Shown: positions 1 through 64,000 of the stretch, piece after piece | How the letters are laid out: every line of letters begins with the position of its first letter | Numbering within the stretch: the first letter of the stretch is position 1 | From: Promethearchaeia archaeon | Lineage (GTDB): Archaea; Asgardarchaeota; Lokiarchaeia; Sigyniarchaeales; SOKP01 | DNA length: 64,000 nt | Assembly (NCBI GenBank): GCA_029856125.1 | Contig: JAHQWJ010000136.1 | Span: 21,514 to 85,513 of the forward strand | Reading direction: 5' to 3' | Notes under the pieces: model-generated | Told to the model about the DNA's origin: nothing | Seen by the model: only the letters and a program-made list of their open reading frames with translations | Databases searched by the model: none | Program-made: the position numbers and the translations under genes

Positions 1-808
1 CAGGTTCTGGAGGCTTTGTTAGGTTACCAGAGATTTTTGTTCCAATTAAAGTAAAGTTATAATAGAATGAAGGGCTGAAGGTTTGAATTTGTTGCGTTAG
101 CGACAAATCATCGTTAGGGTTTTGTGTTAAATCCCATGTTTCTAATGTTAGAGAATACTCAAATATGAAGTAAAGCGAAAAATTGTGAAAAGTTGCTGAG
201 AAGAAATTCTGATAGTTGAACACAAAATAATTATTAGAATCAATCGTATAATCGGCTTCATTAAGTTCTTCGATAATAGGATCAGTATTATTTTTCACAA
301 GTACTTGATTAAGAACTCTCGGATATAAGAGGGGATTATAGATTAAATAACCCTCAGAATTTTCTATGGAGCTATTAAACTGAACACTAATAGATTCGTT
401 AATTAACACTGTTATCTTGTTCGATCTAGGGATAGAATCATCGAGATTATTGAATTGGGCGATTTCAGTAGTTTCGAGATATGTGGTTTCTAAATAGGAG
501 ATCTTTAACGCTCCAGAGCTTAAATCGTCTACGAGATTAGGGTATTTTTCTGATTGATTGAAAACACCTTCTTCGTCGAATGAAAATTGTGTAATAGTTA
601 TGTTCCCAAGTCCCTGTTCAGGAGTATTAATAATTGGAGAGTAGTCATCTTCCGAAAAGGAACTAAGTTCGGGAATTATAGGGTTATCATTATTTTCAAG
701 ATTTAATGAGCTGAAATTTGAAGATGGATCAATAAGAATCAACGAGATTATCGTGCTCATTAGTATTATAACAATTATAATAGATTTCCTATAATTACTG
801 CTCTTCAT
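1..808 (-). CDS. Secreted/cell-surface protein, N-terminal part (runs off the window edge)
   Basis: Not in the ORF track because it is truncated. ATG at 808 opens MKSSNYRKSIIIIVIILMSTIISLILIDPSSNF..., a basic N-terminus plus hydrophobic signal/anchor helix, followed by an N/S/T/E-rich open frame to position 1. Confidence 0.75.
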   Translation of the reverse strand, partial: MKSSNYRKSIIIVIILMSTIISLILIDPSSNFSSLNLENNDNPIIPELSSFSEDDYSPIINTPEQGLGNITITQFSFDEEGVFNQSEKYPNLVDDLSSGALKISYLETTYLETTEIAQFNNLDDSIPRSNKITVLINESISVQFNSSIENSEGYLIYNPLLYPRVLNQVLVKNNTDPIIEELNEADYTIDSNNYFVFNYQNFFSATFHNFSLYFIFEYSLTLETWDLTQNPNDDLSLTQQIQTFSPSFYYNFTLIGTKISGNLTKPPEP

Positions 809-1086
809 CTTTATTTTAAATGTAAATTTTTTAATCAAAAAATTAAATAAAATTAATTAATTTTTCTTAGGATTTTAATTTTTACTTAAATTTCCGTGAA
901 TGTCTACTTATACGAATATTTATATTTATTGAATATATTTTTATATCATTCATAACGTCTTTAAAAGGCATATCTATTACCTTAAAACACATTATCAATA
1001 ATGAGGTAATTAAGAAGTTTAATACGACATATTAGTTTTTTCCAACTATAACAGATTAAACATATTATTGTCGAAAATCCTACTAA

Positions 1087-2487
1087 ATGATTTTTATGAG
1101 CCCAAAACCAGATCGTACTAAATTTTTAAAACACCTTAATACTGCTGTAGACTCTTTCGAGGATTATTCTCAAACTCATTATAATAATGCTATTGCAATT
1201 TCACATAATGATGCAGATGGGATTAGCAGCTTGCAAATTATTCAAAATTTGCTCCATAAAATGAAATTCAATTATGATTATTTCATCTATAATCGATCTG
1301 TTTCGTGGGGAAATTATTTAAATGGAATTTTACCAAAAACTCAAAACAGTAGAACCGCACTAATCTTTACTGATGTGGGTTCTAATCTAGCTGAATTAGT
1401 GCCTATTATTAAAAAGCGAAAAGAACATTTTTACATTCTTGATCACCATGAAGTCGATTGCGATTTAGCTTTAGAAGAACTTCCGGAAAATTTATTCTTT
1501 GTTAATCCTACGGTTTTTGGATTTGACGGTTTAGATCATGTATCGGGTGCTACTTTAGCTTATTTGTTCGCTAAAAAAATAAATGTATCGATTATAAAGC
1601 AAGGGTGGCTAGCCGTTATCGGAATTGCGGGAGACTCCTTACGATCCATGGAAAAACTCCAATCTTTTAACAAGGAAATTTATCAAGAAATATGCGATGA
1701 GGAACTTGTATTAGATAAGGAAGGTTTAATTCTCTTCGGAAGTATGCACGAATCTATAAAAAATGGTCTAAAGAATAGTATTTTGCCTTTTTTAATCGGA
1801 TATGGTGGTGAAGATGATCAAGCAATTAAAACCTTTTTAAGTAGCATAAGCATAAACCCCAATAAAAAAATTGTTGATTTAGAGAGGGATGAAATTCAAA
1901 AAATTCTTAAAAGTATAGATATAGATGTTGGCCATTATGCTTTATTACCTAAAAAGCAAGGTTTATTAAGATTCGCGTTTGAGCACGCGATACTGCTAAA
2001 CATCCTATCATTTAAAAATATTAGCGCTGCTATTTCGATCATAAACCAAAAATCTATTACGCGATACGCCAAAGAACTTTATAATGAATATATCAATACA
2101 CTGGTTAAAAATTTAAAAATATTAGCAAATGAATTACCTCGATACGAAACTAAAAGCTCTATTTTCATTGATGCCGGAAACGGTAAAATACCACCGAGCA
2201 ATTGGTCAGACACAGCAAGTTTTACTTCCGTTAACGGACTACTAAGACCCGATAAGATGTTATTTTTAGGTGGCCTCGAGAAGAAAACTCAAATGGTTAA
2301 ACTTAGTGTGAGGTGCTCTCGGCAATACTTAGAAAATGATCACATGGGTGTCAATGAAGTTATAAGTATGATTAAACAAAAACTTGGAGGAACGGGTGGT
2401 GGTCATAAATTAGCAGGAGGTATAAGATTATCTGTACCCTCATTTAAAATACTTAAGAAAAATGCTGACGATTTTATAGCATTTTAG
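1087..2487 (+). CDS. DHH-family phosphoesterase, RecJ/GAN/Cdc45-like nuclease
   Basis: Motifs SHNDADG, FTDVG, ILDHH, GD, and C-terminal DHHA1 GGTGGGHKLAGG. Confidence 0.85.
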   Translation: MIFMSPKPDRTKFLKHLNTAVDSFEDYSQTHYNNAIAISHNDADGISSLQIIQNLLHKMKFNYDYFIYNRSVSWGNYLNGILPKTQNSRTALIFTDVGSNLAELVPIIKKRKEHFYILDHHEVDCDLALEELPENLFFVNPTVFGFDGLDHVSGATLAYLFAKKINVSIIKQGWLAVIGIAGDSLRSMEKLQSFNKEIYQEICDEELVLDKEGLILFGSMHESIKNGLKNSILPFLIGYGGEDDQAIKTFLSSISINPNKKIVDLERDEIQKILKSIDIDVGHYALLPKKQGLLRFAFEHAILLNILSFKNISAAISIINQKSITRYAKELYNEYINTLVKNLKILANELPRYETKSSIFIDAGNGKIPPSNWSDTASFTSVNGLLRPDKMLFLGGLEKKTQMVKLSVRCSRQYLENDHMGVNEVISMIKQKLGGTGGGHKLAGGIRLSVPSFKILKKNADDFIAF

Positions 2488-2505
2488 GTTTAATGAATCA
2501 TTATC

Positions 2506-2811
2506 ATGGTTTTTTTCGAAGATAGCCCAAACCGAACAATTAAATTAAAGATAAGAGTTAAAACAAACTCTAAAGTACAAAAAATATCATACAACCAATT
2601 TACAGATTCTTGGATTTCAATTAATTTAAAATCTAAGCCTGTAAAAAATAAGGCGAATAAAGAATTAATTAAATTACTAAGTAAAAAGCTAAGTATTGCG
2701 ACCAATCAGATTAAAATAATTGCGGGACCGAAAAATGCGAATAAAACGATTCAAATTAGATTTTATGAAGATATATCTAAACCAAAAATATTAGAAAAAT
2801 TAGCAAATTAA
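2506..2811 (+). CDS. DUF167/YggU family protein
   Basis: VKTNSK...P.KNKANKELIKLLSK.L......IKIIAG...NK pattern typical of DUF167. Confidence 0.8.
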   Translation: MVFFEDSPNRTIKLKIRVKTNSKVQKISYNQFTDSWISINLKSKPVKNKANKELIKLLSKKLSIATNQIKIIAGPKNANKTIQIRFYEDISKPKILEKLAN

Positions 2812-3162
2812 TTAAGATCCAATTTTTATCATCTTTCCACACCTTAAACAGGTAATAAAGTGAGTCATACCCTCGTCAGCACTTCGAGTTTGTCTCGTTT
2901 CTAAGTGTGCTTTGTCGTAACCACATCGTCTGCATTTAAAATTTTTAATAGAACTTCTTAAATTTTCTTCCTTCCATTTCATTACTTCAGCAAGATTTGA
3001 GACTTCTTCCCTAATGGGTTGTTCAATTTTGGTTTTTAAGATATATGAATCAACATTTTCCTCCAAAAGAGGTTTGATGTAACCACATTTACATTTAAAC
3101 ACTTTCTGACCATTTGCTGTTGAGGGTAACATCATAGAGCCACATTCATCGCAAAATTGCAT
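2812..3162 (-). CDS. tfs: Transcription factor S (TFS / RpoM-like)
   Basis: N-terminal FCDECGSMM zinc ribbon; C-terminal CRRCG...QTRSADEGMTHFITCLRCG with the catalytic acidic DE hairpin. Confidence 0.9.
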   Translation of the reverse strand: MQFCDECGSMMLPSTANGQKVFKCKCGYIKPLLEENVDSYILKTKIEQPIREEVSNLAEVMKWKEENLRSSIKNFKCRRCGYDKAHLETRQTRSADEGMTHFITCLRCGKMIKIGS

Positions 3163-3235
3163 TTTTCTGGTCGAGTTAAGAAATTTTATTATTTTTTAAA
3201 TAGTGTTTCAATAACAAAAATTTATCCTTCTAAAT

Positions 3236-4198
3236 CTAAAAATTCAAACCAAATAATAAAGCACAAAAAATTACACCCGCTAAAAGATCTGCGGTTGTAC
3301 CAGGATTTAGCTTTCCATTTCGTTTTTGAAGTTTTTTATCAAATTTAATTGTTGACTTTAATCCTTTTTTAGTAGAAATTCCTCCTTGTGAAATGATTTT
3401 TGAAGCCATTTCTGAAACTTCCACTGCTCCCGGTTTACCTACTTTGCGAATAATCAAGGTATCTAAATGACTAGATAGTAATTTCAGAAAAGTATTCACA
3501 ATTGTTTTATTTATGTTTCGATTGTCCTTAAAACTATCAAGAAAGTAAGGTAAACCCTCCTTTAAAACGATTTTAAACCCAGTAGCATACTCTCTGCTTA
3601 TTAAATCGTAATCTTGAGATTTTTTAAAAATTTCCTTAAGATTTATTTCATCTCGGATGATTTCTTTGTTAGCACTTGGATTATTAACATCATACTTATC
3701 AATTTGGCCTAATCCTCCTGGATTGCTAAGTTTAATAGCCTCATATAAATGCAATGTGTCATTAACTGTAGTATCTTCTATTATCTTGCTTAATATTGAC
3801 TCAAAATCTATAAGTCTATTTTTTTTTAACTTTATGCATATTGAAGCTGCAGACGAGAGGGGGGCTAAGATAAGAATATGCCCTAATATTACATTTCCTC
3901 CTGTTTGCCACTTCATCATTTCTATGACAGACTCTTTAAAAAATACACCTAATTCGATGTTACTAAACGATTGCTCATCATTATTAATAGAAGTATAAAC
4001 ATTTTTACAGAGTAATCTTAGATTAGGTTGAATGGCAGAAATTCCAGCTAAAAAGTGCTCAAAACTTGTGCCTTTAAAATTTTTCGTTCTGTGCACATTT
4101 CCTGGTTTTGGCCATCCAGAAAGTTCTAACAAACTCGAAAGGTTTATGCACCTTAGCAAATCATCGAGCGACTCGATAGCAATTTCTATACTAGACAC
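3236..4198 (-). CDS. CitG-family triphosphoribosyl-dephospho-CoA synthase-like protein
   Basis: LLELSGWPKPGNVHR, DTLIIRK and LNPGTTADL motifs of archaeal CitG homologs. Confidence 0.85.
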   Translation of the reverse strand: MSSIEIAIESLDDLLRCINLSSLLELSGWPKPGNVHRTKNFKGTSFEHFLAGISAIQPNLRLLCKNVYTSINNDEQSFSNIELGVFFKESVIEMMKWQTGGNVILGHILILAPLSSAASICIKLKKNRLIDFESILSKIIEDTTVNDTLHLYEAIKLSNPGGLGQIDKYDVNNPSANKEIIRDEINLKEIFKKSQDYDLISREYATGFKIVLKEGLPYFLDSFKDNRNINKTIVNTFLKLLSSHLDTLIIRKVGKPGAVEVSEMASKIISQGGISTKKGLKSTIKFDKKLQKRNGKLNPGTTADLLAGVIFCALLFGLNF

Positions 4199-4246
4199 GT
4201 TAGAAATATTTACTTTTAAAATTAATATAGGTTAGTTATAGATGAG

Positions 4247-4558
4247 TTAGTAATAGGTTAATTCTAAAGTTCTTTTCTCCTTAATTCGATAACCCTTAAT
4301 ATCAGAGCTATTATAAGAAATCGGTCTATATTTCTCTGTTAATTTTTTTCGATGCAGAAACTTCTTGATCCTTAATTTAATCACTCTATTTGACATTTTG
4401 CTTGGCACAGTCAATTCTATGCTGTTTCCACTTCGAGAAATTTCTATCTGTGGTAATTGTTCTTCGAGATACCTTAATAGATCCTCAATATATTGTTCCT
4501 TTTCGATTGATAAATCTTTTACGTCAATAGTTAATTCTTTAGTATTATCTTCACTCAA
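4247..4558 (-). CDS. rpl22e: Ribosomal protein eL22 (L22e)
   Basis: LTID...YLEE...ISRSGNSIELT....SNRVIKLRIKKFLHRKKL....R aligns by eye with eukaryotic eL22 (FTID...FLQE..IERSKSKITV...[20 protein letters not shown]). TTG start behind AGTGA. Confidence 0.8.
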   Translation of the reverse strand: MSEDNTKELTIDVKDLSIEKEQYIEDLLRYLEEQLPQIEISRSGNSIELTVPSKMSNRVIKLRIKKFLHRKKLTEKYRPISYNSSDIKGYRIKEKRTLELTYY

Positions 4559-4653
4559 ATTCTAATCACTCTATATTATAATTAAAGACATTATTAATCT
4601 TTTTCCAATAATAATATAACAAAAACAAGAGTGAATAGATAATGTCAAGAAAA

Positions 4654-5928
4654 TTATATCGGTGTTTCTGCTCCCCACAGATCTAATGCTTGTTTTAATT
4701 CAGCATGAGTTTTAGCGTATTCTTTTACGCTAATGTTATCCATATAAGCATCAATTGCTTGCCTTAAGGCCTTCGCACCGCTTCGTGTACCACCGGGGTG
4801 ACCAAGCACACCTCCTCCGACTTGAACCGCAATATCCATTGATAAAAGCTCTATTAAACGATGAATTATTCCTGGATGTACTCCTCCGGAGCATACGCTT
4901 AAAACATTTTTCATTCCGTACCAATTCTGCTCTAAGACCTCTAAATCGGCCTTGTTAGAATTTTGAGCAATCTTCTTATAATTATTCAACACTTCTGTTT
5001 TATCACCTGCTAATTTTCCTAAACCTCCAATGTGGAGCTGATCTACGCCTTGCATTCTCGCTATTTCAGCAAGTACTTTCATGCTCATCCCGTGATTTGG
5101 ATTTCTATCAAATGCAGCATGAAACGCTCTATGAGCATGTATCGCTAAACCTAATTTTTCACATTCCTTTCTAACTGTTTGAACAGCCGCCCAACCAATA
5201 GTCAATATATCGATCATAACATATTCGTTGTTAAAATCTTTTACTAACTTCGCGCGACGCTTCATTTCGTCAACTTCAGAGGTAATATTTATTAAATAAC
5301 TTTTTCTTTCTCCTGTTTCATTTTCTGCTTTATCTCTCATTTTCATACTAAGGTCGAGCCTTTTTTCGAATCTATTAAACCTCTGATTCGATAAGTTTTC
5401 GTCGTCTTTTAATAGATCTACTCCTCCTGTCCAGATTTCGTACCCGTGTTGAGCGTGCTCCTCTGCATAATACCCTACTTTTGGTTTCGGAACAGTAGCT
5501 GTAATTGGTCTCTTCTTAACTTTAAGTAAATCCCTAATTCCCTTTATCCCATACTGAGGGCCTTTAAAGGAATTTAATATGTTTTTAGGCCACTTCACAT
5601 CGACTAACCTTAGACCATCTAAAGCTTTCATACCAAAAATATTTCCGGCAATAGAACTTAAAATTTGAGGCATATTTCCTTCCTCAAATAAATCGTTGGG
5701 ATATGCGATTTTAACATAACTATCATTTATATCATAAACTTTAGCACTTAAAGCTCGAATATGTTCAGGAATTTTAAGTGTCGTCCAAGTACCGTTACTG
5801 CTTTCAGCAGCAACCCTAATAGCTACTTTTTCAATTGAAAAACCGCTGGCAGGTTTAATTTTAAACAAACAAATTAGGTCTTCCTCATTTGGTTCATACG
5901 CTAAATCTAAAAAATCTTCATATTTAAT
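4654..5928 (-). CDS. rbcL: Form III RuBisCO large subunit
   Basis: AAESSNGTWT, SIAGNIFGMK, KPKVG, LLKDDENL (carbamylation motif), HAHRA, SGGVH, GGGVLGHP. The ORF track starts at 5868, but conserved YEDFLDLAYEP extends in frame to an ATT at 5928. Confidence 0.95.
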   Translation of the reverse strand: MKYEDFLDLAYEPNEEDLICLFKIKPASGFSIEKVAIRVAAESSNGTWTTLKIPEHIRALSAKVYDINDSYVKIAYPNDLFEEGNMPQILSSIAGNIFGMKALDGLRLVDVKWPKNILNSFKGPQYGIKGIRDLLKVKKRPITATVPKPKVGYYAEEHAQHGYEIWTGGVDLLKDDENLSNQRFNRFEKRLDLSMKMRDKAENETGERKSYLINITSEVDEMKRRAKLVKDFNNEYVMIDILTIGWAAVQTVRKECEKLGLAIHAHRAFHAAFDRNPNHGMSMKVLAEIARMQGVDQLHIGGLGKLAGDKTEVLNNYKKIAQNSNKADLEVLEQNWYGMKNVLSVCSGGVHPGIIHRLIELLSMDIAVQVGGGVLGHPGGTRSGAKALRQAIDAYMDNISVKEYAKTHAELKQALDLWGAETPI

Positions 5929-5950
5929 TTCTAAATCACCTTAAACTTAT

Positions 5951-6901
5951 TTAAATCATATCTGGATATAACTTTGTAAAGTAATTATGCACATGGCTAC
6001 TCGCAAAAATTCCCGCCTCTGTAATTAAACCGTCTATGTACCTCCTACTTACAGTTTCAAAGGCAGGATTTAAAATTTCTAGACCTGCTGGTGGATTTTC
6101 CCATATCTCTGAAGTTTCTCGCATTTCAATTTTTTCAATGACGCCAAATGAAGTTTGAGGATTATATTTCAAAAGGGGAGTAGCAACATAAAACGGAACG
6201 TGTTCTTCGTGGGCTACTAGAGCTAATAATCTTGATCCTATTTTGTTTAAAACGGTTCCCTCGCTTGTAACGCTATCTGCTCCGATAATAATAAGATTAA
6301 CCTCGTAGTGATTTACAGCCCACCGCATAGCACTATCCACGACATGATAAACCTTTATTCCGACGTCTAATAACTCTTTCGCTGTTTGTCTTCCTTGAAG
6401 GCGAGGTTGGGTTTCGGTATTTATCACATTAAAGTGTTTACCTTGCTTTTTTGCTTCTAATAGGATACCTGTTACCACAGATGAGTGACAATGTGTCATA
6501 ATGAGATAACTATCATCTGATTCTACAAAAGGAATTCTTCTAGCTCCAATTTCAGCAATTTTTTTTTTAGAATTATGAATCATAGCTTGATATTTATTTT
6601 TATAGCGATTGATTAACTCCAAAAAGTGATCTTCCTTGAATTCGTGTTTAGGTTTTTTCAATCTATTTATTATGAAATTAAGTCCATTTCTCAACGCCGG
6701 CTCAGTTGGGCGTGCTTTAAACAGTATTTCCTTTGCCTCTTCTAATTTGTTTAAAAACTCTTCAGCAGTATTGTAATCCGCTAGCCTTTGGGCGTAACTA
6801 TTCAAAAAATCGATAGCACTTAGAGCTACATTTGTCGCTCCTTGTATTTCTAGCGATTTAATCTTTTCAGCATCTATTAATAATTGTTTAATTTCAATCA
6901 C
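5951..6901 (-). CDS. Ribose-1,5-bisphosphate isomerase (eIF2B-like family)
   Basis: IQGATNVA, RPTEPALRN, THCHSS, ETQPRLQG, GADSV, NKIGS, NPAFE; adjacent to form III RuBisCO. Confidence 0.9.
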   Translation of the reverse strand: MIEIKQLLIDAEKIKSLEIQGATNVALSAIDFLNSYAQRLADYNTAEEFLNKLEEAKEILFKARPTEPALRNGLNFIINRLKKPKHEFKEDHFLELINRYKNKYQAMIHNSKKKIAEIGARRIPFVESDDSYLIMTHCHSSVVTGILLEAKKQGKHFNVINTETQPRLQGRQTAKELLDVGIKVYHVVDSAMRWAVNHYEVNLIIIGADSVTSEGTVLNKIGSRLLALVAHEEHVPFYVATPLLKYNPQTSFGVIEKIEMRETSEIWENPPAGLEILNPAFETVSRRYIDGLITEAGIFASSHVHNYFTKLYPDMI

Positions 6902-6949
6902 CTATTTTTTCTTAAGTAATATTAAAACAACCATGATTTTTCAGTGTAT

Positions 6950-7150
6950 TCATTCATTATTCGTATCACCTTCATGAGAATTATTATCTTCTTTATAATC
7001 TTCAGGATCGATTTCAATAAAAAGAGGACCAATATAATTACACGAGGGCGAAATACACTCAAACATATTTGGTGTTAACCAACCAGAAACATTTACGGCA
7101 TTTTTTAAGGTAGCATTCTTACATTTTGGACAAATTCTAATGCGTGCCAT
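6950..7150 (-). CDS. Small zinc-ribbon protein
   Basis: MARIRICPKC...SGWLTP.MFECISPSCNYIGP. ATG at 7150 preferred over the TTG at 7207. Confidence 0.7.
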   Translation of the reverse strand: MARIRICPKCKNATLKNAVNVSGWLTPNMFECISPSCNYIGPLFIEIDPEDYKEDNNSHEGDTNNE

Positions 7151-7373
7151 TTTACTAATATTAATTAATTTATTTTGATTGTTTTTAGCATGATAAGGAA
7201 TAAGCAAAAATTAATCTTCTGCTCTCTCTCACCTAAAAATTGGAAGGTATATTCCATAATCATAAATAACATTTAGTCTCTTTCATTATTAATATAATAA
7301 ATTACCATTTAGTAGAAACGATTTAAAACTAAAATTCCTAATCTATATTTGAAAAACTGAATATTTTAAAAAA

Positions 7374-9206
7374 ATGAGTAAAATTGACCTAGAGCGAAAA
7401 AGTTTACCCAACGAGCCAGGCGTATATTTTTTTCTCAATAATAAAAAAACGATTATTTACATCGGGAAAGCCATAAATTTAAAGAAAAGGGTAAATCAGT
7501 ATTTTCTCAAAACAATTTATAACGATCCATTTTACGAAGAGAAAATTAAGGAACTCGTTAAAAATATTCATTCTATCAATTATATAGTTACAGAAAACGA
7601 AAAAGAAGCAAAAATACTCGAAAATATACAAATTAAGAAGCATCTACCGCGTTTTAATGTGGTAATGCGCGACTCAAAGACATATCCTTGGGTTGGCATC
7701 TTTTATTCTGAAAAATTTCCCCGAATCAGAATTATAAGGGGACCAGAAAAATACTCAAAAGAAAACCTATTTTTGGGCCCTTTCACTGATAAAAAGGAAA
7801 TCACAAGAATATTACGTGATTTACGCAAGATATTCCCTTATTGTTCTTGTATAAAAAGAGTTAAAATAAAAAAAAGACCGTGTCTATATTACCAATTGAA
7901 ATTATGTCCGGGACCTTGTATCGAAGCCATAACAGAAGAAGATTACACGCAGAATGTGAAGCAAATAGAATTGTTTCTCAAAGGACAAACAGATGAATTA
8001 AAAGAGCAGATTAACGAAAAGATGAGGTCTGCGGCTCTGGCACAAAATTACGAAATAGCTGGTTTTTGGAGAGATAAACTTCAAGCTATTGATAATTCTA
8101 CAACCTCTCAGAATGTTTTATTAGATCGTAAAGAAAATAAGGACGTTATAGGCTATTTTAGAGACAAAGATCAGAAATATATTGCAATGGTAATAATTCA
8201 CATTCGCGAAGGTAAGATCGCTAAAAAAAGCTCTTTTCCTGTGAATATAGAAGATAAAATCGTTCAAAAGAAAGATATTTTCCCTTTGATATTGGAACAA
8301 TTTTACCAAGACCTTACGCACGATTTACCCGATATCATAATAATTCCCGAGTTTTATGAAGGAGTTAATTTGTTTAAGGAAATCCTTAACGAACATAAAA
8401 CAGACCTAAAAATAAGGCTTCCCCTTGAAGAGGAATATGGTTTGCTTAGAATAGCTAATAAAAACGCAAAAGTAATAGTAGATCAAGAAATCCTAATGAA
8501 AGAGATTAAAAGAAAAGAAGAAAACAAAATTCACGAAGCTCTGGAAGAAGCTAAAGAGATTTTAAATTTGCCTAAAATACCTAGGATTATTGAAGGATTT
8601 GATATTTCAAATATTGAAGGAACAGATGCAACCGGATCTATGGTTTATTTTCTTGAAGGGCACCCATATAATAAATACTACCGACACTTCAAAATTCGCA
8701 CAAAATCGACTCCCGACGATGTAGCAATGATGAAAGAAGTTATAAAACGAAGGTACACAATGTTAATTGAGAACAATTTATCATTACCAGATTTAATTCT
8801 TGTTGATGGGGGAAAGGGGCAACTTAACGCGGGATATTCTGTTTTAAAAGAACTTGGTATTGAAGGCATTCCAATCATTGGATTAGCTAAAAAATTTGAA
8901 GAGATTTTTGTCCCTAACGAGAAGAATCCTATAATATTACCTAAAAATTCAAATCTCCTTAAAATCTTTCAAAGAGTTAGAGATGAGGCTCACCGCTTCG
9001 CTGTTAAACTTCATAAAAAGCAACGGGAGAAACGTGTGAAAAGATCGGTTTTAGATGACATTAAAGGGATAGGACCTGCGACTAGAAATAAACTACTTAA
9101 ACATTTTGGAAGTGTAGAAAATATCAAAAAGGCAGTTCCTGAAGCTATAGCTCAGGTAGTAGGGAAAAAATTAGCTGATACCATATTAAAAGAGTTAAGT
9201 AATTAG
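7374..9206 (+). CDS. uvrC: Excinuclease ABC subunit C
   Basis: GIY-YIG (PGVY...YIGKA), Cys cluster, UVR domain, FDISN, DGGKGQ, RDEAHRFA, C-terminal HhH. Confidence 0.97.
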   Translation: MSKIDLERKSLPNEPGVYFFLNNKKTIIYIGKAINLKKRVNQYFLKTIYNDPFYEEKIKELVKNIHSINYIVTENEKEAKILENIQIKKHLPRFNVVMRDSKTYPWVGIFYSEKFPRIRIIRGPEKYSKENLFLGPFTDKKEITRILRDLRKIFPYCSCIKRVKIKKRPCLYYQLKLCPGPCIEAITEEDYTQNVKQIELFLKGQTDELKEQINEKMRSAALAQNYEIAGFWRDKLQAIDNSTTSQNVLLDRKENKDVIGYFRDKDQKYIAMVIIHIREGKIAKKSSFPVNIEDKIVQKKDIFPLILEQFYQDLTHDLPDIIIIPEFYEGVNLFKEILNEHKTDLKIRLPLEEEYGLLRIANKNAKVIVDQEILMKEIKRKEENKIHEALEEAKEILNLPKIPRIIEGFDISNIEGTDATGSMVYFLEGHPYNKYYRHFKIRTKSTPDDVAMMKEVIKRRYTMLIENNLSLPDLILVDGGKGQLNAGYSVLKELGIEGIPIIGLAKKFEEIFVPNEKNPIILPKNSNLLKIFQRVRDEAHRFAVKLHKKQREKRVKRSVLDDIKGIGPATRNKLLKHFGSVENIKKAVPEAIAQVVGKKLADTILKELSN

Positions 9207-9213
9207 ATTCACC

Positions 9214-10641
9214 TTACATACTGTCGATCACTAGTGTCACAAGTTCAGCTGTTGCTTCGCAATAAACTCTAGCTAAAGAATCTCTTTTTGCTTCACTTAT
9301 AACCCTGATTACTGCCTCTGTATTTGACGGGTGGATTAGCACAAACCAATCTTTTCCTTTACCAAACCGTAGATCATTACCATATTGATTAACTTCTTCA
9401 CCTTCGCTAATCAATTCTTGTTTAACTTTAGATATAATTATTCTGACATCTTTAGAGTTTATTTTAATTCTTCTTCGATGGGAAAAGAACTTTGGAAGCC
9501 GAGCGACAAGTTTCGATAAAATTTCTCCTGTTTCAACCATGATTTCAATAATTTTAGCTGCTGCAAAAAGACCGTCCCTAGTATTGTTAAAATCGGGAAA
9601 TATAACTCCTCCACATGAACCTTCTCCGCCAAATATCGAAGATTTTGGTTGATCATGTAAGAGCTTATGCATTTTTTCAACCAAAAAAACCTCTCCGATT
9701 TGGGTTCTTATTACTTGTGCGTTATACTTCTCAGCTATAACTTCAAACATTAGCGAAGAAGCTAAATTTGTAACAAATATGAATTCTTTAGCTTCGCTAA
9801 GGTTATTCTTCAATAAATGTTCTGTTATAAGAGCTAATCCAATATCTTCAGGATAACAAACCCCATTTTCACCAATAATTGCTAATCGATCCGCATCAGA
9901 ATCGTGGGCGAAACCCACATCAAATTTACCTTGCCAGACTTCCATTATTATATCTTTAAGGTTTTTAGATACAGGTTCAATCTCTCTAGGAAAAGTATCG
10001 TTTACAAGTAGCTCGTTGTTGATAACTTTAACTTCACACCCCAGACCAGCAAGAATTTGGGGTGTAGCACATTTTCCTGCTCCTGCCCCCGTATCAAGGA
10101 CTACCCTAAGATTATTTTCTTTTTTTATTTTTTTTACATTTATATGGTTATAAAGTGCTTTGATGTAATTTGGAATAGGGTTAATGAATCTAACATTTTT
10201 CTTTATTGTCTTGTTATTCACGTTATAATTTCTGAAATTATCACTCTGTAAAGAAAGAGAAATTTTATCTAGATCATGATTATGCAAATAAGATATTGAA
10301 GATAATAGTTTTAGACCGTTCCATTCCGGTGAATTATGAGATCCTGTAATTATAATCCCGGTGGGTATGTTTAGTAGATTTTTTGTATGAATAATAATTG
10401 GCGTGGGACATATTCCTACATTGATTACTTCAAATCCCGTTGCAACTAATCCTTCAATTATTCCCCTTTCAATAACCTTACCACTTGGTCTTGTGTCCCG
10501 TCCTACGATAACTTCTCTATTTTCACTATCAGCCAGATTACCAAACGAAATAGCAATTTTCTTTGCGATTTCAAAGTTAAGATCTTTTCCATATATCCCT
10601 CGGATTCCGCTAAAAGTGAAAATTAAGTTGGACCCTCCCAT
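9214..10641 (-). CDS. Phosphohexomutase (PGM/PMM/GlmM family)
   Basis: SGIRG, TGSHN phosphoserine loop, HDSDADR metal loop, GGEGS. Confidence 0.9.
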   Translation of the reverse strand: MGGSNLIFTFSGIRGIYGKDLNFEIAKKIAISFGNLADSENREVIVGRDTRPSGKVIERGIIEGLVATGFEVINVGICPTPIIIHTKNLLNIPTGIIITGSHNSPEWNGLKLLSSISYLHNHDLDKISLSLQSDNFRNYNVNNKTIKKNVRFINPIPNYIKALYNHINVKKIKKENNLRVVLDTGAGAGKCATPQILAGLGCEVKVINNELLVNDTFPREIEPVSKNLKDIIMEVWQGKFDVGFAHDSDADRLAIIGENGVCYPEDIGLALITEHLLKNNLSEAKEFIFVTNLASSLMFEVIAEKYNAQVIRTQIGEVFLVEKMHKLLHDQPKSSIFGGEGSCGGVIFPDFNNTRDGLFAAAKIIEIMVETGEILSKLVARLPKFFSHRRRIKINSKDVRIIISKVKQELISEGEEVNQYGNDLRFGKGKDWFVLIHPSNTEAVIRVISEAKRDSLARVYCEATAELVTLVIDSM

Positions 10642-10664
10642 GATTTATCGTGGATTGAAAACTT

Positions 10665-11672
10665 TTATAAGATTAATGGATTCCCTTCCAGTTTATATTT
10701 AACCAGCGTTAAAGCCCCCATTACTCCTATTTCGTCTATATTTTTGGTTACTTTAAGTTGAGGTGGGGTATTAATAGTATATAAGATAGGTTCTGTTTTG
10801 AATTGTTCAATCACGGGTGGTAGAATTAAATCACTATCTTTCATCATTGCTCCTCCAAAATATATAGAGGCACAATCATAAAAGTTGTTCACTAAACCAA
10901 CCCCTACCTTAGTATAAAAGACGCATTGATTGACTATACTCTTGGAAAATTTATCTCCTCCTCTTGCTGCTTGGAACAGTTCTTTTGCAGTGATCTTTGT
11001 TTCGTCGTTATCAACCATGAACATTAAAATTTTCGAACTGAAATTGGATGTTTTAATTGCTTCTAAAGCCCTGTTTCTAACTCCCGTACCGGAACTATAT
11101 ACTTCCCAACAACCAAACGCACCACAATTACATTGGAAGCTGCTCTGATGATTTACGATTCCATGTCCTATTTCTGCAGCATTACCATTCTTGCCGAGAA
11201 GCAGGTGACCGTTACAAATAGCTCCACCCCCAATTCCTGTTGACATCGTGATATAAACAATATTATCTTTTTCATCGTCGCTTGCTTCAAAATAATGAAT
11301 TGCTAAAACTGAAGCGTTACAATCGTTAATAAGATAAACAGGAACGCCCATAAATCTTTCTTGGATTGGATTTTTTAGTGGGATTTCCTTAAAACCCAAG
11401 TTCGCATTATTGAAAACTTCTCCGCTTTCGATATTTATCGGCCCAGCGGAAGCTAAACCAATTCCTAAGATTTGTTCCTTCTCAATATTATTATCAATCA
11501 GTAGTTCAGTTATTAAAGAGATTATTGCATTACTGATCGAATATTCATTTATCTTTGGAGTCTGAGTCGTCTTAATTATAAGTGTCTCTTTTTTTAAATC
11601 AATAGAACTTATACCGACTCGAATCCAAGTACCTCCAATATCCACACCAATAATAAATTCTTCTTTATTCAT
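10665..11672 (-). CDS. ROK-family sugar kinase (glucokinase-like)
   Basis: GVDIGGT, NDCN, STGIGGG, EIGH, CNCGAFGCWE. ATG at 11672 (MNKEE). Confidence 0.9.
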   Translation of the reverse strand: MNKEEFIIGVDIGGTWIRVGISSIDLKKETLIIKTTQTPKINEYSISNAIISLITELLIDNNIEKEQILGIGLASAGPINIESGEVFNNANLGFKEIPLKNPIQERFMGVPVYLINDCNASVLAIHYFEASDDEKDNIVYITMSTGIGGGAICNGHLLLGKNGNAAEIGHGIVNHQSSFQCNCGAFGCWEVYSSGTGVRNRALEAIKTSNFSSKILMFMVDNDETKITAKELFQAARGGDKFSKSIVNQCVFYTKVGVGLVNNFYDCASIYFGGAMMKDSDLILPPVIEQFKTEPILYTINTPPQLKVTKNIDEIGVMGALTLVKYKLEGNPLIL

Positions 11673-11708
11673 CGTCACTTTCCTTAGAAATATGAATATA
11701 ATCAAAAA

Positions 11709-12500
11709 CTAGTAATAATTAATCTCAATATTATCGTTATTAATTAGTTCTCTTAAAATTTTTACGATCTCCCTTTTTCTATTTTCATCAATTGCGTAAA
11801 CAAAGTATTCAGATGGTATTCTTGCGATTGAATAGAGTTGGACAATATTCGGATTAATTTTTTTTATTAGATAAGCTAATTGTTCAATATTTTCCTTGTT
11901 ATTATTAGAGGAAAAATTATCCCGATGAGATTTACTAATCAAGCTTTGAATAGCTAATTTCTTATTTGGCATTTCTTTTCTCAGTTTAACAAGAGAATTA
12001 GTTATAGTGTCGATATCTGGACAATTTTTGTGTGGTCTATTAGTTCTTCTTAAATCTTTATCAGTAGCAGCGTCTAATTTTGCCAACACAAAATCAAAAT
12101 GTTTCACTCTTTCCCTAACCTCTTCTAAATAAAGTGTACTTGAATTGGTAAAAAGGGTTATCAATGGTGGGTCTTTATCCCATTTCAATTCATTTCTAAC
12201 ATCAAAAGCTACTTTGTAGAAATCTAATAAACTATCGTTTAAGGTGGGTTCTCCATTATAGCCAAAAGTTATTGAGTCTAAATGAGGAACATATTTTAAG
12301 ATATCTTTAAGTTCTCTTCTAAACTTCAAAGACGGTGGAGCTTTAATTCTATCCTCTGGAGAGACTACTTGATAAGTTGGCCCTATTTCGCAATACACGC
12401 AATTATAAGTACATAACTTATAATTGGGTAAAATATCTACCCCTAAAGAGAGCCCTAATCTTCTTGAATTAAATGGACCATAAGTATATTCTCTTGTCAT
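11709..12500 (-). CDS. Radical SAM protein (COG0731/TYW1-like family)
   Basis: YGP..SRRLG.SLG, CTYNCVYC, GEPTL. Confidence 0.8.
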   Translation of the reverse strand: MTREYTYGPFNSRRLGLSLGVDILPNYKLCTYNCVYCEIGPTYQVVSPEDRIKAPPSLKFRRELKDILKYVPHLDSITFGYNGEPTLNDSLLDFYKVAFDVRNELKWDKDPPLITLFTNSSTLYLEEVRERVKHFDFVLAKLDAATDKDLRRTNRPHKNCPDIDTITNSLVKLRKEMPNKKLAIQSLISKSHRDNFSSNNNKENIEQLAYLIKKINPNIVQLYSIARIPSEYFVYAIDENRKREIVKILRELINNDNIEINYY

Positions 12501-12513
12501 ATTATCTTTATCG

Positions 12514-13287
12514 CTAAAAATGAGTAGAGATAAAATTCTCTATAGCTTGATTAACTTCGTTTGGTTTTTCTAGCATTACCATATGCCCAGCTTTGTTAAT
12601 TATGTGGAGTTCTGAATTTTTGATTTTATTGCGAAAAAATTCTGAGTATTTAACAGGAGTTAATTGGTCTTGCTTCCCTACGATAATTAAACATGGGACT
12701 TCGATTGAGTTTAGCTTGTTTAGAATGTCGAAACCATCGCAAATCTTAAAATCTTTGTAGGTGACATCAGCACTAATTTTAGATATTTCTTGAATATAGT
12801 GTTTTATCGTTTCTTTTGGAGTCGCTCTATAAAACGCTCCAGCTGGTAGAGAATCCATGAATTCTTGATAATTATTTTTTAAAGAATTAAGGATGAAAGG
12901 AGCTACCCTTAATTTTCCACCTGTGTTGCATAAAATCAGACCTGAAACTTCATTAGGATATGTGAAGTAGTATTGTTGAATAATTGCACCTCCTAAAGAA
13001 TGACCACATAAAATTACACCCTCATATTTTAATGCCTTAATTAGCTGGCGAACTACATCCACGTACAAATTGAGAGATAGATCTGAAAAACTATCTGATT
13101 TATCGTGAGAAGGTAAATCGAGAGCGATTAAATCATAATCAACATCTAACTTCACTTGATTTTTCCAAGTATATGAACTTCCTCCAGAACCATGTACAAA
13201 AATAATTGCTCTATTGCTTCCAGATTTTTTAATATTATAATAGATCTTCTTATCTTCAATTTTAAAATACATCTTTACCAATCGCAA
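12514..13287 (-). CDS. Alpha/beta hydrolase
   Basis: FVHGSGG, GHSLGG nucleophile elbow, D, GH catalytic triad. Confidence 0.9.
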   Translation of the reverse strand: MRLVKMYFKIEDKKIYYNIKKSGSNRAIIFVHGSGGSSYTWKNQVKLDVDYDLIALDLPSHDKSDSFSDLSLNLYVDVVRQLIKALKYEGVILCGHSLGGAIIQQYYFTYPNEVSGLILCNTGGKLRVAPFILNSLKNNYQEFMDSLPAGAFYRATPKETIKHYIQEISKISADVTYKDFKICDGFDILNKLNSIEVPCLIIVGKQDQLTPVKYSEFFRNKIKNSELHIINKAGHMVMLEKPNEVNQAIENFISTHF

Positions 13288-13395
13288 TTAATAATATAAA
13301 TTTATTATAGAGAAAGAAGGAAACAATTTAGATTTATCAAATTAGTTATCTGTAATAAAAAAATGAGTATGAAAAAATGTTATGTAGAATTATTT

Positions 13396-15945
13396 TTAGA
13401 GCTCAATATCTCGATGCTGCATTTCAAGCAACCGTTTGTATTTTCCGTTCAATGCAAGTAAAGATTCGTGTGTTCCTTGTTCTATTATACCCTTTTTATC
13501 TGTGCCTAATACTATAATATTGTCCGCATTTTTGATAGTTGATAATCTATGAGCGATAATGATAGTAGTTCTTCCTTTTCGTGCTTTGTCTAGAGCGTCT
13601 TGGATGAGTGTTTCGGTGTATGGATCTACAGATGATGTTGCTTCATCTAAAATTAAAATTTTTGGGTCAGTAATTAACGCTCGAGCAAAAGCAATTAATT
13701 GACGTTGTCCAATCGAGATATTTGATGCGTTTTCTTTAAGTTTAGTATTATATTTCTTGTGTAAAGCTTCAATGAAATTATGCAAACCGAGAAATTTAGA
13801 AACTTCTATCATTTTTTTTTCTATCTCTGGAGTAGGGTTATCGAAAGAATAAAGTAAATTCTCACGAATAGTTCCGGAAAAAAGAAAAGCATCTTGAGGT
13901 ACCAAACCTATTATATTTCGAAGATCTTTCTTTGTGATTTCACGAATATCTACATCATCAATCAACACTTCTCCTTCGTTTATATCATAAAACCGGGAAA
14001 TTAATTTTGTGATTGTTGTTTTACCAGATCCTGTTTCACCAACAATGGCCATGGTTTTTCCTGAGGGAATTGTTAAATCTACATTTTCAAGGACGAAACC
14101 CGTAGATTGTTCATGTTGAATTATTTTCTTTTCTTCATCTATTGCATCTCTAACAATTTTGGGAATTTGTTCATATACTTCTTTACTAATTTTGGCGGTT
14201 GTTAGCATCCTAAGCATGGATTGAGGTGACATTTTTGGCATACCTCCCCCCATCATTCCACCACCTTCACCCATTCCGGCACCTGAAGATTGAATTGTAG
14301 CTTTGCTTCTCAAACTTTTTTCTAGAAATTTAGTCATTTGTAAGATTTCTTCAGGAGGTAGAGTAGGTAATATCGAATTATCTCCTTGATTAACTTTTAA
14401 ATCTGCTCGCTTAAAAGAAGTCTGCAAATCTGGATGATCATTTGCAAAATCCGTGCCTGGTACAGCGTATTTAAACTCAGCTAATATAGTATCAATTAGT
14501 TTTGGAGCATCAGAAGGTTTTTGGCTCATAAGACTCATAAATAATTTTTGTCTAATATTTTGAGGCATGAGTATGACATTTTTCATCATAAAAGAAGAAT
14601 AAGGCTCCGGAAGTGTCTTCATAAAATCCATAGCTCGTTTCATCATTTGTTGCATCATAGGATTATCTGGCATACCTGTCGGTATGGACATTTCAATTGA
14701 TCTCATTATTTTTGGATCTTTTTGAGGTGAGTCTGATCTTAAATTGTTTTCTTTACCATTTTCTAAGATATAACCAAAATTTACGGCATTAAACTCGATT
14801 TCTCCAATAACGTTTTCAATTCGTTTTGGATTTTCATTATCCGGAATTTCAGATTTCTCCTCCAATAAGGTGTATATTCTGTCACTTGCTGCTAAAGATG
14901 ATGCTATCATTTCTTGAATTTGCATTAACATCATAAAAGGTTTAAAAAATTGAGCTAGAATAGATATATAAGCGCTAAGCACTCCAACAGTAACAACTGT
15001 ACCAAATATCGTGACATTTCCTAGGATTACAAATCCTCCTGCAAACAAAATTCCAGCGGTAAGTATGCTGGTTACAAGGCCAATTAAAGGAAAGATCGTT
15101 GCCATGAACTTCCTAATTTTCAACATTGCATCGTAATTCTCAGTATTAGCTTCGTCAAACTCAGAGGATGCCTTTTTTTCCTGCCCGTATGCTTGGACCA
15201 CTTTAGCTCCCGCAATATTTTCTTGAATTGATGAAGTTACTTTGCCAATTGTTTTTCTGGATTCTTTAAAAAGCCCCATCGCTACCGTTCTAAATATATA
15301 AGTAAATATAAAAAAAACAGGGAATATAATTAGTGAGAGTAAAGCTAAGAATATATTGAGTAAAAACATAATACTCACAGTAAGGATTAAACTAATTACG
15401 CTCGTAATTACCATAACAAATTGGCCCCCAACCAATTGATTTAATAGAGTGACATCATTGGTTGTAATAGACATGATATCTCCTGATGATTTTTTGTCAA
15501 AATAACTTAGAGACATATCTTGAAGTTTATAGAAAAGGTCGTTCCTAATCTCGAATGTAATAGTTTGTGATATTTTTCCCATTCCGTAATTTGCAAAATA
15601 CGTCGTTATAGCCATAGCTACAAGAAGTGATAAGTAAAATGTTGACATAAAAACAATATAGATACTATCTTTAGCTACTATACCGTTGTCTATTATGTTT
15701 GCTGAAATAATAGGACTTATTGAAGTAACTAAAGTTCCGACTAATGATAAAACTATAAGAGTAATAAACTTCCATTTATAATTACCTAAATATGAAAATA
15801 ACCATTTCCATAATTCTCGTCGAGGATGTTCTAATTTAGAGTCGCCACTATCCATCATAAAACCTTTATGCATGCCACCACCGACCCTTGGTAGAATAAT
15901 TTCCTTCTCTTCTTCTTTTTTTTCCTTCTGATTGTTGTTATTCAT
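13396..15945 (-). CDS. Heterodimeric ABC exporter subunit (TMD-NBD) with a large Met-rich insertion in the NBD
   Basis: 6 TM helices; GETGSGKT, degenerate signature ISIGQ, ILILDE, AHR. Start ATG at 15945 behind GAGGT. Confidence 0.9.
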   Translation of the reverse strand: MNNNNQKEKKEEEKEIILPRVGGGMHKGFMMDSGDSKLEHPRRELWKWLFSYLGNYKWKFITLIVLSLVGTLVTSISPIISANIIDNGIVAKDSIYIVFMSTFYLSLLVAMAITTYFANYGMGKISQTITFEIRNDLFYKLQDMSLSYFDKKSSGDIMSITTNDVTLLNQLVGGQFVMVITSVISLILTVSIMFLLNIFLALLSLIIFPVFFIFTYIFRTVAMGLFKESRKTIGKVTSSIQENIAGAKVVQAYGQEKKASSEFDEANTENYDAMLKIRKFMATIFPLIGLVTSILTAGILFAGGFVILGNVTIFGTVVTVGVLSAYISILAQFFKPFMMLMQIQEMIASSLAASDRIYTLLEEKSEIPDNENPKRIENVIGEIEFNAVNFGYILENGKENNLRSDSPQKDPKIMRSIEMSIPTGMPDNPMMQQMMKRAMDFMKTLPEPYSSFMMKNVILMPQNIRQKLFMSLMSQKPSDAPKLIDTILAEFKYAVPGTDFANDHPDLQTSFKRADLKVNQGDNSILPTLPPEEILQMTKFLEKSLRSKATIQSSGAGMGEGGGMMGGGMPKMSPQSMLRMLTTAKISKEVYEQIPKIVRDAIDEEKKIIQHEQSTGFVLENVDLTIPSGKTMAIVGETGSGKTTITKLISRFYDINEGEVLIDDVDIREITKKDLRNIIGLVPQDAFLFSGTIRENLLYSFDNPTPEIEKKMIEVSKFLGLHNFIEALHKKYNTKLKENASNISIGQRQLIAFARALITDPKILILDEATSSVDPYTETLIQDALDKARKGRTTIIIAHRLSTIKNADNIIVLGTDKKGIIEQGTHESLLALNGKYKRLLEMQHRDIEL

Positions 15946-17680
15946 TAATGATACCTCTTTTCGATTTTTGTTTTTGAAATAGAGTTTCATATATTTGCTT
16001 GTATAAAACGTTAGAATTAATTAATTCTTCGTGATTCCCTAAACCTACTACACGGCCTCTATCTAAAATTAATATCAAATCCGCATTACGAATTGTGGAT
16101 ATACGTTGTGTTATTATAATAGTTGTTGTATTTTTCATTATTTTTGAAAGAGCTTCTTGGATTTTAAATTCAGTTTCAACATCAACTGAACTTGTAGAAT
16201 CGTCAAAAATCAATATCTTAGGTTTTACAATTAAGGCTCTTGCAATGGATAGGCGTTGTTTCTGTCCCCCTGATAACCGTGTCCCTCTTTCTCCTACAAT
16301 TGAGTCATATTGCTTCGGTAAAGTCATAATAAAATCATGGAGTTCAGCAATTTTAGCTGCTTCAACTATTTCTTCCTTTTTAGCATTCTCTCTACCATAA
16401 GCTATATTTTTTGCTATGCTCTTATTAAAAAGATAAGTCTCTTGGGAAACTATTCCAATACATCTTCTTAAATCCTTCAAAATATAATTACGGATATCAA
16501 TGCCATCAATTTTGATACTACCCTTGTTAATCTCGTAAAATCTTGGAATTAAATTTATGATTGTTGATTTTCCAGATCCTGTTGTCCCTAAAATGGCTAA
16601 TTTCTTACCCTCGGCTATTTTAAATGCAACATCTTTCAAAATTCTATGCTCAGATGTATAACCAAACGATACATTATCAAAAATTATTTCTCCCTTTACG
16701 GATTCTAGGGGGAGCGCATCTGGAAGATCTTCGATTTCAGGAGCAGAATCAAGTATCTCCCTAACCCGCGTTAAAGCAGCATCAGCTTGAACATAAGTTA
16801 ACATAATTTGCCCTAGCATCATTAAGGGAAAACCTAGAACTGCTATGTAAGATATTAAGGTTACAATTTCTTCTAATTGCATTCTTCCCTCAATATACCA
16901 CATTCCCCCTAAGAAAAATGTGATAACTGTCATAAATCCCATTACAACGTATATAACTGGCAAATAGAGTGAATTGTATTTTACAGATTGGACACTCGCG
17001 TTGTAGAATCTTCTATTGTTTGCTTGAAATTTCTTGTGTTCTTTATCTTGAGTACTAAACATTCTAACAACTTCAGCTCCTACAATGTTCTCTCTAATCG
17101 TATTAGTTAATTCACCAAAGCTACTACGAGTTTCTAAAAAAATAGGTTTTAATTTTTTCGCAATATAGTAAGATGTGACTAAAGATCCAAAAAAAGCTAT
17201 TATCAATATAATTGAAAGCTCTAAACTAAAAAGTAAAAATCCCACAACAACACCTACCATTTGTAGAATCGATTGTAAACCTAATGTCAAGCCCATCCCA
17301 AAAATCATTTGAGTTTCTTCAATGTCGCTTGTAGCTCTTGATATCAATTGACCCGTTTCAGTCTTATCAAAAAATGAAAATGATTGTCTATAGATTGCAT
17401 TACTAATATCTGTTCGTAAATAGTAAATAGCTCGAGCAGATACTTCTGCACCTCTAAGTCTGGCAGCACGATTGGAAAAGTACACACATATTGCGAATAA
17501 GATAACTATCAAAAAATTCAGTAATAAATCAGTAGCGTTCGTTAACGCTCCAACCATTCTCCCTATAAATACGGGCGTAAAAGTGTAAAAAATCGTAGTT
17601 AGTATAAGATATACAAATTGAAAAATGAAATTTTTTCTCGATTTTGCCCAATATTTTATTATCATACGAAATGAATTCAT
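15938..17680 (-). CDS. Heterodimeric ABC exporter subunit (TMD-NBD), degenerate-site partner
   Basis: GTTGSGKS, LSGGQ, Walker B ILIFDD (E to D) and H-loop Q (ITQR); TM287/288-type asymmetry. Confidence 0.92.
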   Translation of the reverse strand: MNSFRMIIKYWAKSRKNFIFQFVYLILTTIFYTFTPVFIGRMVGALTNATDLLLNFLIVILFAICVYFSNRAARLRGAEVSARAIYYLRTDISNAIYRQSFSFFDKTETGQLISRATSDIEETQMIFGMGLTLGLQSILQMVGVVVGFLLFSLELSIILIIAFFGSLVTSYYIAKKLKPIFLETRSSFGELTNTIRENIVGAEVVRMFSTQDKEHKKFQANNRRFYNASVQSVKYNSLYLPVIYVVMGFMTVITFFLGGMWYIEGRMQLEEIVTLISYIAVLGFPLMMLGQIMLTYVQADAALTRVREILDSAPEIEDLPDALPLESVKGEIIFDNVSFGYTSEHRILKDVAFKIAEGKKLAILGTTGSGKSTIINLIPRFYEINKGSIKIDGIDIRNYILKDLRRCIGIVSQETYLFNKSIAKNIAYGRENAKKEEIVEAAKIAELHDFIMTLPKQYDSIVGERGTRLSGGQKQRLSIARALIVKPKILIFDDSTSSVDVETEFKIQEALSKIMKNTTTIIITQRISTIRNADLILILDRGRVVGLGNHEELINSNVLYKQIYETLFQKQKSKRGIINE

Positions 17681-17687
17681 AATTTCA

Positions 17688-18227
17688 CTAAACCTCTGAT
17701 TTCAGATCTTTTAATTTTTGTAATTTTGCTTTTTCCTTTCTTATTTTTCCCAATATACCGTTCACATCCTTTTCCATAGAGCTTAGAATATATAATTTTT
17801 CTTCTATAGGAATATTTTTTTGCATTACATACTCCACTGGACTAGACCATATACAAAAAGTCGCTTCTTTTAGAAATTTCTCATGATCAATTTCTATACC
17901 CCTTTCTGGAAATCTATGCTTAATAAATTCAAAAATCTTTCCAGTTTTTTGACGAAGTTCTATTAATTTGCTTTCACCTTTATCGGTCAGAAAATATAGG
18001 TGTTTAGGTCTTCCAGTATCTTTACTTACATCATCTTTTATTGATAAAAAACCTTCTTCTGCTAATATCTTCATCATTCGGTAAACCTTCGAATGTGGTA
18101 TATTTCCAAATTTCTTCAAATCGTAGTAAGTTAAACCTTCTTGAAAATCTTTGACTGTATTGAATAGAAAAACCGTTTTTAAGTCCTCTGAGAATTCTAT
18201 GAAAAATTTAAATTCTTTTGGCCACAT
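17688..18227 (-). CDS. PadR-like winged-helix transcription regulator
   Basis: Y.L...SKVYRMMK.L.EEG.L....GRPK.LY.LTDKG; first gene of the ABC operon. Confidence 0.8.
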   Translation of the reverse strand: MWPKEFKFFIEFSEDLKTVFLFNTVKDFQEGLTYYDLKKFGNIPHSKVYRMMKILAEEGFLSIKDDVSKDTGRPKHLYFLTDKGESKLIELRQKTGKIFEFIKHRFPERGIEIDHEKFLKEATFCIWSSPVEYVMQKNIPIEEKLYILSSMEKDVNGILGKIRKEKAKLQKLKDLKSEV

Positions 18228-18259
18228 TTTTGTAGAAAAGTAATTAATGAGAAAGTTTT

Positions 18260-18328
18260 TTTCAAAATGAAATATTATGAAAACTGAAATATTCTTTAAT
18301 ATATAATTTTTTTCATTTTGAAATATTA
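18260..18328. promoter_or_regulatory. Two copies of palindrome TTTCA-N3-TGAAA(TATTA); candidate PadR operator
   Basis: TTTCAAAATGAAATATTA at 18260 and TTTCATTTTGAAATATTA at 18311, between the divergent PadR and DUF362 genes. Confidence 0.5.
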
Positions 18329-18397
18329 CTATTTTTATGAAATCCTTTTATAATTAATCTCGATTATTTATATTAAAATTATAATTAAACGATTAAA

Positions 18398-19726
18398 ATG
18401 ACCGAAGTTTTTATATCAGATACAAAAATGGGTGTTAGTAAGGCTGTAAATGAAATCTTTTCAAACTTAATGCGAACTGGACCAATCTTAAAAAGCTCAA
18501 AAGAAGTCTATATTAAGGTAAATGGAATTGATTCTAAGAAACACGCATACACATCGCCCGAAGTACTTAAAGAGGTAATAAAATATCTTGGAGATAAAGG
18601 TGCCAAGATTTATGTAATGGAGAATTCTACTCAAGCTAACATGACTCGAATTGTATTCGCAATCACTGGCTTTAAAGATGTATGTGATGAAACTGGCGCA
18701 AATATAATATACTTAGACGAAGAGGATACGGAAATTTTTGAATTTAAAGGGAAACCTTCTGTAAAAGATAAATCGAAGGGATATAACCTAAAAACTTTTA
18801 GATTGCCTAAAACCATCATTAAAATCATGAAAAATAGGGATTCAATCACTTATATAAATCTTCCTAAACTTAAAACTCATTCAATGGCAGGAGTAACGCT
18901 TGGAATAAAAAATCAATGGGGATTTCCCCAGCATGCTGATCGTGGAAAAGATCATAACTATAACCTACATTCAAAATTAGTAGATGTGTATGAATATATT
19001 AAACCAGACATAACGATTATTGATGGAATTGAGGGCACAATTCATGGGCATTACCCTCCTACAGCGTGGGAGGATCGACTAGTTAAACATTTTAACATTT
19101 TAATAGGTGGAAGAGACACCTTAGCTGTAGATGTCGTTGGAGCAAGGATCTTTGGTTTAACCTTAGACGATGTCCCTCACCTTAAAATAGCTAACAAGAG
19201 AGGATTGGGAGAAGGGGATTTAAGTAAAATTCAAGTAATTGGTAAAAATTTAGAAGAATTTACAGAGAAATACCAATGGGATTTACTACAAGAGTTCCCT
19301 GAGAATGTTATGATTGTGAAGGGCACTGAATTATTATGTAGAGAGGGTTGCCAAAACAATCCCTTAGCTACTTTACAAGTATTTGCTTATGATCATAAAA
19401 AGAAATTCAAAGGAGGATGGTTTTTAGTCATGGGCAAAGGACACGACGAAAATCTTGTAGAAATTTTGAAGGAAAAAGGTTTTGTCAAAGGTTTAGTAGC
19501 AGGATATTGTGCTATTGATGAGGTGGGTGAACAACTTCGGAACGAATTCGGGAAACGTAAAGTTTTTTTTTCTGGTGATTGCAATAATTTAGCTGACACA
19601 GTAAAAGCAATTCTCAAATTATCAAAAATGACCGTTTTTGATTTAGTATCACTTTCCACCGAAGAATTAATGTCCCTTATTGATAGTGCTAAGGAACACG
19701 GCAGTACCGCTTTAGTTCCATTGTAA
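18398..19726 (+). CDS. DUF362 family protein
   Basis: IKVN...TSPEV, INLPKLKTH, TLGIKN, IIDGIEG, DTLAVD; C-terminal Cys residues (CREGC, YC, GDC). Confidence 0.8.
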   Translation: MTEVFISDTKMGVSKAVNEIFSNLMRTGPILKSSKEVYIKVNGIDSKKHAYTSPEVLKEVIKYLGDKGAKIYVMENSTQANMTRIVFAITGFKDVCDETGANIIYLDEEDTEIFEFKGKPSVKDKSKGYNLKTFRLPKTIIKIMKNRDSITYINLPKLKTHSMAGVTLGIKNQWGFPQHADRGKDHNYNLHSKLVDVYEYIKPDITIIDGIEGTIHGHYPPTAWEDRLVKHFNILIGGRDTLAVDVVGARIFGLTLDDVPHLKIANKRGLGEGDLSKIQVIGKNLEEFTEKYQWDLLQEFPENVMIVKGTELLCREGCQNNPLATLQVFAYDHKKKFKGGWFLVMGKGHDENLVEILKEKGFVKGLVAGYCAIDEVGEQLRNEFGKRKVFFSGDCNNLADTVKAILKLSKMTVFDLVSLSTEELMSLIDSAKEHGSTALVPL

Positions 19727-19829
19727 TAATAAAATTAAAACATTTTTTTATTTCTTCTTCTTAAAAAATTTACATTTTTGTAAAAGAAAAATAATGTTTT
19801 ATTAATAAGATGGTTCAATAAATTTAATA

Positions 19830-20573
19830 ATGGATTTTGAATCAAAATATTTTGATATAAGACAATTCCTCTCTATTTCTGAGCTAGAATTTAACTTGGA
19901 TAAAAAGATTGATGAATATTTTAATTCAGATAGTCTTAAGATGGAAATTTTAAGTAAGATAACCCAATTTATCTATTATTTTTCAATTTTTAAGAATATC
20001 AAACCTTTTATGAATTCTGTATATTATTGCATAGAAACTACTTTAGATCTTGGAGTTGAATCCGTAAGTGATTTTAAAGAGCTTCTAGTAAAAAATGCCT
20101 TGATGAAATTTGTTCAGGAATATATTGATTACGCTCAATTAACACAAAAAAGACAAGTATTAAATCTTTTATCAGATTCATTTGAGAAACTTCAAATTCA
20201 GCCTTTAATTATTAATTTAGGGTTACTTCTTAAGCCTATGTATCAAGATAAGGATTATCTTGATAGAGCAAATAAGAATAAGGATGTAAAAATCTCTTAT
20301 TCCCTTCTTAATGAGATTGAAATTAAAATTAAAACCATTATTGATGATTGGTTGAAGGCTCAAGCTATTGCATTAAACAATCAGGATGAAATTAAAAAAG
20401 AATTGGGAAAAAAATATGAGGATTTAGCGAGTAATTTTAAAATTATTAAAGGCTCTGATATATACAAAAAACTTTTCAGGGAAATAATGGAAATGCTCTC
20501 AATGAGACTTACTATGATTAGTTTAACGGAATCGATATCGGACGATTCATTTGAACCTATCCCAATAAAATAA
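19830..20573 (+). CDS. Hypothetical all-helical protein
   Basis: 247-aa ORF with normal composition; no family recognised. Confidence 0.7.
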   Translation: MDFESKYFDIRQFLSISELEFNLDKKIDEYFNSDSLKMEILSKITQFIYYFSIFKNIKPFMNSVYYCIETTLDLGVESVSDFKELLVKNALMKFVQEYIDYAQLTQKRQVLNLLSDSFEKLQIQPLIINLGLLLKPMYQDKDYLDRANKNKDVKISYSLLNEIEIKIKTIIDDWLKAQAIALNNQDEIKKELGKKYEDLASNFKIIKGSDIYKKLFREIMEMLSMRLTMISLTESISDDSFEPIPIK

Positions 20574-20742
20574 ATACCTAACTTAAAGTTCTGATTGTTG
20601 TTCCATTCCATAATTCTATGTTTTTAAAAATTGGAATAATTTGAACATTTAAGATATTGAAATCTATTAAATCGTAGATAAGTAAATTATTAAATACAAA
20701 TTTTGATATTATATTTAAAAAAAACAATAATTTACTCCTAGT

Positions 20743-22224
20743 GTGAGAAAATTGGAAGAAAACGATAAACCTTTAACCCCCGAAGAAATAGAGAAACAGA
20801 AAAAGATTGTAGATGACCTATACAGAAAAGAAAAAGAAGATAGAGAAGATTACTTCAAGAGCTTCGAGGAAGAACGAAAAATTGCTTTTGAAGAGAGCAA
20901 AAATCTTATATCCTCATTAATATCAGAGAAAAGCTTCATGAGAGAAAAAAAAAGAGAACAAGATTTAATAAGAATGGAGATCAAACCTGAAATCGAAAAA
21001 GCAAGTGAAGCGATTGAAAAATCCATAAGTGAAAAAGCTTTTTTGAGAGAGAAACACAGAGAAGAAGATCATATAAGGATCGATCTAAAACTGGATATTA
21101 GAGGGGTAGGTGAAGCAATAAGTAAGACTGTTGACGATAAAGCTTTTTTAATTGAAAAAAGGAGAGAATCTGATGAACACAGAATGAAGATCAAACCTAA
21201 CATTGAACATACAGGAGAGGTAATCAGTAAAAATATTGACGAAAAAGCTTTTTTAATAGAAAAAAAGAAAGAGAGCGCTTCGGTATTGCTAGATTTAAAA
21301 CCGGACACGCAAACTGCAAGCAATGCAATTAGTAAATCCATAGAGGAGAAGTCTTTTTTAAGAGAAAAACAAAGAGAAAGCGATTTCAGTAGGATGCAGA
21401 TCAAACCAGATTTTCTGAAAACGGGTGAAGCAATAAGCAAAACCATTGCTGAAAAAGCTTTTAGAATTGAGAAAAGAAAAGAGATCGAACAGAAAAAAAT
21501 AGAAATACATCCAGATATTGAAGGCAAAGGAGAGGCAATAAAGGCAACTATTAACGAAAAAGCATTTCGGATTGATATGGAAAAAGATAAAGAACGAAAA
21601 ATAAAAGATATGAAACCAGACACAACCAAAGCCGGAGAATCTATAGCCCAATCTATTGGAACAAAAGCTTTTCTACGCGAAACGCATAGAGAAAAGGATT
21701 TTGAGAGAATAGATTTGAAACCAGATTTCTTAAAAACTGGAAATGCAATTAGCACTACAGTAGCTGAAAAAGCTTTTAGAATGGAAAAAAGTCGCGAAAT
21801 TGACGAAAAAAAAAGTGAACTAAAACCTGATATAAAAAAAACCGCAGAATTAATTAGCAAATCTATAGAAGAAAAAGCTTTTTTAAGAGAAAAGCACAGA
21901 ATTGAGGATTCTAAACGAATGGAAATAAAACCAGACATAACAAAAGCGAGCCAAGCTATTAAATCTTCAATTGACGATAAGGCGTTTAGAATTGAGAAGC
22001 AAAAAGAGATGAACCAGAAAAGAATGGAATTAAAACCAGACTTTGAGAAATCTAGCGACGCTATTCAAAAAACAATTGGGGAGAAAGCATTTATTATCGA
22101 AAAACAAAAAACACGCGATTCAGAACTAATAGAACTTAACCCAGATATTAAAGGTATTGGTTCATTAATCGAAGGAAAGATTGAAAAAATTGAACAGAAG
22201 AAAAAAGACGAGAATACTACTTAA
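20743..22224 (+). CDS. Highly charged protein of 13 tandem 35-aa repeats (nebulin-like period and motif; function unknown)
   Basis: 41-aa leader + 12x35 aa + 32-aa last unit = 493 aa; consensus RxxIKPDxxKxxxAIxKxIxEKAF[L/R]xEKxRExDxx. Confidence 0.85.
   Translation: MRKLEENDKPLTPEEIEKQKKIVDDLYRKEKEDREDYFKSFEEERKIAFEESKNLISSLISEKSFMREKKREQDLIRMEIKPEIEKASEAIEKSISEKAFLREKHREEDHIRIDLKLDIRGVGEAISKTVDDKAFLIEKRRESDEHRMKIKPNIEHTGEVISKNIDEKAFLIEKKKESASVLLDLKPDTQTASNAISKSIEEKSFLREKQRESDFSRMQIKPDFLKTGEAISKTIAEKAFRIEKRKEIEQKKIEIHPDIEGKGEAIKATINEKAFRIDMEKDKERKIKDMKPDTTKAGESIAQSIGTKAFLRETHREKDFERIDLKPDFLKTGNAISTTVAEKAFRMEKSREIDEKKSELKPDIKKTAELISKSIEEKAFLREKHRIEDSKRMEIKPDITKASQAIKSSIDDKAFRIEKQKEMNQKRMELKPDFEKSSDAIQKTIGEKAFIIEKQKTRDSELIELNPDIKGIGSLIEGKIEKIEQKKKDENTT
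20866..22221 (+). repeat. Intragenic 105-bp period tandem repeat (diverged)
   Basis: Recurrent AAACCAGA and GAAAAAGCTTTT motifs at 105-nt spacing; no indels between units. Confidence 0.85.
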
Positions 22225-22255
22225 AGGTTGAAATCTTCTTTACTCTTATCTAAAG

Positions 22256-22759
22256 CTATAATTGGACATCAAATTTGAATAAAGTATTTAAATTCATATT
22301 TTCTAATCTTTTTTTATATTGTAGAATTGAAGGGTCTACATTTCCATTAAAGTTCCTTATTGCAGATTCGAACCTATAGTAAAAATCTTCCATAATTTGA
22401 TGTAAAATTACTCTCTCTACTTGTAAATTGGTTTTTTTCGAAATCGCAATCACTGATAATCTCCCTCTCCTCTCGTATAAAATTCGACTCTCTTTAAAAT
22501 TCACTTCTTGAATCTCATCGTTCATTGATTCAGGTTTAATCTCACTTATAAAAAGATTAAGAGCGTTAAGAAACCCACTTATCAAATCTTCATGAGAAGA
22601 AAATTTAGCGTTGCGCGTATATTTTTTGCTAAGCAGTAATGAACCACTTATATTGTCTAAGAAGTAAATCGCGTGAAAACGATTATCGTCTGAATTAAAT
22701 CTATCGATATTAAATCCATACGTTTTTTCTGAATTTCTGTTAATCCATTTGTACGACAT
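22256..22759 (-). CDS. Longin/roadblock-like domain protein
   Basis: IYFLDNISGSLLLSKKY...DLISGFLNAL..FISEI...ILHQIMEDFY.RF...I.NFNG, the pattern of Asgard longin-like proteins. Confidence 0.65.
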   Translation of the reverse strand: MSYKWINRNSEKTYGFNIDRFNSDDNRFHAIYFLDNISGSLLLSKKYTRNAKFSSHEDLISGFLNALNLFISEIKPESMNDEIQEVNFKESRILYERRGRLSVIAISKKTNLQVERVILHQIMEDFYYRFESAIRNFNGNVDPSILQYKKRLENMNLNTLFKFDVQL

Positions 22760-22932
22760 CTTTCCACTACTTTCTAACCTAAAACTATTCCTACTAAAAA
22801 ATGAAAACGATTACGATTTAAAATGTAAATATTATCTTAGTGACATCTATATACTTTTCAAAAAAAAACTAAAAATTTAAAATAAAATCATTTTATTATT
22901 AGACATATACTCTTCTTATCACATTTTAAATT

Positions 22933-23406
22933 TTGATGAACATGGGTGTAAATAACAACTACGGAAAACAAAAAAATAAAATTTCTATTGGAAAAATCTT
23001 ATCAAGAGAAGATTTCAAATCCACTATCTTTCCAGAAGAAGTTAAAGTGGAAGTAAACGAAGCTCCTTATTACTTGTTAATTTTCATTTCTCGCGAAGAT
23101 TCAATAAAAATTAGCTGCTTTCCTACTAATACATATGATATAAAAAAAATTCTAATTAAGTTGATTGAGTTCTCACCTGATCTAGTGAAGGGAATATCGA
23201 CCATACTTAATGATCTTCACTTAAGTAAAGACATCCTCCATACTACGGGAATTTGTTATGAGCTAGAAAATTGCTTCTATGAAACCTATCTGTTAGGAGA
23301 TACTCTAAAATCGGGGACCATATCTGTAGACGCTATAAAGGAAAAATTCCTCGCAATTGAGAAAATTGTCAATGTCTCAATAGAAGATATTCCGATCCAT
23401 AATTAA
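22933..23406 (+). CDS. Hypothetical protein (possible ACT-like C-terminal fold)
   Basis: ILIKL....PD.VKGIS.IL......ILHTTGIC...C.YETY beta-alpha-beta pattern. Confidence 0.6.
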   Translation: MMNMGVNNNYGKQKNKISIGKILSREDFKSTIFPEEVKVEVNEAPYYLLIFISREDSIKISCFPTNTYDIKKILIKLIEFSPDLVKGISTILNDLHLSKDILHTTGICYELENCFYETYLLGDTLKSGTISVDAIKEKFLAIEKIVNVSIEDIPIHN

Positions 23407-23409
23407 TAA

Positions 23410-23628
23410 ATGTCTCATAAAATGAGCGATAAAAAAATACCCCCTCCCCCAACACTACCGCCCTCTTTTACCGTATCAGATAATTTATGTCTGTTTCATA
23501 AAGGCGATTTGTCAGAAGAAATTTATACTTGTCCTAAGTGTAAAACTAAATATTGCCTAGAATGCGCAAAAAAAGCTCAGGCTGATAGGAAATCGTGTAT
23601 TAAATGTAAACAGATTGTTTTATTATAG
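23410..23628 (+). CDS. Small RING-like zinc finger protein with a Pro-rich N-terminus
   Basis: Eight ligands as CxxH, CxxC, CxxC, CxxC; PPPPTLPP upstream. Confidence 0.7.
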   Translation: MSHKMSDKKIPPPPTLPPSFTVSDNLCLFHKGDLSEEIYTCPKCKTKYCLECAKKAQADRKSCIKCKQIVLL

Positions 23629-24057
23629 TTTTTTTATATGCCCCTCCTCAAGTGAACCAGCTCTTATTGAACTTAAACTACGCCACGTCTTCCAAAAAAT
23701 TAACCATAATATTATAAAAATAAATACAGTTGTAGCGAAAGTGTAACCTCCAATAAATAGGTCCACAATAAGTAAAAAGGGAATCCCCGCAATCGCAAAT
23801 CCTATCAAATAACCATACCCCCAATACCTGTTAACTAAGGCTATTATTATACCAGGAATCATCGTCGTGAATATGATTGAAAGAAACGCTAAAACTTCAA
23901 TTGAGCGAGGAGCATCTTGTATATACGTCATATTTACCCAAGATGCTACAAAACCAATTATTACGAACAATAAAGTCCAAATATTTATCCTTAAATCTTT
24001 CTCGGCCTTATCTCGATCGTTTTGATTTGACTCTGCTTTTTTCTGCAACAATGTCAC
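23623..24057 (-). CDS. Small integral membrane protein (~4 TM)
   Basis: Four hydrophobic segments. Confidence 0.7.
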   Translation of the reverse strand: MTLLQKKAESNQNDRDKAEKDLRINIWTLLFVIIGFVASWVNMTYIQDAPRSIEVLAFLSIIFTTMIPGIIIALVNRYWGYGYLIGFAIAGIPFLLIVDLFIGGYTFATTVFIFIILWLIFWKTWRSLSSIRAGSLEEGHIKKL

Positions 24058-24329
24058 TTCTTACCGAACAATTAAAAAAAAATAAATTCTTTTAAGTTGC
24101 TAAAGATAATTCTCATTATAAAAAATAATTGACGATTAACTAATAGGAAATTAGGAAAATTTTGTTTAGAAAAGTGTAGAGTTCATTACATTCCGACAAA
24201 AGTTTCAAAATATTGACAATTCTTTTAAATAAGACGAAAGATATTAGTATAATAAGATAAAAATTTATATGTGTAAAACATATAATTATCGTTGAAGATA
24301 GAAGTTTATACATAACACAAAACAAATCT

Positions 24330-24483
24330 AAAAAAAATAAAATAGGGATTTACATAAAACCATGACTCCTGCCCCGCCCTGGATTTTTGTCTTTTGGTAG
24401 TGTGGTAATACACACTCATTTCGCCCTCCTCCCCCTATTTTATTTCTGACCTTATTATTAGGTCTTGGTGGCAGGAGTCTCCC
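24330..24483 (-). ncRNA. Candidate structured RNA / leader with interleaved long-range stems
   Basis: GC-rich island in an AT-rich spacer: 10-bp and 13-bp perfect inverted repeats plus two local hairpins, a TATA-like element upstream and a T-run downstream on the minus strand. Confidence 0.4.
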
Positions 24484-24913
24484 TTTATTATATTAGAAAA
24501 AAGAAAAAAATGATATAATTATTAATTTATTTTTCTATTGTTGAAAATGAAATATAAAGTTTACACTGAAATTAACCGGTAAATTCTTATTATTACCAGT
24601 AGTTCCCAAATAAAAACCTATTTCATAACAAGTTGTAGAAATAATTGGGTCGGGAGAACCATTATTCCGTTTCGTTTTCCAAAATTTCTCTTTACATTTG
24701 AATTTAGATTTTGTTTTTTTTATGTGTTGCTAAACTAGAAAATTTTGAGTTGGAAAAAGTAGAAGAAACTTATTGGCTTTTAGTTGTAAAGCAATCCTTT
24801 TTTATTAGATAATACTTAAAATACTATTAATTTTCTTATAAAATTAAAATAGAATGTTGTTTTAATTAAACAAATTGTTAATTAAACAAAATGATTCTTA
24901 AAAATTAACGAAA

Positions 24914-26623
24914 TTGATACTTATGACAGAAGAAATTATAAGACGGACAACGAGTATTTGCCCAGAATGCTTACAAACCATTCCAGCGGAGATCTATGTT
25001 GATCCAAAAACTAACTGGGTCATGATGAGAAAAGATTGTAAAGAACACGGACATTTTAAAGACAAGCTTTCCATCGATCCAGATGAATACAAATGGGGCG
25101 AAACGTTCACAGACGACATAGGATCTACAGTTGATAACTCTACTAAACCTGAATATGTTAGTTCAGGATTAAAGGAGTGTGATGAAGGCTGTCCATACGA
25201 TTGTGGCCTCTGTGAAAATCATAAAAGCGCACCTAATATATGCCTAATCGACATTACAAATCGCTGTAATTTAACCTGCCCAATTTGTTTTGCTAACGCA
25301 AGCGCAAAAGGGTATGTTGTAGAGCCTACAATCGAACAAATTTTCCAAATAATGGAACACTTCAGGTCTATGAAACCTGTTGCAGCAGTTATGCTCCAAA
25401 TATCTGGGGGAGAACCTACAATTAGAGATGATCTTCCAGACATCATCCGGGAAGGAAAAAGACTCGGTTTCTCTGAAGTTATGGTTACAACTAACGGTAT
25501 AAGGTTCGCCAAATCTATTGACTTTTTACAAAAGTGCAAAGACGCGGGAATGGACGCCATCTACTTACAATTTGATGCAACGGACGATCCTGAAGCCTGG
25601 AAAAAGGTTCGTGGCGTAAATCTATGGCCTTTAAAGAAACGCGTTATTGAAAACTGTCGAAAAATTGGATATTTTGGTTTAATGTTAGTTCCTGTAATCG
25701 CCAGAGGTGTTAACGACCACGAAATCGGAAACATTTTAGACTTTGCTAAGGATAATAGCGATGTGATTTCTGGAGTAGTTTTCCAACCTGTCTCACTTTG
25801 TGGGAGGATAAGTTTTGAAGAATTGATGGATTTGAGGTACACTACTTCAGATCTCAAGGTGGCAATAAATAAACACACAAATAATGCTATTAGAAAATTC
25901 TATCCCATCGCAACTACAGCAAAAATGACCCGCTTATTAGCTTGGTTCGATAATATGCCCGAATTTGGTATGACGAGCCATAAAGATTGTGGATTTGCTA
26001 CAATTATTATCGTTAACGATAAAGACGAATGGGAATCCCTCGATGATTATTTTGATTCAGAAGGACTAATTAAATGGTCAAATAAAGTTTATGACATGGT
26101 TCAAAAAAAAGAAATCCCGAAACCCACTGGGTTCTTAAAAGGTATAAACTTGGAAGATTTCGGAGCCGTAGCTAGTACTATTGGGAAATTTATAGACGAG
26201 ATGACTGATTTAGGATATCGGCAAATGATGAAAGCTTATTATTTTGCCGGAGGAATTAAGTTCGTAAAACATCCAGAAAAAGTCTTAACAAGTAAAACCT
26301 ACCAAAGCTTTGCTAGAATTATAGCATCTCCTAACTTAGCAAGCGCCGCGAACTTCTTGCACAACAAGAACCTTATGATTTCGGCGATGCATTTTCAAGA
26401 CGCATACAACTTCGATTTAGACAGAGTTTGTAGATGTTTAGTTCATTACGGCGTAGTAGATCCTGATGACAACTCAAAGACACTCGAAATACCATTCTGT
26501 GCTATGAATACGCTACATCGGGAAAGAATTGAGCTTGCAAACGCCATTAAAGGCGAGGAAGCTAAAAAAGCTGAAGTTATCCAAGCTGAAATTAAAGAGC
26601 TTTTAGAAACCGTAAAAGAATAA
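24914..26623 (+). CDS. tes: Tetraether lipid synthase (Tes / GDGT-MAS, MJ0619 family radical SAM)
   Basis: N-terminal SICPEC...CKEHG, GCPYDCGLCENHKS, TNRCNLTCPICFANA, SGGEPT, MHFQDAYNFDLDRV.RC..HY, IPFCAMN. Confidence 0.85.
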   Translation: MILMTEEIIRRTTSICPECLQTIPAEIYVDPKTNWVMMRKDCKEHGHFKDKLSIDPDEYKWGETFTDDIGSTVDNSTKPEYVSSGLKECDEGCPYDCGLCENHKSAPNICLIDITNRCNLTCPICFANASAKGYVVEPTIEQIFQIMEHFRSMKPVAAVMLQISGGEPTIRDDLPDIIREGKRLGFSEVMVTTNGIRFAKSIDFLQKCKDAGMDAIYLQFDATDDPEAWKKVRGVNLWPLKKRVIENCRKIGYFGLMLVPVIARGVNDHEIGNILDFAKDNSDVISGVVFQPVSLCGRISFEELMDLRYTTSDLKVAINKHTNNAIRKFYPIATTAKMTRLLAWFDNMPEFGMTSHKDCGFATIIIVNDKDEWESLDDYFDSEGLIKWSNKVYDMVQKKEIPKPTGFLKGINLEDFGAVASTIGKFIDEMTDLGYRQMMKAYYFAGGIKFVKHPEKVLTSKTYQSFARIIASPNLASAANFLHNKNLMISAMHFQDAYNFDLDRVCRCLVHYGVVDPDDNSKTLEIPFCAMNTLHRERIELANAIKGEEAKKAEVIQAEIKELLETVKE

Positions 26624-26768
26624 TCATTTTTTAAAATTTTAATATTGTTTTATTACTTATTTTTTCTTCATTTTTAAGAAATTAAAGATTGCTTACTAAC
26701 AAATAATATATAAATTTAGACTCTTATTTATTAGATATATATAAAGTAGTAGTTATTATTCGGAATTT

Positions 26769-27356
26769 ATGGAACGCAATACGGATATAATAGGAGAATA
26801 TCGGGGAACAGTCAAAAACAGAGTGTTAACTGCGTTATTGCAGTCCTATATGGATAACTTAGATTACGATGGGATGAAATCGATTTTAAAAGAAGCAGGG
26901 CTGTTAGAATTAAAAGATATACGAGAAGTAGATCCCGAGGGAGAAATCGACTTTTTTTCGTTTAAAAAGATAATTTCTGCTCAAAATTGTTTGCTGTACG
27001 ATTCAACTGATTTATTATCGGAAATTGGGAGAAAATTCTCATTTTATTTGTTCCCTTTTGGAAAAGTTTTTGAAGAGATTGTCGAAGAGATAAATAAAAT
27101 GGTTGTTGCTGATTGGCATGTTAAGATTGTGGAAAATAGAGCTGAATCCGTCATTATTCGGGTTGACAAATGCATTTTTTGTTCGGAAATCGGAGTTTCC
27201 TGCGAGCTTTTTAAGAGTTTTTTAATTCATTCGTTAGAAAAAAGTTTACCCTCTGATTATCGTGTCGTTTCATACGAAACGAAAGAAAATATTAATAATC
27301 CTAATCATAATTCTTTCATTTTGAAATTACGAATTGAGAAAACATTTATATCTTAA
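26769..27356 (+). CDS. V4R-like domain protein
   Basis: IGRKF...IIRVDKCIFCSE....CELFKSFL..SLEK pattern of V4R/H-NOX-like fold; directly upstream of a small GTPase. Confidence 0.55.
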   Translation: MERNTDIIGEYRGTVKNRVLTALLQSYMDNLDYDGMKSILKEAGLLELKDIREVDPEGEIDFFSFKKIISAQNCLLYDSTDLLSEIGRKFSFYLFPFGKVFEEIVEEINKMVVADWHVKIVENRAESVIIRVDKCIFCSEIGVSCELFKSFLIHSLEKSLPSDYRVVSYETKENINNPNHNSFILKLRIEKTFIS

Positions 27357-27446
27357 AATAACGAAAGCTTAAATATATCAAAAATCAAAATACTTTTTGT
27401 TATTATTAATTCAATTCTAAAAATCATAACTTAATTAGTATTAAAA

Positions 27447-28010
27447 TTGCCAGCAGAAGAATTTTCCAACGAAGCTAAGGAATATGTATTCAAGATTACA
27501 ATTCTCGGACAAAGTGCCGTGGGTAAAACTTCATTAATTAATCAATTTGTGGAAGGTTCGTTTCAAGAAGACTATAAACCAACACTTGGCGCAAATATAA
27601 TCCGTAAGGATGTGAACATAGATGAAGTCAACGCTAAAGTTCGATTAATAATGTGGGACTTAGCGGGTCAAGAGAAGTACAATGTAATCCGAAGCATGTA
27701 CTTCCAAGGGTGTGTTGGGAGTTTACTCGTGTATGATGTCACTCGTCACGAGAGCTTTGCTGCGATTGAATCTAAATGGCTTAAAGATTTCAAAAACTAT
27801 GTGAAAAAAGAGGGCGCTTACATTTTAATCGGCAATAAAATCGATCTAAACGAACAGCGAGTAGTTAGTAAAGAAGAGGGAGAAAAATTAGCTAAACAAA
27901 TCGGTGCAAGTGTTTTTATTGAAACCAGTGCTAAATTAGGAAAAAATGTTGAAGAAGCCTTTAAAAGTTTAGTATACCAAATTTTACGAAATTATGGAGA
28001 AAAAATATAA
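27447..28010 (+). CDS. Rab/Ras-like small GTPase
   Basis: GQSAVGKT, YKPTLG, WDLAGQE, NKID, ETSAK. Confidence 0.95.
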   Translation: MPAEEFSNEAKEYVFKITILGQSAVGKTSLINQFVEGSFQEDYKPTLGANIIRKDVNIDEVNAKVRLIMWDLAGQEKYNVIRSMYFQGCVGSLLVYDVTRHESFAAIESKWLKDFKNYVKKEGAYILIGNKIDLNEQRVVSKEEGEKLAKQIGASVFIETSAKLGKNVEEAFKSLVYQILRNYGEKI

Positions 28011-28094
28011 AGAAGCCTAATTAAATAAGAAATCTCCAATTCAATCTCTTTTAAATTACTAATCATTATTATAATTATAAATTATTTTTATTAA

Positions 28095-29255
28095 ATGGTA
28101 AAAATGAAAGAATTATCAAACATAATAAGAAATGCCCCAAAATCAAAAATCCGTGAACTTTTTGACCTTGCCGCTGGACGATCTGATGTAATAAGCTTAG
28201 GAATCGGGCAACCGGATTTTTCCACTCCTCAAGCTGCAATAAAAGGAAATATCAATGCACTAAATGAGAATATCACATATTATGCTCCTACGAAAGGTAT
28301 TCCCGAATTATTGCAGCGACTTGAAAGCAAATTAAAATCCGTAAATAACATTAAAACAGCATGGAAAGATAATCTTATTGTTACAAACGGAGGCTCTCAA
28401 GCTCTTAGTCTTGCTTTTGCCTCTATTTTTAATTCTGGAGATGAAATTATAATTTCCTCTCCAAATTTTATTTCTTATTTCTATTTAAGTGCATTTTTTG
28501 GTTTACGAGTGATTGAAATCGAGAGGAAAAACGACTTTAGTCCTGATATTACCAAAATAAAAAATTCAATTACTGCTAAAACTAAAGCGATTTTAATTAA
28601 CTCACCTAATAATCCAACTGGATATTCATTAACTACAAATGAATTACAGGAAATCGTTGAAATCGTTAAAACTCATGACTTATATTTAATTTCTGATGAA
28701 GTGTACGAAAATTACCTCTATGACAATTCCAAACATACGAGTCCAGCTTCGTTAAAAGATATGTTTGAACGGACTATCACTATAAACGCGATGTCAAAAC
28801 TGTATTCTGCTACGGGATTTAGATTAGGGTATGTAGCTGCTAATAAGGATATAATAGATACTATGGAAAAATATCACCAATATACCGTAGCAGGCACAAA
28901 CCATGCAGCTCAATATGGTTTTTTAGAGGCTTTAAAGATAGATATTAGTTTTTTTGACGAAATTTTAAAGAGTTTTGATGAAAGACGTTTATTAGCTTTT
29001 AATCGATTGAGCGAAATGGGATTCGAAGTCGTTAAACCAAAAGGAGCCTTTTATGTTATGCCGAAAATCAACGAGTTTGGCTTAACTGGCGCTGAATTTT
29101 CGAGAAGAATAATGAAAGAACAAGCAGTCGCAATAGTTCCAGGTAATATTTTTGGATCTTACTCAGAATATATGTTAAGAATGTCTTATGCAACGAAATT
29201 AGAAAAGCTCGAAGAAGCGATGGATAGAATCGAAAAATTTGTTAAAACTTTATAA
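28095..29255 (+). CDS. PLP-dependent aminotransferase class I/II (aspartate aminotransferase-like)
   Basis: GQPDF, NSPNNPTG, SDEVY, SKLYSATGFRLG. Confidence 0.92.
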   Translation: MVKMKELSNIIRNAPKSKIRELFDLAAGRSDVISLGIGQPDFSTPQAAIKGNINALNENITYYAPTKGIPELLQRLESKLKSVNNIKTAWKDNLIVTNGGSQALSLAFASIFNSGDEIIISSPNFISYFYLSAFFGLRVIEIERKNDFSPDITKIKNSITAKTKAILINSPNNPTGYSLTTNELQEIVEIVKTHDLYLISDEVYENYLYDNSKHTSPASLKDMFERTITINAMSKLYSATGFRLGYVAANKDIIDTMEKYHQYTVAGTNHAAQYGFLEALKIDISFFDEILKSFDERRLLAFNRLSEMGFEVVKPKGAFYVMPKINEFGLTGAEFSRRIMKEQAVAIVPGNIFGSYSEYMLRMSYATKLEKLEEAMDRIEKFVKTL

Positions 29256-29266
29256 TTATTAAATTT

Positions 29267-30403
29267 CTAAGCCGTTTCTTTGTTGTATGTTTGTAGGAGA
29301 GCGTTTGTTAAATACTCCGTTGCTTGAAATACTTGTTTTAATTCAACAAATTCGTCTATTTTATGAATATTGCTTGGATCTCCGGGGCCAAATATTACAA
29401 AAGGGACTGGCTTTTTGGGTTGAACAAGGACTGCAGTATCAGAAGCATAAGGTAATCCTATTATTTTAGACTTATTAATTTTCAATAAATTTTGAATAAA
29501 GGTGTGATTTAAATCAGTTTGAAGCGCTGGCAAACTGTGAGATACTTTTGTCTCCAGGGTGCATGGAGAAATCTGTATATTTTTCAAATTTCTCCTTAGT
29601 TTTTCTACATCTTGCTCAGGTATTAATCTATAATCAGCTGTTAGAGTAGTCTTATCAGGAACAATATTGATAGCATTACCCCCTTTAATTTTCCCTATAT
29701 TCAATGTAGATTTACCTAAGACCTTGTTTTCTTTTTCATCTAAGCAACTATAAAGAAGTGGAATTAATTTTAATGCGCCTTCAATGGAATTTATCCCTAA
29801 ATTTGGTGTAGATGAATGAGCAGATTTCCCCTGAATCTCTAAATTTATCCATAATAATCCCTTTTCAGCTATTCCTACATTCATATTTGTGGGTTCGCCA
29901 ACAATTAACAATATCGCATTTTTCATTATTCCTTTTCTGAAACATGTATAAGCACCAGTCATACCAGCTTCTTCATCAGCACTTCCAAGAAATACGAAAG
30001 TGTATTCATCCAACAACTGAAATTCTTCTTTTAGATTCAACATCGTTCCAATTAACATTGTTAAACCTGCTTTCATATCACTTGAACCTCGACCATACAA
30101 CTTTCCATCAACGATTTCTGCAGAAAACGGTGGATATTTCCATTTATTATGATCTCCAGCGGGTACAACATCAAAATGTCCTGATAAGATAATCTTTTTC
30201 TCTCCTGAGCCAATTGTGCTAATAAGGTTTTTAAGTTCAACGTTTTTTTTCTTAAATGGGATAATTTCGTTATGAAATCCCTCTTCTTCTTTGAACACTT
30301 CGGAAATTAAGTATTTAATAATGTGATCTGTTTTTCCAGGGGGATTTTCCGTTGGTATTTGGACTAAATTTTTTAGGATGGTTGTTAGATCGAGTTTTGA
30401 CAT
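29267..30403 (-). CDS. M20 family metallo-amidohydrolase (ArgE/DapE-like)
   Basis: GHFDVVP, GRGSSDMK, DEE, GEPT, H..DE. Confidence 0.9.
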   Translation of the reverse strand: MSKLDLTTILKNLVQIPTENPPGKTDHIIKYLISEVFKEEEGFHNEIIPFKKKNVELKNLISTIGSGEKKIILSGHFDVVPAGDHNKWKYPPFSAEIVDGKLYGRGSSDMKAGLTMLIGTMLNLKEEFQLLDEYTFVFLGSADEEAGMTGAYTCFRKGIMKNAILLIVGEPTNMNVGIAEKGLLWINLEIQGKSAHSSTPNLGINSIEGALKLIPLLYSCLDEKENKVLGKSTLNIGKIKGGNAINIVPDKTTLTADYRLIPEQDVEKLRRNLKNIQISPCTLETKVSHSLPALQTDLNHTFIQNLLKINKSKIIGLPYASDTAVLVQPKKPVPFVIFGPGDPSNIHKIDEFVELKQVFQATEYLTNALLQTYNKETA

Positions 30404-30697
30404 GGTTTTTTCATGCGATGATTTTCTTATATCATAACCTACACATAATCCACTTCAAATGGAGTTTTCGGCAACACTTCCGCCCCTCCCAATTAATCCT
30501 AATTTCATTCATTTTTAACTCCACAAAAATAGTATTTTCTTTTTAGTTTTCTGCTTATTATTTAATTTCATTATTTTAAAATTGTTATGATTTAGTTTAA
30601 ATACTAATATAAGTATAAAAAAAGAATTGCTTGTAGCTTATAAAAAATAAAAAGTACAATTGAAAAATAGAAATTGCTAGAAATTCTTTCTACTTTC

Positions 30698-32977
30698 TTA
30701 TTGATACAAGTTGGAATCGCTATCTTTTACTTTTTGGTCCTGAGCGAGTTGTTTTGCTAAATTTTCGTACTTATCAATAGTTTCTTTTTGTAGTGTTGAT
30801 CCTACTTTTGTAAGCGCTTCCTCAAAATGATGTAATTCAACAAAGTCAAAATCTTCCATCTTTTCTCTTATTGCTTGCATGCCTGCTTCTCTGCACAAAT
30901 TTTCTAGATCTGCTCCACTGTAGTCTTCTGTCATTAATGCTATGTTTTTCAAAGAAATACCTTCTTTAAGTGGCATATTTTTTGTATGAACTTCTAAAAT
31001 CTTAATTCTTCCTTCATAATCTGGAGCAACTACATATAGTAGTTTATCGATTCTTCCGGGTCGTAGTAGCGCAGGATCAACCAAATCAGGACGGTTAGTA
31101 CTAGCTATAATGACGATCCCGCTATTACTCTCGATCCCATCCATTTCAGTTAATAATTGGGTTATTACGGTGTCATAAACAGCTGATCCTTTCCATCCTC
31201 CTCGGCTGGTGGTAAGTGCTTCAATTTCATCAAAATATATAATGGAAGGGGCTAGTTCTCTGGCTTTTGCGAATATGCTCCTTATATTTTTTTCAGATTC
31301 ACCAACCCATTTTGACATTAGTTCTGGACCTTTAACAGTTATAACATTCGATTGCGTTTCGCTCGCTACAGCTTCTGCTAATAGTGTTTTTCCACAACCA
31401 GGAGGACCAAAAAGAAGAATACCCCCAACAGAACGAATTCCCGCCTTCTTGAACAGCTTTGGATGTTTTAACGGCCATTCAACAGCTTCCTTTAACTCTT
31501 GTTTTATTTCATCCAATCCACCAACATCATCCCATGAAACCTCGGGAATTTCTGTAAGATACTCTCTTAAGGCAGATGGTTTTATTTCTTTTAATGCTTT
31601 TAGAAAATTGTCATCTTTAACAAATAATTTTTGAATAGTCTCATTCGGTACCGGTTCGTCAATATTAATTTCAGGTAAAATATCTCTAATAGCATCCATA
31701 GCGGCTTCTCGAACGAAAGCCATAATATCTGCTCCAACAAAACCGTGAGTAATTTCAGAATAGTAATCAATATCCACATCAGCTTCCATTGGCATTCCCC
31801 GCGTGTGAATTTTAAAAATTTCATTCCTCCCTTTTTTATCCGGAATTCTAAATCTTATTTCAGTATCAAACCGTCCTGGCCTTCGTAAGGCAGGATCAAT
31901 CGCATCAATTCGATTTGTAGCACCGATAACTATTACACCTTCTCTACCCTTCATCCCGTCAAGCAGAGTAAGTAGCTGAGATACAACCCGTCTTTCAACT
32001 TCTCCTGTAACTTCACTTCTTTTAGGGGCGATCGCATCGAGCTCATCTATAAATATTATTGCAGGTGCGTTACTTTCAGCTCGATCAAAAAAACCTTTTA
32101 AATTCCTCTCGCTATCTCCGTAGAATTTACTCATAATTTCAGGTCCATTTATTATGAAAAAATAAGCGTCCGCCTCTTGAGAAACAGCTTTAGCCATTAA
32201 AGTTTTTCCCGTACCAGGAGGACCATAAAAGAGAACTCCTTTTGGAGGTTCAATATTCAATCTCTGAAATAATTCAGGATGTCTGATAGGTAATTCCACC
32301 ACTTCTCTGATCCTTTGAATTTGGTCAGTTAAACCTCCAACATCGTCATATGTAATAATTTCACCCGAAATATTAAGTAATGCTATCTTTTTATTTATTT
32401 TTATCCTTGTGTCTCGTGTAAATCTAACAACCTCATTATTAGGTTTGGTATTTAAGACAATTAATCTTAATGGTCCTAAGGTTGGTCTTTTTGTACTCCC
32501 TCCCATATTAAACATTTTCATAAATCCATTCATAGGGTTATTGTTTTGATCAGTTCTAATTATAGCTCCAGGAACATCAATAATATCTCCAGCCACAAGA
32601 GGTTTATCAATCAATTTCCCTTTTATTAAGTCAGCTTGTTTTTTAATATCGTAAATTGCCTTAGTTGGGGCAAGTTCTATTTCTCTAGCTGGTGAAGCAA
32701 GTGTGGGTTGTATTGTTATGAATTCTCCAATAGTAGATCCTAAATTTTTTCTTTGAATTCCATCTATTCTAATAATTCCTTCTCCTTTGTCAGCAAAACT
32801 CGCTACAACAATACCCGCAGTTTTCTTCTTGCCAATTAATTCTACAATATCACCAGTAGATAATCCCAGATTATCCAATACAGTCTGATCTATATAGCAT
32901 AAACTTCTTCCACTACGGCTTGGTTCTAATCTTTCTACTCTTAATTTTGCTGTTCTTTTTACGCTTTCTTTACTCAT
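30698..32977 (-). CDS. cdc48: CDC48/VAT-family AAA+ ATPase
   Basis: N-domain plus two AAA modules (GPPGTGKT, GPPGCGKT), DPALRRPGRFD. Confidence 0.95.
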   Translation of the reverse strand: MSKESVKRTAKLRVERLEPSRSGRSLCYIDQTVLDNLGLSTGDIVELIGKKKTAGIVVASFADKGEGIIRIDGIQRKNLGSTIGEFITIQPTLASPAREIELAPTKAIYDIKKQADLIKGKLIDKPLVAGDIIDVPGAIIRTDQNNNPMNGFMKMFNMGGSTKRPTLGPLRLIVLNTKPNNEVVRFTRDTRIKINKKIALLNISGEIITYDDVGGLTDQIQRIREVVELPIRHPELFQRLNIEPPKGVLFYGPPGTGKTLMAKAVSQEADAYFFIINGPEIMSKFYGDSERNLKGFFDRAESNAPAIIFIDELDAIAPKRSEVTGEVERRVVSQLLTLLDGMKGREGVIVIGATNRIDAIDPALRRPGRFDTEIRFRIPDKKGRNEIFKIHTRGMPMEADVDIDYYSEITHGFVGADIMAFVREAAMDAIRDILPEINIDEPVPNETIQKLFVKDDNFLKALKEIKPSALREYLTEIPEVSWDDVGGLDEIKQELKEAVEWPLKHPKLFKKAGIRSVGGILLFGPPGCGKTLLAEAVASETQSNVITVKGPELMSKWVGESEKNIRSIFAKARELAPSIIYFDEIEALTTSRGGWKGSAVYDTVITQLLTEMDGIESNSGIVIIASTNRPDLVDPALLRPGRIDKLLYVVAPDYEGRIKILEVHTKNMPLKEGISLKNIALMTEDYSGADLENLCREAGMQAIREKMEDFDFVELHHFEEALTKVGSTLQKETIDKYENLAKQLAQDQKVKDSDSNLYQ

Positions 32978-33158
32978 TTTTTTCAAATTCTTTTTCTTTT
33001 CTACTCTAAAAGAAATAATGATACTTTATTTTCTTTTGCTTTATTTATTATAATGAGTCAGATTATCTCATTTTATGGATTCTAAGAGTTGTAGCTCATT
33101 AAATATTGTTTAAAAACCATATTTGAAGGTTTCAATGCTTTTACGGAAATTAAAAACT

Positions 33159-33944
33159 TTAGCCTTTTAGCTTCTTGTCTAAAAATAATTTAAAATCTAC
33201 TAATATTTTTTTAATATCAAACTCTTCATCTGATCTACTTTTTATAAATGCTTTCCTATATTCCAAAATTGCTTTTTTTGAAACATGATATTTTGGATTT
33301 TTTAATAGTTCGCCAACAAATTTACGCGTAATTAAATCTAACTCTTCCCGAATTGAAGTGGAATGTTTATATTGTAATGGTTCTTTAATTTCTTTTCGCT
33401 CTTGAAGATTTAAAGCTATTTTGTTGCTTAATATCTTTATAAATTGAATTTCATCCTTAGTTTGGGTAATATCGAAAGTTTCGAATGGTGTATCCCATTT
33501 ATATTTATCAAAGTTGTCGAATTTATTGTAAATATTTTTAATAACTTTGTTAGGTATAGATTTTCCTCTTTCTTTATTCCTTTTAATACAAAGTTTAAGT
33601 GGTGTTGAGATATGTATAATATAGAATTTAATGTTTAAACTATCGGCAATTAATTTTAAATCGTGACGCATGCTTGAATAGTAATTTAAGTCGTCATTGA
33701 TAACAATATATCCCTTTTTAAGGTGCATTCTTACTGACTGTATGTTTTTTTCTCGTATTTGGGGCTCATTTTTAAAATCAAAACTGGTTGGAAAAGCCTC
33801 GTCTCTTATTATGTCGGGATCGATAATTTCTACTTTATTTTGAAAATCTGACTCCAATTTTTCCTTTAGTTTAAATGCAAAAGTAGTTTTTCCCGATGCT
33901 GGTAATCCTACTAGAATAATTAGAAAGTTTGATTTACTGTTCAA
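33159..33944 (-). CDS. pstK: O-phosphoseryl-tRNA(Sec) kinase (PSTK/KTI12 family)
   Basis: GLPASGKT, D.IR, DDLNYYSSMR, RN.ERG..IPN.VI...Y.KFD, YKWD.P match archaeal PSTK. Confidence 0.85.
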   Translation of the reverse strand: MNSKSNFLIILVGLPASGKTTFAFKLKEKLESDFQNKVEIIDPDIIRDEAFPTSFDFKNEPQIREKNIQSVRMHLKKGYIVINDDLNYYSSMRHDLKLIADSLNIKFYIIHISTPLKLCIKRNKERGKSIPNKVIKNIYNKFDNFDKYKWDTPFETFDITQTKDEIQFIKILSNKIALNLQERKEIKEPLQYKHSTSIREELDLITRKFVGELLKNPKYHVSKKAILEYRKAFIKSRSDEEFDIKKILVDFKLFLDKKLKG

Positions 33945-34218
33945 CTAGATCATCTTCATTAAAAGTTCTTATAAGCTGAAATTTTTGTTTTCTCGTAAAA
34001 GTTTTGATTTCTAATTCTCTTTTCATAGCCATTCCTCTTTCTCCAAAAGTTTCAAAATACTTAAGTCTTATACTCTTTTTACCTCGACAAAATTTAGCGC
34101 CGGTCCCCTTTTTGTGTTCTTCTAATCTTCTTTGCAGATTATTAGTATACCCCGTGTAGAATCTCTTTTTATTATTCTTCGCAATCGTTTCTAAAATATA
34201 CACATAATAAAGGGACAT
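33934..34218 (-). CDS. GIY-YIG nuclease (UPF0213-like)
   Basis: YYVYIL...YTGYTNNLQRRLEEH..G.GAKF...A.KRE..IK. Confidence 0.88.
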   Translation of the reverse strand: MSLYYVYILETIAKNNKKRFYTGYTNNLQRRLEEHKKGTGAKFCRGKKSIRLKYFETFGERGMAMKRELEIKTFTRKQKFQLIRTFNEDDLVEQ

Positions 34219-34439
34219 AGCAGAATCACTATTTGTAAGATAATTTTTCAACTATTTATTTTTTTTGGCAAAACTATCGCATTTTTTCCATATTAAAAGA
34301 AAATCTAAATATCCACATTGCATATTTTGTTATTACCAAATTAATCTACTAAAAATTAAATTTATTAATAAGAACTTTTATAATTTTTAATGGAAGTGTT
34401 AAGTTTTTTAGGTGAGTTACTTTTCCTCTAGGTATTTGT

Positions 34440-35057
34440 TTGATTAAGTGGGATGTTGTTCTTGGTGGAAATATATACATGAAGTTTCCGGAACATTTAG
34501 AGATTCTGGATAATGTAGTGCAACAAATCCAAATTTCACACAATTTTATTGAATCCTACATTACTATTGAAGAAAAAAATTGGAACTCAATTTCCTACTA
34601 TAACGAAAATAGGGAAATAATCATCGTATTAGTATTAGATAAGTACGATGACGGTTCAGATTACACTGTTATATTAGATGAATTTAAAAGAGAGCTCGAG
34701 TTAGAACTAAGCGAAACTGAGCTTAAAAACCACTTGGAAAGAATCTATAACTTATCTTTAAATGTGTTTAGAACTCGAGATGAAGTAATAGGGAAATTAA
34801 GCAATCAAGTCGCTCAACTAAAAACTATGGAATACGACTTGAAAAAACGGTTTGAGAAGATCGCTAGAGCAGACCATCTTAAAGTAAAAAGCAAAATCCA
34901 ATTCTTGTTAGCTGTAAATAACGAAATGAAGCATAAAGACCTATATAAAGTGATTGACACTAGCAAAAATTGGTTAGATAAGGTCTTAGAAACTCTTAAA
35001 AAGAACAAGATAATTGGATATAATGAAACAAAGGATACATATTACCTTATTATTTGA
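34440..35057 (+). CDS. Hypothetical protein: longin/uDENN-like N-terminus, coiled coil, C-terminal winged helix
   Basis: IKWD...GG.I..K.P start, heptad region, C-terminal HTH-wing (KHKDLYKVIDTSKNWLDKVLETLKKNKIIGY). True start may be slightly upstream. Confidence 0.6.
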   Translation: MIKWDVVLGGNIYMKFPEHLEILDNVVQQIQISHNFIESYITIEEKNWNSISYYNENREIIIVLVLDKYDDGSDYTVILDEFKRELELELSETELKNHLERIYNLSLNVFRTRDEVIGKLSNQVAQLKTMEYDLKKRFEKIARADHLKVKSKIQFLLAVNNEMKHKDLYKVIDTSKNWLDKVLETLKKNKIIGYNETKDTYYLII

Positions 35058-35155
35058 ATATCTTGAATGGCAGTTTTATAAAGAATTACATTATTAAAAT
35101 TGTTATTATTTTTAGTATTATTAATTTATAATTATAATTTTTAATAGTAGCTGAA

Positions 35156-36295
35156 TTGATAATGAACATTTCAGAAGAAGAACAGCAAGAAGTTCTAAAA
35201 GTAATGAAATCTCAGATGCTAACACTATTACATGGTGAGTTTGTCAGGAAATTCGAAGAGGAATTCGCTCGTTATATTGGTGTAAAGCATGCTATAGCAG
35301 TCAATACTGGTACAGCAGCACTTCACATGTCTATTGCAGCGTTAAATATTGGTCCAGGAGATGAGGTTATTGTCCCTCCTTTTACATTTATCGCGAGTGC
35401 AAGTTCAATACTACACAATAATGCCATACCTATTTTTGCAGATATTGACGATAAATCTTATACCTTAGATCCCAATTCTGTAAGGAATAAAATTACTGAG
35501 AAAACCAAAGCAATTATACCAGTTCATTTAGCCGGAATTAGTGCTGATATGAGCGAACTTATGGATATTGCAGGCGATAGTGGAATACATGTAATTGAGG
35601 ATGCCGCACAATCTATTGGAACGCGATGTAATAATAAAAAAGTTGGTTCTATAGGGCATCTCGGTTGTTTTAGCTTCTACCCCTCTAAGAATATAACTAC
35701 GGGAGAAGGTGGGATGGTCACTACTAATGATGACGAATTAGCTGAACAATGTCGATTACTCAGACATCACGGCGAACCAGAATGGTATGTGTACAATAGA
35801 TTAGGATATAACTATAGGATGACGGAAATTCAAGCCGCGATTGGGAGAGTCCAACTAAAGAAAATAGAATCTTTTATCAGTGTTAGGAACAAGAATGCCA
35901 AATATCTCTCAAAAGCAACTTCCAATTTGAAAGGTATTACTCCTCCTTTTGTTCCTGAATATTGTGAACCCGCGTTTAATTATTGGATTGGAAGGTTAGA
36001 TCCTGATGTCTTAGGAATTACAAAAACTCAATTCCTAGAAAGAGTTCCAAGGAGTAAAGTTCTATATCCAAAACCTCTTTATAAAACAAAGTTATTCCAA
36101 AAAAAAAAAGCGTACTCAAAAGGATGTCCTTGGTCGTGCCCTTTCTATGATAAAGAAATAAATTATAATGATATTTATTTACCAATAGTAGAGAAAGCAA
36201 CTCAAGAAATATTTGCTTTAGATATCCATCCAGAAATATCTAAGGAATCCCTTGATGAAAACATCAAAATTATGAAAAAAATTTCAGAAAATTAA
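35156..36295 (+). CDS. DegT/DnrJ/EryC1/StrS aminotransferase
   Basis: NTGTAALH, EDAAQS, SFYPSKNITTGEGG, GYNYRM. Confidence 0.93.
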   Translation: MIMNISEEEQQEVLKVMKSQMLTLLHGEFVRKFEEEFARYIGVKHAIAVNTGTAALHMSIAALNIGPGDEVIVPPFTFIASASSILHNNAIPIFADIDDKSYTLDPNSVRNKITEKTKAIIPVHLAGISADMSELMDIAGDSGIHVIEDAAQSIGTRCNNKKVGSIGHLGCFSFYPSKNITTGEGGMVTTNDDELAEQCRLLRHHGEPEWYVYNRLGYNYRMTEIQAAIGRVQLKKIESFISVRNKNAKYLSKATSNLKGITPPFVPEYCEPAFNYWIGRLDPDVLGITKTQFLERVPRSKVLYPKPLYKTKLFQKKKAYSKGCPWSCPFYDKEINYNDIYLPIVEKATQEIFALDIHPEISKESLDENIKIMKKISEN

Positions 36296-36374
36296 CAATA
36301 AAATTCTTTTTTTTTATGAAGATATTACAGGGATATTATTACAGATGATAAATAATATTTCGATATTATAGATT

Positions 36375-36728
36375 ATGTCATTGTTTTTAAAGAGGAATAA
36401 ATTTCTCCAAATATTCCACAATATCAGCAATAGTAAGATTAGACACAGAGGACCATTAATTTTAAGATTGTACGGACTGTTAAATGAGTTAGACTTCTCA
36501 AACGAAAATCGGTTCATTCTTTGTAACTTTATCGACCAAAATAGTGAGCTTTTCAGTTTAAGTAGAGATATTTACGAGATTAATAATGATGTATCTTTAA
36601 AACAATTGTTTCTATTCGCTTATAGTAAAGCTAGGATCAACAACCTTATACCAAATCTTTATTCTGAATATATTAATTCCATAAATGCTATATCTCAAAA
36701 AATAGATACTCAATCAGATCTATCTTAA
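36375..36728 (+). CDS. Hypothetical protein
   Basis: 117-aa ORF directly upstream of a small GTPase; no family recognised. Confidence 0.55.
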   Translation: MSLFLKRNKFLQIFHNISNSKIRHRGPLILRLYGLLNELDFSNENRFILCNFIDQNSELFSLSRDIYEINNDVSLKQLFLFAYSKARINNLIPNLYSEYINSINAISQKIDTQSDLS

Positions 36729-36854
36729 ATCTCATTTATAGATTTAAAAATATCAATTAAATATAATTATAGGTCCTAAAATTAAGACACAATTATTAAA
36801 AATGATAATTATTATTATGAATGTAATACAAGTTAATTGTTAAACTGAACAATC

Positions 36855-37379
36855 ATGAGTATCGAAGCGAATTATATTGTGAAGATATGTTTACTCGGAG
36901 AAGCTAATGTTGGTAAAACTTCATTAGTGTATAGATTTATCGAAAATAAATTTAGAGGAAATTACAAATCTACCCTTGGGGTAAACCTTTTAAAGAAAGA
37001 TATGAAAATTGAAGGATATGGGGATGTCTCTGCACAAATCTGGGATTTGGGAGGTCAAGAAAGTTTCAAAAGTCTTCGCAAGTTGTATTTAGAAGGTGCT
37101 AATGGGGCATTAATTATATACGACTGCAATAAAAGAAGTTCTTTTGAAAAACTTTACGACTGGATTCAAGATTTCAAGGATGCTAGGGGAGACGAACCTC
37201 TGCTTTTAATTGGAAATAAAAATGATTTAACTGATAATATTAAAATAGAAGAAAGTGAAGCTTTGGAACTAGCGAAAAGCTTTAACATGGAATTTATATC
37301 CACATCTGCAAAAACAGGTGCTAATGTCGAAGAAGCCTTTTTAAAGGTTTTAAAGACAATTCTTGATAAGAGTTTATAG
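36855..37379 (+). CDS. Rab/Ras-like small GTPase
   Basis: GEANVGKT, YKSTLG, WDLGGQE, NKND, TSAK. Confidence 0.95.
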   Translation: MSIEANYIVKICLLGEANVGKTSLVYRFIENKFRGNYKSTLGVNLLKKDMKIEGYGDVSAQIWDLGGQESFKSLRKLYLEGANGALIIYDCNKRSSFEKLYDWIQDFKDARGDEPLLLIGNKNDLTDNIKIEESEALELAKSFNMEFISTSAKTGANVEEAFLKVLKTILDKSL

Positions 37380-37560
37380 CATACGCCTTTTAGTTTATGT
37401 ATCAATAAATTTCGTCATTATTTTTAATAAAAAATCGCTAAATTCTATAGCTATTTATAAATGCCTTTATAAATAAAAAATCATTTATAAAGAAATACCC
37501 TTTTTTAAGAATTTAATTTTCTTAATTAGTCAATATCATATTTATTAAGTTTGATGTAAG

Positions 37561-38232
37561 ATGGCAAAAAAAGTTAAACGAGTTGAGGAAGAAGTCGAGG
37601 AAGAAAAAACCCATGACGAGGCAAGCGAAATCGAAAAAAGGGAAGGTTTAGATTATAAAATTGAGAATGTAGTTGCAACTGTCGTCGTTGAAATCACAGA
37701 AAAGATCGATTTAAATATAATTGCCCGCAAACACGCAGATGTTGAATATAACCCCGAAAGATTTCCTGGTTTAGTTATGAGAATTGAGAAACCGAAGGCA
37801 ACTATCTTAATTTTTTCGACTGGCAAAATGGTGGTTACGGGTTTAAGAAAAGCAACTGAAGCCGGACGAGTAGTAGAGAAAGTAGTAAAAAATATTCGAA
37901 AAGCAGGGATAATAGTATCTAATCCCGAAATTACGATTCAAAATATTGTAGCTAGTGGAGATTTACACACTAATATAGATTTAAATATGGCAGCTATCGT
38001 TATGGAATACGCTATGTATGAGCCAGAAGTATTTCCCGGTTTGATCTATAGAATGCAAGAACCTAAAACGGTTTTCTTAATTTTCAGCACGGGTAGGATA
38101 GTTTGTACAGGAGCAAAGAAGAAAGAAATAGTTAAAGAAGCAGTGAAGAAATTAAATAAGGAAGTACGCGATTTAGGCGTAGCGAAAAAGGACTTAGGAA
38201 ATCCCGATTACCAAGATATTACTTTTATTTAA
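37561..38232 (+). CDS. tbp: TATA-box binding protein, copy 1
   Basis: IENVVAT, YNPERFPGL, LIFSTGK, IQNIVAS, YEPEVFPGL. Confidence 0.97.
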   Translation: MAKKVKRVEEEVEEEKTHDEASEIEKREGLDYKIENVVATVVVEITEKIDLNIIARKHADVEYNPERFPGLVMRIEKPKATILIFSTGKMVVTGLRKATEAGRVVEKVVKNIRKAGIIVSNPEITIQNIVASGDLHTNIDLNMAAIVMEYAMYEPEVFPGLIYRMQEPKTVFLIFSTGRIVCTGAKKKEIVKEAVKKLNKEVRDLGVAKKDLGNPDYQDITFI

Positions 38233-38316
38233 CCACATATATAAAAAAAACCCATTCTAAAAAGAAATTAAATTTCATAATTAGCATAAAATTTTATTTA
38301 CTAAGTTTGATGTAGC

Positions 38317-38973
38317 ATGACAGAAGAAAAGGAAGAAGTAATCGAAGAAGAAGAAATCGAAGAAGATGAAATCAAAGCCGAGGAAGGTTTAGATTACAAA
38401 ATTGAGAATGTAGTTGCGACTGTCGTCGTTGAAATCACAGAAAAAATCGATTTAAATATAATTGCCCGCAAACACACAGATGTTGAATATAATCCCGAAA
38501 GATTTCCAGGATTAGTTATGAGAATTCTAAAACCAAAAGCAACTATCTTAATTTTCTCGACGGGAAAGATGGTAGTTACCGGTATGCGTAAAGCTTCAGA
38601 AGCTGATAGGGTTGTGGAGAAAGTGTTAAAGAATATTCGAAAAGCAGGGATAAAAGTATCCAATCCCGAGATTACGATTCAAAATATTGTAGCTAGTGGA
38701 GATTTACACACTAATATTGATTTAAATATGGCAGCTATCGTTATGGAATACGCTATGTATGAGCCAGAAGTATTTCCCGGTTTGATCTATAGAATGCAAG
38801 AACCTAAAACGGTTTTCTTAATTTTCAGCACGGGTAGGATAGTTTGTACAGGAGCAAAGAAGAAAGAAATAGTTAAAGAAGCAGTTAAGAAATTGAATAA
38901 GGAAGTACGCGATTTAGGTGTAGCGAAAAAGGACTTAGGAAATCCCGACTACCAAGATATTACTTTTATTTAA
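38317..38973 (+). CDS. tbp: TATA-box binding protein, copy 2
   Basis: Same motifs; tandem paralog of copy 1. Confidence 0.97.
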   Translation: MTEEKEEVIEEEEIEEDEIKAEEGLDYKIENVVATVVVEITEKIDLNIIARKHTDVEYNPERFPGLVMRILKPKATILIFSTGKMVVTGMRKASEADRVVEKVLKNIRKAGIKVSNPEITIQNIVASGDLHTNIDLNMAAIVMEYAMYEPEVFPGLIYRMQEPKTVFLIFSTGRIVCTGAKKKEIVKEAVKKLNKEVRDLGVAKKDLGNPDYQDITFI

Positions 38974-39157
38974 TAACTTTTATTTTTTTTAAGGATACTC
39001 GCTTTTTTTAAAGTTGTAATGGATATAATTCTAATTCTATCAATATTTTAATCCAGATAAAGATTATAAATACTCTTATTACTTAATTGCTAAGCCTATC
39101 TATTTTTTAAAACACCTAATTCGGATTGGAAATTATTGAAAGATAAGGGCCTGAAAA

Positions 39158-39637
39158 TTAGTCTTTTTGAAACACAATCATAAATTCACAATGATCTTTA
39201 CCTGATTGTAAGCTACAATCTACCTCTTGTGCAAAACAATGATTATTTGTCATTTTTTCAACGAGTCCAGCTAATAAGCCTGCTTCGAATGAACAAAAGC
39301 TTCCTTCTGTTCTTATACCTTTATTAATGAGATCCTTTATTGAAGAATGCCCTTTAAGTTTTAATTGCACAATTTCTTCGGTACTTTCTGTAATCTCGAC
39401 ATCGCCTAGGTTAAATTCAAAGATTTTTTCTTTTAAGGCATTAGGGATATTTTTTACATCATCAATTTGTTTAACTTTTAGAATTGTTCCTAATTCGTGG
39501 CCTAAATAGTAGAAAATAGCTTCTAACTGATGACCTAGAGCTAACAAAGCTCCTACTTTCATATCTCCAATCTCTTTTCCACCTTTCAAATGTTTCCTCA
39601 TTTGGACTAAAATTTTTGAAAGCAATTGTCTATCCAT
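39158..39637 (-). CDS. V4R domain protein
   Basis: YYLGHELG...CSFEAGLLAGLVE......FAQEVDCSLQSGKDHCEF, a canonical V4R signature. Confidence 0.85.
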   Translation of the reverse strand: MDRQLLSKILVQMRKHLKGGKEIGDMKVGALLALGHQLEAIFYYLGHELGTILKVKQIDDVKNIPNALKEKIFEFNLGDVEITESTEEIVQLKLKGHSSIKDLINKGIRTEGSFCSFEAGLLAGLVEKMTNNHCFAQEVDCSLQSGKDHCEFMIVFQKD

Positions 39638-39670
39638 TTTTTTATTCTCACTCTCTTTCTTTAATTTGTA

Positions 39671-39967
39671 TTATTCAATTTTTACGGAGCTTATAAATCC
39701 ATAGAGTATAGCGTCAATAATATCTTCCTCTTGGATATTTACAGATAACCTCCTATCTGCCACAATAATTGTTGGTAACGAAGTAATCTTATATTCATTG
39801 GTTAATTGGTAATTTTTTCCTACATCAATTTTTTCTATATACAATTTTTTTCCAAACATAGAAATATTTATTCTCTTTAACATCTGCTCAATTGGGAGGC
39901 ACGGGCCGCAATGGGAAGAAGAAAAAAATAAAATTTTCGGATAACCTTGCTGAAACTCTTCTAACAT
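39671..39967 (-). CDS. Thioredoxin-fold protein
   Basis: CGPC active site; ID......Y.I.SLPT with the cis-Pro motif. Confidence 0.85.
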   Translation of the reverse strand: MLEEFQQGYPKILFFSSSHCGPCLPIEQMLKRINISMFGKKLYIEKIDVGKNYQLTNEYKITSLPTIIVADRRLSVNIQEEDIIDAILYGFISSVKIE

Positions 39968-40004
39968 ACATCACCTATATGTGCCTAAAAATCCTTTTTC
40001 TAAT

Positions 40005-40550
40005 TTATTGATCCTTGTATTTTTCATAAAGGTCTTTAATTATCGCTTGAAACGCTTCATATACACCGTTCCCCGTTTTTGCGCTGGTATTGTAGTATCC
40101 AAGAAAATCTCTTTTATCAACAATCTCTTCTACTTTACTCTTATTTAGTTCGTCATTAACTAAATCGATTTTATTTCCAAATAATACGATTGGAATATTT
40201 CCACAATATTTCTTAATATCTTCATGCCATTCTGAAATATGCTTAAAACTGTTATCAATTTCTTTTGGAGCATGAGAAAAAACTATAATTGCGGCTTTGC
40301 TACCCTTGTAAAAAGTAGGTCTCATGAATGAGAACTCAGCTTGACCAGCAATGTCCCAAAAAAATAATTTCACTGCGCTATTTCCTATTTTTTCATCATA
40401 TTTAGAGAATTGTGCTCCTAATGTCTTGATGTACTCTTTCTTAAAACTCCCTTTAGTATATTTTTTTATTAAGGATGTTTTACCTACACCACCATCTCCA
40501 ATTACAGTTATTTTGAAAACGAAATCTTTCCTCTCATCCCTTTCACTCAT
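40005..40550 (-). CDS. Rab/Ras-like small GTPase
   Basis: GDGGVGKT, YIKTLG, WDIAGQ, NKID, TSAK. Confidence 0.95.
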   Translation of the reverse strand: MSERDERKDFVFKITVIGDGGVGKTSLIKKYTKGSFKKEYIKTLGAQFSKYDEKIGNSAVKLFFWDIAGQAEFSFMRPTFYKGSKAAIIVFSHAPKEIDNSFKHISEWHEDIKKYCGNIPIVLFGNKIDLVNDELNKSKVEEIVDKRDFLGYYNTSAKTGNGVYEAFQAIIKDLYEKYKDQ

Positions 40551-40732
40551 AAAATCACATTATAGTTCTAACTTGAATGTCTTTGTAATTTCTTTTACTT
40601 CTTAAGAATATAAATTATAAATAGTCTTTTTTATTTATATTGCTTTTTATTATTAAATGAATTCCTATAAATTGTCCAAAATTTTAAAATATTAACCAGA
40701 TAAAATATTAATTAAAATGTGATAGATTACTA

Positions 40733-41209
40733 ATGGATTTCTTAGAAAAAATCAAAGACATTATTACTAAATTTACAACTAGAGAAATTACCTTAGCTAT
40801 TGCTGAATCTTGTACAGGAGGGTATATTTCGAATATGTTTACCAATATATCTGGCGCTTCTAAAGTTTTTGAGAGGGGAATAATATGTTATAGTAATGCA
40901 TCTAAAGTTGCACTATTGAATATTGATCCTGAAAGCATAAATCAGCATGGAGCCGTATCGGAAACGGTAGCAAAGCAATTGGCGAATAATATTAGAGTCC
41001 TCTCCAATGTCGACATAGGAATTGGGATTACTGGTATCGCAGGACCTACGGGTGGCACGCCTGAGAAACCTGTGGGGATAGCCTATATAGGGATTTCAAC
41101 TATCGATGAAATCTTCGTGGAGAAACATCATTTTGATGTAGATCGGGTAACTTTTAAGGTTAAAATATTAGAAAAAATCCTTTTACTTTTACAGAATTTC
41201 ATGAAATAA
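40733..41209 (+). CDS. CinA C-terminal / NMN amidohydrolase (PncC family)
   Basis: AESCTGG, GAS, HGAVS, ITGIAGPTGGT.EKPVG. Confidence 0.9.
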   Translation: MDFLEKIKDIITKFTTREITLAIAESCTGGYISNMFTNISGASKVFERGIICYSNASKVALLNIDPESINQHGAVSETVAKQLANNIRVLSNVDIGIGITGIAGPTGGTPEKPVGIAYIGISTIDEIFVEKHHFDVDRVTFKVKILEKILLLLQNFMK

Positions 41210-41335
41210 CTCATCGATACTCGTTCTATCTTCTTATTATTGTATAAAATGAAGTATTTTTCGTGAACAAAACCTTTTTCTTTAAATATCGAAAACCTAA
41301 AAATAATGTATGTCTATTCTGGTTAGAAACAAAGT

Positions 41336-42589
41336 GTGAAGGTCCTTTCGATGAATGTGAAAAAGACTTATGGAATATTTTTCTTAGTATATTTTACTTG
41401 GGGAGTATTTGAAGCGTATTTTGGTTTATACCTTCCGTTGTATTATTACGAGATTTTAGCTGTTAATCGAAACAATTTAGCATTCACCCAATTTTTTGGG
41501 TATCTTTCGTTAATAATAACGCCCCTTATTGCCTATGTTTTTGATGCACATATAGAATCTGAACGAAATCATAAAATCTTTGTATATCTCTTCGCTATTT
41601 TGCTATGTTCGTGCTTCTCAATTTTTCTTATAAATAAAAACATCCTATTATTGTATGGAATTTTTTTGGCAGTATATTTTCTTTGCAGGATGTTTATTGG
41701 CACAATTATGAGTAAGATTTACCTCACACTTAGCGTGGAATCGCCAAAAATTAAACACCCTATGATATTAATTATAAACGGAGCAAAAGGCGTTAGTTTT
41801 CTTATAATATCTTTATTTTTCGATTCTATTATTAAAAACGTCTACTCTTTACCGCAATGGGAATTGTTCTTCATGATCGGTTGGATATTGACGCTACCAT
41901 TGCTCTCTGTAGTTCTGTTTTTGAGAAATTACACCATATTCAGCGATCAAAGTTCACCAAATAGAAATAACGATATTGAAAGTAAAAATAGTAAAAAAAA
42001 GAACCAGAAAAGGGTTTTTTGTTTTGCAATTTTCTTATACATCGCTTTCTTTTTAGCGTCCTCAGATTTATTCTTTTTATCGTTAATTAGTTCGTGGGTT
42101 TTAACAAGATATAATGAGTTTTCGTTACGAATTTTCTTTAACTTCTATTATGTGATAACGATATGTTCTCTTCTTGGGTATTACTTTGCTTCAAAAATCG
42201 CTAAAAGGATAAGCAATATGCTACTTTTCTTTGTTTCTTGTTGCTTCTATTTATTTTTCATTATTCTCTTACCGCTCTCAAATTTCCCAATTTTTTTAGT
42301 GATTCAATGTGGTCTTGCATTTACAGGTTATATTGCTAATTATTTTTACATATCTATCGCTCAAACGATTTCAGTGAACGCGCGATATAAAACTGTTGTG
42401 TATCAGCTATTATTAATGTCCCAATCAATCGCAAGAATTGTTTTCACTCCCATAGGAACATCGTTATCTGCTTTTATCAGCGTGGAAAGCTTAATTTTTT
42501 TCTCTTCAATCTTATTTGCCCTTTCTTGCGGAATTCAGTTAATTCTCGTGTTGGTAAATAAAATCAAGCACTTTAAAGAATTTAGGTAA
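41336..42589 (+). CDS. MFS-type transporter (divergent)
   Basis: About 12 hydrophobic segments in 6+6 arrangement with a central hydrophilic loop. Confidence 0.7.
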   Translation: MKVLSMNVKKTYGIFFLVYFTWGVFEAYFGLYLPLYYYEILAVNRNNLAFTQFFGYLSLIITPLIAYVFDAHIESERNHKIFVYLFAILLCSCFSIFLINKNILLLYGIFLAVYFLCRMFIGTIMSKIYLTLSVESPKIKHPMILIINGAKGVSFLIISLFFDSIIKNVYSLPQWELFFMIGWILTLPLLSVVLFLRNYTIFSDQSSPNRNNDIESKNSKKKNQKRVFCFAIFLYIAFFLASSDLFFLSLISSWVLTRYNEFSLRIFFNFYYVITICSLLGYYFASKIAKRISNMLLFFVSCCFYLFFIILLPLSNFPIFLVIQCGLAFTGYIANYFYISIAQTISVNARYKTVVYQLLLMSQSIARIVFTPIGTSLSAFISVESLIFFSSILFALSCGIQLILVLVNKIKHFKEFR

Positions 42590-42684
42590 TCGTTTTTTTC
42601 TTTTACTGAATATATGATGTGCATTACTTGGTTTCATTAAGCCAAACACAATGTCCTTTAATACTAGAAAACTTGATCAAAGAC

Positions 42685-42881
42685 TAAATGTTTGCATCCT
42701 TCTTACAAAAAAAAGAAAAATAAGGTTTTCCCTATTAGAGTTATGCGATAACTCCAAATACGGGAGAACAATTTTCGATATAACTATTCCAGTAAACATT
42801 CGCATCCTCCTTACAAAAAAAGAAAAATGCGGTTTTCCCGTTTAGAGTTATGAAATAACTCCAAAAACGGGAGAACAATTT
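42685..42881. repeat. Two imperfect ~89-bp direct repeats (period ~108 bp), each containing a long hairpin
   Basis: GCATCCT.CTTACAAAAAAAGAAAAAT..GGTTTTCCC..TTAGAGTTATG..ATAACTCCAAA.ACGGGAGAACAATTT occurs twice. Confidence 0.85.
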
Positions 42882-43322
42882 AGGGAATTGTATCACAATT
42901 TGCTGGCATTTTAGCATTACCTCAACAAAAATATTGTTATAGTAAACTTGCGACGAATAAAATCGTTCTTAATACTAATAACGATTCTATAAACCTTTTC
43001 TATAACAACTCTATTTCAGAAACTTTATATTTAAACGCAAAGAAAAGAAAATGAGATATATGAGTAGTTTAAATAGTTAAAAAAAAAAGGAAGCAAGTAT
43101 AAAACTTGAAAATTAACAACATTACAAAAATTTATTCTAAATTTTCAAAGATGTTAAATGAGAAAGCTAAATGTTGATTTTTTACTCGATAATCCAGTAG
43201 AAAGATTGGTAGAAAACATCGATTCTTTTTTTAATGAATTACTTCAAGAAATTAAATCGTATCTCAATTTAGAACAAATTAATTTGAATTGATATATCCA
43301 TTAAGGACGAACAGAAGATTGA

Positions 43323-44507
43323 TTATAAAACTAATTTGCCTTTTTCCATTATTTGTTTTTTTGTTCCATTTTTGTATTCTACCGTAATATTAGCCTGCGG
43401 AGCCGTAACAAAATCCCAATGCAGTTGAGAAACTGAAGTGCCTCCCATCATTTTATTTGAACCAAACGCTAAATGTACGCTTCCATTGATCTTCTCGTCC
43501 GTTAATATATAGCCTATTGCTCTTGTTATTTCCGGATTGCACCCGATTCCTAATTCAGCAACATTATATGTCCGTATTTCAGGCAAATCGTTGTCCCTGT
43601 CTATCTTTTCACTATGTTTAAAAGTGTTAATTAAATCATTCAGGTTCTCATCAGCAGTAACCTCATCAATTAATAATTGTCCATTCTTAAATTTCAGATG
43701 TACATTTTTAATAATTTTATTACTAAGTCTATCTCTAGTTAAGGGACAAAAAAGAGTTCCTTCTCCCATTTTTTCGTGTGGAGGAAAGAACACCTCACCG
43801 GCGGGTAGGTTTCCCCCCAATAAACCTAAAGCGATCTGATCGTCTGTTAATAAACCGTCATCTTGAATTCCAGCACGATCTTGGATATTTACCCAAAATT
43901 CAGTTCCTAAATCATCTCTAACATAAACATTTTTTGCATTTTTAAAATTCTCACTTAATTTCACCGTAATTTCATTCATCGTCTCTTGAGGGATGCTTAT
44001 TCCACTAACAATGAATTTTTCTAATAATTCATACTCAATACCATAATATTTGGCAGCTTTCTTTGATGGCCACCCAGCATAGCACCATTTTTTACCAGGT
44101 GCGTATTCTTTTTTCATACCATAAAGAACATCCTTTATGGGTGCGAGGTATTTTATTTTTGCATTCAATTTATTTCTCGGTGCTCTGCTACGAACTCCAG
44201 GATCTTCATCTGTTTCAATTACTATATATGCATCAATATTCTCAATCAATTTTAAATAATGAAGAGGTGTAACCTCCAAAATTTCACTACTAATGCTGGA
44301 GTCTTGGAAAACAGCTTCCTTGTAGTCATCGCTAGTGGATGTGATTACAGGAATCCCATCATTTCTATAGACCTCTAATGCAATTTCTTCTAATAAGTCT
44401 TGAGCGTAAACTCCTCCTCTTATTAATACATTTTCGCCCTTCTTCTGAATATTTATAGCATTAACGATGTTTTTAGCGCACAATTTAATTTTCTCTTTAT
44501 CAACCAT
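43323..44507 (-). CDS. Aminopeptidase, M29 (AmpS/PepS) family
   Basis: NLPAGEVF, AELGIG, TDEK..G.VHLAFG, SQLHWDFV. ATG at 44507. Confidence 0.9.
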   Translation of the reverse strand: MVDKEKIKLCAKNIVNAINIQKKGENVLIRGGVYAQDLLEEIALEVYRNDGIPVITSTSDDYKEAVFQDSSISSEILEVTPLHYLKLIENIDAYIVIETDEDPGVRSRAPRNKLNAKIKYLAPIKDVLYGMKKEYAPGKKWCYAGWPSKKAAKYYGIEYELLEKFIVSGISIPQETMNEITVKLSENFKNAKNVYVRDDLGTEFWVNIQDRAGIQDDGLLTDDQIALGLLGGNLPAGEVFFPPHEKMGEGTLFCPLTRDRLSNKIIKNVHLKFKNGQLLIDEVTADENLNDLINTFKHSEKIDRDNDLPEIRTYNVAELGIGCNPEITRAIGYILTDEKINGSVHLAFGSNKMMGGTSVSQLHWDFVTAPQANITVEYKNGTKKQIMEKGKLVL

Positions 44508-44744
44508 ATTTGAATATATTTTCGTTCTAATATTAATTTTAAACTTCCTAAAAAATACCAAAATAATATTTTTAGTTTTCTTCTTTATTCTCTATCATTA
44601 CTAATGATAAGCTTAAAACAAGAAAAAATATCTATAACAGCATTAGATTTATTACAAAGAATTGTTTTAAATAAAATATCTAGAGGTGTATATTCTTAAT
44701 GACACCAAAACCCATTGCGCATTAACAAAATTTATTGTAGAATT

Positions 44745-45209
44745 ATGGTAATTCGAGAAGTAGGTTTATTATTTAGGGGTTTTACTTTAGTAAAGAAAAG
44801 TTACCATAAAACTACCTTAGGAAAAATAGATTCTGATTTAAGAAGTGGTTTGCTCACCGCTCTCTTAAATTTTGCTGAAACCGCATTTTCTACGGGGTCT
44901 GTTGAATACTTTCAAGGCAATAGATTTACAATCGCTTTCATAAACGCAAAGATCTTAGCAGATGACAGCGTTGAACCTGAATTATTAATCTCTTATGCTA
45001 TTATAGATAAACAAAAAAGGATTGATAAATATGTGAATAAATTAGTCAATCCGCTATTAATTAAGGTTGTGGAGAATTTTAAAGCACAGTACGAAGGTAA
45101 AAATCTATCTGAAGTATCTCAGTTCAAAATTTTTAAAAAAACCCTAGATATTATTTTCGGATCGAATACCAAAAAAGTTGATCAGAAGCTAGATGGTTTG
45201 TTTTATTAG
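44745..45209 (+). CDS. Longin-like domain protein
   Basis: IREVGLLFRGFTLVKKSY...DSDLRSGLLTALLNFAE..F pattern. Confidence 0.55.
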   Translation: MVIREVGLLFRGFTLVKKSYHKTTLGKIDSDLRSGLLTALLNFAETAFSTGSVEYFQGNRFTIAFINAKILADDSVEPELLISYAIIDKQKRIDKYVNKLVNPLLIKVVENFKAQYEGKNLSEVSQFKIFKKTLDIIFGSNTKKVDQKLDGLFY

Positions 45210-45243
45210 ATGTAATCGATATTTTTGAAGTAAAGAATCAATT

Positions 45244-46188
45244 TTATAATAAGCTTTTCTTTAAAAACCATAACATTATAGGTAGAGCGATAGTTGCGTC
45301 TGAAATAATCGTAGAAAATTTTGCGTTTTGATTTATCTTTCCCCAAGAAATTGCTTCATGTAAAGTCGCTCCACTAAGACCACCCTGTTCTGGTCGATCC
45401 ATTGTTATCTGAATCGCATATTGAGCAGAGTTTGGGCAGAATTGAAGCGATTGCAGAATAAAATTTTTAGGCACCCCCCCGCCAACAATGCAAACGCCTG
45501 CATGTTTTGCATCCCAAGCCAAGTTAACCATAGTAAGCATGTCTTTAAAGTGATTAAGGTTTAAATTTTGATGGTGGAAACCTAGTTGAAGTGCTAAACC
45601 GGAGTCAGTAAATGCAGGACAAAAAATTGGAACGTTTTTTTCTGCACAAATTTTTAAAATGGAGTTATTATCTGGGGGTAGATTATCGCCAAGGTACTTT
45701 AAAAAAGAACTAACCGACATATCATTATTAGGAATTTTCAGCTGGGATAGAAAATCTTCGATACCCTCGTAAACTTTATTTGGTAAGTATACGTCGTAGA
45801 TTCTATTAAGAGCTTGGTCGTGCAACTCAGAATCACTAACATCTTTAACGTTTAGTTCTCCTTGCAAATGGTGAAAACCAAGAGTTTCAGCTATATCGTG
45901 AGTCAAGGAAGCACCTGTAGTAACAAGTATATCAATGTAACCCGCTTCTATAAAATCGTGAATAACTTTCTGCATCCCTGCTGGTACTATTGCCCCAGCA
46001 AGTCCAAAGAATTTAACGCAATCTTCATTTCTAATCATTTCCTTATAAATTTCGCACGCAACAGCTAATCTCTTTGCGTTAAATCCGGTGTTTCCTAAAG
46101 ATTGAATAAATGTAGTGATGTCTACATTCTCGTCTACATTAATTTGCTCTACTTCTTTCAGTTTCTTTTTCAATTCATCAGCTGGCAT
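45244..46188 (-). CDS. dys: Deoxyhypusine synthase
   Basis: GFNA, TTGA.LTHD, FCPAFTDS, GGGVPKNF, GGLSGA...EAISWGK, DATIALP. Confidence 0.93.
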   Translation of the reverse strand: MPADELKKKLKEVEQINVDENVDITTFIQSLGNTGFNAKRLAVACEIYKEMIRNEDCVKFFGLAGAIVPAGMQKVIHDFIEAGYIDILVTTGASLTHDIAETLGFHHLQGELNVKDVSDSELHDQALNRIYDVYLPNKVYEGIEDFLSQLKIPNNDMSVSSFLKYLGDNLPPDNNSILKICAEKNVPIFCPAFTDSGLALQLGFHHQNLNLNHFKDMLTMVNLAWDAKHAGVCIVGGGVPKNFILQSLQFCPNSAQYAIQITMDRPEQGGLSGATLHEAISWGKINQNAKFSTIISDATIALPIMLWFLKKSLL

Positions 46189-47101
46189 TTTCTTCAACTC
46201 CTTTGTTGCTTAAAATAAAATACATTAATTCTATTATTATTTTTGCTGCCACATTTAATGTTATATTGTTGGGTAAATCTAAGCAAGGTGAAACTTCAAC
46301 GATATCAAAACCAATTATATTGATATTTTTTGCGACTTTTCTGAGGATTTTCCATACTTCACGATAAGTAAAACCTCCAGGAATAGCATAACCTGTTCCC
46401 GGTGCAATAGATGGATCAAATGCATCTATATCAATCGAAATATATAAGTCCTTTATATCAGATTTTTCAAAAAATTCAATAATCTTCTCTGTGAATAAAT
46501 TTACACCTATATCATGAAGCACATAAGCGTTAAAATAGGTAATTTCGTTAGTTTTTGCGATTTTTAATTCAGGAATATCAATATCCCTTGTTCCTATAAT
46601 TAATAAGTTTTTATTTGAGATAAACTTTAGACTATGGATGAGGTGGGAAACAGTTGCATGAGAATAGGCGCTTTCCTGATATGTTCCGTACAAATCGAGA
46701 TGAGCATCTAAGATAAGGACTCCTAACTTCTTGGGATTTCTAATAGAGTCTCCTATTGCCTTTATAACGGGATAAGTACAAAAATGATCACCTCCAATCA
46801 TTACTGGAATTATATCCCTTTTTTTATCAAATAATGATTTAACAAAATCATTAATTTTTAGGATATTCGTTTCAATATTATTGGTATCAATCAAAACATT
46901 TCCAGCGTCTACAAACTTTAACTTTGGTATTTCAAATCCCAATTCTGTTGTTAAAGCTAAGTTTTCTGAAATTCTCCGTATTTTTTGAGGTGATTTGGAA
47001 GAATTTGTGCTTTCAATTGAAGTTAAATCGTCCCAAGGAATTCCAAAAAATACAAAGTTCGTATCATTTTCAATGATCTCACCAGAATCAAAAAAATTCA
47101 C
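46178..47101 (-). CDS. speB: Agmatinase (ureohydrolase family)
   Basis: GGDH, DAHLD, SH, SIDIDAFDP..APGTG, DIVEV. Confidence 0.85.
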   Translation of the reverse strand: MNFFDSGEIIENDTNFVFFGIPWDDLTSIESTNSSKSPQKIRRISENLALTTELGFEIPKLKFVDAGNVLIDTNNIETNILKINDFVKSLFDKKRDIIPVMIGGDHFCTYPVIKAIGDSIRNPKKLGVLILDAHLDLYGTYQESAYSHATVSHLIHSLKFISNKNLLIIGTRDIDIPELKIAKTNEITYFNAYVLHDIGVNLFTEKIIEFFEKSDIKDLYISIDIDAFDPSIAPGTGYAIPGGFTYREVWKILRKVAKNINIIGFDIVEVSPCLDLPNNITLNVAAKIIIELMYFILSNKGVEENAS

Positions 47102-47125
47102 TGTTTATACCTCTTTCTTAATAAA

Positions 47126-48841
47126 TTACATTTGGTCCAAAACTTCTATACCCAAGATTTGTAAACCAATCTTGATTACGATTTGAACGCATTTAATTAA
47201 TAATAATCTCGCTTTTTCTAATTCCTCATCACTTGATAATACCTGACAGGAAGAATAAAACGAATTGAACGCCTGGCACAAGGTTAAAAGATATTGAGGA
47301 ATTTGGTGAATAGAATAATTTTTTCTAACCGAGTTCAATATTTCGGGGAAGTAGTTAAGTTGCTTAACCAAAGTTAGCTCCTTTTCGTGGTTAATTAAAT
47401 CCCATTTTATGTTTAAATTGATTGCTTTTTTCGATTTAGTTATGATCGATTCAATTCTAGCATAACAATACTGAATGTAAGGACCAGTCTCGCCTTCAAA
47501 TGAGATGCTCTCTTTAGGGTTGAAAACAAAATCAGATTTAGGATTAAATTTAAGAATAAAAAAAGCCAATGCGGCCATTCCGATTGCGGTAGCTCTTTTC
47601 TTTTTTAATTTTTCTGAAAGTTCAGGATATCTTTTATTTACTTCCTTATAAGCTAAAGATTGCATTTTCTCGATGATATTATCGGCATCAACTATAGTTC
47701 CTTCCCTACTTTTCATTTTTCCTTCAGGTAAATAAACCATACCATACGATAAATGAAATTTATCTTCTTTAAAACCTATCATGTCTAAAACAGTAAATAA
47801 CTGCTTGAAATAGAGGTCCTGTTCGTTTGCAACTACATATATAGATTTGTCATAATCGAAGTCTTCCTTTTTTTGATAAGCTAAGTAGATATCCTGGGTT
47901 ATATATAGTGAAGTTCCGTCTTTCCTCATAAGGACCTTATCTGGCAAATTAAATTTTTCTTTCAGATGAGCAATAATCGCTCCGTTATCAGTCTTATGAA
48001 AAATACCACTCTCCAAACCCTCTAAAACCTTTTCTTTACCCATCCAATATATCTCAGACTCAAAATATTCTTTATCGAACGATATTTTTAGTGATTTGTA
48101 AGTTTCTTTAAACCCCTCGAGTGCCCAAAAATTCATTTTCTTCCAGAGCTCTCGAGTTTCAGCATCGTCTTCTTCCCATAATCTTAAAAGATCGTATACT
48201 TCTTCTATTATTTTAGTATTTTTCTTTTCCATTTCATTATATTTAACGTAGAACGCCCCAACGAAGTGATCGGATTTGATATCCGGTTCCTTGTTATTAC
48301 CCCAGTTTTTGTAAGCATACATAGACTTACATATATGGATGCCTCTATCGTTGTTTAAGTTGACATCGAAAACAATATCACCTTTATATTTTAAAAATTT
48401 CGAAAGAGTCCTGCCCAACAACATATTTCGAATGTGTCCGAAATGGAGTGGTTTATTTGTATTTGGTGCGGGGTATTCTATTACTATTTTTGATGATTTT
48501 CTCTGATCTATACCAATCTCTTCATAAATTCTCCCATATTTTTCTTTTAGTGTAAAAATCTGCTCAAGAAGTGGTTGAGGTTTTATTTTAAAATTGAGGT
48601 AAGGACCATTTGCTTCTATGACTTCTAAATATTCTGGTAATTCTAACTTTTCTTCTAGTTCCTTGGAAATTAAGTTTGGTGATTTTTTCTTAACTTTAGC
48701 AAGTTGGAAACATGGAAATGCGTAACTATAATTTAAATCTTGAGGGGGTATTTCAATGAGATCTTTGATCTCTTGCTGCGTAAAGTTGGGGAGATAATTG
48801 CTTAAATACTCGGCAATTGTATTCTTATCGATTATAATCAT
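47126..48841 (-). CDS. argS: Arginine--tRNA ligase
   Basis: PNTNKPLHFGHIRN (HIGH), KMKSREG (KMSKS-like), FEGETGPYIQY, DALR anticodon domain. Confidence 0.96.
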   Translation of the reverse strand: MIIIDKNTIAEYLSNYLPNFTQQEIKDLIEIPPQDLNYSYAFPCFQLAKVKKKSPNLISKELEEKLELPEYLEVIEANGPYLNFKIKPQPLLEQIFTLKEKYGRIYEEIGIDQRKSSKIVIEYPAPNTNKPLHFGHIRNMLLGRTLSKFLKYKGDIVFDVNLNNDRGIHICKSMYAYKNWGNNKEPDIKSDHFVGAFYVKYNEMEKKNTKIIEEVYDLLRLWEEDDAETRELWKKMNFWALEGFKETYKSLKISFDKEYFESEIYWMGKEKVLEGLESGIFHKTDNGAIIAHLKEKFNLPDKVLMRKDGTSLYITQDIYLAYQKKEDFDYDKSIYVVANEQDLYFKQLFTVLDMIGFKEDKFHLSYGMVYLPEGKMKSREGTIVDADNIIEKMQSLAYKEVNKRYPELSEKLKKKRATAIGMAALAFFILKFNPKSDFVFNPKESISFEGETGPYIQYCYARIESIITKSKKAINLNIKWDLINHEKELTLVKQLNYFPEILNSVRKNYSIHQIPQYLLTLCQAFNSFYSSCQVLSSDEELEKARLLLIKCVQIVIKIGLQILGIEVLDQM

Positions 48842-48970
48842 TTTTTTTGGTTTAAGAGTATCATAAAATTCTAATTATTGCTGATTGTAACTTTTATCTG
48901 TTTTGTTAAATATATTTAGTTTAACTCATAAAATTTATGATAGTGAATTATTAAGACGGTTGATTTATTC

Positions 48971-50197
48971 ATGTCATTCAAACAAGAAGCTAGAAAATTT
49001 TATCCTAAATGGCCTATCTACAATGAAAAAGAGATAAACGCATTGACTGAAGTTATTAAATCTGGAGAATGGTGGTGTGGTGCTCCTGGTGCTCACCAAG
49101 GTAATAATGTTTGGGCTTTTCAAGAAGAATTTGCTCAGCTTCAAGGATCAAAATATTGCGTTGCAGTGTGTAATGGAACTGTTGCAATAGAAGCAGCTCT
49201 CATGGCATTAGATGTAGGATTAGGTGATGAGATAATTGTTTCTGATTACACTTTTGTAGCATCTGCATCTGCAGTTATAGCAACAAACGCCGTTCCCATA
49301 TTTTGTGACATAAATCCCAATACTCTCGTAATGGATGTGTATAAAGTTGAAGAACTTATAACTGAAAGAACTAAAGCAATTGTTCCAGTACATTTAGGGG
49401 GTAACCCGGTTAAGATGGACCACCTTATGGAGTTGGCATTGAAATATGATTTAAAGGTTGTCGAAGATTGTGCCCACGCTCATGGTTCAGATTTTAAAGA
49501 AAAAAAAGTAGGAAATTGGGGCGATGCCGGTACATTTAGCTTTCAAGCTTCAAAAGTTATAACAAGTGGAGAAGGGGGTGCTATCATATGTAATAATGGT
49601 GATCTAGCTAATGAAATTTATTCTTACATTGATTGTGGTAGGAAGAAAAACGAGTATTTCTATAAACACTTCTCTTATGGTACTAATTATAGGATGACAG
49701 AATATCAAGCAGCAATATTAAGAACTCAAATAAAAAAGTTCCCAGAGCAGCATAAACTTAGAAATCGGAATGCAAAATATCTTATGAGCGAACTCAATAA
49801 AATAGATGGGATAAAAACTATGGAACCTACGCTGGGTACGACTAACCTTGGTTGGTATGTTTTCCCCATAGTTTTTGATCCTGAGAAGTTCGGGGATCTC
49901 ACTAAATCAAAGTTTTATAATTTATTGAATGACACAGGCATACCTACTGACGATTGCTACCCTCCATTACATAGTTTAAATTGTTTTAAACATACTAATT
50001 TAAAAAAAGGTATTGATTATTCTAAAGCTAATTGGGGAGGAGAAAAAAGCAATGATGTACATTTTCCAATTGTTTCTGATGTTTATTCAAGAAGTATTGA
50101 ATTCCCTCAAGAAATGCTATTAGCTTCTAAGGAAAAACTGGATGATGTTATAGAATTTATAAAGTCTTTAAAGAATACTAACCTTAGTCAAGATTAA
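48971..50197 (+). CDS. DegT/DnrJ family aminotransferase
   Basis: CNGTVA, EDCAHAHG, FSFQASKVITSGEGG, GTNYRM. Confidence 0.92.
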   Translation: MSFKQEARKFYPKWPIYNEKEINALTEVIKSGEWWCGAPGAHQGNNVWAFQEEFAQLQGSKYCVAVCNGTVAIEAALMALDVGLGDEIIVSDYTFVASASAVIATNAVPIFCDINPNTLVMDVYKVEELITERTKAIVPVHLGGNPVKMDHLMELALKYDLKVVEDCAHAHGSDFKEKKVGNWGDAGTFSFQASKVITSGEGGAIICNNGDLANEIYSYIDCGRKKNEYFYKHFSYGTNYRMTEYQAAILRTQIKKFPEQHKLRNRNAKYLMSELNKIDGIKTMEPTLGTTNLGWYVFPIVFDPEKFGDLTKSKFYNLLNDTGIPTDDCYPPLHSLNCFKHTNLKKGIDYSKANWGGEKSNDVHFPIVSDVYSRSIEFPQEMLLASKEKLDDVIEFIKSLKNTNLSQD

Positions 50198-51237
50198 ACT
50201 ACTTCTTCTATTTTCTTAGTCTTAGCACTTTTGTACATCGCCTCAACGATATTCAATATTTTATAACCATAAACGCTATCAGTAAGTGGTTTCTTATTAC
50301 TTAGAATGCAGTCAATAAAGTGAGTTATCTCTTGAGGATAACCAAAAGACCAAGCCTCAGTAGGAACGGGAAACGTCCATCCTTTCGTAGTTTCAGCTTT
50401 TTCTACAGCATATCCATACCCGTTTTTACTATACACGCTCACTAAATCAGAAAAAGTTGGAGCGACTTTAATTTGACCTTCGGTGCCAAATAGTTCAAAG
50501 CGCATGTCATAACCTCCTGGTGCTGTCCAAGATTCTTCGATTACTATTTGCGCATCGTTTTCAAAATAAAGAATTCCTACAGCGTTGTCTTCTACTTCAC
50601 AAGTTCCAAAAATCCCTCGATCGCTTTGTATTGTCCTGGTTTGGCAATACACTTCGCTAACTTCACATCCAAGATACCAAACTAAACAAGCAATATCGTG
50701 AATTCCTAAGTCTAATAACGCACCACCTCCGGATTCCTCCAACTTATAAAACCATCGAGAATGTGGTCCCGAATGTTGTTCTTTACCACGACCCATATAT
50801 ATTGTTCCTAAAGCGCCTTCCTTTATAATTTCTTTAACCTTACTAAATGAAGGAGCGTACATGTTGTTTTCACAATAAAAAATCTTCCGGTTTGAAGCTT
50901 TTTCTACATCTAACATTTCGCCTGCTTCTTTAATGTTTCTAGCCAATGGTTTTTCTACGAGTGCATGCTTTCCTGAGCGCAAGATATTACAGGTTACTTC
51001 TTTATGCAAATTATTTGGGACGCAGACAGAAACAGCGTCGCATTCTAATTTTAATAGGTCTTTATAATCAGTAAAGTAGCTATTGATAATATTATATTTT
51101 TTCATTAAATTATTGGCTTCATCTTTATTATTTGACGCTATTCCCACAATTTCTACATTTGGTAATGAGGAATACGAATAGCAATGATGGTCAGCAATAA
51201 AACCCGACCCAATAATGCCTACTTTAATCTTATTCAT
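50194..51237 (-). CDS. Gfo/Idh/MocA NAD(P)-dependent oxidoreductase
   Basis: GIIGSGFIA, VEKPLA, GGGALLDLGIH. Confidence 0.92.
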   Translation of the reverse strand: MNKIKVGIIGSGFIADHHCYSYSSLPNVEIVGIASNNKDEANNLMKKYNIINSYFTDYKDLLKLECDAVSVCVPNNLHKEVTCNILRSGKHALVEKPLARNIKEAGEMLDVEKASNRKIFYCENNMYAPSFSKVKEIIKEGALGTIYMGRGKEQHSGPHSRWFYKLEESGGGALLDLGIHDIACLVWYLGCEVSEVYCQTRTIQSDRGIFGTCEVEDNAVGILYFENDAQIVIEESWTAPGGYDMRFELFGTEGQIKVAPTFSDLVSVYSKNGYGYAVEKAETTKGWTFPVPTEAWSFGYPQEITHFIDCILSNKKPLTDSVYGYKILNIVEAMYKSAKTKKIEEVV

Positions 51238-51306
51238 TTTAATCCTCGCTTAATAATTCTAATTAATAATAATTTAGGTTTTTAACTTTATAATTGTAGT
51301 TGGATT

Positions 51307-52416
51307 TTATTTCCAGAAGTCCGAAGAAGAACTAAACCTTTTAATTTTGGAGAAAGGACAAGCAGCAATACAATTCCCACAATCACCTGAATTTTCGATC
51401 CAAAATTCGAAGCATTTTTCTACATCGACGTAGTATTTTTTAACACATGAATTGTTAGAAATCGTAGCTGGTTCAAAAGTGGGATCTTTTTCTTTGGTAA
51501 TTGCGTCGTTTTCGCAAGCTTCAGCGCATTTGTAGCAAGTTTTACAGAAATTCTGAACTTTTTTAATAAAATCTAAGTTCAGTTCATCAGCTATTAATGG
51601 CATATCCGTAAAAACTTTACAAATTCTAACTCTTGGACCATATTCTGGTGTGAGCAACAATCCATTTCTACCTAATGCTCCTAAACCTGCGTCAATTGCT
51701 AGAGGTATACTGAGTGCAGTGTCGTTACCACACTGGATCGCTCGATATCCTAAATTTCTGATAAATTCTCCTAAACAGGCGATCGTAAAAGCCATTTTTG
51801 AATAACCTACAGCTGAAGCAGCTGAAGCTGGTTGGGCAGGGGCAGTAGAAATTGCAATTTGGTCCATTTCGATAGCCATAACAATGACTTTATTTATCCC
51901 CTCTGGCAAGTTAATGGGACTTTCTAATATAGAATTAGACGCTTCACCCTTTCTGATCCTTTCTTTTGAATCTGCTTCGCTGGTTAATGTAGGTCTTACA
52001 AAACCGGTTTTATATATCCATCTCTCGTTAACATCTGCAATACCCACTAGTGATGCTCCATAAAATTTTGCCGCTTTTTTAGTCTTTTCAGTAAAAATTT
52101 TTAAGTCTTTAACAGGATATTTTTCTCTCATCCAGTCTACTCCGTATCCTATATCAGTTAATTCTTCTCTATGCCAACTAAAAGCTAAAGGAAAATTTTC
52201 GTAAACAGTCCATCCTGCTGCAACTAGCGCAAAATCAATCCGAGAATATCCATCCTTTCCCGAATTAATATGACTGTCTATATTATACTCGAACATTTTC
52301 CCATAAGTAGGTAGCGATTTATCCCATAATCTTCTATAAAGCACGTTATACTTCTGCTCGAAGCGACTGTAAGAATTTTCGTCAATTTCGTAGGGAAAGA
52401 TTTTTTTGGTTTGCAT
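51307..52416 (-). CDS. Reductive dehalogenase-like cobalamin/2x[4Fe-4S] protein (no Tat signal)
   Basis: K.AAKFYGASLVGI, PLAIDAGLG.LGRNGLL.TPEYGPRVR..KV.TD.PL, FCKTCYKCAEAC, CFEFW...CGNCIAACPF. Confidence 0.85.
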   Translation of the reverse strand: MQTKKIFPYEIDENSYSRFEQKYNVLYRRLWDKSLPTYGKMFEYNIDSHINSGKDGYSRIDFALVAAGWTVYENFPLAFSWHREELTDIGYGVDWMREKYPVKDLKIFTEKTKKAAKFYGASLVGIADVNERWIYKTGFVRPTLTSEADSKERIRKGEASNSILESPINLPEGINKVIVMAIEMDQIAISTAPAQPASAASAVGYSKMAFTIACLGEFIRNLGYRAIQCGNDTALSIPLAIDAGLGALGRNGLLLTPEYGPRVRICKVFTDMPLIADELNLDFIKKVQNFCKTCYKCAEACENDAITKEKDPTFEPATISNNSCVKKYYVDVEKCFEFWIENSGDCGNCIAACPFSKIKRFSSSSDFWK

Positions 52417-52551
52417 CTCAATCCTTTTTCTCAATTAAATTCTTTTTTTACTACTCTTTTAAAAGAGTTCAGCCTATTAAATATTATTTTAGGGCATGAA
52501 ATATAAAACTTTAAGAAGAAATTTATAAGGAAAAGTTTCATCATTTCCACT

Positions 52552-52845
52552 ATGCCAATATTTATTCTTGCAACTAAACTTCAAAACCCTAATTTAGTAA
52601 TAGATCGTAAAGAACACGGTGAAAAATTCTTAAAATTAGTTAAAGAAAAAGTTCCGAATGTTAAATGGATTGCACATTACGCAATATTGGGACCATATGA
52701 TTTTATAGATATTTTCGAAGCTGATAACGAACACGAAGCGGCGAAAGTTTCTTTACTTTCCCGAACTGTAGGGGCTGATTTTGCTGAAAGCTGGACTGCT
52801 ATTAAATACACAGAATTTCTTAAATTAGTGGAAGATTTAGAGTAA
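52552..52845 (+). CDS. GYD domain protein
   Basis: YAILGPYDFIDIFEA...AAKVSL. Confidence 0.85.
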   Translation: MPIFILATKLQNPNLVIDRKEHGEKFLKLVKEKVPNVKWIAHYAILGPYDFIDIFEADNEHEAAKVSLLSRTVGADFAESWTAIKYTEFLKLVEDLE

Positions 52846-52863
52846 AAGAAGTGTTGTTCACTA

Positions 52864-53232
52864 ATGAAGAGGTTTATAGTGCAAATAGGATCAGGAGTAG
52901 ATCAACACGGACATAATGATGATTGCACTAATGCCGCAATAAAGGCGGTTAAAAACGCAATCTCAACTAACTGTCTTACTGGTTTATTGGAGATTTGTGG
53001 TTTAAAAGAACCAAATGATCTTCAAAAAATGGTCGTACATGTGAAGATTGGAGCACCTTATCCCGAAAATGTTAAAAGAGAAAAAGTTTTAGAAGCTATT
53101 CCATTTGGTTCCAAATCAATTGAGATAGAAAAAGGAGGATTAGTTGCGGCAGGGATAATGATTAAAGAATTAGGAGATACAACTAATAAAATAATTGTCT
53201 GTAATGCGGCTGTAACTGTATCGATCTTATAA
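52864..53232 (+). CDS. Lin0512 family protein
   Basis: G.GVDQHG..D.T.AA.KAV.NAI, PFG, GGL, NAAV. Confidence 0.85.
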   Translation: MKRFIVQIGSGVDQHGHNDDCTNAAIKAVKNAISTNCLTGLLEICGLKEPNDLQKMVVHVKIGAPYPENVKREKVLEAIPFGSKSIEIEKGGLVAAGIMIKELGDTTNKIIVCNAAVTVSIL

Positions 53233-53269
53233 AAAGAGAAATAAGGACAATATATGGGGAAACAATATT

Positions 53270-53842
53270 ATGGTGAAGAGATGTAAATGGGCAGATTACA
53301 ATGACTTAATGAAGGCATATCACGATAAAGAATGGGGGACACCTGAGCATGATGAGAAAAATCTCTACGAACTCTTGATTTTGGAAGGAATGCAAGCTGG
53401 TTTAAGCTGGAACACAGTGCTTCAAAAACGAAACAATTTTAGAAAAGCTTTTGATAATTTTGACTACACTAAAATTGTAAGATACAAAGAAAATAAAATC
53501 AAGGAATTGATGCAAAACAAGGGAATAATTCGAAATCGATTAAAAATTCAATCCGTAATCACAAACGCTAAATCTTTTATTAACGTTCAAGAAGAATTTG
53601 GTTCATTTAATAAATATATATGGAATTTTGTGGATAATATACCAGTTCATAATTCTTGGAAAAATTTAGAAGATTTACCTCCAAACACTGAACTTTCTAA
53701 TAGAATTAGCAAAGATATGAAAAAAAGAGGATTTAAATTTATTGGAACGACTATTATATACTCCTTTTTACAAGCCATTGGAGTTATAAACGATCACACG
53801 ATTGATTGTTTTCGATATAAAGAATTATTTAATTCGCTTTAG
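53270..53842 (+). CDS. tag: DNA-3-methyladenine glycosylase I
   Basis: RC.W...YHDKEWG, LEGMQAGLSW, IIRNRLKI, GFKF.G, NDH..DC. Confidence 0.95.
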   Translation: MVKRCKWADYNDLMKAYHDKEWGTPEHDEKNLYELLILEGMQAGLSWNTVLQKRNNFRKAFDNFDYTKIVRYKENKIKELMQNKGIIRNRLKIQSVITNAKSFINVQEEFGSFNKYIWNFVDNIPVHNSWKNLEDLPPNTELSNRISKDMKKRGFKFIGTTIIYSFLQAIGVINDHTIDCFRYKELFNSL

Positions 53843-53844
53843 AT

Positions 53845-55146
53845 TTAAGTTAAATTCTCTAAGCCAATCTCTTCTTCTGCATATTTTTTTAAGGCAAGCC
53901 ACTGGTCATCGGTAGTTCCAAAATATTTAAAAACGGAAATACCTAAACCAAAATCAAAACCTCTCATTTGTTTCAGCATTTCAATAGCGTTACATTCAAC
54001 AGAATTTGTAACCGCTAATATTGGACTTTTAAATTCGTGTATTCGTTTTTTCATGTTCCTTATAAAATACCAATAGAAAAAATTGCCGAGCTTACCCCAA
54101 TACCACCCATCATCCCGAGTTCCCATCAAATAAGGATATTCCATAGGTGAGGAGACGTCTAAAATTGAAGAGAGTTTCGTCCAATCTTGACCTAAGCGTT
54201 TCCGAGTAAACATCTTTTTAGGCCCGGGAAGACAAAACCATCCAGAAGTACAATCTTTAGTGGTCTTTTTTATGACTGATTGAAGCTTTTGGGCGTATTC
54301 TGCTATCGTGTCTGACTTAAAATCGTACCATTCAGAGCTTTTAATAATTTTAGCCTTAGTTCCATGGTTTTTTCTAAACTTATCTAAACAACGATCACAA
54401 CAGCACAAATCCTTGAATGCGCCGTCATATCTAATATAATCAGCAAAAAATCCGCTTATAGAATATTGGTTTACTACTTCTCTTACTAGTTTTAAAAGAT
54501 AATCAACATGTTTGCTATTAGGGCACATAAAACTAGTAGTAGGAATAAAACCTTTTCCTCTAGCTCCCCTTACTTTTCCCCTTTTTTCATCAATCTTTTC
54601 AGTGAGAAAGGGTACTTTCTTTTTATAATCTTTAAATGACACACCCTCAGGCAAATCAATTCTCATCTCGCCCTCGTTGTGGGTCGATATTTCCCCTTTC
54701 TTGTAGTAAATTCCGGATTTTTTGCCCGTTGTCCCATGGATACTAACACGCTCAGGGTGGATAACACCTTGGTAAGCATCATTCATACTTGTGAACGAAA
54801 CCATTATTCTTATATTTCTATCTTTACCCACATCACAGAATTCCCCTAAAATATCTCTATTGATGGGATTCCATCCAATTTTCGTATCCCACATGCACGC
54901 TCCATCGGTGTCTTTAATAACAAGTCCAAAGACATTAAAATGGCTCTCCTCTAATTTATCCATAACTTCCTTTACATTCAATTCTTTCTCAGTATATTCG
55001 TAATCTAACTTTCTAAATCCTTGTGAACCTCTTACCGGCATTAATGCCATTGCATAAATTTTATTTGCCTTAAAAGCAGATTTTAATGCTGTTATTTTTT
55101 CTGGATCGGTTTTATAATAATCTGACCAATTAATTGCGCCTTTCAT
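53845..55146 (-). CDS. Putative glycoside hydrolase-like TIM-barrel protein
   Basis: KD.DG, D.LGEF..., MCPNS, Y.ISGFF.DYIRY, C.C..C...F, SPMEYP; resembles GHL10/DUF187-type proteins. Confidence 0.6.
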   Translation of the reverse strand: MKGAINWSDYYKTDPEKITALKSAFKANKIYAMALMPVRGSQGFRKLDYEYTEKELNVKEVMDKLEESHFNVFGLVIKDTDGACMWDTKIGWNPINRDILGEFCDVGKDRNIRIMVSFTSMNDAYQGVIHPERVSIHGTTGKKSGIYYKKGEISTHNEGEMRIDLPEGVSFKDYKKKVPFLTEKIDEKRGKVRGARGKGFIPTTSFMCPNSKHVDYLLKLVREVVNQYSISGFFADYIRYDGAFKDLCCCDRCLDKFRKNHGTKAKIIKSSEWYDFKSDTIAEYAQKLQSVIKKTTKDCTSGWFCLPGPKKMFTRKRLGQDWTKLSSILDVSSPMEYPYLMGTRDDGWYWGKLGNFFYWYFIRNMKKRIHEFKSPILAVTNSVECNAIEMLKQMRGFDFGLGISVFKYFGTTDDQWLALKKYAEEEIGLENLT

Positions 55147-55432
55147 CTTATCTCAATACTAATTAACTCTCTATTTTTCCAATTAATATCTTGAAGAACT
55201 ACAAAAAATAGATAATTTTACTCTTCAATTTCGATAATTATTTAAAACAATTCTTTTAGTAAATTTTTAAGGTTATTAGAATTTTTAATAATACAATCAT
55301 TTAAACATTTATATATACTAGAACGATTATTTATAATTGAAATCAAATTAAAATATATACTTGTCACATTAATTTAATATAGAAGACAAAACAATCAAGA
55401 ATGATACTTTATTAGGAGAAAAATGAACAAAA

Positions 55433-55963
55433 ATGTACGACGCTACCTTTAAAATAATAATTTTCGGAGACGCAGGTTGTGGGAAAACAACACTAACTCA
55501 AAGATTTTTAACGAATTTATTTGTATCAGATCAAACGATGACGATCGGAGTAGACTTTGAAGTAAAAAGCCTAGAAGTTGACGAACAAAAAGTAAAGTTA
55601 CAAATTTGGGATTTTGGAGGGGAGGAAAGATTTAGGTTTTTACTCCCTACGTACGTGAGAGGTGCTCGTGGCGGTCTGTTCTTATATGATATAACTAATT
55701 TTTCCTCAATTGCTCACATTGATGATTGGCTTAGCGTTATAAGAAAAGAAATAAGAGTTGAAGATATATTTCCCATTATAGCTGTTGGAGGAAAGGCAGA
55801 TTTAGTAGAAAGCAGAGAAGTCTCATCTGCAGAAGGTATTAAAATTGCGAAATCAAGAAAAGTGAACGGCTTTATTGAAACAAGCTCTAAAACGGGAGAA
55901 AATGTAGAAAAAACCTTTGAAGCATTAACGAGTTTAATGCTTAAAGATGTAAATAGAGTTTAA
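55433..55963 (+). CDS. Rab-like small GTPase
   Basis: GDAGCGKT, TIGVDF, KLQIWDFGGEERFR, GKAD, ETSSK. Confidence 0.95.
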   Translation: MYDATFKIIIFGDAGCGKTTLTQRFLTNLFVSDQTMTIGVDFEVKSLEVDEQKVKLQIWDFGGEERFRFLLPTYVRGARGGLFLYDITNFSSIAHIDDWLSVIRKEIRVEDIFPIIAVGGKADLVESREVSSAEGIKIAKSRKVNGFIETSSKTGENVEKTFEALTSLMLKDVNRV

Positions 55964-56027
55964 ATAATCAAACTCTATTATATTAAATCATTTGTTTTCA
56001 AAAGAAGCACTGTTTCTTAAAAAAATG

Positions 56028-56894
56028 TTATCTATTTATGATTTCAGTAATTTTTTCAGGTACTCTTGTAGTAATCCTCCGATTCAACACCATCGTTTGG
56101 TACTCCATGTCCTTTCTATATTGGTTCGCATACGAAATTAACTGCTCGATTATATCAATTTCTTTCTCAGCATCACTAATAAAATACCCTCCAAAACTGT
56201 GTATTTCAGCATAGTTCTTCTTAAGAATTTCCTGAAGCTCACCGGGTAACACATCGGTTCTATCTTTTAATGCTGAATTTATGGCATCAAGCAAACTTTT
56301 ATATCTTTCTTGTTTGCCGAACTGACATACTACGCATTTCGAGCTTCTATTTTTAAGAATATAAAGTATTATAATGCCAATTAGGTATCTAAAAGATTCG
56401 ACTACTTCATTAAATATACCTTTTTTCATGTATTTCTTCACGATAATTTCTGCAATTGAATATAAACTTGAGAAATATATGGCTCTGGAAAAATAAGCAG
56501 GGTCAACACAGAACAATCGTGTAAACCAAAATGGGCTAATTTCGTGAGGTGGATCTTCGTGAAAGATATAGTATACTAATCTTCCGTCTCGTTCTTTGTA
56601 TAGCGTCGTTTCTCTTTTGAGGATGTTTAAATAGGTTGAAATAGTGGAACGAGCGATATCTTTAAAAAATTTCTTATATTCTAATTCTACCTCATGTGTA
56701 GTGACTTTTTTTTTACCCTCGAGAAAAAATTTAAGCATGATACCTAAAATTCGATTCTCGTGAAGTCTCCCCGTTTTTATCTGTTGTTGCTCGTTCTCGT
56801 CTTCCCTAATGTTATAAATATCAATTAATTCAGGAGCGATTTCGTGAATTATTTTTTCTAATATGTAAACATTTAATTCAGTAATTTCTAACAA
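56028..56894 (-). CDS. Winged-helix DNA-binding protein
   Basis: TTHEVELEY...IARSTISTYLN.L......KERDGRLVYY; C-terminal CVVC. Confidence 0.7.
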   Translation of the reverse strand: MLEITELNVYILEKIIHEIAPELIDIYNIREDENEQQQIKTGRLHENRILGIMLKFFLEGKKKVTTHEVELEYKKFFKDIARSTISTYLNILKRETTLYKERDGRLVYYIFHEDPPHEISPFWFTRLFCVDPAYFSRAIYFSSLYSIAEIIVKKYMKKGIFNEVVESFRYLIGIIILYILKNRSSKCVVCQFGKQERYKSLLDAINSALKDRTDVLPGELQEILKKNYAEIHSFGGYFISDAEKEIDIIEQLISYANQYRKDMEYQTMVLNRRITTRVPEKITEIINR

Positions 56895-56953
56895 TCCTCA
56901 AAATTGATTTTTTTTCTAAATTATTAAAAAAAATGTAAACTTTTAATAATATT

Positions 56954-56973
56954 TATTCTAGTTAACTAGAATA
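56954..56973. promoter_or_regulatory. Perfect 20-bp palindrome; candidate operator
   Basis: TATTCTAGTTAACTAGAATA, ~60 bp upstream of the wHTH gene. Confidence 0.55.
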
Positions 56974-57101
56974 TTGTATGCAACATATAAAACTCCTATA
57001 AAAATGGAAAATTTAGTAATTTTTACATAATCATATTAAAAAATTAAAAAATATAAAAAAAATAAAAGAATTCTAGTTTTTTACGACTTCTATCTTGACG
57101 G

Positions 57102-58931
57102 TTATTGACCGTATTTTTCTTTCCAGATTGGATCGTTGATTTGTAATATCCTACGCTGAACTTTACCAAGGATATTTTTAGGAACTTCCGTGATAAACTC
57201 GATTTTTGCTGGACACTTCCATTTCGTTAAGTTTTCTTGCGTCCAAGTAATCAATTCCTCTTCAGTAATCTTACCGATGTATTCAGGTTTCAATTCAACC
57301 CAAGCTTTTGTGATTTCGCCGACTTTTCCTGCGGGATCAGGTAGACCAGAAACTGCTGCTTCAGACACTGCTTCGTGCTTCATTAACATCGATTCCACCT
57401 CTTTTGGAAAAACCGAATGTCCTGCTACTTTAATCAGTTGCTTTTTTCTGTCTCTGATCTCAATAGTTCCATCTTCATTCATAAAACCAATGTCTCCAGT
57501 TAAGAGCCATAATTTTCCTTTATATGTTTTAATAGTGTCGCTGGTTTCTTCAGGTTGATTGAGGTATTCGTACATAATTTGAGGACCGTGTACACAAATT
57601 TCACCAGTGTGTTCTTCTCCAAATTTAGTATCGTCCGGATTGCCTAAACAAATAGGTCCATCGTCAAAATTATCCGTTGGCCATATTCCCCATTCAGTGC
57701 CTGGGACGGGTAATCCTATAACTCCTATTGGACTTTCACTAAAAAGATTGCCTGCGCTAACAAGAGGCGAAGTTTCTGTTAATCCGTAACCTTCAACTAT
57801 ATTACCTCCTGTGTTATTTACAAAAGCATCTCGTACCGGTCGGTGTAGAGGTCCAGCTCCTGACGCACATAATTTTAATTTACCCATCACTCCCGGATAT
57901 TTCCCTTTGACATTTGGAAAATCGGCTAATCGCTTAAACAAAATTTCAGCACCGGCATACACTAATCCTTCTGGGGCTGGTAATTTTTCAATGTGTTCTA
58001 ATAGTTCTTCTGTGGGTGGAGGGGTTGGGAACATCATTATCCATCCTCCAAATGCGATAGTTGCGTTCATAACTATTGTATGAGCAAAACTGTGAAAAAA
58101 TGGAAGTACCCCAATATTTCCTATTCCTGGTTTTTCACCACCAAGCCAATATTTGGACTGATCCGCATTAGAAACTGCATTAAAATGAGTCAATACAGCC
58201 GCTTTTGGTACTCCTGTTGTTCCACCGGTCATTATATATGTAACTGGGTGCGTTTTGACATCGAATTTAACTTCCGGAACGTTTGGTTTAGTGTTTAATA
58301 AATCCATAAATTTAACTGCGCCGGGGACATTTACTTTTCCCTTAGGAATGATTCCTAGTTTCTTTCCTAATGCACGTTTAATACCTAAACCGTGTGCTAA
58401 ATCAGCAAGATTAGTATAGATGACTTTTTCAACGGTACTTTTTCCCAGAATCCCTCCAATATAAGGTAAATTTTTCTTTATTCTAGATTTGCTTTTCTCG
58501 TCAAAGAAGGCATCGTAAGCAATTAAGTATTTAGCGTTAGTTACATCTAATTGGTGCAATATCTCTAGTGGTTTATATGTTGGATTAATTCCCGAAGCGA
58601 TTGCTCCTATTCTTGTTATTGCAAAATAAGAAACTACATATTGAATACAATTTCCCATAAGTATAGCTACAACCTCGCCTTTTTTAACGCCTAGGTCGTG
58701 AAGCGCTGTTGCAAGGCTTAAAACATAATCGTGGAATTGACGATATGTAACCCATGTCTCCAAAAACCAGATAAAATTCTGCTCGCTATATTTTTCCACT
58801 TGAGCGTCTAAAAATTGATTTATCGTTTTTTCTTCGAATGTAACATTCTTTGGAACGTTATCCGGCCACCACTTTTTGAACCATATTTTATTTTCATTTA
58901 CTTGATAAGTATCTTCTTTTATAATAGGTAT
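57102..58931 (-). CDS. Long-chain fatty-acid--CoA ligase (AMP-forming), paralog 1
   Basis: MTGGTTGVPK, EGYGLTE, TGDIG, RDRKK, PKN..GK. Frame extends upstream of the ORF-track GTG (58799) to an ATA at 58931 by alignment with paralog 2. Confidence 0.92.
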   Translation of the reverse strand: MPIIKEDTYQVNENKIWFKKWWPDNVPKNVTFEEKTINQFLDAQVEKYSEQNFIWFLETWVTYRQFHDYVLSLATALHDLGVKKGEVVAILMGNCIQYVVSYFAITRIGAIASGINPTYKPLEILHQLDVTNAKYLIAYDAFFDEKSKSRIKKNLPYIGGILGKSTVEKVIYTNLADLAHGLGIKRALGKKLGIIPKGKVNVPGAVKFMDLLNTKPNVPEVKFDVKTHPVTYIMTGGTTGVPKAAVLTHFNAVSNADQSKYWLGGEKPGIGNIGVLPFFHSFAHTIVMNATIAFGGWIMMFPTPPPTEELLEHIEKLPAPEGLVYAGAEILFKRLADFPNVKGKYPGVMGKLKLCASGAGPLHRPVRDAFVNNTGGNIVEGYGLTETSPLVSAGNLFSESPIGVIGLPVPGTEWGIWPTDNFDDGPICLGNPDDTKFGEEHTGEICVHGPQIMYEYLNQPEETSDTIKTYKGKLWLLTGDIGFMNEDGTIEIRDRKKQLIKVAGHSVFPKEVESMLMKHEAVSEAAVSGLPDPAGKVGEITKAWVELKPEYIGKITEEELITWTQENLTKWKCPAKIEFITEVPKNILGKVQRRILQINDPIWKEKYGQ

Positions 58932-59126
58932 TTTTACTCACTCTCGTTGTTATCTAAATTGGTTTAAATATATGAATGCATCATTGTATATTATTTTCGT
59001 TGTTATAGAAATTAAAAAATATTTTACCTACTACACTAAAAAGCAAGAATTTTCTTACTAAAGTAGTTCAGAAACATATTTTAAAATGAAAAGGTTCAAA
59101 CTGTAACGAAGTTGAGAAAGTTGTTT

Positions 59127-60917
59127 TTATTCTCCATATTTTTCTTTCCAGATAGGATCGTTGATTTGAAGCTCTCTTCGTTGTATTTTCCCAATAATAT
59201 TTTTTGGTAACTCTCCAATTATTGCTATGTGGTGAGGAACTTTATAATGAGCCATATTTTCTAAAGCCCATTCTTTAATTGATCGTGGAGATAAATCAGA
59301 ATCATCCCTTATCGAAACCCATGCTTTTATAATTTCTCCGTATTCATCGTTTGGCAAACCCGAAACCGCCACTTCTAAGATATCGGGGTGTTTCATTAGA
59401 AGTTCTTCTACTTCTATTGGAAAAACCGAAAATCCCTTAAACTTTATGATTTGTTTTTTACGATCTCTTATTTCAATTGTCCCATCCTCGTTCATAAAGC
59501 CGATATCTCCTGTTAAAAGCCAAATTTTCCCTTCATATTGAAGTAAGGTATTAGCAGTCTCTTCAGGATGATCTAAATAACATTTCATTATTTGAGGACC
59601 GTAAACACATATTTCTCCCGTATTTTCAACTCCAAAATTAGAATCACCGGGATTTCCCAAACAAATCGGTCCTTTCGAGAAATCTTCCGCATGGAAAATA
59701 CCCCATTCAGTTCCCGGAAAAGGCATACCTATTACTCCTACCGGGCTTTCACCAAATAAATTACCTGCACTTACTGCGGGACTTGCTTCACTTAATCCAT
59801 ATCCTTCTACAATTCGTCCTCCCGTGTTTTTAACGAAGGCGACCCGTACTTGTTTATGTAAAGGGCCCGCACTAGAAATGCACAATTTTAATTTTCCCAT
59901 TACTCCTGGATATCTTCTATTCAAATGTTTTAATTCAGCAAGCTTTATAAACAGAATTTCTGCTCCCGCGTATATCAAACCTTCTGAACATGGTAGCTTC
60001 TCTATTAGTTCACATAGCTCGTCTTGAGATGGTGGTGATGGGAAAAGCATCATCCACCCTCCTACTACAATAGAAGTGTTCATGATAATAGTGTGAGCGA
60101 AACTATGGAATAATGGGAGAATGCCTATATTTCCTATACCTGGCATCTCCCCTCCTAACCACAGCTTGCATTGTTCTGCATTCGATACGACATTGAAATG
60201 GGTTAATACTGCAGCTTTCGGTAAACCTGTAGATCCTCCCGTCATAATATATGTAGCAGCATCATTTTTTACGTCAATACTTTCATTTATATCGGCATCT
60301 CTTGGTTCAGTTTTCATCAGATCTTTGAATTTAATCGCCCCTTCGCAATTACATTTTCCGGTTGGAATTTTTTTTAAGAACTTTCCAAGAAGTTTCTTAG
60401 TTCCAAACATCTGAACTAAATCAACGAGGTTAGTGTAAACTACAATTTCAATATCGGTATTTCCAATTATGGGACTGATGTAAGGTTCATATAATGCGTC
60501 TAACACGATTAACATTTTAGGTTTTACAATATCTATTTGATGTAGTATTTCCATAGGCTGATATGTTGGATTCACACCACTAGCAATTGCTCCGATCCGC
60601 GTAATAGCATAATAAGACACGATATATTGAATGCAATTTGGTAGATGGATCGCAACAACATCCCCCTTTTTGATTCCCAAATCAACTAAGGCTGTAGCAA
60701 ACCTTTTTACGTAATTTTGAAATTGCTTATAAGTTACCCAAGTATCGAGAAACCAGATTAGATTGTGATCTGGATACTTCTCAACTTGGGCATCTAACAT
60801 CTCATTTAAAGATTTTTCTTCAAACTCTACATTGTATGGCACATTTTTTGGCCACCACGTTTGAAACCAGCGCTTATTCTCGTCAATTTGGTATGATTTA
60901 TTTGTGCTAGTACACAT
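59127..60917 (-). CDS. Long-chain fatty-acid--CoA ligase (AMP-forming), paralog 2
   Basis: MTGGSTGLPK, EGYGLSE, TGDIG, RDRKK. Confidence 0.93.
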   Translation of the reverse strand: MCTSTNKSYQIDENKRWFQTWWPKNVPYNVEFEEKSLNEMLDAQVEKYPDHNLIWFLDTWVTYKQFQNYVKRFATALVDLGIKKGDVVAIHLPNCIQYIVSYYAITRIGAIASGVNPTYQPMEILHQIDIVKPKMLIVLDALYEPYISPIIGNTDIEIVVYTNLVDLVQMFGTKKLLGKFLKKIPTGKCNCEGAIKFKDLMKTEPRDADINESIDVKNDAATYIMTGGSTGLPKAAVLTHFNVVSNAEQCKLWLGGEMPGIGNIGILPLFHSFAHTIIMNTSIVVGGWMMLFPSPPSQDELCELIEKLPCSEGLIYAGAEILFIKLAELKHLNRRYPGVMGKLKLCISSAGPLHKQVRVAFVKNTGGRIVEGYGLSEASPAVSAGNLFGESPVGVIGMPFPGTEWGIFHAEDFSKGPICLGNPGDSNFGVENTGEICVYGPQIMKCYLDHPEETANTLLQYEGKIWLLTGDIGFMNEDGTIEIRDRKKQIIKFKGFSVFPIEVEELLMKHPDILEVAVSGLPNDEYGEIIKAWVSIRDDSDLSPRSIKEWALENMAHYKVPHHIAIIGELPKNIIGKIQRRELQINDPIWKEKYGE

Positions 60918-61064
60918 ATCGTATCTTACCCTTTTTTTTTCTAATAATAATTTGATAAGATCAGTTTGATAACTCTGAATTTAAAACTATCCTTCACGAT
61001 ATTAAAGCCAGAAAAATAAAAAGATAAAAATAAAAAAAAGAGTGTTATTTAATTTGATTGAGAC

Positions 61065-63215
61065 CTAAAATCTCGAATCTTTACGCCTTTTAATTAAAAT
61101 GGTAGCAACACCAAGCAAACCTACACCAGCAACCAAGAGAATTAACGCCCAGAATCCTGTGGCTTCGAATACCATGAACACGCTGAATACAGGATCGTGC
61201 CAAATTCCATTTCCATCTTCGAATTCTGGGAAACAGACAGCGTAGACCATCACGCTGAAAGTTACATTTAAGCCAATATCAGCAGCAAAAGTATCTACTT
61301 CACCTGGGGTCCCTTCATATGTTTGATGTGCGTCTTTTTCAGCTTCGAACAAAGCAACTGGAAGTGTACTCGTAGATGCTGGTGCGTAATTATCTCCCTC
61401 ATTTAGTCCATACGAATAATCAGGTCCCGCAATGTCTACAAAATCGAGTTTATCTCTTATGTTACGAGGTAAGTAATTACCAATCTTAAGTGAGCGAGTA
61501 GTCTCGTCGTAATCGTCTGCGGGATCTAATCTTGCGCTTGGGTCGTCTCCAATTGTTGCGATTTTAAGGTGGAAGTGTAACACCGTTGATACGTAAATTA
61601 TAGCGAGATCTAATCCAGCAATAGGACTAGTTGCACCCAGAAGACCATTCCAAGGAGCAAAAAACTGATCTAACTTAACAGCACCGTGCAAAACAGGCAC
61701 AGTACCACCGTCAGTTGTTGCTAAACTTATCTCTTTTGGTTCGAAAGTAAATCCAAAGTGAACATAGGCAAGTGATTCTTCAGTAGCTCCTAAGTAAGAG
61801 TCTAAATCAACTCCTACTGGGACTGGGGTCAAGGTAGCTTGGTCTAAAGTTAATCCCCAAGAAACTTTACCGCCATCTCGAGCAGGTAAGCCATAGTCGA
61901 AATCATCTACATTACCCAAGATTAATCGATGGGTAAGTTCTGATCCACGGGGAACTTCAATTGGTCTGCCATCTACCAAAACTGGCGTGTCAGTTCCAGA
62001 TTCGTTAACTTGTACGTAATTAGCTGAAAGTTTACCATCTGGGGGTGTAATTCCACCATCAGGACTGGTATCATTGTATAAGAAAGCTCCGGTTAAGTGA
62101 TGAGTGAATAAGAAAAATTCTATATCCAATCCTTGAAAAATTGAGGCAATATTAACAGGCGCTCCCCCCGTACCACCGAGTAGACTTAAAATTTCACCAA
62201 CATCTATATGAATTTCAAAATTCTTTATCCATAGTTGGAATAGATCAAAAGTAAAGGAAGTGAACGCTTTCTCGAGAAGAGAAACATCGTCAGTTTCCGT
62301 TAATAACCATTCCATATAACTGTCTTTCTTTACTTTAGCAGATTCATTCCATTGAGCAAGTACAGCTGGTCCACCCGGTATATTTTCAATCAATTCATCG
62401 CCGAGTCCAATAAGCCAATCACTTCCAGTAACTTTCCAGGTCTTTGTTATGGAATAACCTAGGCTCGTACTAATTTCTAATTTTTGCCATGTAATTGGAT
62501 TTAATACAAATAATTCTTCACCAGTAAAAATGTCGTTAATATGTATCAAGAACCAAGTAATAAGTTCGACCCCTTTTTGAATAAGCTCTTCTGGAATACC
62601 ACCAATACTCGATGTGACAGGAGTTTCGGTGCTTGAAGTTGAAGGACTCATCATGTAAGGTTCAAGTTCAGTAAAGAAATTGATGATTCGTTTCACTGCA
62701 TTTACAAAAGACCCATCTTTATCCCAAATAATTAAAGTGACTCCGGCCCCTACGGTTAAATTGAAATCGTACATTCCTTGCGTTTCAACTTCACAGTAAG
62801 CATAACCATACGTACTATGATTTTCTAAGCCTTCATAATATTCGTATGGGACCATATAATAATCTGTCCTTGGGAACATATTAAAATCTTTAGTGTCATT
62901 AAAAGTTCTTTCTTGAGTTGCGCTTATGGCATAAACTCCGGGTAATATCTCTTTACCGCTAAAGTTAGTTAAAGTTTGCATAAACAACATTTCAAAAACG
63001 GTTGCTAAAACATTGCCCCCGGCACCTAACCCCCTAAACATCATTCCAAATATGCTTCCAAAACCCCCGATAAGAGCGGTTGGGTCTGTTACTCCAATTT
63101 GGTCGTAAGTATAATCGTTGTCGTAATCGTAGCCAGCTACCATCATAGGTGTGGCCGTAAAAGAAGCTACTACTAATGCTATAACCATTAAGCCTTTAGT
63201 GCTTACTTTTTTCAT
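61065..63215 (-). CDS. Large secreted, C-terminally membrane-anchored surface protein
   Basis: Signal peptide MKKVSTKGLMVIALVVASF, acidic/Thr-rich body with several N-x-S/T sequons, C-terminal TM helix and basic tail KRRK. Confidence 0.75.
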   Translation of the reverse strand: MKKVSTKGLMVIALVVASFTATPMMVAGYDYDNDYTYDQIGVTDPTALIGGFGSIFGMMFRGLGAGGNVLATVFEMLFMQTLTNFSGKEILPGVYAISATQERTFNDTKDFNMFPRTDYYMVPYEYYEGLENHSTYGYAYCEVETQGMYDFNLTVGAGVTLIIWDKDGSFVNAVKRIINFFTELEPYMMSPSTSSTETPVTSSIGGIPEELIQKGVELITWFLIHINDIFTGEELFVLNPITWQKLEISTSLGYSITKTWKVTGSDWLIGLGDELIENIPGGPAVLAQWNESAKVKKDSYMEWLLTETDDVSLLEKAFTSFTFDLFQLWIKNFEIHIDVGEILSLLGGTGGAPVNIASIFQGLDIEFFLFTHHLTGAFLYNDTSPDGGITPPDGKLSANYVQVNESGTDTPVLVDGRPIEVPRGSELTHRLILGNVDDFDYGLPARDGGKVSWGLTLDQATLTPVPVGVDLDSYLGATEESLAYVHFGFTFEPKEISLATTDGGTVPVLHGAVKLDQFFAPWNGLLGATSPIAGLDLAIIYVSTVLHFHLKIATIGDDPSARLDPADDYDETTRSLKIGNYLPRNIRDKLDFVDIAGPDYSYGLNEGDNYAPASTSTLPVALFEAEKDAHQTYEGTPGEVDTFAADIGLNVTFSVMVYAVCFPEFEDGNGIWHDPVFSVFMVFEATGFWALILLVAGVGLLGVATILIKRRKDSRF

Positions 63216-63527
63216 TATTTATAATCACATTTTTTTTTTTTAAATTTTGGTACTTAGAATAAGAATATACTTTTTGTTTTTAATTGTTTATATTCTAATT
63301 CAATAGAAAATTTAAAATTAAGAATTTGAGTATTACTAGCTATTCTTTTTACGGCATCATAGAATATTTCGGTTAAATTAATTCTTAATTTTTATATTTT
63401 CTTTAATTAAATACATGGTTAATTTAAGCAGATACTCAAATTTATTGTCCTTAATAATTTCTCTACAATCAATAATTAAACGGAGTAAAAAGCAAGATAA
63501 ATTGAAAGTAGATGTTATTTTTAAAAT

Positions 63528-64000
63528 TTAATCTTCTAATGTAATGAATGTGTAAAATAACACGAATATGTATAATATCGCTGAAATCACTAAACTCCAT
63601 ACCCTCAAAAATTCTGAGATTTCGTCACTTGTTAAAATCACATTTGAACCAATAAACACCGCTGCGATTAAATAACCTAAAAAGTAGCTTTTAAAGCTTC
63701 CGTATTTTGACCTACCCCTTATAAGATTAATGAGGTAAGTAAAGATTACGATTACTAAACCCGCAGTGTAGATCAATTCAACAATGGGATAGTTATTTAG
63801 ATCCAAAAACAAAAAAAATCCGAAAAGAAATACCACTAAAACCTTCACATTTGCAAAACTCTTTTTTTGAGTGGTATCTGTAAACAATTGCTCGTATTCG
63901 CTAATACCTGAATTGGAAAACAAAATAATAAGGGAGCCGATTGATAAGGCTGTGAATAAGGAATAAGATATTTTAAATAGATAATCAATAAGGTAGAGCC
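63528..64000 (-). CDS. Polytopic membrane protein, C-terminal part (starts beyond the window)
   Basis: Frame stays open upstream of 63923 to the window edge (LYLIDYLFKISYSLFTALSIGSLIIL...); several TM segments. Confidence 0.65.
   Translation of the reverse strand, partial: LYLIDYLFKISYSLFTALSIGSLIILFSNSGISEYEQLFTDTTQKKSFANVKVLVVFLFGFFLFLDLNNYPIVELIYTAGLVIVIFTYLINLIRGRSKYGSFKSYFLGYLIAAVFIGSNVILTSDEISEFLRVWSLVISAILYIFVLFYTFITLED

Follow-up and report, generated by a model that had tools for sequence, protein, structure and literature searches.

Does the open reading frame at 20743-22224 (+) of a Lokiarchaeal contig encode a nebulin-like ruler of actin filaments, or a repeat protein of another kind? 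The frame lies in the window, the 64,000-nucleotide stretch of DNA that was analyzed here, and a preliminary description of that stretch had read it as 13 repeats of 35 residues that might bind along the side of Lokiactin filaments. The host is indeed a Lokiarchaeon, and its genome carries Lokiactin together with three other actin-family genes. The analyses described below establish a real gene, without a name, from one branch of Loki-type Asgard archaea, and they bear on its repeat architecture, its origin, and the kind of partner that its product might bind.

The gene itself was considered first from its start codon and its coding signal. The preliminary description had placed the start at GTG 20743, followed by a leader of 41 residues. 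This codon sits inside a GTGAG Shine-Dalgarno-like motif (20743..20747, +), whose GTGA is kept a few nucleotides upstream of an ATG or TTG in all 11 homologues inspected, and the start is therefore most likely TTG 20752, with a leader of 38 residues and a product of 490 residues (20752..22224, +). Comparison with seven gap-free orthologues gave dN/dS values of 0.07-0.16, which shows that purifying selection acts on the gene (dN/dS about 0.15). Transcription is hinted at, weakly, by RNA-library contigs of approximately 98% identity that span 21323-21869 and come from three runs within a single study, although contigs of this kind do not disclose expression level, strand, or freedom from DNA. 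A promoter and terminator scan of the locus, which relied on a bacterial consensus in an archaeal host, stayed at chance level, and we interpret the antisense frame at 21069-21938 as a shadow cast by the repeat. As originally described, the protein is highly charged (46% of its residues), and no signal peptide or transmembrane segment is visible in its sequence.

The repeat is unmistakable. When the protein is split at residue 42, it resolves into twelve 35-residue units without gaps (20866..22125, +) and a final stretch of 32 residues, a partial 13th unit. A K[AS]F motif recurs 11 times at exactly 35-residue spacing, the autocorrelation of the sequence reaches 0.39, 0.37, and 0.41 at lags of 35, 70, and 105 while every other lag remains at or below 0.16, and mean identity between units is 44%. 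The count of 13 units needs qualification: the spacing is exact, but both ends are degenerate, leaving 11 well-formed units. Unit 1 has a degenerate first half, and the final stretch (22126..22221, +), which includes a C-terminal helix, lacks KAF and shares only 4-10 of 35 residues with other units. Each of the twelve units consists of an [LI]-[KH]-P-D hinge, an amphipathic helix (I15, I/V19, E21, K22, A23, F24), and a highly charged spacer. The claim of about one proline per unit fares similarly. P6 is present in 80% of 605 distinct units taken from 60 loci, but unit 1 of this protein has no proline and unit 3 has leucine in its place. Across the same 605 units, R/K30 (100%), I15 (99%), K22 (97%), F24 (93%, with tyrosine in another 4%), E31 (86%), and E21 (84%) are near-invariant, as are I/V19 and A23, with the proviso that concerted evolution inflates conservation between units.

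Strict conservation of length, which had been taken as a sign of binding to a periodic polymer, is not absolute across the family. Among 561 real spacings at the 60 loci (three further ones were assembly gaps and were not counted), 554 are of 35 residues and seven of 32. The shorter units lack three residues of the charged spacer and keep the amphipathic core intact, whereas longer units differ at the junction; natural insertions and deletions thus fall in the spacer or the junction, as they do in nebulin. Distant homologues, from two further families within the order, have units of 37 and of 37-38 residues, one of them without proline. Two homologues from high-GC genomes of the Loki order (L070:1150-2055 (-) and L071:1153-2061 (-)) keep the motif in their first units, and their later units diverge into a different Ala/Asp/Lys-rich unit of approximately 40 residues. 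Copy number varies as well, with 4 to 14 units detected per complete protein and mostly 8-12. Similarity between units is higher inside one protein (0.47-0.84) than from genus to genus (0.34-0.60), and a mild three-unit periodicity is apparent as a slight excess at lag 3, which together indicate that the arrays have been re-amplified in each lineage.

The origin of the array can be approached from its N terminus. The conserved head and the core of unit 1 (20755..20943, +) are homologous to stand-alone Asgard proteins of 59-67 residues from Freyarchaeia, Atabeyarchaeia, and Helarchaeales, with an hhalign probability of 97.5% (E 5.6e-12) over 59 columns without gaps. With a head-including profile, such proteins were found in the families f20 (5/5), f21 (6/6), f9 (2/3), and f5 (1/3). 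Their database relatives are hypothetical proteins labeled Freyarchaeota, Atabeyarchaeum, and Helarchaeota (for example WED05_06710, KIH04_10260, and HWN66_15350), and no match to Pfam, NCBIfam, or PDB was obtained for them. A non-circular profile built from the heads of repeat proteins only scored the small proteins at 24-46 bits, compared to at most 9.8 bits for 2,600 shuffles and at most 10.3 bits for approximately 19,000 other genome ORFs. In the reverse direction, the query was missed in its own genome when the profile consisted solely of ten small proteins, and was recovered once three bridging sequences had been included (E 2.6e-8); the link is hence good but not reciprocal without the bridging sequences. 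Given this homology of the N-terminal 60 or so residues, the simplest account of the sequences would be that a small Asgard protein had its C-terminal half amplified in tandem in a single Loki order, a lineage-specific event followed by losses, and the direction of change would presumably have been from the small protein to the repeated one. In one genome, G258, two matches to the small-protein profile were noted (L164 and L165, on contigs C141 and C195), of which L165 was not recovered as a clean ORF. At the Atabeyarchaeia-type loci (L166:4862-5050 (-), L167:5088-5276 (+), and L203-L209), the small gene is flanked by a HAD hydrolase gene on one side and, on the other, by a convergent gene whose product exceeds 1,000 residues and has no Pfam match.

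Gene order adds to this picture. The upstream gene (19830..20573, +; 247 residues, no family match) is syntenic at 69 of 84 loci, and the convergent downstream gene (22256..22759, -; 167 residues, no Pfam match) at 77 of 84; both serve as context only, and in genomes without the repeat gene they adjoin each other directly. The 167-residue protein, which looks longin-like by eye, has many paralogous domains in Asgard genomes, some of them inside longer proteins. A Tes-like radical SAM gene of the tetraether lipid synthase family (24914..26623, +) scores 440 bits against an NCBIfam cut-off of 450. At 57 of 84 loci of the Lokiarchaeal family, the repeat gene is followed, 2.7 kb downstream, by a Tes-like gene, and in f21 the small gene is located about 0.5 kb upstream of a Tes gene. 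With about two Tes-like genes per genome, this shared neighbor supports orthology of the Loki and f21 genes. Contig C51 carries a second Tes-like paralogue, and five matches were counted in G258.

The proximity to a lipid synthase gene, in 57 of 84 Loki loci and five f21 loci, also raises the question of whether the product is a membrane-associated or stress-protective protein of amphipathic helices, of the apolipoprotein or LEA type, for which the proline-punctuated amphipathic helices and the hydrophilic composition would be suitable. The apolar face is narrow, however (over positions 7-25, the hydrophobic moment is 0.31 and the mean hydrophobicity is -0.08), there is no 11- or 22-residue period, and lipid binding requires no specific invariant residues, of which the unit has several. 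The Tes link is, moreover, absent in other lineages, and we regard such a function as distinctly improbable.

Other genes in the vicinity are recorded here for completeness. An ABC exporter subunit of 864 residues (13396-15990, -), whose relatives are syntenic at 56 of 84 loci, is matched by MsbA-type models in two stretches; its nucleotide-binding domain seems to be split by a Met/Pro/Gly-rich insertion of roughly 200 residues. A 72-residue protein (23410-23628, +) with a proline-rich N terminus and a cysteine-rich, zinc-finger-like C terminus gives weak RING/IBR matches and is syntenic in other genera. A Rab-like small GTPase of the Ras family (27447-28010, +; E 1.5e-52) is a neighbor at only 9 of 84 loci, and a double-AAA ATPase, CDC48-like in looks, is encoded near the repeat locus at 30698-32986 (-).

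Structure prediction was consistent with an extended molecule. For four units (141 rows), AlphaFold2 returned a single helix for each unit, interrupted wherever a proline occurs, with a pLDDT of 69 and a pTM of 0.23; the full-length model gave the same picture (pTM 0.19), and its most confident part was the head helix, with pLDDT values of 78-91 over residues 11-70. There was no confident packing between helices in these models, and most of the covariation linked positions close in sequence or 35 residues apart, without a clear sign of hairpins. The repeat protein is thus predicted to form extended helices without tertiary packing, in line with the earlier expectation of a helix chain instead of a self-packing solenoid. 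A divergent alpha-solenoid of the TPR or PPR type would account for the ten proteins with 34-residue TPRs that phmmer matched to the query (E 4e-13 to 6e-5). These matches were traced to an EIKPD motif and were not accepted as a relationship: the profile-profile comparison that had been proposed aligned only 9 columns around this motif at 4.4% probability, no TPR or PPR family of Pfam matched, and the models have a single helix per unit where a solenoid calls for hairpins, which makes such a fold very unlikely.

The whole protein had no matches in a homologous-protein search, an ESM Atlas feature search gave no usable match for the repeat protein or a small relative, and the repeat family had no match in Pfam, NCBIfam, or PDB. 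PDB sequence searches, Foldseek, and an Atlas fold search returned nothing or generic long helices, and the best VIA-align superposition (Z 7.5, rmsd about 10 Å) was not significant, its neighbors all being long coiled-coil helices. The fold searches show neither a known nor a new fold. Nor was the family described in the titles and abstract openings of the literature searched on Asgard archaea in connection with nebulin, thymosin, WH2, or tandem repeats; it is a family for which we found no prior description, built to a design of a known kind.

The reading that we favor, at a probability of roughly 0.4, is that the product is a soluble, cytoplasmic, non-enzymatic accessory protein that acts as a multivalent helical tether or stabilizer for a cytoplasmic polymer or oligomer. 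It would have arisen when the C-terminal half of a helical Asgard protein of approximately 60-67 residues was amplified in tandem in one Lokiarchaeia order. Helices of about 30 residues, joined at proline hinges, would each present the motif I-x3-[IV]-x-E-K-A-F every 5.3-6 nm, one unit would engage one subunit of an abundant polymer or oligomer, and the charged spacer after each helix would absorb changes in length. Copy number would then set avidity and not measure a fixed length. We infer both the binding of a partner and its multivalent nature from several features taken together, namely the invariant repeated motif, the exposed phenylalanine, the hinged and extended helices, the insertions and deletions absorbed by the spacer, and the freely varying number of units. 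On a straight helix, F24 lies 180 degrees from the Ile stripe, on whose narrow face I8, G/A12, I15, I19, K22, and I26 come together, and is therefore free for a partner; that the near-invariant positions include polar and off-stripe ones (K22, F24, R/K30, E21, and E31) was likewise counted for a tether.

The same stripe permits a different assembly, in which two or three chains zip together through positions 8, 12, 15, 19, and 26 into a segmented coiled coil or fiber that serves as a spacer or scaffold. Thirty-five residues equal five heptads, the hydrophobic periodicity peaks at 3.5-3.9 residues, the stripe residues share one face, and the structural neighbors, none of them significant, are all long coiled-coil helices. 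AlphaFold2 returns long helices also for homo-oligomerizing chains and for chains that are disordered by themselves, and the low pTM consequently does not tell a tether and a coiled coil apart. What speaks against self-association is found in the unit itself: the apolar stripe covers only about half of each period, the other a/d positions being K, Q, D, and R; proline interrupts every fifth heptad; the near-invariant phenylalanine is on the opposite face; and units of 32 and 37-38 residues break the heptad register. On balance, a self-associating rod is a possibility to be taken seriously, if one that we consider to have about half the standing of an even bet.

Lokiactin is the partner that the preliminary description had put forward, with nebulin as the precedent. 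The contacts of nebulin with actin involve S18, D19, Y22, K23, D3, K11, and K30, which are met on the actin side by K68 and E276, and nebulin units vary from 31 to 38 residues (10.1101/2021.10.06.463400). The unit described here has this layout, being 35 residues long at nearly every spacing, with proline in most copies and a predicted helix that begins at the proline. Descent from a common ancestor with nebulin is another matter. The shared period, the proline, and an x-E-x-x-F in register with SDxxYK would be expected of a true homologue or ancestor of animal nebulin and LASP repeats. Yet PF00880 left the repeat locus unmatched at E values up to 10 in five carrier genomes (G000, G046, G084, G124, and G005), and was neither listed for the query nor present among the best 25 families for 141 four-unit windows. 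The strict SDxxYK motif occurs zero times in all homologues, and a relaxed S[DE]xx[YF][KR] in 29 of 605 units. No eukaryotic relative appeared among 50 matches in 1.84 billion representatives, the long ones examined being TPR proteins, and the array occurs in a single Loki order only and comes from a different small protein. We consider homology to nebulin, which the preliminary description had entertained, to be scarcely credible; judged by sequence, the protein resembles nebulin in layout only, and the family has no bearing on the origin of eukaryotic nebulin.

A convergent side-binder, derived from a small older Asgard actin-binding helix and stabilizing Lokiactin with one unit per strand subunit, is a separate proposition. 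The Lokiactin filament has a rise of 27.9 Å and a twist of -167.7 degrees (PMC9834061). A repeat unit of 52.5-60 Å brackets the 55.8 Å per subunit along one strand, in agreement with the original argument; the geometry is compatible with Lokiactin but unspecific. The further idea that 13 units form a ruler of about 70 nm, one full long-pitch turn, did not survive, given the variable number of units per protein and a full turn of 14.6 subunits per strand, or about 82 nm. At the residue level, when F24 is aligned on Y22, D19 finds a conservative counterpart in E21 (91% of units) and Y22 one in F24 (97%), some 15-18 positions beyond the proline at the helix start, and the E276 position is Asp or Glu in 81 of 84 Asgard actins, with an acid kept in the host Lokiactin. 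In the same alignment, however, S18 is matched in 17% of units and K23 (as K/R) in 34%, whereas D3, K11, and K30 have a similar residue in only 0%, 11-12%, and 1-21% of units in either register, their equivalents being otherwise absent or of opposite charge. The cation-pi partner of the nebulin tyrosine, K68, is Met in the host Lokiactin and variable in Asgard actins. The helix model does not discriminate between a tether and a nebulin-like binder, since long helices are predicted for nebulin repeats as well.

Distribution argues further against a dedicated role at Lokiactin. The repeat gene is found in 109 of 134 other genomes of its Lokiarchaeia family, mostly at one locus, and in three further genomes of the same order. 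The array is present in 113 of 400 Asgard genomes, all of one order, compared to 340 of 400 genomes and 82 of 85 genera for Lokiactin, so that co-occurrence with actin is not supported. An apparently wider distribution, from NCBI labels on some carrier contigs (Hodarchaeota, Odinarchaeota, Thorarchaeota, and an actinobacterium), was rejected because the GTDB-based search places the carriers in the Loki order. Seven Lokiactin-bearing genomes have an empty site, six from two genera of the same family and one closed genome from a sister family. At these sites the genes on either side meet directly, the sequence contains neither a gap nor Ns nor anything that matches head or unit, and Lokiactin is 91-100% identical to that of the host. 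Because the gene is cleanly missing where Lokiactin is kept, its product is no indispensable component of Lokiactin filaments, and genomes of its own family can do without it. A broader profile found no match in two closed Asgard genomes of 6.0 and 4.4 Mb, and there is no actin or actin-regulator gene among the conserved neighbors at 84 loci. An actin paralogue (L062) occurs in genomes both with and without the repeat and therefore provides no co-occurrence signal. The Lokiactin protein itself (L061:1495-2640 (-), contig C63 of genome G000) is 95-100% identical across genera of the host family, many genomes of which have a second actin at 82-86% identity. Taking both sides together, a Lokiactin side-binder appears doubtful. 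If true, it would join profilins and gelsolins as a further, new class among the Asgard regulators of actin. With a unit length that suits the rise of actin, this conserved repeat protein is a candidate that can be tested cheaply and directly.

Comparison with known systems places the candidate tether among helical repeat proteins while setting it apart from each named family. Like nebulin, nebulette, LASP, and N-RAP (PF00880), it has tandem helical modules of about 35 residues with proline at the helix start, an acid and an aromatic residue in mid-helix, a variable copy number, and length changes outside the helix core. Unlike them, it lacks SDxxYK, has Phe in place of the invariant Tyr, carries an Ile stripe, replaces the DTPE-type motif by [LI]-[KH]-P-D, and shows a mild three-unit periodicity where nebulin has a seven-unit super-repeat; it also has no LIM or SH3 domain and no HMM similarity, and is archaeal and found in one order only. 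TPR (34 residues) and PPR (35 residues) repeats have a similar period, and some TPR proteins have the EIKPD turn motif in common with it, but the unit has neither their helix-turn-helix nor their small-residue packing pattern, and no solenoid is predicted. To the eye, the head, with its Pro-Pro-x-Pro-Glu helix cap, and the small Atabeyarchaeia proteins, which end in L-K-K, recall beta-thymosin and WH2 (PF01290 and PF02205). The order of the motifs is reversed, and kinship was rejected, as neither family matched at the loci at E values up to 10. A likeness to stathmin, again by eye, was also dropped, stathmin not being among the Pfam families listed.

The closest counterparts are the small single-module proteins, which are homologous to the head and first-unit core; in the Freyarchaeia type, a C-terminal L-E-x-H-[IV]-x-E-K-A matches the core motif of the repeat. 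They differ in having a single module, no Phe, and no tandem array, and so offer a minimal construct and a natural comparison of one unit with many. Whatever its partner, the repeat protein stands as a clear case of a long repeat protein made from a 60-residue module within the Asgard archaea.
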